A stretch of 64,000 nt of DNA from Octopus vulgaris (lineage: Eukaryota). Positions 1 through 64,000 of this stretch are shown piece by piece; the stretch's first letter is position 1, and the number at the start of each line of letters is the position of its first letter. Location of the stretch: positions 35,216,001 to 35,280,000 of the forward strand of contig OX597817.1 of NCBI GenBank assembly GCA_951406725.2, read 5' to 3'. Position numbers and translations under genes: made by a program. The notes under the pieces were generated by a model. It was given only the letters and a program-made list of their open reading frames with translations. It had not been told where the DNA came from and did no database searches.

Positions 1-499
1 ATGCATGAACTATTTAGGATGCATAACGATTAAAATATGACAAGGGTGAAGAGAAATCGGGTGGACATTATCACACTTTATTGAAATAAATAAGTTTCCC
101 CAAAATTAAACATATACAAAGTATATTTATAGTAAGTCACACACAAACATACGCACACATATATACATACAATTCACCATTACACTTAAACAGCCACACA
201 AATATATTACCCAAACATGCCCATAAACACTCCCGTATGTATACATACAATCGACCCTTACACTAAAAATTCAAAAAAGACTGAGCCAAGCAATTTTAGA
301 TGAATGGGTTTATCTTTTGGCATCTTGTGTCGCTAAAGTGTAGAAAGTATGTTTTCTTTTTAAAAAAATAGCATTTTTATGTAGATCTTTTTAAGCTTCT
401 GAGAGACCACCTTCATGAAATGTCGCCGTATAGGATGTGGTTTCCTTGAGCGCGGGGCCCGATTGGGAACAATCGATCCAATTGGCTTAAGGCCGTACC

Positions 500-625
500 T
501 GGAACTACAGTCCTAAGAGGAAGGGTCACACCTTCAAACCATGTGTCTTTCCTCACTGTCACAGAATCCATGCATTCTCGGCGCGAGCATCGCCAGTACA
601 CATTCCCATCGCATTTTTTGTACTC
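500..625 (-). pseudogene. Merlin/ISXO2-like (IS1595 family) transposase N-terminal zinc-ribbon fragment; repeated at ~5728-5853, ~10962-11087, ~16196-16321 (-) and ~25341-25460 (+)
   Basis: Translation YKKCDGNVYWRCSRRECMDSVTVRKDTWFEGVTLPL resembles the DGxxWRCxxxxC..SIRxxSWFE..L motif of eukaryotic Merlin transposases. Similarity is lost downstream. Confidence 0.6.
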
Positions 626-923
626 ATAAAAGGCTTCTTCCTAGTACATAATTTGTCTCCAGTGTCAATCCCAACTAACATATCACCAGGTTTGCCATCT
701 CAGAGGTCTTTTCGAAGTTGTGCGACAGATTTAGAAAATAATTTTTTGTAACTAAACACTTTCAAAATTCGGACACTGGTAGAATGCGTCATATAAAACA
801 TCTTTTACTCTTAGGATTTTTGAGAAAAACTTATATTTACGAAGTTATTTCACGTTAAAGTTGTCCTATTTCGGTAATTTCAACAAATCAATGACGTGTA
901 TTCAGCTGAATAAAATTACTGCC

Positions 924-1475
924 GAGGGTGATGTCACATTCAATGATGACCTGAGGGTGGAGAAAGAAACTTGAACTCTATGGTCTTCCAGCTCCTGTCA
1001 GAGATGTTCAACACAGGTTAGCATAAGAGCTAATCAGAGAAACATCATGCAACATGGAAAGTTTGTAAGCAGTTGTCAATGAGATGGGACCACTTCGGCA
1101 GAAACGTTTAGCACGCTGGGCGAAATGCGTAGCCGTATTTCGTCTGCCATTACGATCTGGGTTCTAATTCCGCCGAGGTCAACTTTGTCTTTCATCCTTT
1201 CTGGGTCGATGAATTAAGTACCAGTTACGCACTGGGGTCGATGTAATCGACTTAATACATATGTCTGTTCTTGTTTGTCCCCTCTATGTTTAGCCCCTTG
1301 TGGGTAGTAAAGAAATAGGTATAGGATCAAAAGGAGGTATACTGTCAAGTTCTGACATCTGTGGACAATGACACTAGTGAGGGGGAGGGTCTTGTTTTTA
1401 GATGCTCCTGGGGGCACAGGAAAGACATTATTGATCAACTTGCTCCTTGCCAAGGTGAGTCAGAAGAAGGAGACC
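924..1475 (+). pseudogene. Helitron Rep/Hel PIF1-helicase fragment (motif I / Walker A), interrupted by a SINE
   Basis: Reads YGLPAPVRDVQHRLA*ELIRETSCNMESL*AVVNEMGPL-[SINE]-DQKEVYCQVLTSVDND..LFLDAPGGTGKTLLINLLLAKV, matching the Helitron FLDAPGGTGKTFLxNLLLAKVR signature. Contains stops and frameshifts. Confidence 0.85.
1097..1317 (+). mobile_element. Cephalopod (Octopus-type) SINE, 5'-clipped
   Basis: 221-bp segment absent from the homologous loci at ~21470 and ~24865. Has a B-box-like GGTTCTAATTCC and the GGGTCGATGAATTAAGTACCAGTT..GGGGTCGATGTAATCGAC core I recognise from Octopus SINEs. Confidence 0.8.
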
Positions 1476-2022
1476 AAATAGTTTGACTCCCCCAAAACAG
1501 GGGACAAATGTAAGTAAAGACAATTGCTTACAAGTTTATGAACCATGTTAGAGTCTGTGAAGGCCATAAGACCAACCACTACTGGAACAAGTATATGAAG
1601 TTTTTGTCTTTTAAAGTTATGCGTTATATTTATTGGTCAAAGGGATATAATTGAACACATTTTCAACTAAAGTAACAATTATCTCCCTTTATATAGTTAC
1701 CGAATTTGCAAACCGTTTAAGTATCGTACTGATTTGCAGTCTTTGTTCCTGTTCTCTCTGGTTGATGGTTGTAGAACAATTATGACATGAAAGCTATTTT
1801 CAGTATCTTCATAGGAAAACTTTAATAAACTTAGGTGAACGATTATCACTACCAATAAGGTTCGTGAGTAAAGAACAGCCATAGAAGAGGTTTCCACGTG
1901 CTGCATTTTGTAAATCTGCGGATGCATTCTGTAATTAATAATGAAAATAAATCGAATCTGCTGTGTTTTAATGCTTCTTATGGTCAAATTACAATTCGTT
2001 TAAGTTAAAAAAAAAAAAAAAA

Positions 2023-2142
2023 ATGCTTACAGCACCTAGGGTTCCCAAGCGGTCACCCATCTAAGTACTAACTAGGCTCGATGTTGCTTAACTTCGGTGA
2101 TCGGACGAGAACCGGTGCTTTCAACGTGATATGGCCGTAAGC
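2023..2142 (-). rRNA. 5S rRNA
   Basis: 120-nt metazoan 5S (GCTTACGGCCATATCACG...GTGCTGTAAGCAT) with internal control region and a poly-T terminator. Confidence 0.97.
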
Positions 2143-3114
2143 AACAGAGTAGTAAATTTTAATATATTTATTCTATAAACAGATACTACCACAATTTCGT
2201 TCTTCAGAATATATATTTCTTTCTTTTAGTTTATATAAACTTGGTAATCTTTCGGTAAAAATACATTATCTTTCGTCTTCACAGTACCAACTTAGCGATC
2301 TCGGTAGAAAAAAATAAACATTGTCTTTCACTTTCACAATGCTGAACAGTCGAACACTCGCACCAACACTTACACATCCCCCGACCCCTTTGTCTGCCCT
2401 CTCTTTGTCCCTACCTTTATGGTAAATAAAAAACCAGTTATATTTATTAGTCAAAGTAATATGATTGACCAACATTTTCAGCTAACGCGAAAATTATCTC
2501 TCTTTCTAAAGTTAAAGAATAAACAAATCGATTAAGTGTCGCAGAAAATGTTTTGCGATATTTGTTCCTTGTTCTCTCTGGTTGATGATCGTACAACAAT
2601 CATGATATGAAAGCTATTTTCAACTATAGCGGTTTACCAAGTTTTTCTTATATAGCGGATATTTTCTGGTTGGTTTGTTTACTGTTAGTGTAACGTTACT
2701 TTATTATGTTTCCTATTTGGAAATAGATAAATATATTTAGCTTTTTAAATAGGGATATATAATGATAAAACTGTTACTTATAAGTGTTACCATTGTACGT
2801 AAATCCTGACTCCAGCTACATATGGGTGTTGGGGGGGGGGGGGGTACAAAGGGAAGTCTTGCCTACTCCGGTAAATTTCTTTCAAATAACTGTTTATGTT
2901 ATTTCAAAAATTTACAAGCAAAATCTTCTAAAATGACAATGTTTTAAAAGATGTACATGTTTATGTTATATATGACAATAAAAGTTTACATTACACTTGC
3001 TTTAAATTGTATATAAATCTAAAAAAAAAAGTTGTTCTTAAGAAAAAAAAAGTTTTAGCATCAGTTTATAGTGTCAGGTTATAGAATAAATAGATTAAAA
3101 TTTATTAAACTGAT

Positions 3115-3234
3115 GCTTACGGCCATATCACGTTGAAAGCACCGGTTCTCGTCCGATCACCGAAGTTAAGCAACATCGAGCCTAGTTAGTACTTAGATGG
3201 GTGACCGCTTGGGAACCCTAGGTGCCGTAAGCAT
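3115..3234 (+). rRNA. 5S rRNA (C112 variant)
   Basis: Full 5S sequence with a T-run downstream. Confidence 0.97.
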
Positions 3235-3628
3235 TACCTGTTTTTTTCTTTTTTTTTTTACTACTACTGAAACTCTATTTGATTTAACTTCGTTTTTATT
3301 ACGGCTTATGAAATTTTCCTATTTTCCTTCTCATTGTTACGGTCATTTGAGTCTTTAGTTACCTAAAACACATTATACAGCAGCAAGTCTGACAATTACG
3401 TTCTTTACACGTTGATCTGTACGAGAAAACTTTTCACATCTCGCGTTGTTAATCTCTAGTTTAGGACTCGGTGAGAAAAATGAAAATGAAGTGTAATAAA
3501 TGTTAAATAATGTGTTGCTAACGAATGTAAAAAACTATAAATTTTAGAAAGGATAAACTTATTTTATTGAAATAAGAAGTTCTAGTATCAGTTTATAGAA
3601 TAAATATATTAAAATTTACCACTTTGGT

Positions 3629-3748
3629 GCTTACGGCCATATCACGTTGAAAGCACCGGTTCTCGTCCGATCACCGAAGTTAAGCAACATCGAGCCTAGT
3701 TAGTACTTGGATGGGTGACCGCTTGGGAACCCTAGGTGCTGTAAGCAT
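3629..3748 (+). rRNA. 5S rRNA (G81 variant)
   Basis: Full 5S sequence with a T-run downstream. Confidence 0.97.
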
Positions 3749-3986
3749 TCCATTCTTTTTTTTTTTTTTTTAATAAATTGTAATTTCATCATACCATAGA
3801 CGACTATCACTGTCAGCAAGAATAAAGAACAGCAATACAAGCGATTTCCACCCGCACGATTTTGTTAATCTACGGATGCTTTCTGTATTCAGTCATGAAG
3901 ATAATTCGAATCTGCTATGTTTTACTATATGGCATGATGAAATTACAATTTATTCAAATTTATGAAGAATAATAAAAAAAAAAAAA

Positions 3987-4007
3987 ATGCTTACAGCACC
4001 CAGCGGT
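3987..4007 (-). pseudogene. 5S rRNA remnant, ~100 nt deleted (also 9218-9238, 14453-14473)
   Basis: ATGCTTACAGCACC-CAGCGGT is joined directly to the normal 5S upstream flank (AAAGTGGTAAATTTTAATATATTTATTCTATAA). The terminator is retained. Confidence 0.85.
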
Positions 4008-6151
4008 AAAGTGGTAAATTTTAATATATTTATTCTATAAATTGATACTATAAACTGATGCTAAAACTTCTTTTCTTAAGAAAACATTTTTTTCTAAGGC
4101 AAATGTAATATAAACTTTAATCGACATGTATAACATAGACATGTACATCTTTTAGAACATTTTGCTTGTAAATTTTTGAAATAACATAAGCATTTACATG
4201 AAAGAAAATTACCGGAGTAGGCAAAGACTTCCTTTTGTACTCCCCCCCCCAATCCTCAACGCCCATTTTAATTAAATATTTTTTCTACACAAACTCCCGT
4301 TTTCGGCTATGGAGAATATGAATCTGCATAAAAATTGGCAAAGATTGGCACTTTGAAATTAACCCCACCACTTAATTCTTCATTTTAAACTTTTTTTAGA
4401 ATTTTTTTTTGATCTTTTCCTTTTGAACGGCAGTTTTCAACACAATTTCTAGTTAACTAAACACTTTTAAACTTCGTATACTGGTAGAATGTGTCAAAAT
4501 AAAACATTTTTTTCTCTTGGCTTTCTTGAGAAAATTGTAATTTGTAAGTTTAACGTAGTTTAATTTTTCTAATTTTAACCAATCGATGGACTCTATTGAG
4601 CTAAAATCATTTGCTGCGTCTAAAACTGAGACAACATCCTGTCACTGACCCTAACCCTAAATTTTAGCCTTGCGTGTATATGTGTAGAGGTGGAAATGCA
4701 TATGTGATTTGTGTTTGTACTTAAAGCACTCCTTTGTAAAACCAAGAGAGACCCTAGACCTTCGAACGAAAACCGGTGACCCTGAACCACTACAAAACTG
4801 ACGACCGCGTATGCACCGTCGTAATAACTATCCACGCTCGATAGCCATGTTACACATGATTGAATGCCGCGCATATTAGTGAAGATCAAGTACACTGAAC
4901 AACGGACCTGCCACAAATCCTGAATGAATATTGATGCTCAGCCATCTCAATTACTGTTACATATTGTGCACAAAAGTTTTTCCCATTAAAAAATTCAAAT
5001 GCAGGAGTCTTTTTATTTCGCCGATTTTCCAGTTTGAGTTATTTGGAGTGCGAGAAGTTTTTAAACGTTCAAATATTACCGACTACCCTCCACTATTTTA
5101 GGTTTCCAAGCGTCCTCGATAGATAGTTGAATTTAAGTGAAATTTTGAGAAATATTGGTCTACTTTCCTCAATAAAAATTATATTGTGCAATGGATATTA
5201 TTTTGTTGGCTATTAAAGTCTAATGTGCATGCATGAACTATTTAGGATGCATAACGATTAAAATATGACAAGGGTGAAGAGAAATCGGGTGGACATTATC
5301 ACACTTTATTGAAATAAATAAGTTTCCCCAAAATTAAACATATACAAAGTATATTTATAGTAAGTCACACACAAACATACGCACACATATATACATACAA
5401 TTCACCATTACACTTAAACAGCCACACAAATATATTACCCAAACATGCCCATAAACACTCCCGTATGTATACATACAATCGACCCTTACACTAAAAATTC
5501 AAAAAAGACTGAGCCAAGCAATTTTAGATGAATGGGTTTATCTTTTGGCATCTTGTGTCGCTAAAGTGTAGAAAGTATGTTTTCTTTTTAAAAAAATAGC
5601 ATTTTTATGTAGATCTTTTTAAGCTTCTGAGAGACCACCTTCATGAAATGTCGCCGTATAGGATGTGGTTTCCTTGAGCGCGGGGCCCGATTGGGAACAA
5701 TCGATCCAATTGGCTTAAGGCCGTACCTGGAACTACAGTCCTAAGAGGAAGGGTCACACCTTCAAACCATGTGTCTTTCCTCACTGTCACAGAATCCATG
5801 CATTCTCGGCGCGAGCATCGCCAGTACACATTCCCATCGCATTTTTTGTACTCATAAAAGGCTTCTTCCTAGTACATAATTTGTCTCCAGTGTCAATCCC
5901 AACTAACATATCACCAGGTTTGCCATCTCAGAGGTCTTTTCGAAGTTGTGCGACAGATTTAGAAAATAATTTTTTGTAACTAAACACTTTCAAAATTCGG
6001 ACACTGGTAGAATGCGTCATATAAAACATCTTTTACTCTTAGGATTTTTGAGAAAAACTTATATTTACGAAGTTATTTCACGTTAAAGTTGTCCTATTTC
6101 GGTAATTTCAACAAATCAATGACGTGTATTCAGCTGAATAAAATTACTGCC

Positions 6152-6704
6152 GAGGGTGATGTCACATTCAATGATGACCTGAGGGTGGAGAAAGAAACTT
6201 GAACTCTATGGTCTTCCAGCTCCTGTCAGAGATGTTCAACACAGGTTAGCATAAGAGCTAATCAGAGAAACATCATGCAACATGGAAAGTTTGTAAGCAG
6301 TTGTCAATGAGATGGGACCACTTCGGCAGAAACGTTTAGCACGCTGGGCGAAATGCGTAGCCGTATTTCGTCTGCCATTACGATCTGGGTTCTAATTCCG
6401 CCGAGGTCAACTTTGTCTTTCATCCTTTCTGGGTCGATGAATTAAGTACCAGTTACGCACTGGGGTCGATGTAATCGACTTAATACATATGTCTGTTCTT
6501 GTTTGTCCCCTCTATGTTTAGCCCCTTGTGGGTAGTAAAGAAATAGGTATAGGATCAAAAGGAGGTATACTGTCAAGTTCTGACATCTGTGGACAATGAC
6601 ACTAGTGAGGGGGAGGGGTCTTGTTTTTAGATGCTCCTGGGGGCACAGGAAAGACATTATTGATCAACTTGCTCCTTGCCAAGGTGAGTCAGAAGAAGGA
6701 GACC
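6152..6704 (+). pseudogene. Helitron helicase fragment (unit 2)
   Basis: Copy of 924-1475. Confidence 0.85.
6325..6545 (+). mobile_element. SINE (unit 2)
   Basis: Copy of 1097-1317. Confidence 0.8.
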
Positions 6705-7253
6705 AAATAGTTTGACTCCCCCAAAACAGGGGACAAATGTAAGTAAAGACAATTGCTTACAAGTTTATGAACCATGTTAGAGTCTGTGAAGGCCATAAGA
6801 CCAACCACTACTGGAACAAGTATATGAAGTTTTTGTCTTTTAAAGTTATGCGTTATATTTATTGGTCAAAGGGATATAATTGAACACATTTTCAACTAAA
6901 GTAACAATTATCTCCCTTTATATAGTTACCGAATTTGCAAACCGTTTAAGTATCGTACTGATTTGCAGTCTTTGTTCCTGTTCTCTCTGGTTGATGGTTG
7001 TAGAACAATTATGACATGAAAGCTATTTTCAGTATCTTCATAGGAAAACTTTAATAAACTTAGGTGAACGATTATCACTACCAATAAGGTTCGTGAGTAA
7101 AGAACAGCCATAGAAGAGGTTTCCACGTGCTGCATTTTGTAAATCTGCGGATGCATTCTGTAATTAATAATGAAAATAAATCGAATCTGCTGTGTTTTAA
7201 TGCTTCTTATGGTCAAATTACAATTCGTTTAAGTTAAAAAAAAAAAAAAAAAA

Positions 7254-7373
7254 ATGCTTACAGCACCTAGGGTTCCCAAGCGGTCACCCATCTAAGTACT
7301 AACTAGGCTCGATGTTGCTTAACTTCGGTGATCGGACGAGAACCGGTGTTTTCAACGTGATATGGCCGTAAGC
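7254..7373 (-). rRNA. 5S rRNA (A25 variant)
   Basis: Full 5S sequence. Confidence 0.97.
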
Positions 7374-8346
7374 AACAGAGTAGTAAATTTTAATATATTT
7401 ATTCTATAAACAGATACTACCACAATTTCGTTCTTCAGAATATATATTTCTTTCTTTTAGTTTATATAAACTTGGTAATCTTTCGGTAAAAATACATTAT
7501 CTTTCGTCTTCACAGTACCAACTTAGCGATCTCGGTAGAAAAAAATAAACATTGTCTTTCACTTTCACAATGCTGAACAGTCGAACACTCGCACCAACAC
7601 TTACACATCCCCCGACCCCTTTGTCTGCCCTCTCTTTGTCCCTACCTTTATGGTAAATAAAAAACCAGTTATATTTATTAGTCAAAGTAATATGATTGAC
7701 CAACATTTTCAGCTAACGCGAAAATTATCTCTCTTTCTAAAGTTAAAGAATAAACAAATCGATTAAGTGTCGCAGAAAATGTTTTGCGATATTTGTTCCT
7801 TGTTCTCTCTGGTTGATGATCGTACAACAATCATGATATGAAAGCTATTTTCAACTATAGCGGTTTACCAAGTTTTTCTTATATAGCGGATATTTTCTGG
7901 TTGGTTTGTTTACTGTTAGTGTAACGTTACTTTATTATGTTTCCTATTTGGAAATAGATAAATATATTTAGCTTTTTAAATAGGGATATATAATGATAAA
8001 ACTGTTACTTATAAGTGTTACCATTGTACGTAAATCCTGACTCCAGCTACATATGGGTGTTGGGGGGGGGGGGTACAAAGGGAAGTCTTGCCTACTCCGG
8101 TAAATTTCTTTCAAATAACTGTTTATGTTATTTCAAAAATTTACAAGCAAAATCTTCTAAAATGACAATGTTTTAAAAGATGTACATGTTTATGTTATAT
8201 ATGACAATAAAAGTTTACATTACACTTGCTTTAAATTGTATATAAATCTAAAAAAAAAAAGTTGTTCTTAAGAAAAAAAAGAAGTTTTAGCATCAGTTTA
8301 TAGTGTCAGGTTATAGAATAAATAGATTAAAATTTATTAAACTGAT

Positions 8347-8466
8347 GCTTACGGCCATATCACGTTGAAAGCACCGGTTCTCGTCCGATCACCGAAGTTA
8401 AGCAACATCGAGCCTAGTTAGTACTTAGATGGGTGACCGCTTGGGAACCCTAGGTGCCGTAAGCAT
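8347..8466 (+). rRNA. 5S rRNA
   Basis: Full 5S sequence. Confidence 0.97.
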
Positions 8467-8860
8467 TACCTGTTTTTTTCTTTTTTTTTTTACTACTACT
8501 GAAACTCTATTTGATTTAACTTCGTTTTTATTACGGCTTATGAAATTTTCCTATTTTCCTTCTCATTGTTACGGTCATTTGAGTCTTTAGTTACCTAAAA
8601 CACATTATACAGCAGCAAGTCTGACAATTACGTTCTTTACACGTTGATCTGTACGAGAAAACTTTTCACATCTCGCGTTGTTAATCTCTAGTTTAGGACT
8701 CGGTGAGAAAAATGAAAATGAAGTGTAATAAATGTTAAATAATGTGTTGCTAACGAATGTAAAAAACTATAAATTTTAGAAAGGATAAACTTATTTTATT
8801 GAAATAAGAAGTTCTAGTATCAGTTTATAGAATAAATATATTAAAATTTACCACTTTGGT

Positions 8861-8980
8861 GCTTACGGCCATATCACGTTGAAAGCACCGGTTCTCGTCC
8901 GATCACCGAAGTTAAGCAACATCGAGCCTAGTTAGTACTTGGATGGGTGACCGCTTGGGAACCCTAGGTGCTGTAAGCAT
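8861..8980 (+). rRNA. 5S rRNA
   Basis: Full 5S sequence. Confidence 0.97.
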
Positions 8981-11385
8981 TCCATTCTTTTTTTTTTTTT
9001 TTAATAAATTGTAATTTCATCATACCATAGACGACTATCACTGTCAGCAAGAATAAAGAACAGCAATACAAGCGATTTCCACCCGCACGATTTTGTTAAT
9101 CTACGGATGCTTTCTGTATTCAGTCATGAAGATAATTCGAATCTGCTATGTTTTACTATATGGCATGATGAAATTACAATTTATTCAAATTTATGAAGAA
9201 TAATAAAAAAAAAAAAAATGCTTACAGCACCCAGCGGTAAAGTGGTAAATTTTAATATATTTATTCTATAAATTGATACTATAAACTGATGCTAAAACTT
9301 CTTTTCTTAAGAAAACATTTTTTTCTAAGGCAAATGTAATATAAACTTTAATCGACATGTATAACATAGACATGTACATCTTTTAGAACATTTTGCTTGT
9401 AAATTTTTGAAATAACATAAGCATTTACATGAAAGAAAATTACCGGAGTAGGCAAAGACTTCCTTTTGTACTCCCCCCCCCCCCAATCCTCAACGCCCAT
9501 TTTAATTAAATATTTTTTCTACACAAACTCCCGTTTTCGGCTATGGAGAATATGAATCTGCATAAAAATTGGCAAAGATTGGCACTTTGAAATTAACCCC
9601 ACCACTTAATTCTTCATTTTAAACTTTTTTTAGAATTTTTTTTTGATCTTTTCCTTTTGAACGGCAGTTTTCAACACAATTTCTAGTTAACTAAACACTT
9701 TTAAACTTCGTATACTGGTAGAATGTGTCAAAATAAAACATTTTTTTCTCTTGGCTTTCTTGAGAAAATTGTAATTTGTAAGTTTAACGTAGTTTAATTT
9801 TTCTAATTTTAACCAATCGATGGACTCTATTGAGCTAAAATCATTTGCTGCGTCTAAAACTGAGACAACATCCTGTCACTGACCCTAACCCTAAATTTTA
9901 GCCTTGCGTGTATATGTGTAGAGGTGGAAATGCATATGTGATTTGTGTTTGTACTTAAAGCACTCCTTTGTAAAACCAAGAGAGACCCTAGACCTTCGAA
10001 CGAAAACCGGTGACCCTGAACCACTACAAAACTGACGACCGCGTATGCACCGTCGTAATAACTATCCACGCTCGATAGCCATGTTACACATGATTGAATG
10101 CCGCGCATATTAGTGAAGATCAAGTACACTGAACAACGGACCTGCCACAAATCCTGAATGAATATTGATGCTCAGCCATCTCAATTACTGTTACATATTG
10201 TGCACAAAAGTTTTTCCCATTAAAAAATTCAAATGCAGGAGTCTTTTTATTTCGCCGATTTTCCAGTTTGAGTTATTTGGAGTGCGAGAAGTTTTTAAAC
10301 GTTCAAATATTACCGACTACCCTCCACTATTTTAGGTTTCCAAGCGTCCTCGATAGATAGTTGAATTTAAGTGAAATTTTGAGAAATATTGGTCTACTTT
10401 CCTCAATAAAAATTATATTGTGCAATGGATATTATTTTGTTGGCTATTAAAGTCTAATGTGCATGCATGAACTATTTAGGATGCATAACGATTAAAATAT
10501 GACAAGGGTGAAGAGAAATCGGGTGGACATTATCACACTTTATTGAAATAAATAAGTTTCCCCAAAATTAAACATATACAAAGTATATTTATAGTAAGTC
10601 ACACACAAACATACGCACACATATATACATACAATTCACCATTACACTTAAACAGCCACACAAATATATTACCCAAACATGCCCATAAACACTCCCGTAT
10701 GTATACATACAATCGACCCTTACACTAAAAATTCAAAAAAGACTGAGCCAAGCAATTTTAGATGAATGGGTTTATCTTTTGGCATCTTGTGTCGCTAAAG
10801 TGTAGAAAGTATGTTTTCTTTTTAAAAAAATAGCATTTTTATGTAGATCTTTTTAAGCTTCTGAGAGACCACCTTCATGAAATGTCGCCGTATAGGATGT
10901 GGTTTCCTTGAGCGCGGGGCCCGATTGGGAACAATCGATCCAATTGGCTTAAGGCCGTACCTGGAACTACAGTCCTAAGAGGAAGGGTCACACCTTCAAA
11001 CCATGTGTCTTTCCTCACTGTCACAGAATCCATGCATTCTCGGCGCGAGCATCGCCAGTACACATTCCCATCGCATTTTTTGTACTCATAAAAGGCTTCT
11101 TCCTAGTACATAATTTGTCTCCAGTGTCAATCCCAACTAACATATCACCAGGTTTGCCATCTCAGAGGTCTTTTCGAAGTTGTGCGACAGATTTAGAAAA
11201 TAATTTTTTGTAACTAAACACTTTCAAAATTCGGACACTGGTAGAATGCGTCATATAAAACATCTTTTACTCTTAGGATTTTTGAGAAAAACTTATATTT
11301 ACGAAGTTATTTCACGTTAAAGTTGTCCTATTTCGGTAATTTCAACAAATCAATGACGTGTATTCAGCTGAATAAAATTACTGCC

Positions 11386-11938
11386 GAGGGTGATGTCACA
11401 TTCAATGATGACCTGAGGGTGGAGAAAGAAACTTGAACTCTATGGTCTTCCAGCTCCTGTCAGAGATGTTCAACACAGGTTAGCATAAGAGCTAATCAGA
11501 GAAACATCATGCAACATGGAAAGTTTGTAAGCAGTTGTCAATGAGATGGGACCACTTCGGCAGAAACGTTTAGCACGCTGGGCGAAATGCGTAGCCGTAT
11601 TTCGTCTGCCATTACGATCTGGGTTCTAATTCCGCCGAGGTCAACTTTGTCTTTCATCCTTTCTGGGTCGATGAATTAAGTACCAGTTACGCACTGGGGT
11701 CGATGTAATCGACTTAATACATATGTCTGTTCTTGTTTGTCCCCTCTATGTTTAGCCCCTTGTGGGTAGTAAAGAAATAGGTATAGGATCAAAAGGAGGT
11801 ATACTGTCAAGTTCTGACATCTGTGGACAATGACACTAGTGAGGGGGAGGGGTCTTGTTTTTAGATGCTCCTGGGGGCACAGGAAAGACATTATTGATCA
11901 ACTTGCTCCTTGCCAAGGTGAGTCAGAAGAAGGAGACC
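11386..11938 (+). pseudogene. Helitron helicase fragment (unit 3)
   Basis: Copy of 924-1475. Confidence 0.85.
11559..11779 (+). mobile_element. SINE (unit 3)
   Basis: Copy of 1097-1317. Confidence 0.8.
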
Positions 11939-12489
11939 AAATAGTTTGACTCCCCCAAAACAGGGGACAAATGTAAGTAAAGACAATTGCTTACAAGTTT
12001 ATGAACCATGTTAGAGTCTGTGAAGGCCATAAGACCAACCACTACTGGAACAAGTATATGAAGTTTTTGTCTTTTAAAGTTATGCGTTATATTTATTGGT
12101 CAAAGGGATATAATTGAACACATTTTCAACTAAAGTAACAATTATCTCCCTTTATATAGTTACCGAATTTGCAAACCGTTTAAGTATCGTACTGATTTGC
12201 AGTCTTTGTTCCTGTTCTCTCTGGTTGATGGTTGTAGAACAATTATGACATGAAAGCTATTTTCAGTATCTTCATAGGAAAACTTTAATAAACTTAGGTG
12301 AACGATTATCACTACCAATAAGGTTCGTGAGTAAAGAACAGCCATAGAAGAGGTTTCCACGTGCTGCATTTTGTAAATCTGCGGATGCATTCTGTAATTA
12401 ATAATGAAAATAAATCGAATCTGCTGTGTTTTAATGCTTCTTATGGTCAAATTACAATTCGTTTAAGTTAAAAAAAAAAAAAAAAAAAA

Positions 12490-12609
12490 ATGCTTACAGC
12501 ACCTAGGGTTCCCAAGCGGTCACCCATCTAAGTACTAACTAGGCTCGATGTTGCTTAACTTCGGTGATCGGACGAGAACCGGTGTTTTCAACGTGATATG
12601 GCCGTAAGC
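12490..12609 (-). rRNA. 5S rRNA
   Basis: Full 5S sequence. Confidence 0.97.
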
Positions 12610-13584
12610 AACAGAGTAGTAAATTTTAATATATTTATTCTATAAACAGATACTACCACAATTTCGTTCTTCAGAATATATATTTCTTTCTTTTAGTTTA
12701 TATAAACTTGGTAATCTTTCGGTAAAAATACATTATCTTTCGTCTTCACAGTACCAACTTAGCGATCTCGGTAGAAAAAAATAAACATTGTCTTTCACTT
12801 TCACAATGCTGAACAGTCGAACACTCGCACCAACACTTACACATCCCCCGACCCTTTGTCTGCCCTCTCTTTGTCCCTACCTTTATGGTAAATAAAAAAC
12901 CAGTTATATTTATTAGTCAAAGTAATATGATTGACCAACATTTTCAGCTAACGCGAAAATTATCTCTCTTTCTAAAGTTAAAGAATAAACAAATCGATTA
13001 AGTGTCGCAGAAAATGTTTTGCGATATTTGTTCCTTGTTCTCTCTGGTTGATGATCGTACAACAATCATGATATGAAAGCTATTTTCAACTATAGCGGTT
13101 TACCAAGTTTTTCTTATATAGCGGATATTTTCTGGTTGGTTTGTTTACTGTTAGTGTAACGTTACTTTATTATGTTTCCTATTTGGAAATAGATAAATAT
13201 ATTTATCTATTTCCAAATAGGGATATATAATGATAAAACTGTTACTTATAAGTGTTACCATTGTACGTAAATCCTGACTCCAGCTACATATGGGTGTTGG
13301 GGGGGGGGGGGGTACAAAGGGAAGTCTTGCCTACTCCGGTAAATTTCTTTCAAATAACTGTTTATGTTATTTCAAAAATTTACAAGCAAAATCTTCTAAA
13401 ATGACAATGTTTTAAAAGATGTACATGTTTATGTTATATATGACAATAAAAGTTTACATTACACTTGCTTTAAATTGTATATAAATCTAAAAAAAAAAGT
13501 TGTTCTTAAGAAAAAAAAGAAGTTTTAGCATCAGTTTATAGTGTCAGGTTATAGAATAAATAGATTAAAATTTATTAAACTGAT

Positions 13585-13704
13585 GCTTACGGCCATATCA
13601 CGTTGAAAGCACCGGTTCTCGTCCGATCACCGAAGTTAAGCAACATCGAGCCTAGTTAGTACTTAGATGGTTGACCGCTTGGGAACCCTAGGTGCCGTAA
13701 GCAT
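13585..13704 (+). rRNA. 5S rRNA (G87T in box C)
   Basis: Full 5S sequence with GATGGTTGACC variant. Confidence 0.93.
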
Positions 13705-14097
13705 TACCTGTTTTTTTCTTTTTTTTTTACTACTACTGAAACTCTATTTGATTTAACTTCGTTTTTATTACGGCTTATGAAATTTTCCTATTTTCCTTCT
13801 CATTGTTACGGTCATTTGAGTCTTTAGTTACCTAAAACACATTATACAGCAGCAAGTCTGACAATTACGTTCTTTACACGTTGATCTGTACGAGAAAACT
13901 TTTCACATCTCGCGTTGTTAATCTCTAGTTTAGGACTCGGTGAGAAAAATGAAAATGAAGTGTAATAAATGTTAAATAATGTGTTGCTAACGAATGTAAA
14001 AAACTATAAATTTTAGAAAGGATAAACTTATTTTATTGAAATAAGAAGTTCTAGTATCAGTTTATAGAATAAATATATTAAAATTTACCACTTTGGT

Positions 14098-14217
14098 GCT
14101 TACGGCCATATCACGTTGAAAGCACCGGTTCTCGTCCGATCACCGAAGTTAAGCAACATCGAGCCTAGTTAGTACTTGGATGGGTGACCGCTTGGGAACC
14201 CTAGGTGCTGTAAGCAT
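14098..14217 (+). rRNA. 5S rRNA
   Basis: Full 5S sequence. Confidence 0.97.
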
Positions 14218-16619
14218 TCCATTCTTTTTTTTTTTTTAATAAATTGTAATTTCATCATACCATAGACGACTATCACTGTCAGCAAGAATAAAGAACAGCA
14301 ATACAAGCGATTTCCACCCGCACGATTTTGTTAATCTACGGATGCTTTCTGTATTCAGTCATGAAGATAATTCGAATCTGCTATGTTTTACTATATGGCA
14401 TGATGAAATTACAATTTATTCAAATTTATGAAGAATAATAAAAAAAAAAAAAATGCTTACAGCACCCAGCGGTAAAGTGGTAAATTTTAATATATTTATT
14501 CTATAAATTGATACTATAAACTGATGCTAAAACTTCTTTTCTTAAGAAAACATTTTTTTCTAAGGCAAATGTAATATAAACTTTAATCGACATGTATAAC
14601 ATAGACATGTACATCTTTTAGAACATTTTGCTTGTAAATTTTTGAAATAACATAAGCATTTACATGAAAGAAAATTACCGGAGTAGGCAAAGACTTCCTT
14701 TTGTACTCCCCCCCCCCCAATCCTCAACGCCCATTTTAATTAAATATTTTTTCTACACAAACTCCCGTTTTCGGCTATGGAGAATATGAATCTGCATAAA
14801 AATTGGCAAAGATTGGCACTTTGAAATTAACCCCACCACTTAATTCTTCATTTTAAACTTTTTTTAGAATTTTTTTTTGATCTTTTCCTTTTGAACGGCA
14901 GTTTTCAACACAATTTCTAGTTAACTAAACACTTTTAAACTTCGTATACTGGTAGAATGTGTCAAAATAAAACATTTTTTTCTCTTGGCTTTCTTGAGAA
15001 AATTGTAATTTGTAAGTTTAACGTAGTTTAATTTTTCTAATTTTAACCAATCGATGGACTCTATTGAGCTAAAATCATTTGCTGCGTCTAAAACTGAGAC
15101 AACATCCTGTCACTGACCCTAACCCTAAATTTTAGCCTTGCGTGTATATGTGTAGAGGTGGAAATGCATATGTGATTTGTGTTTGTACTTAAAGCACTCC
15201 TTTGTAAAACCAAGAGAGACCCTAGACCTTCGAACGAAAACCGGTGACCCTGAACCACTACAAAACTGACGACCGCGTATGCACCGTCGTAATAACTATC
15301 CACGCTCGATAGCCATGTTACACATGATTGAATGCCGCGCATATTAGTGAAGATCAAGTACACTGAACAACGGACCTGCCACAAATCCTGAATGAATATT
15401 GATGCTCAGCCATCTCAATTACTGTTACATATTGTGCACAAAAGTTTTTCCCATTAAAAAATTCAAATGCAGGAGTCTTTTTATTTCGCCGATTTTCCAG
15501 TTTGAGTTATTTGGAGTGCGAGAAGTTTTTAAACGTTCAAATATTACCGACTACCCTCCACTATTTTAGGTTTCCAAGCGTCCTCGATAGATAGTTGAAT
15601 TTAAGTGAAATTTTGAGAAATATTGGTCTACTTTCCTCAATAAAAATTATATTGTGCAATGGATATTATTTTGTTGGCTATTAAAGTCTAATGTGCATGC
15701 ATGAACTATTTAGGATGCATAACGATTAAAATATGACAAGGGTGAAGAGAAATCGGGTGGACATTATCACACTTTATTGAAATAAATAAGTTTCCCCAAA
15801 ATTAAACATATACAAAGTATATTTATAGTAAGTCACACACAAACATACGCACACATATATACATACAATTCACCATTACACTTAAACAGCCACACAAATA
15901 TATTACCCAAACATGCCCATAAACACTCCCGTATGTATACATACAATCGACCCTTACACTAAAAATTCAAAAAAGACTGAGCCAAGCAATTTTAGATGAA
16001 TGGGTTTATCTTTTGGCATCTTGTGTCGCTAAAGTGTAGAAAGTATGTTTTCTTTTTAAAAAAATAGCATTTTTATGTAGATCTTTTTAAGCTTCTGAGA
16101 GACCACCTTCATGAAATGTCGCCGTATAGGATGTGGTTTCCTTGAGCGCGGGGCCCGATTGGGAACAATCGATCCAATTGGCTTAAGGCCGTACCTGGAA
16201 CTACAGTCCTAAGAGGAAGGGTCACACCTTCAAACCATGTGTCTTTCCTCACTGTCACAGAATCCATGCATTCTCGGCGCGAGCATCGCCAGTACACATT
16301 CCCATCGCATTTTTTGTACTCATAAAAGGCTTCTTCCTAGTACATAATTTGTCTCCAGTGTCAATCCCAACTAACATATCACCAGGTTTGCCATCTCAGA
16401 GGTCTTTTCGAAGTTGTGCGACAGATTTAGAAAATAATTTTTTGTAACTAAACACTTTCAAAATTCGGACACTGGTAGAATGCGTCATATAAAACATCTT
16501 TTACTCTTAGGATTTTTGAGAAAAACTTATATTTACGAAGTTATTTCACGTTAAAGTTGTCCTATTTCGGTAATTTCAACAAATCAATGACGTGTATTCA
16601 GCTGAATAAAATTACTGCC

Positions 16620-17172
16620 GAGGGTGATGTCACATTCAATGATGACCTGAGGGTGGAGAAAGAAACTTGAACTCTATGGTCTTCCAGCTCCTGTCAGAGA
16701 TGTTCAACACAGGTTAGCATAAGAGCTAATCAGAGAAACATCATGCAACATGGAAAGTTTGTAAGCAGTTGTCAATGAGATGGGACCACTTCGGCAGAAA
16801 CGTTTAGCACGCTGGGCGAAATGCGTAGCCGTATTTCGTCTGCCATTACGATCTGGGTTCTAATTCCGCCGAGGTCAACTTTGTCTTTCATCCTTTCTGG
16901 GTCGATGAATTAAGTACCAGTTACGCACTGGGGTCGATGTAATCGACTTAATACATATGTCTGTTCTTGTTTGTCCCCTCTATGTTTAGCCCCTTGTGGG
17001 TAGTAAAGAAATAGGTATAGGATCAAAAGGAGGTATACTGTCAAGTTCTGACATCTGTGGACAATGACACTAGTGAGGGGGAGGGGTCTTGTTTTTAGAT
17101 GCTCCTGGGGGCACAGGAAAGACATTATTGATCAACTTGCTCCTTGCCAAGGTGAGTCAGAAGAAGGAGACC
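16620..17172 (+). pseudogene. Helitron helicase fragment (unit 4)
   Basis: Copy of 924-1475. Confidence 0.85.
16793..17013 (+). mobile_element. SINE (unit 4)
   Basis: Copy of 1097-1317. Confidence 0.8.
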
Positions 17173-17714
17173 AAATAGTTTGACTCCCCCAAAACAGGGG
17201 ACAAATGTAAGTAAAGACAATTGCTTACAAGTTTATGAACCATGTTAGAGTCTGTGAAGGCCATAAGACCAACCACTACTGGAACAAGTATATGAAGTTT
17301 TTGTCTTTTAAAGTTATGCGTTATATTTATTGGTCAAAGGGATATAATTGAACACATTTTCAACTAAAGTAACAATTATCTCCCTTTATATAGTTACCGA
17401 ATTTGCAAACCGTTTAAGTATCGTACTGATTTGCAGTCTTTGTTCCTGTTCTCTCTGGTTGATGGTTGTAGAACAATTATGACATGAAAGCTATTTTCAG
17501 TATCTTCATAGGAAAACTTTAATAAACTTAGGTGAACGATTATCACTACCAATAAGGTTCGTGAGTAAAGAACAGCCATAGAAGAGGTTTCCACGTGCTG
17601 CATTTTGTAAATCTGCGGATGCATTCTGTAATTAATAATGAAAATAAATCGAATCTGCTGTGTTTTAATGCTTCTTATGGTCAAATTACAATTCGTTTAA
17701 GTTAAAAAAAAAAA

Positions 17715-17834
17715 ATGCTTACAGCACCTAGGGTTCCCAAGCGGTCACCCATCTAAGTACTAACTAGGCTCGATGTTGCTTAACTTCGGTGATCGGACGA
17801 GAACCGGTGTTTTCAACGTGATATGGCCGTAAGC
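17715..17834 (-). rRNA. 5S rRNA
   Basis: Full 5S sequence. Confidence 0.97.
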
Positions 17835-18806
17835 AACAGAGTAGTAAATTTTAATATATTTATTCTATAAACAGATACTACCACAATTTCGTTCTTCAGA
17901 ATATATATTTCTTTCTTTTAGTTTATATAAACTTGGTAATCTTTCGGTAAAAATACATTATCTTTCGTCTTCACAGTACCAACTTAGCGATCTCGGTAGA
18001 AAAAAATAAACATTGTCTTTCACTTTCACAATGCTGAACAGTCGAACACTCGCACCAACACTTACACATCCCCCGACCCCTTTGTCTGCCCTCTCTTTGT
18101 CCCTACCTTTATGGTAAATAAAAAACCAGTTATATTTATTAGTCAAAGTAATATGATTGACCAACATTTTCAGCTAACGCGAAAATTATCTCTCTTTCTA
18201 AAGTTAAAGAATAAACAAATCGATTAAGTGTCGCAGAAAATGTTTTGCGATATTTGTTCCTTGTTCTCTCTGGTTGATGATCGTACAACAATCATGATAT
18301 GAAAGCTATTTTCAACTATAGCGGTTTACCAAGTTTTTCTTATATAGCGGATATTTTCTGGTTGGTTTGTTTACTGTTAGTGTAACGTTACTTTATTATG
18401 TTTCCTATTTGGAAATAGATAAATATATTTAGCTTTTTAAATAGGGATATATAATGATAAAACTGTTACTTATAAGTGTTACCATTGTACGTAAATCCTG
18501 ACTCCAGCTACATATGGGTGTTGGGGGGGGGGGGTACAAAGGGAAGTCTTGCCTACTCCGGTAAATTTCTTTCAAATAACTGTTTATGTTATTTCAAAAA
18601 TTTACAAGCAAAATCTTCTAAAATGACAATGTTTTAAAAGATGTACATGTTTATGTTATATATGACAATAAAAGTTTACATTACACTTGCTTTAAATTGT
18701 ATATAAATCTAAAAAAAAAAAGTTGTTCTTAAGAAAAAAAGAAGTTTTAGCATCAGTTTATAGTGTCAGGTTATAGAATAAATAGATTAAAATTTATTAA
18801 ACTGAT

Positions 18807-18926
18807 GCTTACGGCCATATCACGTTGAAAGCACCGGTTCTCGTCCGATCACCGAAGTTAAGCAACATCGAGCCTAGTTAGTACTTAGATGGTTGACCGC
18901 TTGGGAACCCTAGGTGCCGTAAGCAT
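18807..18926 (+). rRNA. 5S rRNA (G87T)
   Basis: Full 5S sequence. Confidence 0.93.
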
Positions 18927-19321
18927 TACCTGTTTTTTTCTTTTTTTTTTACTACTACTGAAACTCTATTTGATTTAACTTCGTTTTTATTACGGCTTAT
19001 GAAATTTTCCTATTTTCCTTCTCATTGTTACGGTCATTTGAGTCTTTAGTTACCTAAACCACATTATACAGCAGCAAGTTAGGCAACTACGTTCCTTACA
19101 CGTTGATCTGTACGAGAAAACAGTTCACATCTCACGTCGTTAATCTCTAGTTTAGGACTCGGTGAGAAAAATGAAAAAAAAAAGTGTAATATATGTTAAA
19201 TAATGTGTTGTTAACGAATGTAAAAAACTATAAATTTTAGAGAGGATAAACTTATTCTACTAAAATAAGAAGTTCTAGTATCAGTTTATAGAATAAATAT
19301 ATTAAAATTTACCACTTTGGT

Positions 19322-19441
19322 GCTTACGGCCATATCACGTTGAAGGCACCGGTTCTCGTCCGATCACCGAAGTTAAGCAACATCGAGCCTAGTTAGTACT
19401 TGGATGGGTGACCGCTTGGGAACCCTGGGTGCTGTAAGCAT
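19322..19441 (+). rRNA. 5S rRNA (variant)
   Basis: Full 5S with 2 private substitutions. Confidence 0.93.
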
Positions 19442-19686
19442 TCCATTCCTCTTTTTTTTTTTAATAAATTGTAATTTCATCATATCATAGACGACTATCA
19501 CTGTCAGCAAGGTTCGTGAATAAAGAACAGCAATACAAGCGGTTTCCACCCGCACGATTTTGTTAATCTGCGGATGCTTTCTGTATTTAGTCATGAAGAT
19601 AATTCGAATCTGCTATGTTTTACTATATGGCATGATGAAATTACAATTTATTCAAATTTATGAAGAATAAAAAAAAAAACAAGGTA

Positions 19687-19796
19687 ATGCCAGGGTTCCC
19701 AAGCGGTCACCCATCCAAGTACTAAGTAGGCTCGATATTGCTTAACTTCGGTGATCGGACGAGAACCGGTGTTTTCAACGTGATATGGCCGTAAGC
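19687..19796 (-). pseudogene. 5S rRNA pseudogene (~10-nt deletion near the 3' end)
   Basis: ATGC-CAGGGTTCCC instead of ATGCTTACAGCACCTAGGGTTCCC, which removes the 3' strand of helix I. Confidence 0.9.
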
Positions 19797-20340
19797 ATCA
19801 AAGTAGTAAATTTTAATATATTTGTTTTATAAACAGATACTACCACAATTTCGTTCCTCAGAATAATTCATCTTCCTTAAATCTATTTACAACGTAAGGG
19901 CAATATTTCGCTAAAAGTCTATAATGCTATGAGTGAGTCTCTTACTTTATCTCGTTCACAGACAAACACACGCACCAACACTTACGCAGCATTGCCGTTA
20001 TATACTTACTACTACCGAAATATTGCCCACTTCATTTTCAGTACGACTTATGAACTTTTCCTATTTTCCTTCTCATTCTTACGGTCATTTAAATTTTTAT
20101 TTACCTAGCATCCATTATACACCAGCAAGTCATGCTACTACGTTCCTTACACTTTCCTCTTTACCAGAAAACATTCCACACTTCGTGCGCGTGGATGTTT
20201 ACATACTATGTTGTTATATATACCGGTGTAATGACGTGATACGATCACTATATCCATTGGGTCGGATATAAAATACCAGCAGTTTCGTTTTGGGATTTTG
20301 TTTGCAAGATTCTATAAATGAGTTCGTGTGTTGAAGCATA

Positions 20341-20548
20341 TTCTGTTGTCTGGGGAGAGTCATTTTCTTTTTGTGCCTTATAATGTACGGTAAAATTTCC
20401 ACTTATTTCTTATTTTTATTCAAAAAGGTTGCAAGACGCAACGAAAATTTTAGGAAAATAAAAATAAGAAATAAGTGGAAATTTTACCGGTGAGTCTGTT
20501 ACATTATAAGGCACAAAAAGAAAATGATTCTCTCCAGACACAACAGAA
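20341..20548. mobile_element. MITE with long TIRs flanked by TA (Tc1/mariner-type target site)
   Basis: TTCTGTTGTCTGGGGAGAGTCATTTTCTTTTTGTGCCTTATAATGTA ... TACATTATAAGGCACAAAAAGAAAATGATTCTCTCCAGACACAACAGAA, with TA on both sides. Confidence 0.8.
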
Positions 20549-21302
20549 TACCACCTGTTATTTGTCGACTATACCCTGCTCTCTGATATTCAGTAGTTGA
20601 TAGCAGAAATAGAGGCGAACGTGTTCACTGTTTTGTGCACGAGATGTGAAATGTTTTCTGGTAAAGATCAACGTGTAACGTCGTATCGTGACTTACTGGT
20701 GTTGTATGGGTGCAAGGTAAATAAAAACTGGCAATCAAACTGGTTTTGGTCTCCATTCATTCTTTCAGTTGTATGTATGTGTATCTATATATGTGTGTGT
20801 ATGAGTGCGTGAGTGAGTTAGTATGTTGGCGTGTGTCACTGTTTATGTTGATCGTCCAAACAGAAAACAGTGTGTGTGTGGCGGGGGGCGTGATTTTCAC
20901 GCTTCAGCTGCAAAAAATAAACATTAAAGAAATAAAAATTCTATTCAGAACTTGCCGAACAAGTACTTGCATTTCTCGGCGACCAAAACCAATTAATCGC
21001 CTAAAACCTTAAACGACAAGAACAATAGGAAAAGTTCATAAGTCGTGATAAAAATAGAGTAAAATAGGTAATGTTTCGGTAGTAGTGTATGACGTCAATG
21101 ATGAATAAGTGTTGGTGCGAGTGTTTGTTTAGCACTGTGAAGGAGATGAAACATAATGTCACAGACTCAATCATAATATCAGATTTTTACCGAAAGAGTG
21201 ATGCTGGGTTCGAACTCTTGGAGAACCCAACACGGTTCATAAACTTGTAGGCAATTGTCCTTGCTTACATCTGTCTCCTGTTCTTTGGGGGTCAAACTAT
21301 TT

Positions 21303-21642
21303 GGTCTCCTTCTTCTGACTCACCTTGGCAAGGAGCAAGTTGATCAATAATGTCTTTCCTGTGCCCCCAGGAGCTTCTAAAACAAGACCCCACCACCACC
21401 ACCACCACCACCAGTGTCATTGTCCACAGATGTCAGAACTTGACAGTATACTACCTTTTGATCCTATACCGGAAGTGGTCCCATCTTCTGGACAACCGCT
21501 TACAAACTTTCCATGTTGTATGATGTTTCCCTGATTAGCTCTTATGCTAACCTGTGCTGGACATCTCTGACAGGAGCTGGAGGACCATAGAGTTCAAGTT
21601 TGTTTCCACCCTGAGGTCATCATTGAATGTGACATCACCCTC
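21303..21642 (-). pseudogene. Helitron helicase fragment, SINE-free allele
   Basis: Minus strand ..EAPGGTGKTLLINLLLAKV; empty SINE site ACCACTTCCGGTATAGG; (GGT)n expansion. Confidence 0.85.
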
Positions 21643-22190
21643 TAACATGTTCTCTCTGGTTGATGATCGTACAACAATCATGATATGAAAGCTATTTTCA
21701 ACTATAGCGGTTTACCAAGTTTTTCTTATATAGCGGATATTTTCTGGTTGGTTTGTTTACTGTTAGTGTAACGTTACTTTATTATGTTTCCTATTTGGAA
21801 ATAGATAAATATATTTAGCTCTTTAAATAGGGATATATAATGATAAAACCGTTACTTATAAGTGTTACCATTATACGTAAATCCTGACTCCAGCTACATA
21901 TGGGTGTTGGGGGGGGGGGTACAAAGGGAAGTCTTGCTTACTCCAGTAATTTTCTTTCATATAAATGTTTATGTTATTTCAAAAATTTGCAAGCAAAATC
22001 TTCTAAAATGACAATGTTTTAAAAGATGTACATGTTTATGTTATATATGACAATAAAAGTTTACATCACACTTGCTTTAAGTTGTATATAAATTTAAAAA
22101 AAAAAGTTGTTCTTAAGAAAAAAAGAAGTTTTAGCATCAGTTTATAGTGTCATGTTATAGAATAAATAGATTAAAATTTATTAAACTGAT

Positions 22191-22310
22191 GCTTACGGCC
22201 ATATCACGTTGAAAGCACCGGTTCTCGTCCGATCACCGAAGTTAAGCAACATCGAGCCTAGTTAGTACTTGGATGGGTGACCGCTTGGGAACCCTAGGTG
22301 CTGTAAGCGT
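22191..22310 (+). rRNA. 5S rRNA
   Basis: Full 5S sequence. Confidence 0.96.
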
Positions 22311-22718
22311 TCCCTTTTGTTTTTTTCTTTTTTTTTTTTACTACTACTGAAACTCTATTCGATTTAACTTCGTTTTTATTACGGCTTATGAAATTTTCCT
22401 ATTTTCCTATTTTCCTTCTCATTGTTACGGTAATTTGAGTCTTTAGTTACCTAAACCACATTATACAGCAGCAAGTTAGGCAACTACGTTCCTTACACGT
22501 TGATCTGTACGAGAAAACTTTTCACATCTCGCGTTGTTAATCTCTAGTTTAGGACTCGGTGAGAAAAATGAAAAAAAAAAGTGTAATATATGTTAAATAA
22601 TGTGTTGTTAACGAATGTAAAAAACTATAAATTTTAGAGAGGATAAACCTATTCCACTAAAATAAGAAGTTCTAGTATCAGTTTATAGAATAAATATATT
22701 AAAATTTACCACTTTGGT

Positions 22719-22839
22719 GCTTACGGCCATATCACGTTGAAAGCACCGGTTCTCGTTCCGATCACCGAAGTTAAGCAACATCGAGCCTAGTTAGTACTTG
22801 GATGGGTGACCGCTTGGGAACCCTAGGTGCTGTAAGCAT
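22719..22839 (+). rRNA. 5S rRNA (1-nt insertion)
   Basis: Full 5S with CTCGTTCCGATC. Confidence 0.92.
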
Positions 22840-23081
22840 TCCATTCCTTTTTTTTTTTAATAAATTGTAATTTCATCATACCATAGACGACTATCACTGT
22901 CAGCAAGGTTCGTGAATAAAGAACAGCAATACAAGCGGTTTCCACCCGCACGATTTTGTTAATCTGCGGATGCTTTCTGTATTTAGTCATGAAGATAATT
23001 CGAATCTGCTATGTTTTACTATATGGCATGATGAAATTACAATTTATTCAAATTTATGAAGAATAAAAAAAAAACAAGGTA

Positions 23082-23200
23082 ATGCTTACAGCACCTAGGG
23101 TTCCCAAGCGGTCACCCATCTAAGTACTAACTAGGCTCGATGTTGCTTAATTCGGTGATCGGACGAGAACCGGTGCTTTCAACGTGATATGGCCGTAAGC
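23082..23200 (-). rRNA. 5S rRNA (1-nt deletion in box A region)
   Basis: 119 nt; GCTTAATTCGG vs GCTTAACTTCGG. Confidence 0.88.
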
Positions 23201-23758
23201 AACAAAGTAGTTAATTTTAATATATTTGTTCTATAAACAGATACTACCACAATTTCGTTCTTCAGAATAATTCATTTTTCTTAAATCTATATACAACATA
23301 AGGCAATCTTTCGCTAAAAATCTATACTGTTGTGAGTGAGTCTCTGACTTCATACTTAATCTCCTTCACAGTGCTGAATAGTCAAACACACGCACCAACA
23401 CTTACGCAGCATTGCCGTTATATAGTTACTACTACCGAAATATTGCCCACTTCATTTTCTTTACGACTTATGAACTTTTCCTATTTTCCTTCTCATTCTT
23501 ACGATCAACTAAGTTTTTATTTACCTAGCATCCATTATACACCAGCAAGTCATGCTACTACGTTCCTTACACTTTCCTCTTTACCAGAAAACATTCCACA
23601 CTTCGTGTGCGTGGATATTTACATACAATGTTGTTATAAACCGGTGTAATGACGTGATACCATCACTATATCCATTGGGTCGGATATAAAATACCAGCAG
23701 TTTCGTTTTGGGATTTTGTTTGCAAGATTCTTTATATGAGTTCGTGCGTTGAAGCATA

Positions 23759-23945
23759 TTCTGTTGTCTGGGGAGAGTCATTTTCTTTTTTTGCCTTATA
23801 ATGTAACACACTAACCTTGAAAAGGTTGCAAGGCGCAACGAAAATTTTAAGAAAATAAAAATAAGAAATAAGTGGAAATTTTACCGGTGAGTGTGTTACA
23901 TTATAAGGCACAAAAAGAAAATGATTCTCTCCAGACACAACAGAA
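23759..23945. mobile_element. TA-flanked MITE (duplicate of 20341-20548)
   Basis: Same TIRs, different internal deletion. Confidence 0.8.
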
Positions 23946-24699
23946 TACCACCTGTTATTTGTCGACTATACCCTGCTCTCTGATATTCAGTAGTTGATGA
24001 CAGAAATTGAGGCGAACGTGTTCACTATTTTGTGCACGAAATGTGAAATGTTTTCTGGTAATGATCAACGTGTAACGTCGTATCGTGACTTACTGGTGTA
24101 AAACAGGTGAAAGGTAAATAAAAATTGGCAATCAAACTGGTTTTGGTCTCCATTCATTCTTTCAGTTGTATGTATGTGTTTCTGTATATGTGTGTGTATG
24201 AGTGCGTGAGTGGGTTAGTATGTTGGCGTGTGTGTCACTTTATTTTGATCGGCCAAACAGAAAACAGTGTGTGTGTGTGTGTGCCCATGATTTTCACGCT
24301 TCAGCTGCAAAAAATAAACATTAAAGAAATAAAAATTCTATTCAGAACTTGCCGAACAAGTACTTACATTTCTCGGCGACCAAAACCAATTAATCGCCTA
24401 AAACCTTAAATGACAAGAACAATAGGAAAAGTTCATAAGTCGTGATAAAAATAGAGTAAAATAGCAAATGTTTCGGTAGTAGTGTATGATGTCAATGATG
24501 AATAAGTGTTGGTGCGAGTGTTTGTTTAGCACTGTGAAGGAGATGAAACATAATGTCACAGACTCAATCATAATATCAGATTTTTACCGAAAGAGTGATG
24601 CTGGGTTCGAACACTTGGAGAACCCAACACGGTTCATAAACTTGTAGGCAATTGTCCTTGCTTACATCTGTCTCCTGTTCTTTGGGGGTCAAACTATTT

Positions 24700-25039
24700 G
24701 GTCTCCTTCTTCTGACTCACCTTGGCAAGGAGCAAGTTGATCAATAATGTCTTTCCTGTGCCCCCAGGAGCTTCTAAAACAAGACCCCACCACCACCACT
24801 ACCACCACCAGTGTCATTGTCCACAGATGTCAGAACTTGACAGTATACTACCTTTTGATCCTATACCGGAAGTGGTCCCATCTCCTGGACAACCGCTTAC
24901 AAACTTTCCATGTTGTATGATGTTTCCCTGATTAGCTCTTATGCTAACCTGTGCTGAACATCTCTGACAGGAGCTGGAGGACCATAGAGTTCAAGTTTGT
25001 TTCCACCCTGAGGTCATCATTGAATGTGACATCACCCTC
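24700..25039 (-). pseudogene. Helitron helicase fragment, SINE-free allele
   Basis: As 21303-21642. Confidence 0.85.
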
Positions 25040-27148
25040 GGCAGTAATTTTATTCAGCTGAATACACGTCATTGATTGGTTGAAATTACCGAAATAGGAC
25101 AACTTAAACGTGAAATAACTTCGTAAATATAAGTTTTTCTCAAAAATCCTAAGAGTAAAAGATGTTTTATATGACGCATTCTACCAGTGTCCGAATTTTG
25201 AAAGTGTTTAGTTACAAAAAATTATTTTCTAAATCTGTCGCACAACTTCGAAAAGACCTCTGAGATGGCAAACCTGGTGATATGTTAGTTGGGATTGACA
25301 CTGGAGACAAATTATGTACTAGGAAGAAGCCTTTTATGAGTACAAAAAATGCGATGGGAATGTGTACTGGCGATGCTCGCGCCGAGAATGCATGGATTCT
25401 GTGACAGTGAGGAAAGACACATGGTTTGAAGGTGTGACCCTTCCTCTTAGGACAGTAGTTCCAGGTACGGCCTTAAGCCGATTGTTCCCTATCGGGCCCC
25501 GCGCTCAAGGAGGCCACATCCTATACGGCGACATTTCATGAAGGTGGTCTCTCAGAAGCTTAAAAAGATCTACAAAAAATGCTCTTTTTTTTAAAAGAAA
25601 ACATACTTTCTACACTTTAGCGACACAAGATGCCAAAAGATAAACCCATTCATCTAAAATTGCTTGGCTCAGTCTTTTTTGAATTTTTATGGGCATGTTT
25701 GGGTAATATATTTGTGTGGCTGTTTAAGTGTAATGGTGAATTGTATGTATATATGTGTGCGTATGTTTGTGTGTGTGACTTACTATAAATATACTTTGTA
25801 TGTTTAATTTTGAGGAAACTTATTTATTTCAATAAAGTGTGATAATGTCCACCCGATTTCTCTTCACCCTTGTCATATTTTAATCGTTATGCATCCTAAA
25901 TAGTTCATGCATGCACATTAGACTTTAATAGCCTACAAAATAATATCCATTGCACAATATAATTTTTATTGAGGAAAATAGACCAATATTTCTCAAAATT
26001 TCACTTTAATTCAATTATCTATCGAGGAAGCTTGGAAACCTAAAATAGTGGAGGGTAGTCGGTAATACTTGAACGTTTAAAAACTTCTCGCACTCCAAAT
26101 GACTCAAACTGGAAAATCGGCGAAAAAAAAAGACCTCTGCATTTGAATTTTTCAATGAGAAAAACTTTTGTGCACAGTATGCAACAACAGTAATTGAGAT
26201 GGCTGAGCATCAATATTCATTCAGGATTTGTGGCAGGTTCGTTGTTCAGTGTACTTGATCTTCACTAATATGCGCGGCATTCAATCATGTGTAACATGGC
26301 TATCGAGCGTGGATAGTTATTACGACGGTGCATACGCGGTCGTCAGTTTTGTAGTGGTTCAGGGTCACCGGTTTTCGTTCGAAGGTCTAGGGTTTCCCTT
26401 GGTTTTACAAAGGAGTGCTTTAAGTACAAACACAAATCACATATGCATTTCCACCTCTACACATATACACGCAAGGCTAAAATTTAGGGTTAGGGTTAGG
26501 GTTAGGGTCAGTGACAGGATGTTGTCTCAGTTTTAGACGCAGCAAATGATTTTAGCTCAATAGAGGCTATCGATTGGTTAAAATTAGAAAAATTAAACTA
26601 CGTTAAACTTACAAATTACAATTTTCTCAAGAAAGCCAAGAGAAAAAAAATGTTTTATTTTGACACATGCTACCAGTATACGAAGTTTAATAGTTAACTA
26701 GAAATTGTGTTGAAAACTGCCGTTCAAAAGGAAAAGATCAAAAAAAATTTCTAAAAAAAGTTTAAAATGAAGAATTAAGTGGTGGGGTTAATTTCAAAGT
26801 GCCAATCTTTGCCAATTTTTATGCAGATTCATATTCTCCATAGCCGAAAACTATGTGCAGAAAAAAAATTAAATTAAAATGGGCGTTGAGGGTTGGGGTG
26901 GGGGGAGTACAAAAGGAAGTCTTTGCCTACTCCGGTAATTTTCTTTCATGTAAATGCTTATGTTATTTCAAAAATTTACAAGCAAAATGACAATGTTCTA
27001 AAAGATGTATATGTCTATGTTATACATGACGATAAAAGTTTACATTACACTTGCCTTAGAAAAAAATGTTTTCTTAAGAAAAGAAGTTTTAGCATCAGTT
27101 TATAGTATCAATTTATAGAATAAATATATTAAAATTTACCACTTTGAT

Positions 27149-27268
27149 GCTTACGGCCATATCACGTTGAAAGCACCGGTTCTCGTCCGATCACCGAAGT
27201 TAAGCAACATCGAGCCTAGTTAGTACTTGGATGGGTGACCGCTTGGGAACCCTAGGTGCCGTAAGCAT
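27149..27268 (+). rRNA. 5S rRNA
   Basis: Full 5S sequence. Confidence 0.97.
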
Positions 27269-27512
27269 TACCTTGTTTTTTGTTTTATTCTTCATAAATT
27301 TGAATAAATTGTAATTTCATCATGCCATATAGTAAAACATAGCAGATTCGAATTATCTTCATGACTAAATACAGAAAGCATCCGCAGATTAACAAAATCG
27401 TGCGGGTGGAAACCGCTTGTATTGCTGTTCTTTATTCACGAACCTTGCTGACAGTGATAGTCGTCTATGGTATGATGAAATTACAATTTATTAAAAAAAA
27501 AAAAGGAATGGA

Positions 27513-27632
27513 ATGCTTACAGCACCTAGGGTTCCCAAGCGGTCACCCATCCAAGTACTAACTAGGCTCGATGTTGCTTAACTTCGGTGATCGGACGAGA
27601 ACCGGTGCTTTCAACGTGATATGGCCGTAAGC
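27513..27632 (-). rRNA. 5S rRNA
   Basis: Full 5S sequence. Confidence 0.97.
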
Positions 27633-28041
27633 ATCAAAGTGGTAAATTTTAATATATTTATTCTATAAACTGATACTAGAACTTCTTATTTTAGTAGAAT
27701 AAGTTTATCCTCTCTAAAATTTATAGTTTTTTACATTCGTTAACAACACATTGTTTAACATATATTACACTTTTTTTTCATTTTTCTTACCGAGTCCTAA
27801 ACTAGAGATTAACAACGCGAGATGTGAAAAGTTTTCTCGTACAGATCAACGTGTAAGGAACGTAGTTGCCTAACTTGCTGCTGTATAATGTGGTTTAGGT
27901 AACTAAAGACTCAAATTACCGTAACAATGAGAAGGAAAATAGGAAAATAGGAAAATTTCATAAGCCGTAATAAAAACGAAGTTAAATCAAATAGAGTTTC
28001 AGTAGTAGTAAAAAAAAAAAAAAAGAAAAAAACAAAAGGGA

Positions 28042-28161
28042 ACGCTTACGGCACCTAGGGTTCCCAAGCGGTCACCTATCCAAGTACTAACTAGGCTCGA
28101 TGTTGCTTAACTTCGGTGATCGGACGAGAACCGGTGCTTTCAACGTGATATGGCCGTAAGC
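28042..28161 (-). rRNA. 5S rRNA (variant)
   Basis: Full 5S with a substitution in box C. Confidence 0.93.
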
Positions 28162-29129
28162 ATCAGTTTAATAAATTTTAATCTATTTATTCTATAACCT
28201 GACACTATAAACTGATGCCAAAACTTCTTTTTTTCTTAAGAACAACTTTTTATAAAAAATTTATGTACAACTTAAGGCAAGTGTGATGTAAACTTTTATT
28301 GTCATATATAACATAAACATGTACATCTTTTAAAACATTGTCATTTTAGAAGATTTTGCTTGCAAATTTTTGAAATAACATAAACATTTATATGAAAGAA
28401 AATTACTGGAGTAAGCAAGACCTTCCTTTGTACTCCCCACCAACACCCATATGTAGCTGGAGTCAGGATTTACGTATAATGGTAACACTTATAAGTAACG
28501 GATTTATCATTATATATCCCTATTTAAAAAGCTAAATATATTTATCTATTTCCAAATAGGAAACATAATAAAGTAACGTTACACTAACAGTAAACAAACC
28601 AACCAGAAAATATCCGCTATATAAGAAAAACTTGGTAAACCGCTATAGTTGAAGATAGCTTTCATATCATGATTGTTGTACGATCATCAACCAGAGAGAA
28701 CAAGGAACAAATATCGCAAAACATTTTCTGCGACACTTAATCGATTTGTTTATTCTTTAACTTTAGAAAGAGAGATAATTTTCGCGTTAGCTGAAAATGT
28801 TGGTCAATCATATTACTTTGACTAATAAATATAACTGGTTTTTTATTTACCATAAAGGTAGGGACAAAGAGAGGGCAGACAAAGGGGTCGGGGGATGTGT
28901 AAGTGTTGGTGCGAGTGTTCGACTGTTCAGCATTGTGAAAGTGAAAGACAATGTTTATTTTTTTCTACCGAGATCGCTAAGTTGGTACTGTGAAGACGAA
29001 AGATAATGTATTTTTACCGAAAGATTACCAAGTTTATATAAACTAAAAGAAAGAAATATATATTCTGAAGAACGAAATTGTGGTAGTATCTGTTTATAGA
29101 ATAAATATATTAAAATTTATTACTCTGTT

Positions 29130-29249
29130 GCTTACGGCCATATCACGTTGAAAACACCGGTTCTCGTCCGATCACCGAAGTTAAGCAACATCGAGCCTAG
29201 TTAGTACTTAGATGGGTGACCGCTTGGGAACCCTAGGTGCTGTAAGCAT
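29130..29249 (+). rRNA. 5S rRNA
   Basis: Full 5S sequence. Confidence 0.97.
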
Positions 29250-30274
29250 TTTTTTTTTTTTTTTTTAAAGTTTAAACGAATTGTAATTTGATCATAAGAA
29301 GCATTAAAACACAGCGGATTCGATTTATTTTCATTATTAATTACAGAATGCATCCGCAGATTTACAAAATGCAGCACGTGGAAACCTCTTCTATGGCTGT
29401 TCTTTACTCACGAACCTTATTGGTAGTGATAATCGTTCACCTAAGTTTATTAAAGTTTTCCTATGAAGATACTGAAAATAGATTTCATGTCATAATTGTT
29501 CTACAACCACCAACCAGAGAGAACAGGAACAAAGACTGCAAAACAGTCCGATACTTAAACGGTTTGCAAATTCGGTAACTATATAAAGGGAGATAATTGT
29601 TACTTTAGTTGAAAATGTGTTCAATTATATCCCTTTGACCAATAAATATAACGCATAACTTTAAAAGACAAAAACTTCATATACTTGTTCCAGTAGTGGT
29701 TGGTCTTATGGCCTTCACAGACTCTCGTCGCCGGTAAGATTGATGATGTTAACGTTCTCCTAAACATTTTCGAGCCAGCTACAGAAAAAAAGAAACGTGC
29801 ATAAAGGAAAACAATCCAAACAAATAAAATTCTGAGAAGAAATGCATAGGTTCGAGCATGTTGTATTGGTGAGCGACTGCATAGCATCGGCTGGCTGCGC
29901 TTTTGGTTCCAACCTCGGATATCCCTGTGTAGCAGCAGAACTAACTCAGATGCCGGAAACAAATGTTTTGTAGTATTTGTTCCTGTTCTCTCTGGTTGAT
30001 GGTCGCGCAACAATCACGAAATGAAAGCTATTTTCAAAATCTTTAATAATCTCTAATAACTTTAATAATCTTAAGTGGACGATCATCACTGTCAATAAGG
30101 TTCGTGAATGAAGAACAGCCATACAAGAGGATACAACGAGCTGAATTTTTTAATTTACGAATGTTTTCTATATTCAATAATGAAGATAAATCGAAGTCGC
30201 TATTTTACTGTATCATATGGTGAAATTACAATTAGTTTAAATTTATTAAAAAAATAAAATAAAAAATTAATGGT

Positions 30275-30394
30275 ATGCTTACAGCACCTAGGTTTCCCAA
30301 GCGGTCACCCATCTAAGTACTAACTAGGCTCGATGCTGCTTAACTTCGGTGATCGGACGAGAACCGGTGCTTTCAACGTGATATGGCCGTAAGC
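30275..30394 (-). rRNA. 5S rRNA (variant)
   Basis: Full 5S sequence. Confidence 0.94.
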
Positions 30395-30941
30395 ATCAGA
30401 GTTGTAAATTTTAATCTATTTATTCTATAAACAGATACTACCACAATTTTGCTCTTCAGAATAAATTCATTTTCCTTAAATTTATATACAACTTAAGACC
30501 CCAGTCGGATTTTTGTTAAAAATCAATGTCATGGGTGAGTCTCTGACTTTATACTTCATCTCCATATTAATGAACAGTAAAACACTTGCTCATCATTGAC
30601 GTCACATATGCTACTACCGAGACACTGCCCAGTTTAACTTCGTTTTCATTGCGACTGATGAACTTTTCCGATTTTCACTCTCATTCTTACCGTCATTCAA
30701 GTTTCATTTACCTGGCACCCATTATACACCAGCAAATCACGCTGCTACGTTCCTTACACGTTCGTCTTTACCACAAAACATTTCACATTTCGTGCGCCAA
30801 CTCTTTACGTGAAACGTTGTTATATGACGTGATACGATCGCTATATCCATTGGATTAGATATAAAATAGCACCAATTATTTGCCAACTATAACCACGGGT
30901 CTGACAATAAGTAGTTGATAATAGAAATAGAGGCGGACGTG

Positions 30942-31263
30942 GGCACTGTCATGCTTTTAGTTGTCAGAAGTGAAAGTAATCAACTTCGTGTATTTACGTC
31001 AGGTTTATACCTTCGTTAATTTACGCCGTTTATTTACGTACCACCACGCTGTTAGGTTTATAAAACAATTGAAGTTCAGTTTAAAGTTTATAAATATATA
31101 CATTTCATGTGTAATGTATACACATGTATATATATATATATATATGTATACACACATATATATATATATATATATGTATACACACACATATATATATATA
31201 TATGTATACACATGTATTTATATATATATGTATACACATGTATTTATATATATATGTATACAC

Positions 31264-31319
<56 letters not shown>

Positions 31320-31777
31320 AGACACATCTTTAATTAAACTATTGACCGCCTTAAAACGGATTTCAACAGACAAATATTACTATGATGGATAATATAAGCA
31401 TAAACTACTTATACACACGTACAATAAATACAGACACACACATTAGTCAGACATATAGCCACATATACACACACACACGTGTGTATGATTGGTGTATGTG
31501 ATCGCGGTGGTGGTGGTCATTTGTGCAGATTTGGTGTGATTTATTTTTTTAAAAACAATAATGAATAATGCAAGAATATATTTATTTATAAAGTTTAAAC
31601 AGAACATGGAATGAAATGTATTTATTTATAAACTTTAAACTGAACTTCAATTGTTTTATAAACCTAACAACGTGGTGGTAAGTAAATAAACGGCGTAAAT
31701 TAACGAAGGTATAAACCTGACGTAAATACACGAAGTTGACTACTTTCACTTCTGACAACTAAAAGCATGACAGTGCC
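30942..31777. mobile_element. Non-autonomous DNA transposon/MITE with ~167-bp TIRs and an internal TA-rich microsatellite
   Basis: 30942-31108 (GGCACTGTCATGCTTTTAG...) is the near-perfect reverse complement of 31611-31777. The element is absent from the homologous spacer at ~20620-20680. Confidence 0.88.
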
Positions 31778-32361
31778 GCATCGTGACTTACTGGTGTATA
31801 ATGGGTGCAATCAATCGGTTTTGGTCTCCATTCATTGTCTTTCACTTGTATGTATGTGTATCTCTATACGTGTGTGAGTGAGTTAGTGCATGATGTTGAT
31901 CGTGCAGACGAAGAATAGAGTGTCTGTGTGTGACCGTGGTTTTCAATTTTCAGTTGCAAAAAATAAACATTAAAGAAATAAAAAATATTTATGGAACTTG
32001 CCGAACAAATACTTGCATTTCTCGGAGACCATAATCAATTGATTGTCTAAAAACTTAAAAGACCGTAACAATGATAAGAAAAATAGGAAAAGTGTTGCGA
32101 TAAAAATGGAGTTAAATTGACAATGCTTCGGCGTTTGTTTAATACATCAATAAAGAGTAATTGTTGGTGCGAGCGCGTGCTTGATTGTCCCGCTCCGTGA
32201 AGCCGTTGGAAACAATGACACAGACTCATTTATGACATCGCAGATTTTTAACGAAAGAGTGTCTTAAATTGTATATAAATTTTCAAAAGAATTGTTCTGA
32301 AAAACAAAATTGTGATAGTACCAGTTTATAGAATAAATATATTAAAATTTGCTATTCAGAT

Positions 32362-32481
32362 GCTTACGGCCATATCACGTTGAAAGCACCGGTTCTCGTC
32401 CGATCACCGAAGTTAAGCAACATCGAGCCTAGTTAGTACTTAGATGGGTGACCGCTTGGGAAACCTAGGTGCTGTAAGCAT
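32362..32481 (+). rRNA. 5S rRNA
   Basis: Full 5S sequence with poly-T. Confidence 0.96.
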
Positions 32482-32524
32482 ATTTTTTTTAAAATTTCAC
32501 CATATGATATAGTAAAACTCAGCA

Positions 32525-33010
32525 GAAAAAAAATGTGTGTAATAGGTGTAAAACAACTTCTTCTGAACGAATATGAAAAAAAAAAAAATGCGCGCACGCG
32601 AAAGGGGAGTGGGGGAGAGGCCTCGGAAAATTCACATCGGGAATTTCCGAAAGCGTCTGAGGGTCTGACCCGGGTACCAAAACAAAAAAAAAATAGTGTA
32701 ATATGTGTAAAACAACTTGCTCTAAACGAATATGACAAAAAAAATGCGCACTCGCGAAAGAGGGGTGGGGGAGAGGCCTCGGAAAATTTACATCGGGAAC
32801 TTCCGAAAGCGTCTGACCCGGGCACAAAAAAAAAAACAAAAATAGCGTAATAGGTGTAAAACAACTTGCTCTAAACGACTATGCTGAAAAAAATGCGCGC
32901 TCGCGAAAGGAGGGTGGGGGAGAGGCTTCGGAAATTTCACTTCTTCAGTCCACGGCCTTTAAACTAAGAAAAAATAGTGTAATTGGTGTAAGACTACTTG
33001 TTCTAAACGA
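32525..33010. repeat. ~150-160-bp tandem repeat, ~3 copies (possibly subterminal repeats of the adjacent DNA transposon)
   Basis: AAAAATGCGC..CGCGAAAGGxGGGTGGGGGAGAGGCCTCGGAAA recurs at ~32585, ~32740, ~32890. Confidence 0.8.
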
Positions 33011-33275
33011 TTATCAAGAACACACACTCACACATGAATCATAAACTCCGTATTTTTGTACATATTTCGCAAAAAAAAAAAAAATAAAGAGAAGAAATTC
33101 TGGAAAAAGTGAAGAAATGTCGGATCTCCGCCATGTGAATCAAAATACGTGTCAGAAACATCTTGAAATACTACAGAAATTATGTTATGAAAATGATAAT
33201 GTATACATACCTCTTTGAGTGGTCCATCGACAGTGATGATAAAGAAATGAGATGGGTTGCGTTTGGAGGAAAAAA

Positions 33276-33716
33276 TTATCTCGGGCCAGGATAAAGACTT
33301 GCTGCTGTCAATAAGAATACGTGTATTCTCTTGGCAGCAGGTTTGATGCTTTCCATAAATAGGAACTTGGCGAGGTATTGCTTTAAGTAACAGGTACGAA
33401 TGCCTGGGCGAACAACTGATCTCTTAACTGACCCCCACAATCTCTCTATCGTCTGTGTGTGCACCGACGCGTTTGTAGGATCAACAAAATTTTCACTGTG
33501 GTTGATGCGGAAGTGGGTATAGCCGAGATTTCCAAGAGAGTTATACGCAGCCAAGAATCGCTACATACTATGGACCCTTGGCGTATATATCGGGTAATTA
33601 AGGGGATCTGTGTGGCGGCATCTCGCCTTTCCTCTTCACCACACTCAGATGAAAGAAAGTATCAAAACTTTTTTTTGGCTACTCGCTCTATCCCACCTTC
33701 CTGTATCAAGTGACCG
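33276..33716 (-). pseudogene. Merlin/ISXO2-like DDE transposase, C-terminal half, frameshifted
   Basis: GGIER..KKF*..RDAATQIPLITRYIRQGSIVCSDSW / AAYNSLGNLGYTHFRINHSENFVDPTNASVHTQTIERLWGSVKR..LKQYLAKFLF carries the SDxWxAY, NHSENFVDP and HTQTIERxW motifs of IS1595/Merlin. Confidence 0.92.
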
Positions 33717-34235
33717 GCAGTGGCATAGTAGCCACATCTTCTTACATGACATGTGCCTCAACGGGCTCTGCTTCTTCGCCACAACTTCTTGTTACAGCAC
33801 TTCAACTATTGTGTACCTTACTACGAACTGGTATCTATCTTCCTTATGTCTGAACATTCTTCTAGCGTCCTATTATAGACTCTTTCAATGCTCTGTACTT
33901 CCGCACACGCATACATCCTTGTTTGTACACATACACTTTGTATACTTGACGGCCTGTCTATTGTTATTATTAACATTATGCATATATGACGCACACTCAG
34001 ACACACATGTTAACACCTAAATAAAATCTCTTAAACCTTCTACCGGTTGTGTCGTTTCTTTTCCTTCTGTCACTTGTACTCATCCTTTTTCGTATATATT
34101 GCAATATTGTAAGGTGTATTATAGGAGCTCATTCATCGTCACCTCTCCTTCGCACGGTCGTTCTTACAGACCTATTTATAAATGTTCTGAAATCTTTCAC
34201 AGCCTTGGATTTTTATCTCATTCTATTAATTTACA

Positions 34236-34369
<134 letters not shown>

Positions 34370-34569
34370 GGTGAATGAATTATCCTATGTTTATCGTCAG
34401 CATGGAAAATTCGTTGAACCGAAACCAGGGTAGCAAATTCACGTCAGAAACACGGTTGAAGCGACCTGTCCAAGGGTAGAAACTCCGGGTTCATGTGCAG
34501 AAATTTGTGTGTTGTATATGAATAAATGAAAGAATGGAGTCGAACGAAGATGTTAACAAAATTCCTTTA

Positions 34570-34651
34570 CTCTCGACATATGTTTCGAAGACAACATGGT
34601 TTCATTCCAAAGGAATAAAGGGTGCATTATGCAATCTTCTCATCAGGAAAG
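34570..34651 (-). ncRNA. Type I hammerhead ribozyme (predicted)
   Basis: Minus strand CTTTC-CTGATGA-GAAGA...TCTTC-GAAA-CATATG-TC^GAGAG: intact core, stems I and II pair, palindromic stem III, GUC site. Confidence 0.85.
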
Positions 34652-34928
34652 ACAGGGAGCCTCTCTCGACAACAAGACAAACAAAAATTTCGATGACTGC
34701 CTACATGGTAAACAAAACGATAATGAGAGTTTTTAAAAAAACCGTTAGAAGAATTGACGTCAAAGATAGATAGTAGGAAGAGAAGGGTTAAAGGAATAAT
34801 AGGTAGGGAACAAGTGGAGAGGGAAGGGTACGTTGATTGAAAGAATGTTCGAAGGCTTAGGAAAGAATTTCGCTATTGAAGTGGAGTGCACGTTAAGCTA
34901 ATTGTTCAAACCACAGTGACTATCGTTA

Positions 34929-36404
34929 TCATTTATATGAGTAGAAAGTATGTTTCTGCCAGTGTTTACATCTGTATGATTTTTCTATGAGTGTGTTTAC
35001 AAGGGGAACCTTAGAGAAGAGAATATGGAAGAGTTCAGAGTTGCAAATGTTACAAAATCTCCTGCCCTTATCGAAAGGAAAGGATACAGACAGTGTGAAC
35101 CAATCTAACTTGAAATTTATATTGTTGTCTTTAAGACGCCAAACTAATTTACTTAGCCCTGTACTATGTCGTTTTTTACTATCCCTGAATGTTGAATAAT
35201 GGTTTGAAATTCTCTTGGATAACTGAGAAGTGGACGCTCCTATATAGAAGACATCGGTACCGGAAGAAATTCTACACTGGTAAATAGAATTCTTAATCTT
35301 AGAATTACTAGACAAAAATTTAATTCTGTTGGAGTTGTCCTCCGAGATCGAAACGAAGTTTCTATTGCTATGATTGTTGTTACTATTATTATTAGCGCCA
35401 ACAACTACACTATTTCTATTATTATTAGTATTATTAATGGTAATGCAACCAGTAATACCACCGACAATAATACCGTTATTGTTATTACCATCAACATTAC
35501 CATTGTTATTAACACGACTAATACTATTATTAATATTATCATTGTTAACACTATCGCTGCTACCAATGCTATTACTATTAATACTATTCCTATTATTATG
35601 ATTGTATGATGGGTTGGAATTAGCAAGATTAGTGTTGGAACTCCCGGGTGAAGAATCTTTGTTTAGCAGCTTGGTATTGTGAGAAGATATAATTTGTGAA
35701 AGATTTCTAGTGTTAGAGAAAGCGATTCTAACTATGTGGGAATTGATAATAGAATGATATCTGGAATTTCTGGGAAAGTTCCCAGCAACGGCTTCACGGA
35801 ACTGCAAGGGAAGGTTCGATTTAATTTGTTTTCCGAAAGGTATTACGAACCAGATACAGTTTTTTGTGGCCTTTGAATTGTATTTAGTATTATTTGTGAA
35901 AGTAAGGGGAAAATTTCTGGGTTGGAAATTTGGGGTTGAATGGTGCTTACCTCTCCTAGTCCGTAAAGAATTTATTTTATGTACAGGGTTGCTGGCACTA
36001 TTAGAATTGAAATCACTATTCCTATTACGAGTAACTTTTCTATCTGGAGAAGCAGATGTTGGTTTAGAATGAGCTGAATCGATGTATGACACTTTCTCCT
36101 TATAACCGGCTTTTAACAAGGCGGCGTTATAGAAGTCTGCTTTTTGGTTAAAGATGTCGAATTTGGCAGATAATTTAGACAGTCTGAAGGATATATTTTT
36201 GACTAAATTATCGGTAACTGGCCTGGCATGATTACTGTGAATGCTAATATACTTAAGATTTGTTGAAGGTTTATGATAAAGGAAGTATGAGTTATTCTGC
36301 AAATTGAGGGTAATGTCTAAGAAGTTGGCTTTAGTTAATTCATCGTCAAAAACGATGCGCAAGCCCATTCTACTAAAAAACCTAACTAGTCTGTTCTTAA
36401 CCTT

Positions 36405-36406
<2 letters not shown>
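34929..36406 (-). CDS. Partial PLE polyprotein: RT C-terminus, linker and GIY-YIG endonuclease (no start codon, 5'-truncated)
   Basis: ~490 open codons: GLRIVF..ANFLDITLNL..YHKP..YISIHSNH; IWFVIPF; NSIYQC..FYIGAS..KRISNH; CNICNSE..LVN..RCKH. The ORF-track start at 36479 is an artefact of reading through (TA)n. Confidence 0.85.

Positions 36407-36460
<54 letters not shown>
36407..36460. repeat. (TA)n microsatellite
   Basis: Seen directly. Confidence 0.95.
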
Positions 36461-36461
<1 letters not shown>

Positions 36462-36493
36462 CCAAGAAAAAAGCAACAATAATGGATTAGTAG

Positions 36494-36582
36494 CTTAGTA
36501 CAATTGTTTCATACTAAGAACAATTTTATTTAAAGCTGCAAATATTGCAGCAGATACAAATGTCCAGTATTCATCAGCTAAA
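36494..36582 (-). ncRNA. Type I hammerhead ribozyme (predicted)
   Basis: Minus strand TTTAG-CTGATGA-ATACT...AGTAT-GAAA-CAATTG-TA^CTAAG. Confidence 0.78.
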
Positions 36583-36867
36583 TCACATATATGTTTTACA
36601 GACATCCTAGAGAGTTTGACTATCCTCATGAAGTATTAGGAGTGAGTTCTATGAAACATGTCTCCGGAAATTATATCTGCATTTTTATGGATAGATTCAC
36701 CTTCTCTGGGAAGTTAACAATTTTTTAAAAAACTTTTTATAAAACTGTGCATCATTAGAAAGCATTTAAGTCTGCTTATAATTTGACTTTAAACTTCATA
36801 GAACTCACTCCTAATACTTCATGAGGATAGTCAAACTCTCTAGGATGTCTGGAAAACATATATGTGA

Positions 36868-36956
36868 TTTAGCTGATGAATACTGGACATTTGTATTTGC
36901 TGCAATATTTGCAGCTTTAAATAAAATTGTTCTTAGTATGAAACAATTGTACTAAA
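36868..36956 (+). ncRNA. Type I hammerhead ribozyme (predicted)
   Basis: TTTAG-CTGATGA-ATACT...AGTAT-GAAA-CAATTG-TA^CTAAA: perfect stems I and II, palindromic stem III, GUA site. Confidence 0.8.
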
Positions 36957-37099
36957 CTACTAATCCATTCTTGTTGCTTTTTTCTTGGTTATAATCACCC
37001 CACATTATTTTATGGCTAATACCATAAAGAATTCTGGTGCATCTAAGTTAAGTACCATATTCATTTGAATTCATTTGAATTCACTTGAATCTTAATTGT

Positions 37100-37105
<6 letters not shown>

Positions 37106-37162
<57 letters not shown>
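37106..37162. repeat. (TA)n microsatellite
   Basis: Seen directly. Confidence 0.95.
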
Positions 37163-37163
<1 letters not shown>

Positions 37164-37283
37164 TGTTGTGTCCGGGGAGAGTCATTCTCTTTTAGTGCCT
37201 TATAATTTAACACACTCACGAGTAAAATTTCCACTCATTTACTTATTTATTTTTCTAAAATTTTCGTTGTGTCTTGCAGCATT
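37163..37283. mobile_element. Partial copy of the 20341-type MITE
   Basis: CTGTTGTGTCCGGGGAGAGTCATTCTCTTTTAGTGCCTTATAAT matches the TIR. Confidence 0.7.
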
Positions 37284-37339
37284 TTCAGTAGTTGTTGATT
37301 GTCCAGTATCTAAGCTGTGTTCTTTTTGTTTGTTTGTGC

Positions 37340-37760
37340 GAATGTGTGTGGGTCAGTGTGTGTACGCATACAGATGTATGTATGTATGTATGTATGTATG
37401 TATGTATGTATGTATGTATGTATGTATGTATGTATGTATGTACGTACGTACGTATGTATGTATGTATGTATGTATGTACGTGTGTATGTATATATGTATG
37501 TGTGTATGTATATATGTATGTGTGTACGTTTGTATGTATGTATTCTGCATATTCATGTGTTTGTGTGTTTTTGTGTGTGTTTCCATGTATGTGTGTGTGT
37601 GTGCATGTTTGAGTGTGTCTGTGTGTATGGGTTTTTGTGACTATGTACTGTGTTTGTATGTGTGGATGTGTGTCTCCATATGTGTCCTTGTGTGAAGTGA
37701 AGTGTGTGTGTATATGGTCATGTGTTTCAGTCTTCATTTGCGTATGTGTGCGTGTCTGTT
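37340..37760. repeat. (TATG)n / degenerate (TG)n simple repeat
   Basis: Seen directly. Confidence 0.9.
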
Positions 37761-38439
37761 CATATTACCTATATACTTATCCGTCTGTGTGTCTATCAGC
37801 TTACTTTCATATCCATTTGCCTACACACATGTGCATCTACATATACAGACATACACACACATACATCTACATAACATCCCACTAACTATTCTATCTCTAT
37901 ATAAATAGAAACTGTGGGTATGGGGATATGATTATCTACTACGTATATTTCCTATTTAGTAGTGGGGTTGTTTCATTTATGAGGACGTACTCCTGTATTT
38001 GTCTGAGTGTTGGGTCATTGGGGGCTTCAATAAAATACGGATGTCAAGTTGCCCCAGGTTGCCCTCATGTTGGTCCTTACATTTGTAGAGTATGGAGGAC
38101 TGTTTTTTGTCGTTATATTGTCGTCAAAAACAAAAAGTCCTCCATACAAAAAACAAAAAAACAGTCCTCCATTCTCTACCAACATACCAAGGACCAGCAT
38201 GGAGGCAACCTGGGTCAACGTTTGTATGTGTCTGTGCATGAGTTCGTGCGCGTGTATGTGTGAGTGTTTTCCTGTTACAGTTGATTGGTTAGGATATCAA
38301 AGGAGTTTAGAGGTGCATTTTGTTTTCTGTTACAATATGAATTTTGTACGTTGAAGGAGCCCACATGCATTCACGATTCTCTACGTAGATGTATCTTTTA
38401 GACTTTTTTCTCACAACACAATAACTAGCTATATACAGA

Positions 38440-39600
38440 GCGCCAGACTTAAGATCTCTTGAACATACACGTCTTCAAATAGGCTTTCATATTGTCTCTT
38501 ATATCTCTATTTTGATAGACCAGATATAGAATATTTGGCGGATTCAGCAGGGTTCTCCGATGCCGATGTGTCCAGTGCAGCGTAGCAGAGCCTTCAACGA
38601 CATAGTCTCCAACAATTACGAATTTTCCGCCTGGTCCTGCTACCTGAAGGCCATGCTCAATCGCAAAATTCTCAAGTGGAAATGTTCGAATTGCTTGAGG
38701 AGAGTTTTGAAGAGCATCCAGATTTCACACCCATATAGGATGGATGAGAGTAAAACAACTTGATATACTGATTTCTTTTATGGGATCGAAAATGAGCTAG
38801 TAACTAGTTACATATGCTAATACATACAGCTGTCTCTGGAGAAAGAGCCACTAGCAGAGGTGAAACTTCGAAGGAAGTTAGAGCACGTAATTCTTTTTAA
38901 TTAATCTTTGGGCAACCGTTTCCATGGTCGCAGTATTTACAGTGGGAGGGTAAGTGAGTTTTGTGAATAACAGTTTTCTCCAACGTTCCGTGATCCCCTC
39001 TTTATTTCTGAGAGTAATAATTATGTTATGAGGTGTTGATTGTAACTAGTTTCGTGAGATCCATAACCTTTAATGAATTAAAGAACACTTTTGAATTGTT
39101 TCATAAAGTTATACCTCACCTGTGTTTCAAACAAACCAGCTGTTCTACAAGAGGTATAATTCTTTATAGACTCCACTACGCAAGAGTTGGAAGTAACCTT
39201 TCTTTGACTTGGGATAAATCCCTTCGTCATTTAATAGGCCCCGTAAGTTTTACTCCTTCACACCAGGCACCGAGCCTGTACAGGCTAATACACCGGACTC
39301 TAAAGTACCACACGGGATACACCACTCTCTTCATGCCACAAGCTACACTACTGAGATCGAGCTGCTGCAGTTATCCATGTTGCTTGGAATAGCAAGGAAC
39401 ACGAGTCATCACTAACACCTATACCTTCATGATGAATAGCATGCAACCTCACAATCTCTTCTAGTACTAAACCTCACTGCCATTGAATCAATGAATATCT
39501 CTTCTGGCAAACGCATGTTTTCACAATAGCAAAGACGGCATCATAAAGATTCTATTAATTCTTCTTTAGCAAGATAAAATATTTCGGTTCCCAACATTTG
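38440..39600 (-). pseudogene. Ancient RTE-clade (BovB-like) LINE ORF remnant
   Basis: Minus strand SVYQVVLLSSILYGCEIWMLFKTLLKQFEHFHLRILR..QD..LRCTGHI..RYK-DNMKAYLK resembles the RTE VYxAVVLSSLLYGCETW..ERFH..LRWxGHV block. Weaker RT traces upstream (IVRL..HEG, DEGIY), so the far boundary is approximate. Confidence 0.7.
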
Positions 39601-40001
39601 AGATAAAACTGGGACGTCTGAGACCGCAAAGAACGGCCAGCCAGCCAATGTTATGCAGTCGCTCGCCAATACAACATACCTGAACCTATGGATTTCATAC
39701 GTGATGTCCTTTCCTTCGCAGCATTTTCAAACAATTCTACACTTTCATCCTCTCAGAGACGTCTCGCACTTTGCTCGACCCATCGTCACTCACATTGTGT
39801 CCATCTGCTAAGCCCACTCATTTTACGTCTAATGCTTTCTTCCCAGAACACCATGTTTGGAATTTTTTCTTTATGCAGATTTTGTTTTTCCCTGTAGCTG
39901 ACACGAAAAACGTTTGCAGAACAATAACAGCATCAACCTTACCGGCGCCGAAAGTATGTAAAGGTCGAAAAGCCCACCCTTTCCCGAAACAAAAATATAA
40001 A

Positions 40002-40013
40002 TGCTGTAAGCAT
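40002..40013 (+). pseudogene. 3' tip of a truncated 5S gene with its T-rich terminator flank
   Basis: TGCTGTAAGCAT followed by TCCCTTTTTG and array-type spacer. Confidence 0.65.
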
Positions 40014-40209
40014 TCCCTTTTTGTTTTTCTTTTTTTTTTACTATTACCGAAACTGCCTGATTTAACTTCGTTTTTTTTTACGGCTTATGAAATTTTCTAT
40101 ACTGTTACGGTCATTTGAGTTTTTAGTTAAAATGACCTTATCCTAAAAAACAAAACAAAGCTGTAGTATCGGTGTATAGAATAAACATCTAAAGATTTAC
40201 TACGCTGCT

Positions 40210-40266
40210 GCTTACGGCCATATCACGTTGAAAGAAACGGTTCTAGTCTTATCACCAAAGTTAAGC
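40210..40266 (+). pseudogene. 5S rRNA 5' half (nt 1-57), diverged
   Basis: Broken at GTTAAGC by the inversion junction. Confidence 0.85.
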
Positions 40267-40331
40267 CGTAAAAAAAAGACGAAGTTAACTCAGGCAGAGT
40301 TTCGGTGGCAGTAGAAACAAAACGAAAGGTA

Positions 40332-40451
40332 ATGCTTACAGCACCTAGGTTTCCCAAGCAGTCACCCATCTAAGTACTAACTAGGCTCGATGTTGCTTAA
40401 CTTCGGTGATCAGACGAGAACCGGTGCTTTCAACGTGATATGGCCGTAAGA
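40332..40451 (-). rRNA. 5S rRNA (variant, inverted array unit)
   Basis: Full length with ~4 substitutions including nt 1. Confidence 0.85.
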
Positions 40452-40754
40452 ATCAAAGTGGTAAATTTTAATTGATTTATTCTATAAACTGATAAATAAA
40501 TTTCTTATTATAGAATAAGTTGATCCTCTTTAAAATTTATATTTTTTTACATTCGATAACAACACATTATTTAACATATATTACACTTCATTTTCATTTT
40601 TCTCACCAAGTCCAAAACTAGAGATTAACGACGTGAGATGTGAGGTGTTTTCTCGTACAGATCAACGTTTAAGGAACGTAGTTACCTAACTTGCAGCTGT
40701 ATAATGTGTTTTAGGTAACTAAAAACTCAAATGACGGTAAAAATGAGAAGGAAA

Positions 40755-40792
40755 ATGGGTGACCGCTTGGGAACCCTAGGTGCTGTAAGCAT
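40755..40792 (+). pseudogene. 5S rRNA 3' part (nt 83-120)
   Basis: ATGGGTGACC...GTAAGCAT after the inversion junction. Confidence 0.85.
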
Positions 40793-41142
40793 TACCTTTG
40801 GTTTTTTTGTTGTGTTTTTTTTACAACTACCGAAACTCTGCCCGATTTAACTTCGTCTTTTTACGGTTTATGAAATTTTCTTTCTTGTTGTAACGGTCAT
40901 TTGAGTTTTTAGTTACCTAAAACACATTATACAGCAGCAAGTTAGGCAACTATGTTCCTTACACGTTGATCTGTACCAGAAAACACCTCACATCTCACGT
41001 CGTCAATCTCTAGTTGAGGACTCGGTGAGAAAAATGAAGATGAAATGTAATATATGTTAAATAAACTGTTGTCAAGGAATGTAAAAAAATATATATTTTA
41101 ATGAGGATCAACTTATTCTAAACTAAGAAGTTTATTTATCAG

Positions 41143-41179
41143 TTTATAGAATAAATATATTAAAATTTACCACTTCGAT
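41143..41179 (+). promoter_or_regulatory. Conserved upstream TATA-like element of 5S genes (example copy)
   Basis: TTTATAGAATAAATATATTAAAATTT at about -37 to -12 precedes essentially every 5S gene in the window, even where distal spacers differ. Confidence 0.6.
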
Positions 41180-41299
41180 GCTTACGGCCATATCACGTTG
41201 AAAGCACCGGTTCTCGTTCAATCACCGAAGTTAAGCAACATCGAGCCTAGTTAGTACTTAGATGGGTGACCGCTTGGGAGCCCTAGGTGCTGTAAGCAT
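41180..41299 (+). rRNA. 5S rRNA
   Basis: Array copy. Confidence 0.93.
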
Positions 41300-41302
41300 T
41301 AC

Positions 41303-41329
41303 CTTTTGTTTTTTTGTTGTTTTTTTTTT
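41303..41329 (+). terminator. Pol III oligo-dT terminator (example copy)
   Basis: CTTTTGTTTTTTTGTTGTTTTTTTTTT just 3' of the gene. Confidence 0.8.
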
Positions 41330-41686
41330 ACTACTACCGAAACTCTGCCTGATTTAACTTCGTCTTTTTACGGCTTATGAAATTTTCCTTCTCATTGTAA
41401 CGGTCATTTGAGTTTTTAGTTACCTAAAACACATTATACAGCAGCAAGTTAGGCAACTACGTTCCTTACACGTTGATCTGTACCAGAAAACACCTCACAT
41501 CTCACGTCGTTAATCTCTAGTTGAGGACTCGGTGAGAAAAATGAAAATGAAATGTAATATATGTTAAATAAACTGTTGTCAAGGAATGTAAAAAAATATA
41601 TATTTTAATGAGGATCAACTTATTCTAAAATAAGAAGTTTATTTATCAGTTTATAGAATAAATATATTAAAATTTACCACTTTGAT

Positions 41687-41806
41687 GCTTACGGCCATAT
41701 CACGTTGAAAACACCGGTTCTCGTCCGATCACCGAAGTTAAGCAGCATCGAGCCTAGTTAGTACTTAGATGGGTGACCGCTTGGGAACCCTAGGTGCTGT
41801 AAGCAT
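41687..41806 (+). rRNA. 5S rRNA
   Basis: Array copy (C39, A25 like the dispersed type). Confidence 0.95.
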
Positions 41807-42193
41807 TACCTTTTGTTTTTTTGTTGTTTTTTTTTTACTACTACCGAAACTCTGCCTGATTTAACTTCGTCTTTTTACGGCTTATGAAATTTTCCTTCTC
41901 ATTGTAACGGTCATTTGAGTTTTTAGTTACCTAAAACACATTATACAGCAGCAAGTTAGGCAACTACGTTCCTTACACGTTGATCTGTACCAGAAAACAC
42001 CTCACATCTCACGTCGTTAATCTCTAGTTGAGGACTCGGTGAGAAAAATGAAAATGAAATGTAATATATGTTAAATAAACTGTTGTCAAGGAATGTAAAA
42101 AAATATATATTTTAATGAGGATCAACTTATTCTAAAATAAGAAGTTTATTTATCAGTTTATAGAATAAATATATTAAAATTTACCACTTTGAT

Positions 42194-42313
42194 GCTTACG
42201 GCCATATCACGTTGAAAGCACCGGTTCTCGTTCGATCACCGAAGTTAAGCAACATCGAGCCTAGTTAGTACTTAGATGGGTGACCGCTTGGGAACCCAAG
42301 GTGCTGTAAGCAT
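42194..42313 (+). rRNA. 5S rRNA
   Basis: Array copy. Confidence 0.95.
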
Positions 42314-42688
42314 TACCTTTTGTTTTTTTTTTACTACTACCGAAACTCTGCCTGATTTAACTTCGTCTTTTTACGGCTTATGAAATTTTCCTTCTCATTG
42401 TAACAGTCATTTGAGTTTTTAGTTACCTAAAACACATTATACAGCAGCAAGTTAGGCAACTACGTTCCTTACACGTTGATCTGTACCAGAAAACACCTCA
42501 CATCTCACGTCGTTAATCTCTAGTTGAGGACTCGGTGAGAAAATGAAAATGAAATGTAATATATGTTATATAAACTGTTGTCAAGGAATGTAAAAAAATA
42601 TATATTTTAATGAGGATCAACTTATTCTAAAATAAGAAGTTTATTTATCAGTTTATAGAATAAATATATTAAAATTTACCACTTTGAT

Positions 42689-42808
42689 GCTTACGGCCAT
42701 ATCACGTTGAAAGCACCGGTTCTCGTTCGATCACCGAAGTTAAGCAACATCGAGCCTAGTTAGTACTTAGATGGGTGACCGCTTGGGAACCCTAGGGGCA
42801 GTAAGCAT
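42689..42808 (+). rRNA. 5S rRNA
   Basis: Array copy, 3' variant. Confidence 0.9.
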
Positions 42809-43138
42809 TTCCTGTATTGTTACGGCTTATGAAATTTTCCTTCTTGTTGTAACGGTCAATTGAGTTTTTAGTTACCTAAAACACATTATACAGCAGCAAG
42901 TTAGGCAACTACGTTCCTTACACGTTGATCTGTACCAGAAAACACCTGACATCTCACGTCGTCAATCTCCAGTTGAGGACTCGGTGAGAAAAATGAAAAT
43001 GAAATGTAATATATGTTAAATAAACTGTTGTCAAGGAATGTAAAAAAATATATATTTTAATGAGGATCAACTTACTCTAAAATAAGAAGATTATTTATCA
43101 GTTTATAGAATAAATATATTAAAATTTACCACATTGAT

Positions 43139-43258
43139 GCTTACGGCCATATCACGTTGAAAGAACCGGTTCTCGTTCGATCACCGAAGTTAAGCAACAT
43201 CGAGCCTAGTTAGTACTTAGATGGGTGACCGCTTGGGAACCCTAGGTGCTGTAAGCAT
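43139..43258 (+). rRNA. 5S rRNA
   Basis: Array copy. Confidence 0.95.
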
Positions 43259-43642
43259 TACCTTTTGTTTTTTTGTTGTTTTTTTTACTACTACCGAAAC
43301 TCTGCCTGATTTAACTTCGTCTTTTTACGGCTTATGAAATTTTTCTTCTTTTGTAACGGTCATTTGAGTTTTTAGTTACCTAAAACACATTATACAGCAG
43401 CAAGTTAGGCAACTACGTTCCTTACACGTTGATCTGTACCAGAAAACACCTCACATCTCACGTCGTTAATCTCCAGTTGAGGACTCGGTGAGAAAAATGA
43501 AAATGAAATGTAATATATGTTAAAAAAACTGTTGTCAAGGAATGTAAAAAAATATATATTTTAATGAGGATCAACTTATTCTAAAATAAGAAGTTTATTT
43601 ATCAGTTTATTGAATAAATATATTAAAATTTACCACTTTGAT

Positions 43643-43762
43643 GCTTACGGCCATATCACGTTGAAAGCACCGGTTCTCGTTAGATCACCGAAGTTAAGCA
43701 ACATCGAGCCTAGTTAGTACTTAGATGGGTGACCGCTTGGGAACCCTAGGTGCTGTAAGCAT
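43643..43762 (+). rRNA. 5S rRNA
   Basis: Array copy. Confidence 0.95.
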
Positions 43763-44152
43763 TACCTTTTGTTTTTTTGTTGTTTTTTTTTTACTACTAC
43801 CGAAACTCTGCCTGATTTAACTTCGTCTTTTTACGGCTTATGAAATTTTCCTTCTCATTGTAACGGTCATTTGAGTTTTTAGTTACCTAAAACACATTAT
43901 ACAGCAACAAGTTAGGCAACTACGTTCCTTACACGTTGATCTGTACCAGAAAACACCTCACATCTCACGTCGTTAATCTCTAGTTGAGGACTCGGTGAGA
44001 AAAATGAAAATGAAATGTAATATATGTTAAATAAACTGTTGTGAAGGAATGTAAAAAAAAAATATATATTTTAATGAGGATCAACTTATTCTAAAATAAG
44101 AAGTTTATTTATAAGTTTATAGAATAAATATATTAAAATTTACCACTTTGAT

Positions 44153-44272
44153 GCTTACGGCCATATCATGTTGAAAGCACCGGTTCTCGTACGATCACCG
44201 AAGTTAAGCAACATCGAGCCGAGTTAGTACTTAGATGGGTGACCGCTTGGGAACCCTAGGTGCTGTAAGCAT
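44153..44272 (+). rRNA. 5S rRNA
   Basis: Array copy, variant. Confidence 0.92.
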
Positions 44273-44596
44273 TTCCTGTCTTTTTACGGCTAATGAAATT
44301 TTCCTTCTTGTTGTAACGGTCAATTGAGTTTTTAGTTACCTAAAACACATTATACAGCAGCAAGTTAGGCAACTACGTTCCTTGCATGTTGATCTGTACC
44401 AGAAAACACCTCACATCTCACGTCGTTAATCTCTAGTTGAGGACTCGGTGAGAAAAATGAAATGAAATATATGTTAACTAAACTGTTGTCAAGGAATGTA
44501 AAAAAATATATATTTTAATGAGGATCAACTTACTCTAAAATAAGAAGTTTATTTATCAGTTTATAGAATAAATATATTAAAATTTACCACTTTGAT

Positions 44597-44716
44597 GCTT
44601 ACGGCCATATCACGTTGAAAGCACCGGTTCTCGTTCGATCACCGAAGTTAAGCAACATCGAGCCTAGTTAGTACTTAGATGGGTGACCGCTTGGGAACCC
44701 TAGGTGCTGTAAGCAT
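44597..44716 (+). rRNA. 5S rRNA
   Basis: Array copy. Confidence 0.96.
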
Positions 44717-45102
44717 TACCTTTTGTTTTTTTGTTGTTTTTTTTTACTACTACCGAAACTCTGCCTGATTTAACTTCGTCTTTTTACGGCTTATGAAATT
44801 TTCCTTCTCATTGTAACGGTCAATTGAGATTTTAGTTACCTAAAACACATTATACAGCAGCAATTTAGGCATCTACGTTCCTTACACGTTGATCTGTACC
44901 AGAAAACACCTCACATCTCACGTCGTTAATCTCTAGTTTAGGACTCGGTGAGAAAAATGAATATGAAATGTAATATATGTTAAATAAACTGTTGTCAAGG
45001 AATGTAAAAAAATATATATTTTAATGAGGATCAACTTATTCTAAAATAAGAAGTTTATTTATCAGTTTATAGAATAAATATATTAAAATTTACCACTTTG
45101 AT

Positions 45103-45222
45103 GCTTACGGCCATATCACGTTGAAAGCACCGGTTCTCGTTCGATCACCGAAGTTAAGCAACATCGAGCCTAGTTAGTACTTAGATGGGTGACCGCTTGG
45201 GAACCCTAGGTGCTGTAAGCAT
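45103..45222 (+). rRNA. 5S rRNA
   Basis: Array copy. Confidence 0.96.
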
Positions 45223-45603
45223 TACCTTTTGTTTTTTTGTTGTTTTTTTTTTACTACTACCGAAACTCTGCCTGATTTAACTTCGTCTTTTTACGGCTTA
45301 TGAAATTTTCCTTCTCATTGTAACGGTCATTTGAGTTTTTAGTTACCTAAAACACATTATACAGCAGCAAGTTAGGCAACTACGTTCCTTACACGTTGAT
45401 CTGTACCAGAAAACACCTCACATCTCACGTCGTTAATCTCTAGTTGAGGACTCGGTGAGAAAAATGAAATGAAATATATGTTAACTAAACTGTTGTCAAG
45501 GAATGTAAAAAAATATATATTTTAATGAGGATCAACTTACTCTAAAATAAGAAGATTATTTATCAGTTTACAGAATAAATATATTAAAATTTACCACTTT
45601 GAT

Positions 45604-45723
45604 GCTTACGGCCATATCACGTTGAAAGCACCGGTTCTTGTTCGATCACCGAAGTTAAGCAACATCGAGCCTAGTTAGTACTTAGATGGGTGACCGCTTG
45701 GGAACCCTAGGTGCTGTAAGCTT
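45604..45723 (+). rRNA. 5S rRNA
   Basis: Array copy. Confidence 0.95.
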
Positions 45724-46098
45724 TTCCAGTTGTTTTTTTTTACTACTACCGAAACTCTGCCTGATTTAACTTCGTCTTTCTACGGCTTATGAAATTTTCG
45801 TTCTTGTTGTAACGGTCATTTGAGTTTTTAGTTACCTAAAACACATTATACAGCAGCAAGTTAGGCAACTACGTTCCTTACACGTTGATCTGTACCAGAA
45901 AACACCTCACATCTCACGTCGTTAATCTCTAGTTGAGGACTCGGTGAGAAAAATGAAAATGAAATGTAATATATGTTAAATAAACTGTTGTCAAGGAATG
46001 TAAAAAAATATATATTTTAATGAGGATCAACTTATTCTAAAATAAGAAGTTTATTTATCAGTTTATAGAATAAATATATTAAAATTTACCACTTTGAT

Positions 46099-46218
46099 GC
46101 TTACGGCCATATCACGTTGAAAGCACCGGTTCTCGTTCGATCACCGAAGTTAAGCAACATCGAGCCTAGTTAGTACTTAGATGGGTGACCGCTTGGGAAC
46201 CCTAGGTGCTGTAAGCAT
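46099..46218 (+). rRNA. 5S rRNA
   Basis: Array copy. Confidence 0.96.
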
Positions 46219-46603
46219 TACCTTTTGTTTTTTTGTTTTTTTTTTTACTACTACCGAAACTCTGCCTGATTTAACTTCGTCTTTTTACGGCTTATGAAAT
46301 TTTCCTTCTCATTGTAACGGTCATTTGAGTTTTTAGTTACCTAAAACACATTATACAGCAGCAAGTTAGGCAACTACGTTCCTTACACGTTGATCTGTAC
46401 CAGAAAACACCTCACATCTCACGTCGTTAATCTCTAGTTGAGGACTCGGTGAGAAAAATGAAAATGAAACGTAATATATGTTAAATAAACTGTTGTCAAG
46501 GAATGTAAAAAAATATATATTTTAATGAGGATCAACTTATTCTAAAATAAGAAGTTTATTTATCAGTTTATAGAATAAATATATTAAAATTTACCACTTT
46601 GAT

Positions 46604-46723
46604 GCTTACGGCCATATCACGTTGAAAGCACCGGTTCTCGTTCGATCACCGAAGTTAAGCAACATCGAGCCTAGTTAGTACTTAGATGGGTGACCGCTTG
46701 GGAACCCTAGGTGCTGTAAGCAT
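46604..46723 (+). rRNA. 5S rRNA
   Basis: Array copy. Confidence 0.96.
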
Positions 46724-47110
46724 TACCTTTTGTTTTTTTGTTGTTTTTTTTTTACTACTACCGAAACTCTGCCTGATTTAACTTCGTCTTTTTACGGCTT
46801 ATGAAATTTTCCTTCTCATTGTAACGGTCATTTGAGTTTTTAGTTACCTAAAACACATTATACAGCAGCAAGTTAGGCAACTACGTTCCTTACACGTTGA
46901 TCTGTACCAGAAAACACCTCACATCTCACGTCGTTAATCTCTAGTTGAGGACTCGGTGAGAAAAATGAAAATGAAATGTAATATATGTTAAATAAACTGT
47001 TGTCAAGGAATGTAAAAAAATATATATTTTAATGAGGATCAACTTATTCTAAAATAAGAAGTTTATTTATCAGTTTATAGAATAAATATATTAAAATTTA
47101 CCACTTTGAT

Positions 47111-47230
47111 GCTTACGGCCATATCACGTTGAAAGCACCGGTTCTCGTTCGATCACCGAAGTTAAGCAACATCGAGCCTAGTTAGTACTTAGATGGGTGA
47201 CCGCTTGGGAACCCTAGGTGCTGTAAGCAT
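47111..47230 (+). rRNA. 5S rRNA
   Basis: Array copy. Confidence 0.96.
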
Positions 47231-47617
47231 TACCTTTTGTTTTTTTGTTGTTTTTTTTTACTACTACCGAAACTCTGCCTGATTTAACTTCGTCTTTTTA
47301 CGGCTTATGAAATTTTCCTTCTCATTTGTAACAGTCATTTGAGTTTTTAGTTACCTAAAACACATTATACAGCAGCAAGTTAGGCAACTACGTTCCTTAC
47401 ACGTTGATCTGTACCAGAAAACACCTCACATCTCACGTCGTTAATCTCTAGTTGAGGACTCGGTGAGAAAAATGAAAATGTAACGTAATATATGTTAAAT
47501 AAACTGTTGTCAAGGAATGTAAAAAAATATATATTTTAATGAGGATCAACTTATTCTAAAATAAGAAGTTTATTTATCAGTTTATAGAATAAATATATTA
47601 AAATTTACCACTTTGAT

Positions 47618-47737
47618 GCTTACGGCCATATCACGTTGAAAGCACCGGTTCTCGTTCGATCACCGAAGTTAAGCAACATCGAGCCTAGTTAGTACTTAGA
47701 TGGGTGACCGCTTGGGAACCCTAGGTGCTGTAAGCAT
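47618..47737 (+). rRNA. 5S rRNA
   Basis: Array copy. Confidence 0.96.
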
Positions 47738-48123
47738 TACCTTTTGTTTTTTTGTTGTTTTTTTTTACTACTACCGAAACTCTGCCTGATTTAACTTCGT
47801 CTTTTTACGGCTTATGAAATTTTCCTTCTCATTGTAACGGTCATTTGAGTTTTTAGTTACCTAAAACACATTATACAGCAGCAAGTTAGGCAACTACGTT
47901 CCTTACACGTTGATCTGTACCAGAAAACACCTCACATCTCACGTCGTTAATCTCTAGTTGAGGACTCGGTGAGAAAAATGAAAATGTAACGTAATATATG
48001 TTAAATAAACTGTTGTCAAGGAATGTAAAAAAATATATATTTTAATGAGGATCAACTTATTCTAAAATAAGAAGTTTATTTATCAGTTTATAGAATAAAT
48101 ATTTTTAAATTTACCACTTTGAT

Positions 48124-48243
48124 GCTTACGGCCATATCACGTTGAAAGCACCGGTTCTCGTTCGATCACCGAAGTTAAGCAACATCGAGCCTAGTTAGTA
48201 CTTAGATGGGTGACCGCTTGGGAACCCTAGGTGCTGTAAGCAT
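48124..48243 (+). rRNA. 5S rRNA
   Basis: Array copy. Confidence 0.96.
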
Positions 48244-48630
48244 TACCTTTTGTTTTTTTGTTGTTTTTTTTTTACTACTACCGAAACTCTGCCTGATTTA
48301 ACTTCGTCTTTTTACGGCTTATGAAATTTTCCTTCTCATTGTAACGGTCATTTGAGTTTTTAGTTACCTAAAACACATTATACAGCAGCAAGTTAGGCAA
48401 CTACGTTCCTTACACGTTGATCTGTACCAGAAAACACCTCACATCTCACGTCGTTAATCTCTAGTTGAGGTCTCAGTGAGAAAAATGAAAATGAAATGTA
48501 ATATATGTTAAATAAACTGTTGTCAAGGAATGTAAAAAAATATATATTTTAATGAGGATCAACTTATTCGAAACTAAGAAGTTTATTTATCAGTTTATAG
48601 AATAAATATATTAAAAGTTACCACTTTGAT

Positions 48631-48750
48631 GCTTACGGCCATATCATGTTGAAAGCACCGGTTCTCGTTCGATCACCGAAGTTAAGCATTATCAAGCCTA
48701 GTTAGTACTTAGATGGGTGACCGGTTGGGAACCCTAGGTGCTGTAAGCAT
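48631..48750 (+). rRNA. 5S rRNA
   Basis: Array copy, several substitutions. Confidence 0.9.
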
Positions 48751-49133
48751 TACCTTTGTTTTTTTGTTGTTTTTTTTTTACTACTACCGAAACTCTGCCT
48801 GATTTAACTTCGTCTTTTTACGGCTTATGAAATTTTCCTTCTCATTGTAACGGTCATTTGAGTTTTTAGTTACCTAAAACACATTATACAGCAGCAAGTT
48901 AGGCAACTACGTTCCTTACACGTTGATCTGTACCAGAAAACACCTCACATCTCACGTCGTTAATCTCTAGTTGACTCGGTGAGAAAAATGAAAATGAAAT
49001 GTAATATATGTTAAATAAACTGTTGTCAAGGAATGTAAAAAAATATATATTTTAATGAGGATCAACTTATTCTAAAATAAGAAGTTTATTTATCAGTTTA
49101 TAGAATAAATATATTAAAATTTACCACTTTGAA

Positions 49134-49253
49134 GCTTACGGCCATATCATGTTGAAAGCACCGTTTCTCGTACGATAACCGAAGTTGAGCAACATCGAGC
49201 CGAGTTAGTACTTAGATGGGTGACCGCTTTGGAACCCTAGGTGCTGTAAGCAT
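49134..49253 (+). rRNA. 5S rRNA
   Basis: Array copy, several substitutions. Confidence 0.88.
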
Positions 49254-49583
49254 TTCCTGTCTTTTTACGGCTTATGAAACTTTCCTTCTTGTTGTAACGG
49301 TAAGTTGAGTTTTTAGTTACCTAAAACACATTATACAGCAGCAAGTTAGGCAACTACGTTCCTTACACGTTGATCTGTACCAGAAAACACCTCACATCTC
49401 ACGTCGTTAATCTCCAGTTGAGGACTCGGTGAGAAAAATGAAAATGAAATGTAATATACGTTAAAAAAACTGTTGTCAAGGAATGTAAAAAAATATATAT
49501 TTTAATGAGGATCAACTTACTCTAAAATAAGAAGTTTATTTATCAGTTTATAGAATAAATATATTAAAATTTACCACTTTGAT

Positions 49584-49703
49584 GCTTACGGCCATATCAC
49601 GTTGAAAGCACCGGTTCTCGTTCGATCACCGAAGTTAAGCAACATCGAGCCTAGTTAGTACTTAGATGGGTGACCGCTTGGGAACCCTAGGTGCTGTAAG
49701 CAT
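49584..49703 (+). rRNA. 5S rRNA
   Basis: Array copy. Confidence 0.96.
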
Positions 49704-50090
49704 TACCTTTTGTTTTTTTGTTGTTTTTTTTTTACTACTACCGAAACTCTGCCTGATTTAACTTCGTCTTTTTACGGCTTATGAAATTTTCCTTCTTTTT
49801 GTAACGGTCATTTGAGTTTTTAGTTACCTAAAACACATTATACAGCAGCAAGTTAGGCAACTACGTTCCTTACACGTTGATCTGTACCAGAAAACACCTC
49901 ACATCTCACGTCGTTAATCTCTAGTTGAGGACTCGGTGAGAAAAATGAAAATGAAATGTAATATATGTTAAATAAACTGTTGTCAAGGAATGTAAAAAAA
50001 TATATATTTTAATGAGGATCAACTTATTCTAAAATAAGAAGTTTATTTATCAGTTTATAGAATAAATATATTAAAATTTACCACTTTGAT

Positions 50091-50210
50091 GCTTACGGCC
50101 ATATCACGTTGAAAGCACCGGTTCTCGTTCGATCACCGAAGTTAAGCAACATCGAGCCTAGTTAGTACTTAGATGGGTGACCGCTTGGGAACCCTAGGTG
50201 CTGTAAGCAT
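50091..50210 (+). rRNA. 5S rRNA
   Basis: Array copy. Confidence 0.96.
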
Positions 50211-50597
50211 TACCTTTTGTTTTTTTGTTGTTTTTTTTTTACTACTACCGAAACTCTGCCTGATTTAACTTCGTCTTTTTACGGCTTATGAAATTTTCCT
50301 TCTCATTGTAACGGTCATTTGAGTTTTTAGTTACCTAAAACACATTATACAGCAGCAAGTTAGGCAACTACGTTCCTTACACGTTGATCTGTACCAGAAA
50401 ACACCTCACATCTCACGTCGTTAATCTCTAGTTGAGGACTCGGTGAGAAAAATGAAAATGTAACGTAATATATGTTAAATAAACTGTTGTCAAGGAATGT
50501 AAAAAAATATATATTTTAATGAGGATCAACTTATTCTAAAATAAGAAGTTTATTTATCAGTTTATAGAATAAATATATTAAAATTTACCACTTTGAT

Positions 50598-50717
50598 GCT
50601 TACGGCCATATCACGTTGAAAGCACCGGTTCTCGTTCGATCACCGAAGTTAAGCAACATCGAGCCTAGTTAGTACTTAGATGGGTGACCGCTTGGGAACC
50701 CTAGGTGCTGTAAGCAT
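50598..50717 (+). rRNA. 5S rRNA
   Basis: Array copy. Confidence 0.96.
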
Positions 50718-51103
50718 TACCTTTTGTTTTTTTGTTGTTTTTTTTTTACTACTACCGAAACTCTGCCTGATTTAACTTCGTCTTTTTACGGCTTATGAAA
50801 TTTTCCTTCTCATTGTAACGGTCATTTGAGTTTTTAGTTACCTAAAACACATTATACAGCAGCAAGTTAGGCAACTACGTTCCTTACACGTTGATCTGTA
50901 CCAGAAAACACCTCACATCTCACGTCGTTAATCTCTAGTTGAGGACTCGGTGAGAAAAATGAAAATGAAATGTAATATATGTTAAATAAACTGTTGTCAA
51001 GGAATGTAAAAAAATATATATTTTAATGAGGATCAACTTATTCTAAATAAGAAGTTTATTTATCAGTTTATAGAATAAATATTTTAAAATTTACCACTTT
51101 GAT

Positions 51104-51223
51104 GCTTACGGCCATATCACGTTGAAAGCACCGGTTCTCGTTCGATCAGCGAAGTTAAGCAACATCGAGCCTAGTTAGTACTTAGATGGGTGACCGCTTG
51201 GGAACCCTAGGTGCTGTAAGCAT
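51104..51223 (+). rRNA. 5S rRNA
   Basis: Array copy. Confidence 0.95.
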
Positions 51224-51610
51224 TACCTTTTGTTTTTTTGTTGTTTTTTTTTTACTACTACCGAAACTCTGCCTGATTTAACTTCGTCTTTTTACGGCTT
51301 ATGAAATTTTCCTTCTCATTGTAACGGTCATTTGAGTTTTTAGTTACCTAAAACACATTATACAGCAGCAAGTTAGGCAACTACGTTCCTTACACGTTGA
51401 TCTGTACCAGAAAACACCTCACATCTCACGTCGTTAATCTCTAGTTGAGGACTCGGTGAGAAAAATGAAAATGTAACGTAATATATGTTAAATAAACTGT
51501 TGTCAAGGAATGTAAAAAAATATATATTTTAATGAGGATCAACTTATTCTAAAATAAGAAGTTTATTTATCAGTTTATAGAATAAATATATTAAAATTTA
51601 CCACTTTGAT

Positions 51611-51730
51611 GCTTACGGCCATATCACGTTGAAAGCACCGGTTCTCGTTCGATCACCGAAGTTAAGCAATATCGTACCTAGTTAGTACTTAGATGGGTGA
51701 CCGCTTGGGAACCCTAGGTGCTGTAAGCAT
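51611..51730 (+). rRNA. 5S rRNA
   Basis: Array copy. Confidence 0.94.
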
Positions 51731-52113
51731 TACCTTTTGTTTTTTGTTGTTTTTTTTTTACTACTACCGAAACTCTGCCTGATTTAACTTCGTCTTTTTA
51801 CGGCTTATGAAATTTTCCTTCTCATTGTAACGGTCATTTGAGTTTTTAGTTACCTAAAACACATTATACAGCAGCAAGTTAGGCAACTACGTTCCTTACA
51901 CGTTGATCTGTACCAGAAAACACCTCACATCTCACGTCGTTAATCTCTAGTTGAGGACTCGGTGAGAAAAATGAAAATGAAATGTAATATATGTTAAATA
52001 AACTGTTGTCAAGGAATGTAAAAAAATATATATTTTAATGAGGATCAACTTATTCTAAAATAAGAAGTTTATTTATCAGTTTATAGAATAAATATATTAA
52101 AATTTACCCTTGA

Positions 52114-52223
52114 GCTTACGGCCATATCACGTTGAAAGCACGGTTCTGTTCGATCACCGAAGTTAGCAACATCAGCCTAGTTAGTACTTAGATGGGTGAC
52201 CGCTTGAACCTGGTGTGTAGCAT
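52114..52223 (+). pseudogene. 5S rRNA copy with ~10 deleted bases (probable consensus error)
   Basis: 110 nt, scattered 1-2-nt deletions. Confidence 0.7.
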
Positions 52224-52496
52224 TCTTTGTTTTTTTTACTACTACCGAAACTCTGCCTGATTTAACTTCGTCTTTTACGGCTTATGAAATTTTCTTCTTT
52301 GTAACGTCATTTGAGTTTTAGTTACCTAAAACACATTATACAGCACAAGTTAGGCAACTACGTTCCTTACACGTTGATCTGTACCAGAAAACACCACATC
52401 TCACGTCGTTAATCTCTAGTTGAGGACTCGGTGAGAAAAATGAAAATGAAATGTAATATATGTTAAATAAACTGTTGTCATTTTAATGAGGATCAT

Positions 52497-52627
52497 GCTT
52501 ATTCGAAGCCATATCACGTTTCACGTTGAAAGCACCGGTTCTCGTTCGATCACCGAAGTTAAGCAACATCGAGCCTAGTTAGTACTTAGATGGGTGACCG
52601 CTTGGGAACCCTAGGTGCTGTAAGCAT
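52497..52627 (+). pseudogene. 5S rRNA copy with scrambled 5' end
   Basis: TCACGTT duplicated and upstream flank missing. Confidence 0.7.
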
Positions 52628-53014
52628 TACCTTTTGTTTTTTTGTTGTTTTTTTTTTACTACTACCGAAACTCTGTCTGATTTAACTTCGTCTTTTTACG
52701 GCTTATGAAATTTTCCTTCTTGTTGTAACGGTCATTTGAGTTTTTAGTTACCTAAAACACATTATACAGCAGCAAGTTAGGCAACTACGTTCCTTACACG
52801 TTGATCTGTACCAGAAAACACCTCACATCTCACGTCGTTAATCTCTAGTTGAGGACTCGGTGAGAAAAATGAAAATGTAATGTAATATATGTTAAATAAA
52901 CTGTTGTCAAGGAATGTAAAAAAATATATATTTTAATGAGGATCAACTTATACTAAACTAAGAAGTTTATTTATCAGTTTATAGAATAAATATATTAAAA
53001 TTTACCACTTTGAT

Positions 53015-53134
53015 GCTTACAGCCATATCACGTTGAAAGCACCGGTTCTCGTTCGATCACCGAAGTTAAGCAACATCGAGCCTAGTTAGTACTTAGATGG
53101 GTGACCGCTTGGGAACCCTAGGTGCTGTAAGCAT
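53015..53134 (+). rRNA. 5S rRNA
   Basis: Array copy. Confidence 0.96.
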
Positions 53135-53521
53135 TACCTTTTGTTTTTTTGTTGTTTTTTTTTTACTACTACCGAAACTCTGCCTGATTTAACTTCGTCT
53201 TTTTACGGCTTATGAAATTTTCCTTCTTGTTGTAACGGTCATTTGAGTTTTTTGTTACCTAAAACACATTATAGAGCAGCAAGTTAGGCAACTACGTTCC
53301 TTAAACGTTGATCTGTACCAGAAAACACCTGACATCTCACGTCGTTAATCTCTAGTTGAGGACTCGGTGAGAAAAATGAAAATGTAACGTAATATATGTT
53401 AAATAAACTGTTGTCAAGGAATGTAAAAAAATATATATTTTAATGAGGATCAACTTATTCTAAAATAAGAAGTTTATTTATCAGTTTATAGAATAAATAT
53501 ATTAAAATTTACCACTTTGAT

Positions 53522-53641
53522 GCTTACGGCCATATCACGTTGAAAGCACCGGTTCTCGTTCGATCACCGAAGTTAAGCAACATCGAGCCTAGTTAGTACT
53601 TAGATGGGTGACCGCTTGGGAACCCTAGGTGCTGTAAGCAT
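53522..53641 (+). rRNA. 5S rRNA
   Basis: Array copy. Confidence 0.96.
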
Positions 53642-54028
53642 TACCTTTTGTTTTTTTGTTGTTTTTTTTTTACTACTACCGAAACTCTGCCTGATTTAAC
53701 TTCGTCTTTTTACGGCTTATGAAATTTTCCTTCTCATTGTAACGGTCATTTGAGTTTTTAGTTACCTAAAACACATTATACAGCAGCAAGTTAGGCAACT
53801 ACGTTCCTTACACGTTGATCTGTACCAGAAAACACCTCACATCTCACGTCGTTAATCTCTAGTTGAGGACTCGGTGAGAAAAATGAAAATGTAACGTAAT
53901 ATATGTTAAATAAACTGTTGTCAAGGAATGTAAAAAAATATATATTTTAATGAGGATCAACTTATTCTAAAATAAGAAGTTTATTTATCAGTTTATAGAA
54001 TAAATATATTAAAATTTACCACTTTGAT

Positions 54029-54148
54029 GCTTACGGCCATATCACGTTGAAAGCACCGGTTCTCGTTCGATCACCGAAGTTAAGCAACATCGAGCCTAGT
54101 TAGTACTTAGATGGGTGACCGCTTGGGAACCCTAGGTGCTGTAAGCAT
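54029..54148 (+). rRNA. 5S rRNA
   Basis: Array copy. Confidence 0.96.
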
Positions 54149-54535
54149 TACCTTTTGTTTTTTTGTTGTTTTTTTTTACTACTACCGAAACTCTGCCTGA
54201 TTTAACTTCGTCTTTTTACGGCTTATGAAATTTTCCTTCTCATTGTAACGGTCATTTGAGTTTTTAGTTACCTAAAACACATTATACAGCAGCAAGTTAG
54301 GCAACTACGTTCCTTACACGTTGATCTGTACCAGAAAACACCTCACATCTCCACGTCGTTAATCTCTAGTTGAGGACTCGGTGAGAAAAATGAAAATGTA
54401 ACGTAATATATGTTAAATAAACTGTTGTCAAGGAATGTAAAAAAATATATATTTTAATGAGGATCAACTTATTCTAAAATAAGAAGTTTATTTATCAGTT
54501 TATAGAATAAATATATTAAAATTTACCACTTTGAT

Positions 54536-54655
54536 GCTTACGGCCATATCACGTTGAAAGCACCGGTTCTCGTTCGATCACCGAAGTTAAGCAACATCGA
54601 GCCTAGTTAGTACTTAGATGGGTGACCGCTTGGGAACCCTAGGTGCTGTAAGCAT
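54536..54655 (+). rRNA. 5S rRNA
   Basis: Array copy. Confidence 0.96.
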
Positions 54656-55042
54656 TACCTTTTGTTTTTTTGTTGTTTTTTTTTTACTACTACCGAAACT
54701 CTGCCTGATTTAACTTCGTCTTTTTACGGCTTATGAAATTTTCCTTCTCATTGTAACGGTCATTTGAGTTTTTAGTTACCTAAAACACATTATACAGCAG
54801 CAAGTTAGGCAACTACGTTCCTTACACGTTGATCTGTACCAGAAAACACCTCACATCTCACGTCGTTAATCTCTAGTTGAGGACTCGGTGAGAAAAATGA
54901 AAATGAAATGTAATATATGTTAAATAAACTGTTGTCAAGGAATGTAAAAAAATATATATTTTAATGAGGATCAACTTATTCTAAAATAAGAAGTTTATTT
55001 ATCAGTTTATAGAATAAATATATTAAAATTTACCACTTTGAT

Positions 55043-55162
55043 GCTTACGGCCATATCACGTTGAAAGCACCGGTTCTCGTTCGATCACCGAAGTTAAGCA
55101 ACATCGAGCCTAGTTAGTACTTAGATGGGTGACCGCTTGGGAACCCTAGGTGCTGTAAGCAT
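55043..55162 (+). rRNA. 5S rRNA
   Basis: Array copy. Confidence 0.96.
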
Positions 55163-55544
55163 TACCTTTTGTTTTTTTGTTGTTTTTTTTTACTACTACC
55201 GAAACTCTGCCTGATTTAACTTCGTCTTTTTACGGCTTATGAAATTTTCCTTCTCATTGTAACGGTCATTTGAGTTTTTAGTTACCTAAAACACATTATA
55301 CAGCAGCAAGTTAGGCAACTACGTTCCTTACACGTTGATCTGTACCAGAAAACACCTCACATCTCACGTCGTTAATCTCTAGTTGAGGACTCGGTGAGAA
55401 AAATGAAAATGAAGTAATATATGTTAAATAAACTGTTGTCAAGGAATGTAAAAAAATATATTTTAATGAGGATCAACTTATTCTAAAATAAGAAGTTTAT
55501 TTATCAGTTTATAGAATAAATATATTAAAATTTACCACTTTGAT

Positions 55545-55664
55545 GCTTACGGCCATATCACGTTGAAAGCACCGGTTCTCGTTCGATCACCGAAGTTAAG
55601 CAACATCGAGCCTAGTTAGTACTTAGATGGGTGACCGCTTGGGAACCCTAGGTGCTGTAAGCAT
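55545..55664 (+). rRNA. 5S rRNA
   Basis: Array copy. Confidence 0.96.
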
Positions 55665-56050
55665 TACCTTTTGTTTTTTTGTTGTTTTTTTTTACTACTA
55701 CCGAAACTCTGCCTGATTTAACTTCGTCTTTTTACGGCTTATGAAATTTTCCTTCTCATTGTAACGGTCATTTGAGTTTTTAGTTACCTAAAACACATTA
55801 TACAGCAGCAAGTTAGGCAACTACGTTCCTTACACGTTGATCTGTACCAGAAAACACCTCACATCTCACGTCGTTAATCTCTAGTTGAGGACTCGGTGAG
55901 AAAAATGAAAATGTAACGTAATATATGTTAAATAAACTGTTGTCAAGGAATGTAAAAAAATATATATTTTAATGAGGATCAACTTATTCTAAAATAAGAA
56001 GTTTATTTATCAGTTTATAGAATAAATATATTAAAATTTACCACTTTGAT

Positions 56051-56170
56051 GCTTACGGCCATATCACGTTGAAAGCACCGGTTCTCGTTCGATCACCGAA
56101 GTTAAGCAACATCGAGCCTAGTTAGTACTTAGATGGGTGACCGCTTGGGAACCCTAGGTGCTGTAAGCAT
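56051..56170 (+). rRNA. 5S rRNA
   Basis: Array copy. Confidence 0.96.
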
Positions 56171-56557
56171 TACCTTTTGTTTTTTGTTGTTTTTTTTTTT
56201 ACTACTACCGAAACTCTGCCTGATTTAACTTCGTCTTTTTACGGCTTATGAAATTTTCCTTCTCATTGTAACGGTCATTTGAGTTTTTAGTTACCTAAAA
56301 CACATTATACAGCAGCAAGTTAGGCAACTACGTTCCTTACACGTTGATCTGTACCAGAAAACACCTCACATCTCACGTCGTTAATCTCTAGTTGAGGACT
56401 CGGTGAGAAAAATGAAAATGTAACGTAATATATGTTAAATAAACTGTTGTCAAGGAATGTAAAAAAATATATATTTTAATGAGGATCAACTTATTCTAAA
56501 ATAAGAAGTTTATTTATCAGTTTATAGAATAAATATATTAAAATTTACCACTTTGAT

Positions 56558-56677
56558 GCTTACGGCCATATCACGTTGAAAGCACCGGTTCTCGTTCGAT
56601 CACCGAAGTTAAGCAACATCGAGCCTAGTTAGTACTTAGATGGGTGACCGCTTGGGAACCCTAGGTGCTGTAAGCAT
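56558..56677 (+). rRNA. 5S rRNA
   Basis: Array copy. Confidence 0.96.
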
Positions 56678-57053
56678 TACCTTTTTTTTTTGTTTTTTTT
56701 TACTACTACCGAAACTCTGCCTGATTTAACTTCGTCTTTTTACGGCTTATGAAATTTTCCTTCTCATTGTAACGTCATTTGAGTTTTTAGTTACCTAAAA
56801 CACATTATACAGCAGCAAGTTAGGCAACTACGTTCCTTACACGTTGATCTGTACCAGAAAACACCTCACATCTCACGTCGTTAATCTCTAGTTGAGGACT
56901 CGGTGAGAAAAATGAAAATGAAGTAATATATGTTAAATAAACTGTTGTCAAGGAATGTAAAAAAATATATTTTAATGAGGATCAACTTATTCTAAAATAA
57001 GAAGTTTATTTATCAGTTTATAGAATAAATATATTAAAATTTACCACTTTGAT

Positions 57054-57173
57054 GCTTACGGCCATATCACGTTGAAAGCACCGGTTCTCGTTCGATCACC
57101 GAAGTTAAGCAACATCGAGCCTAGTTAGTACTTAGATGGGTGACCGCTTGGGAACCCTAGGTGCTGTAAGCAT
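57054..57173 (+). rRNA. 5S rRNA
   Basis: Array copy. Confidence 0.96.
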
Positions 57174-57560
57174 TACCTTTTGTTTTTTTGTTGTTTTTTT
57201 TTTACTACTACCGAAACTCTGCCTGATTTAACTTCGTCTTTTTACGGCTTATGAAATTTTCCTTCTCATTGTAACGGTCATTTGAGTTCTTAGTTACCTA
57301 AAACACATTATACAGCAGCAAGTTAGGCAACTACGTTCCTTACACGTTGATCTGTACCAGAAAACACCTCACATCTCACGTCGTTAATCTCTAGTTGAGG
57401 ACTCGGTGAGAAAAATGAAAATGTAACGTAATATATGTTAAATAAACTGTTGTCAAGGAATGTAAAAAAATATATATTTTAATGAGGATCAACTTATTCT
57501 AAAATAAGAAGTTTATTTATCAGTTTATAGAATAAATATATTAAAATTTACCACTTTGAT

Positions 57561-57680
57561 GCTTACGGCCATATCACGTTGAAAGCACCGGTTCTCGTTC
57601 GATCACCGAAGTTAAGCAACATCGAGCCTAGTTAGTACTTAGATGGGTGACCGCTTGGGAACCCTAGGTGCTGTAAGCAT
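57561..57680 (+). rRNA. 5S rRNA
   Basis: Array copy. Confidence 0.96.
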
Positions 57681-58067
57681 TACCTTTTGTTTTTTTGTTG
57701 TTTTTTTTTTACTACTACCGAAACTCTGCCTGATTTAACTTCGTCTTTTTACGGCTTATGAAATTTTCCTTCTCATTGTAACGGTCATTTGAGTTTTTAG
57801 TTACCTAAAACACATTATACAGCAGCAAGTTAGGCAACTACGTTCCTTACACGTTGATCTGTACCAGAAAACACCTCACATCTCACGTCGTTAATCTCTA
57901 GTTGAGGACTCGGTGAGAAAAATGAAAATGTAACGTAATATATGTTAACTAAACTGTTGTCAAGGAATGTAAAAAAAATATATATTTTAATGAGGATCAA
58001 CTTATTCTAAAATAAGAAGTTTATTTATCAGTTTATAGAATAAATATATTAAAATTTACCATTTGAT

Positions 58068-58187
58068 GCTTACGGCCATATCACGTTGAAAGCACCGGTT
58101 CTCGTTCGATCACCGAAGTTAAGCAACATCGAGCCTAGTTAGTACTTAGATGGGTGACCGCTTGGGAACCCTAGGTGCTGTAAGCAT
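58068..58187 (+). rRNA. 5S rRNA
   Basis: Array copy. Confidence 0.96.
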
Positions 58188-58573
58188 TACCTTTTGTTTT
58201 TTTGTTGTTTTTTTTTTACTACTACCGAAACTCTGCCTGATTTAACTTCGTCTTTTTACGGCTTATGAAATTTTCCTTCTCATTGTAACGGTCATTTGAG
58301 TTTTTAGTTACCTAAAACACATTATACAGCAGCAAGTTAGGCAACTACGTTCCTTACACGTTGATCTTACCAGAAAACACCTCACATCTCACGTCGTTAA
58401 TCTCTAGTTGAGGACTCGGTGAGAAAAATGAAAGTGTAATGTAAGATATGTTAAATAAACTGTTGTCAAGGAATGTAAAAAAATATATATTTTAATGAGG
58501 ATCAACTTATTCTAAAATAAGAAGTTTATTTATCAGTTTATAGAATAAATATATTAAAATTTACCACTTTGAT

Positions 58574-58693
58574 GCTTACGGCCATATCACGTTGAAAGCA
58601 CCGGTTCTCGTTCGATCACCGAAGTTAAGCAACATCGAGCCTAGTTAGTACTTAGATGGGTGACCGCTTGGGAACCCTAGGTGCTGTAAGCAT
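58574..58693 (+). rRNA. 5S rRNA
   Basis: Array copy. Confidence 0.96.
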
Positions 58694-59080
58694 TACCTTT
58701 TGTTTTTTTGTTGTTTTTTTTTTACTACTACCGAAACTCTGCCTGATTTAACTTCGTCTTTTTACGGCTTATGAAATTTTCCTTCTCATTGTAACGGTCA
58801 TTTGAGTTTTTAGTTACCTAAAACACATTATACAGCAGCAAGTTAGGCAACTACGTTCCTTACACGTTGATCTGTACCAGAAAACACCTCACATCTCACG
58901 TCGTTAATCTCTAGTTGAGGACTCGGTGAGAAAAATGAAAATGAAACGTAATATATGTTAAATAAACTGTTGTCAAGGAATGTAAAAAAATATATATTTT
59001 AATGAGGATCAACTTATTCTAAAATAAGAAGTTTATTTATCAGTTTATAGAATAAATATATTAAAATTTACCACTTTGAT

Positions 59081-59200
59081 GCTTACGGCCATATCACGTT
59101 GAAAGCACCGGTTCTCGTTCGATCACCGAAGTTAAGCAACATCGAGCCTAGTTAGTACTTAGATGGGTGACCGCTTGGGAACCCTAGGTGCTGTAAGCAT
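59081..59200 (+). rRNA. 5S rRNA
   Basis: Array copy. Confidence 0.96.
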
Positions 59201-59587
59201 TACCTTTTGTTTTTTTGTTGTTTTTTTTTTACTACTACCGAAACTCTGCCTGATTTAACTTCGTCTTTTTACGGCTTATGAAATTTTCATTCTTGTTGTA
59301 ACGGTCATTTGAGTTTTTAGTTACCTAAAACACATTATAAAGCAGCAAGTTAGGCAACTACGTTCCTTACACGTTGATCTGTACTAGAAAACACCTCACA
59401 TCTCACGTCGTTAATCTCTAGTTGAGGACTCGGTGAGAAAAATGAAAATGAAATGTAATATATGTTAAATAAACTGTTGTCAAGGAATGTAAAAAAATAT
59501 ATATTTTAATGAGGATCAACTTATTCTAAAATAAGAAGTTTATTTATCAGTTTATAGAATAAATATATTAAAATTTACCACTTTGAT

Positions 59588-59707
59588 GCTTACGGCCATA
59601 TCACGTTGAAAGCACCGGTTCTCGTTCGATCACCGAAGTTAAGCAACATCGAGCCTAGTTAGTACTTAGATGGGTGACCGCTTGGGAACCCTAGGTGCTG
59701 TAAGCAT
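59588..59707 (+). rRNA. 5S rRNA
   Basis: Array copy. Confidence 0.96.
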
Positions 59708-60093
59708 TACCTTTTGTTTTTTTGTTGTTTTTTTTTACTACTACCGAAACTCTGCCTGATTTAACTTCGTCTTTTTACGGCTTATGAAATTTTCCTTCTT
59801 GTTGTAACGGTCATTTGAGTTTTTAGTTACCTAAAACACATTATACAGCAGCAAGTTAGGCAACTACGTTACTTACACGTTGATCTGTACCAGAAAACAC
59901 CTCACATCTCACGTCGTCAATCTCTAGTTGAGGACTCGGTGAGAAAAATGAAAATGAAATGTAATATATGTTAAAAAAACTGTTGTCAAGGAATGTAAAA
60001 TAATATATATTTTAATGAGGATCAACTTATTCTAAAATAAGAAGTTTATTTATCAGTTTATAGAATAAATATATTAAAATTTACCACTTTGAT

Positions 60094-60213
60094 GCTTACG
60101 GCCATATCACGTTGAAAGCACCGGTTCTCGTTCGATCACCGAAGTTAAGCAACATCGAGCCTAGTTAGTACTTAGATGGGTGACCGCTTGGGAACCCTAG
60201 GTGCTGTAAGCAT
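60094..60213 (+). rRNA. 5S rRNA
   Basis: Array copy. Confidence 0.96.
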
Positions 60214-60597
60214 TACCTTTTTTTTTTGTTGTTTTTTTTTTACTACTACCGAAACTCTGCCTGATTTAACTTCGTCTTTTTACGGCTTATGAAATTTTCC
60301 TTCTCATTGTAACGGTCATTTGAGTTTTTAGTTACCTAAAACACATTATACAGCAGCAAGTTAGGCAACTACGTTCCTTACACGTTGATCTGTACCAGAA
60401 AACACCTCACATCTCACGTCGTTAATCTCTAGTTGAGGACTCGGTGAGAAAAATGAAAATGTAACGTAATATATGTTAAATAAACTGTTGTCAAGGAATG
60501 TAAAAAAATATATATTTTAATTAGGATCAACTTATTCTAAATAAGAAGTTTACTTATCAGTTTATAGAATAAATATATTAAAATTTACCACTTTGAT

Positions 60598-60717
60598 GCT
60601 TACGGCCATATCACGTTGAAAGCACCGGTTCTCGTTCGATCACCGAAGTTAAGCAACATCGAGCCTAGTTAGTACTTAGATGGGTGACCGCTTGGGAACC
60701 CTAGCTGCTGTAAGCAT
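60598..60717 (+). rRNA. 5S rRNA
   Basis: Array copy. Confidence 0.95.
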
Positions 60718-61091
60718 TTCCTGTAGATTTTTTTTACTAGTACCGAAACTCTGCCTGATTTAACTTCGTCTTTTTACGGCTTATGAAATTTTCCTTCTTG
60801 TTGTAACAGTCATTTGAGTTTTTAGTTACCTAAAACACATTATACAGCAGCAAGTTAGGCAACTACGTTCCTTACACGTTGATCTGTACCAGAAAACACC
60901 TCACATCTCACGTCGTTAATCTCTAGTTGAGGACTCGGTGAGAAAAATGAAAATGTAACGTAATATATGTTAAATAAACTGTTGTCAAGGAATGTAAAAA
61001 ATATATATTTTAATGAGGATCAACTTATTCTAAACTAAGAAGTTTATTTATCAGTTTATAGAATAAATATATTAAAATTTACCATTTTGAG

Positions 61092-61211
61092 GCTTCCGGC
61101 CATATCATGTTGAAAGCACCGGTTCTCGTTCGATCACCGAAGTTAAGCAACATCGAGCCTAGTTAGTACTTAGATGGGTGACCGCTTGGGAACCCTAGGT
61201 GCTGTAAGCGT
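61092..61211 (+). rRNA. 5S rRNA
   Basis: Array copy, GCTTCC variant. Confidence 0.93.
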
Positions 61212-61600
61212 TACCTTTTGTTTTTTTGTTGTTTTTTTTTTACTACTACCGAAACTCTGCCTGATTTAACTTCGTCTTTTTACGGCTTATGAAATTTTCC
61301 TTCTCATTGTAACGGTCATTTGAGTTTTTAGTTACCTAAAACACATTATACAGCAGCAAGTTAGGCAACTACGTTCCTTACACGTTGATCTGTACCAGAA
61401 AACACCTCACATCTCAGGTCGTTAATCTCTAGTTGAGGACTCGGTGAGAAAAATGAAAATGTAACGTAATATATGTTAAATAAAATGTTGTCAAGGAATG
61501 TAAAAAAATATATATTTTAATGAGGATCAACTTATTCTAAAATTTAAGAAGTTTATTTATCAGTTTGTAGAATAAATATATTAAAATTTACGACTTTGAT

Positions 61601-61720
61601 GCTTACGGCCATATCACGTTGAAAGAACCGGTTCTCGTTCGCTCACTGAAGTTAAGCAACATCGAGCCTAGTTAGTACCTAGATGGGTGACCGCTTGGGA
61701 ACCCTAGGTGCTGTAAGCAT
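61601..61720 (+). rRNA. 5S rRNA
   Basis: Array copy, several substitutions. Confidence 0.92.
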
Positions 61721-62117
61721 TACCTTTTTTTTTTTTGTTGTTTTTTTTTTACTACTACCGAAACTCTGCCTGATTTAACTTCGTCTTTTTACGGCTTATG
61801 AAATTTTCCTTCTCATTGTAACGGTCATTTGAGTTTTTAGTTACCTAAAACACATTATACAGCAGCAAGTTAGGCAACTACGTTCCTTACACGTTAAAAA
61901 AAAAGGATCTGTACCAGAAAACACCTCACATCTCACGTCGTCAATCTCTAGTTGAGGACTCGGTGAGAAAAATGAAAATGAAATGTAATATATGTTAAAA
62001 AAACTGTTGTCAAGGAATGTAAAAAAATATATATTTTAATGAGGATCAACTTATTCTAAACTAAGAAGTTTAGTTATCAGTTTATAGAATAAATATATTA
62101 AAATTTACCACTTTGAT

Positions 62118-62237
62118 GCTTACGGCCATATCATGTTGAAAGCACCGGTTCTCGTTCGATCACCGAAGTTAAGCAACATCGAGCCTAGTTAGTACTTAGA
62201 TGGGTGACCGCTTGGGAACCCTAGGTGCTGTAAGCAT
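62118..62237 (+). rRNA. 5S rRNA
   Basis: Array copy. Confidence 0.95.
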
Positions 62238-62623
62238 TACCTTTTGTTTTTTTGTTTTTTTTTTTTACTACTACCGAAACCCTGCCTGATTTAACTTCGT
62301 CTTTTTACGGCTTATGAAATTTTCCTTCTTGTTGTAACGGTCATTTGAGTTTTTAGTTACCTAAAACACATTATACAGAAGCAAGTTAGGCAACTACGTT
62401 CCTTACACGTTGATCTGCACCAGAAAACACCTTACATCTCACGTCGTTAATCTCTAGATGAGGACTCGGTGAGAGAAATGAAAATGAAATGTAATATATG
62501 TTAAATAAACTGTTGTCAAGGAATGTAAAAAAATATATATTTTAATGAGGATCAACTTATTCTAAACTAAGAAGTTTATTTATCAGTTTATAGAATAAAT
62601 ATATTAAAATTTACCATTTTGAG

Positions 62624-62743
62624 GCTTCCGGCCATATCATGTTGAAAGCACCGGTTCTCGTTCGATCACCGAAGTTAAGCAACATCGAGCCTAGTTAGTA
62701 CTTAGATGGGTGACCGCTTGGGAACCCTAGGTGCTGTAAGCAT
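62624..62743 (+). rRNA. 5S rRNA
   Basis: Array copy, GCTTCC variant. Confidence 0.93.
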
Positions 62744-63130
62744 TACCTTTTGTTTTTTGTTGTTTTTTTTTTTACTACTACCGAAACTCTGCCTGATTTA
62801 ACTTCGTCTTTTTACGGCTTATGAAATTTTCCTTCTCATTGTAACGGTCATTTGAGTTTTTAGTTACCTAAAACACATTATACAGCAGCAAGTTAGGCAA
62901 CTACGTTCCTTACACGTTGATCTGTACCAGAAAACACCTCACATCTCACGTCGTTAATCTCTAGTTGAGGACTCGGTGAGAAAAATGAAAATGTAACGTA
63001 ATATATGTTAAATAAACTGTTGTCAAGGAATGTAAAAAAATATATATTTTAATGAGGATCAACTTATTCTAAACTAAGAAGTTTATTTATCAGTTTATAG
63101 AATAAATATATTAAAATTTACAACTTTGAT

Positions 63131-63250
63131 ACTTACGGCCATATCACGTTGAAAGCACCGGTTCTCGTTCGATCACCGAAGTTAAGCAACATCGAGCCTA
63201 GTTAGTACTTAGATGGGTGACCGCTTGGGAACCCTAGGTGCTGTAAGCAT
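63131..63250 (+). rRNA. 5S rRNA
   Basis: Array copy, G1A. Confidence 0.94.
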
Positions 63251-63627
63251 TACCTTGTTGTTTTTTTTTTACTACTACCGAAACTCTGCCTGATTTAACT
63301 TCGTCTTTTTACGGCTTATGAAATTTTCCTTCTCATTGTAACGGTCATTTGAGTTCTTAGTTACCTAAAACACATTATACAGCAGCAAGTTAGGCAACTA
63401 CGTTCCTTACACGTTGATCTGTACCAGAAAACACCTTACATCTCACGTCGTTAATCTCTAGTTGAGGACTCGGTGAGAAAAATGAAAATGTAACGTAATA
63501 TATGTTAAATAAACTGTTGTCAAGGAATGTAAAAAAATATATATTTTAATGAGGATCAACTTATTCTAAAATAAGAAGTTTATTTATCAGTTTATAGAAT
63601 AAATATATTAAAATTTACCATTTTGAT

Positions 63628-63747
63628 GCTTACGGCCATATCATGTTGCAAGCACCGGTTCTCGTTCGATCACCGAAGTTAAGCAACATCGAGCCTAGTT
63701 AGTACTTAGATGGGTGACCGCTCGGGAACCCTAGGTGCTGTAAGCGT
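63628..63747 (+). rRNA. 5S rRNA
   Basis: Array copy. Confidence 0.94.
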
Positions 63748-64000
63748 TACCTTTTGTTTTTTTGTTGTTTTTTTTTACTACTACCGAAACACTGCCTGAT
63801 TTAACTTCGTCTTTTTACGGCTTATGAAATTTTCCTTCTCATTGTAACGGTCATTTGAGTTTTTAGTTACCTAAAACACATTATACAGCAGCAAGTTAGG
63901 CAACTACGTTCCTTACACGTTGATCTGTACCAGAAAACACCTCACATCTCACGTCGTTAATCTCTAGTTGAGGACTCGGTGAGAAAAATGAAAATGTAAC

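Follow-up and report, generated by a model that had tools for sequence, protein, structure and literature searches.

A probable Hydra-clade Penelope-like insertion with two head-to-head, hammerhead-bearing ends in a (TA)n tract of Octopus vulgaris

The foldback locus and its surroundings

The window analysed here, a 64,000-nucleotide stretch of Octopus vulgaris DNA, contains a foldback bounded by two (TA)n microsatellites (Table 1). Its inverted arms, at 36457-36655 and 36795-36993, are 199 nt each, 98% complementary, and spaced 139 nt apart, with four mismatches (36852, 36897, 36956, and 36970). Repeat and inverted-repeat analysis thus recovered the 199-bp arms, the 139-bp spacer, and the (TA)n borders that an earlier note on this DNA had described. 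The layout of arms around a spacer stands, but its symmetry does not: the "spacer" is simply the 5′ portion of the right copy that has no partner in the left, and the 110-nt tail is present only on that copy. One of the mismatches (36956/36494) converts the outer U-A pair of stem I to U-G and matches the A-U to G-U change that had been pointed out in this stem. The 3′ end of the inverted copy lies at an internal site of the family, which we term site B (…GGTTATA), and its TATA fuses with the (TA)n tract. An internal ORF is wholly absent from the locus, and a target duplication is unreadable within (TA)n.

Table 1. Coordinates of the foldback, its parts, and the neighbouring element in the window
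Feature	Position	Strand	Details
5′-truncated PLE of another family (neighbour)	34364..36406	-	RT thumb, Asn-rich linker, GIY-YIG, own pLTR
Type I hammerhead of the neighbour	34570..34651	-	Palindromic ACAUAUGU helix III; predicted cut after 34575
(TA)27 microsatellite, left target flank	36407..36460		Common to the 5′-truncated end of the neighbouring PLE
Inverted 5′-truncated pLTR copy	36457..36656	-	About -315 to -116 from family 3′ end
Type I hammerhead motif	36494..36582	-	C3 at 36577; predicted cut after 36499; stem I 3′ strand CUAAG
Head-to-head junction 36656/36657, without gap	36640..36665	+	One genomic occurrence
Sense 5′-truncated 3′UTR/pLTR copy	36657..37104	+	About -453 to family 3′ end; terminal GCTGAA absent here
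Type I hammerhead motif	36868..36956	+	C3 at 36873; predicted cut 3′ of 36951
One-sided tail, about 110 nt	36994..37104	+	Site B to distal end (site A)
Predicted bulged hairpin just behind site B	36996..37039	+	Similar fold in 4/4 other copies folded
(TA)29 microsatellite, right target flank	37105..37162		

The neighbouring PLE has an open frame at 34929-36404 in which CxxC and CxH are present and the CxCX5C linker is absent; Pfam returned nothing useful for this ORF. Its amino-acid identity to the foldback family is 30-34%, which bears out the earlier assignment of the two elements to different families. The neighbour family is young (3,361 candidates, with copies 95-99% identical) and Hydra-like, has a tail of about 150 nt, and carries inverted arms in 4 of 12 loci including its pLTR (L108, L110, L111, and L116).

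The foldback lies where a 5S rRNA cluster, extending from 2024 to 63746 (68 Rfam matches above the gathering score), has a gap of 7 kb. From about 41 kb onward the 5S genes form a tandem array with a period of about 506 bp, and the first 20 kb contain a higher-order repeat (about 5.2 kb) that carries 5S genes on both strands. Tail-to-tail 5S pairs lie at 22719+/23083- and 27149+/27514-, and inverted repeats of 100 and 126 nt (40167-40494 and 40631-41000) mark the edge of the array where the 5S orientation flips. The window also contains a minus-strand IS1595/Merlin-type DDE transposase fragment at 33279-33560 (Pfam PF12762, E 6e-9), a 149-bp tandem repeat of 2.7 copies behind a 5S gene (32526-32940), a short (TTAGGG)4 run (26484-26508), and a small hairpin-like repeat with a weak match to miRNA models (38081-38182).

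Hammerhead motifs and the parent family

Using a custom descriptor, we found the type I hammerhead core (CUGANGA / GAA / UH, three stems, stem I open) on both strands of the foldback. The plus-strand motif consists of stem I UUUAG/CUAAA, CUGAUGA, AUACU/AGUAU, an extended helix II, GAA, the palindromic ACAAUUGU, and A17. Across the 64 kb the descriptor matched both foldback motifs, one motif in the neighbouring element, and no more, and 0/2000 dinucleotide shuffles of the 448-nt unit gave a match. The reading of one complete type I hammerhead per arm, on opposite strands, is thereby upheld. A covariance-model scan, which had been proposed as a check, did not recover them: Rfam hammerhead models have no match in the whole window (E≤1) or in the element (E≤10), likely because of the 60-nt helix II insert. 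The feature previously taken for a large loop II does contain the GCUGCAA/UUGCAGC pairing, but it is more aptly described as a continuation of helix II with interruptions (GGACA/UGUUC, UAUUU/AAAUA, then GCUGCAA/UUGCAGC) that is 93-97% paired in 80 copies. The long helix II in this family shows that Rfam models overlook such PLE hammerheads.

These 80 copies constitute alignment A1, drawn from 82 hammerhead rows after two with foreign 5′ flanks (L099:5104 and L102:5230) were excluded. The hammerhead core is intact in 67 of them. Variants present in at least five rows occur in 0/19 core and helix III columns versus 26/115 other columns (p=0.024; the rows are related). Stem cells are paired in 95.4% of cases, and two-sided changes affect 5 pairs (20/500 shuffles), mostly through one U-A to G-C switch in stem II. 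The check on core conservation and covariation among genomic copies that the earlier note had called for therefore yields a conserved core with modest covariation, and this pattern offers modest evidence for selection on the parent element, through which the ribozyme may be kept. Diverged subfamilies (L102:1196-1338, L102:5230-5374, and L096:2269-2413) have position 7 changed (CUGAAGA), with compensation in stems I and II.

Structure prediction suggests that the foldback context disfavors the ribozyme fold. Both strands of the foldback have a predicted MFE of -360 kcal/mol, and imposing stems I and II on the full transcript is predicted to cost 115-117 kcal/mol, versus 6.8 in a single arm. The sole reason that the hammerheads face outward is that each arm has the length to hold one. 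On either strand, the antisense arm is transcribed before the ribozyme, so that a 199-bp duplex rather than cleavage is predicted. The earlier expectation that a long hairpin would compete with self-cleavage agrees with this result, as the hairpin is predicted to win by a penalty of ~115 kcal/mol. If the locus is transcribed, a read-through transcript of either strand is thus predicted to give double-stranded RNA rather than cleavage. Contigs from 4 of 24 sequencing runs (RNA source guessed) include other family copies and none spanning the foldback. The predicted probability of the monomer hammerhead fold is 0.0002-0.004, and the helix III self-duplex is predicted at -6.4 kcal/mol, in keeping with the suggestion that the palindromic helix III is suited to dimers; as modeled, the ACAAUUGU palindrome could pair in trans to make a helix III dimer.

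To place the foldback in a family, we searched the 2.8-Gb genome with the element and obtained 2,984 candidates, 40 of which were scored. Most genomic copies align to the right part only (36657-37104), and many extend further 5′. Proceeding upstream in coding copies, the order is the GIY-YIG frame, an Asn-rich linker, and the RT frame; this RT-then-C-terminal-GIY-YIG order is found in L032 and L097-L105, where the frames are broken. Motifs read directly from the protein sequence are RIRWK, PADKT, FDINNYY, PMGSSDSAE, LYRDD, CNCRIKSKC (CxCX5C), and CxxC..E..N..CxH. Two copies (L082 and L085) carry RRIRWKTY and PADKTGNLY, DKT is also present in L079, L081, L083, L088, and L092, and L032 has the CNCRIKSKC linker and GCQLC..E..N..CIH, with CCHH absent by eye. 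In four tandem copies (L083, L086, L088, and L092) the tail end continues into the ORF start MEKVNIEFSPK, which identifies the sequence as a pLTR. The Penelope-like origin that had been proposed for the foldback is therefore confirmed, in that this pLTR ends copies coding for RT and GIY-YIG. No intact full-length ORF is present among nine long copies, in which the longest open frame is 813 aa, and Pfam searches of the family gave no RT match and only a sub-threshold GIY-YIG match (E 0.0026). Atlas neighbours, an indirect line of support, score 0.94-0.98, and RVT_1 is found in 16-48% of the members of some clusters.

In Craig et al. (2021, PMC8557442), RWK, DKT, CxCX5C, and CxxC/CxH around E and N define the Hydra clade. 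These motifs, together with the (TA)n target, place the family in this clade on the basis of motifs and by-eye comparison, and the 3′ hammerhead is a further Hydra-clade feature that it possesses. The distance from ORF start to tail, about 4.2 kb in L097, exceeds the length of "generally under 3 kb" given for the clade. By eye, the protein resembles Hydra-1_Obim and Hydra-1_Amil but has a different hammerhead and therefore represents a separate family. RIRWK, CNCRIK, and gaaacaattgta have 0 matches in the available part of the PMC8557442 supplement, and a literature search that covered few subscription journals, with Repbase and Dfam outside its scope, returned no paper on the family. As far as that literature and that part of the supplement show, and with the nearest candidates compared by eye, the family is new.

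Two loci on one contig (L090 and L091, G000:C18) are chimeric insertions: RT sequence directly abuts the final 160 nt of the pLTR, and an inverted internal piece is also present. Just upstream of L032 (G000:C11:53728200-53737500) lies another PLE fragment, Hydra-1_Obim-like by eye and itself inverted-duplicated. Different Hydra-like families thus pile up at (TA)n at this locus, as they do in the window.

Inverted pairs across the genome and their possible origin

A 21-nt word from the 3′ half of the hammerhead has 1,954 exact matches in the genome (control word, 0), and the 26-nt junction word has one at ≤1 mismatch. We grouped the first 100 matches of the 21-nt word, on contig C1, into 76 loci. 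Among these listed loci at least 23 are outward-facing pairs (about 30%), a lower bound given exact word matching; none face inward, and the sole direct pair is a local duplication. Scaled genome-wide, this extrapolation suggests roughly 450 outward pairs. One listed foldback (L141, G000:C1:112437000-112439200) is locally tandem-duplicated (1,273 bp). An inverted arm of this same type lies beside six long coding copies (L032, L097, L099, L103, L104, and L105). A separate comparison took in 30 loci chosen for their similar tails, the window among them: an inverted arm that stops at B is present in 17, and two complete hammerheads in 7; by direct alignment, 13 of 20 listed C1 pairs contain two. 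A breakpoint comparison of 57 loci, which misses the short arms of L056 and L057, found no two real foldbacks that share both breakpoints; the rows labelled "inv -2307" were dropped as (TA)n artefacts of the reference, including one flagged breakpoint-sharing pair.

These counts bear on the proposal of the earlier note that the foldback is a distinct non-autonomous element. A self-propagating unit of this kind, retrozyme- or MITE-like, would use its opposed ribozymes to release or regulate RNAs of both polarities, and the intact cores, the 98% likeness of the arms, and the frequency of two-hammerhead foldbacks would all suit it. Nevertheless, we consider it highly improbable, since the pLTR ends coding copies, the junction is unique, breakpoints vary between foldbacks, and the spacing of listed pairs ranges from 60 to 5,151 bp. 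Even the two listed C1 pairs of equal spacing are 78% alike with different breakpoints and are therefore different insertions. The antisense arm also precedes the ribozyme on both strands, at the predicted cost given above, and copies that start at the cut site beside (TA)n number 0 (nearby control, 3; uncut word, 505), a weakly informative footprint, given that the 5′ end of most copies is joined to an inverted arm or to other DNA. Retrozymes consist of same-strand tandem units that each carry a hammerhead, whereas the locus holds one inverted pair; foldback or MITE families consist of many copies with the same internal structure, whereas here the junction is unique and the breakpoints vary. 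The alternatives posed at the outset, a one-off integration by-product or an amplified unit, gave way to a third outcome: a by-product, but one that arises again and again in many independent insertions. The locus itself is ordinary retroelement debris, at the short extreme of a continuum that reaches long coding copies.

Two fixed ends are apparent in the family, the distal site A (…GCTGAA then TATA) and site B, 110-116 nt inside. In 23/23 listed C1 pairs a tail-bearing arm is matched with one that ends at B, although independent use of A and B would yield at most half mixed pairs; the arms of one of the 23 (L140) are distant and may stem from two insertion events. In 19/19 two-copy loci the partner arms are closer to each other than the median, and a rare variant is common to both arms in 4/17 inverted loci. 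Among listed C1 pairs, the mean partner rank is 5.0 versus 22 expected, and the partner is the nearest arm for just 18/46 arms. The predicted hairpin behind site B is a candidate start signal for reverse transcription; behind site A, 6 copies gave a weak hairpin (-6 to -10 kcal/mol) whose fold varied between them.

We conclude with high confidence that the locus is a short, 5′-truncated insertion of a protein-coding Hydra-clade PLE, with two hammerhead-bearing ends head to head in (TA)n, likely formed when both cut strands of the target primed reverse transcription at two fixed RNA sites. The family link, the two fixed ends, the variable 5′ breakpoints, the unique junction, and the (TA)n target are observed, and from them we infer the priming steps. 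The GIY-YIG domain would cut both (TA)n strands, after which one cut end would prime at A and the other at B, both on one RNA and perhaps assisted by the UAUA present at each site; both cDNAs would then stop early and be joined head to head. Each antisense arm is attached to a target-strand 3′ end, the arrangement expected from double target-primed reverse transcription. In the parent element, tandem pLTRs may allow a double hammerhead to form through the ACAAUUGU palindrome.

The main competitor starts from the same Hydra-clade stub but derives the inverted arm from a single template or cDNA that primes itself or folds back, with an endonuclease then resolving the product at the staggered sites A and B. 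Shared variants between partner arms are consistent with such a route, as are the near-symmetric palindromic junctions of 4/20 listed C1 pairs and of L003, L026, L048, and L061; several junctions (L125, L131, L132, and L134) are near-perfect palindromes. The literature proposes self-priming for rotifer Penelopes (PMC3846280) and endonuclease resolution for the tail (PMC8557442). However, if a cDNA started at A had folded back, the B arm could not extend further 5′ than the tail arm. Of 20 listed C1 pairs, 5 have the longer tail arm, 6 have the longer B arm, 4 have arms of equal reach, and 5 are unclear, so that B is longer in 6/15 resolved pairs; it is also longer in L049, L055, L066, L072, and L073. 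The junction of the foldback locus, furthermore, is asymmetric, gapless, and non-palindromic. We therefore regard this route as rather unlikely overall; self-priming on antisense RNA may be compatible with the data, and self-priming in general is a rival mainly for the palindromic junctions.

Two-ended priming is preferred on the strength of the A/B rule, the finding that either arm can be longer, the relatedness of partners, and the both-strand priming of a PLE described by Frangieh et al. (2024, PMC11167929). Extended to the whole family, the proposal would be that every inverted insertion records a dimeric PLE enzyme copying one RNA twice, with one cut (TA)n strand as the primer at each of two sites that end in UAUA and are separated by 110-116 nt. 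We advance this general form tentatively, at slightly short of an even chance. The closeness of partner arms may instead reflect later gene conversion, the PAc start site is reported in PMC11167929 to be non-homologous to the target and the same on both strands, and palindromic junctions were read as self-priming by Arkhipova et al. (PMC3846280). An interpretation of the one-A/one-B rule as two-ended priming was not found in the literature searched, which included few subscription journals.

A by-product origin could also be combined with a present role, in which the loci serve as sources of hairpin RNA through which the family is silenced by small RNAs or undergoes A-to-I editing. The near-perfect 199-bp duplex with its low predicted MFE and the abundance of outward pairs, about 30% of listed loci, are compatible with this role. 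We judge it improbable; the arms of many listed pairs have drifted by several changes in 80 nt, as neutral debris would.

With some 2,000 copies, a long tail, and ends sharply fixed at two positions, the family makes two-ended priming testable by counting, and sites A and B offer set points on the RNA for work in vitro. If two-ended priming is true, the A/B rule, shared variants, and equal stop points provide a genome-scale read-out of PLE integration, and hundreds of long hairpin loci arise alongside, with the potential to silence the family.

Comparison with known systems

An inverted 5′-truncated copy with a one-sided tail is the textbook PLE layout (PMC8557442 and PMC3846280), and the route to such insertions is posed as an open question in PMC8557442. 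The ambisense arrangement, which had been thought unusual, is already in print: Cervera and de la Pena (2014, PMC4209133) describe dual hammerheads on opposite strands, 100-700 bp apart, in Schistosoma, and Penelope-13_HM of the Hydra clade has a 5′-truncated inverted copy with a hammerhead listed on each strand (PMC8557442). What is new here is the long helix II, the long tail, and the clean counts for the A/B rule.

The family shares with the Hydra clade (PMC8557442) the RWK, DKT, CxCX5C, and CxxC/CxH motifs, the (TA)n target, and a hammerhead with a short helix III near the 3′ end. It is not one of the Hydra families listed there, and its hammerhead sequence differs. Furthermore, it exceeds 4 kb and has an Asn-rich linker as opposed to <3 kb, its helix II region is 60 nt instead of loops of 3-9 nt, and its tail is about 110-116 nt instead of 30-40. 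Like the EN+ PLE insertions of Arkhipova et al. (2013, PMC3846280; see also PMC8557442), it features a head-to-head truncated inverted copy, a tail at one end, and Asn-rich RT-EN inserts; unlike those in PMC3846280, the foldback locus is without any internal ORF.

Similar to the minimal PLE hammerheads of PMC4209133, the motifs are type I with a palindromic helix III and a predicted dimer. They differ in that positions 10.1-11.1 are mostly A-U, not G-C, and in their much longer helix II. Other metazoan PLE hammerheads cleave weakly and as dimers (PMC4209133). The metazoan non-LTR retrozymes (bioRxiv 10.64898/2026.07.22.740005) likewise carry a pLTR-derived type I hammerhead at a non-coding locus; those are same-strand tandem repeats, whereas the present locus is one inverted pair with an unamplified junction.

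A functional parallel to two-ended priming is Poseidon_Ac (PMC11167929), whose protein cleaves and extends both strands in vitro, initiates at two positions flanking the tail, and uses an AT-rich target; its hammerhead is dispensable for insertion. Poseidon_Ac belongs to another clade, and its start sites are reported to be non-homologous to the target, whereas both ends of the octopus family finish in TATA beside (TA)n.
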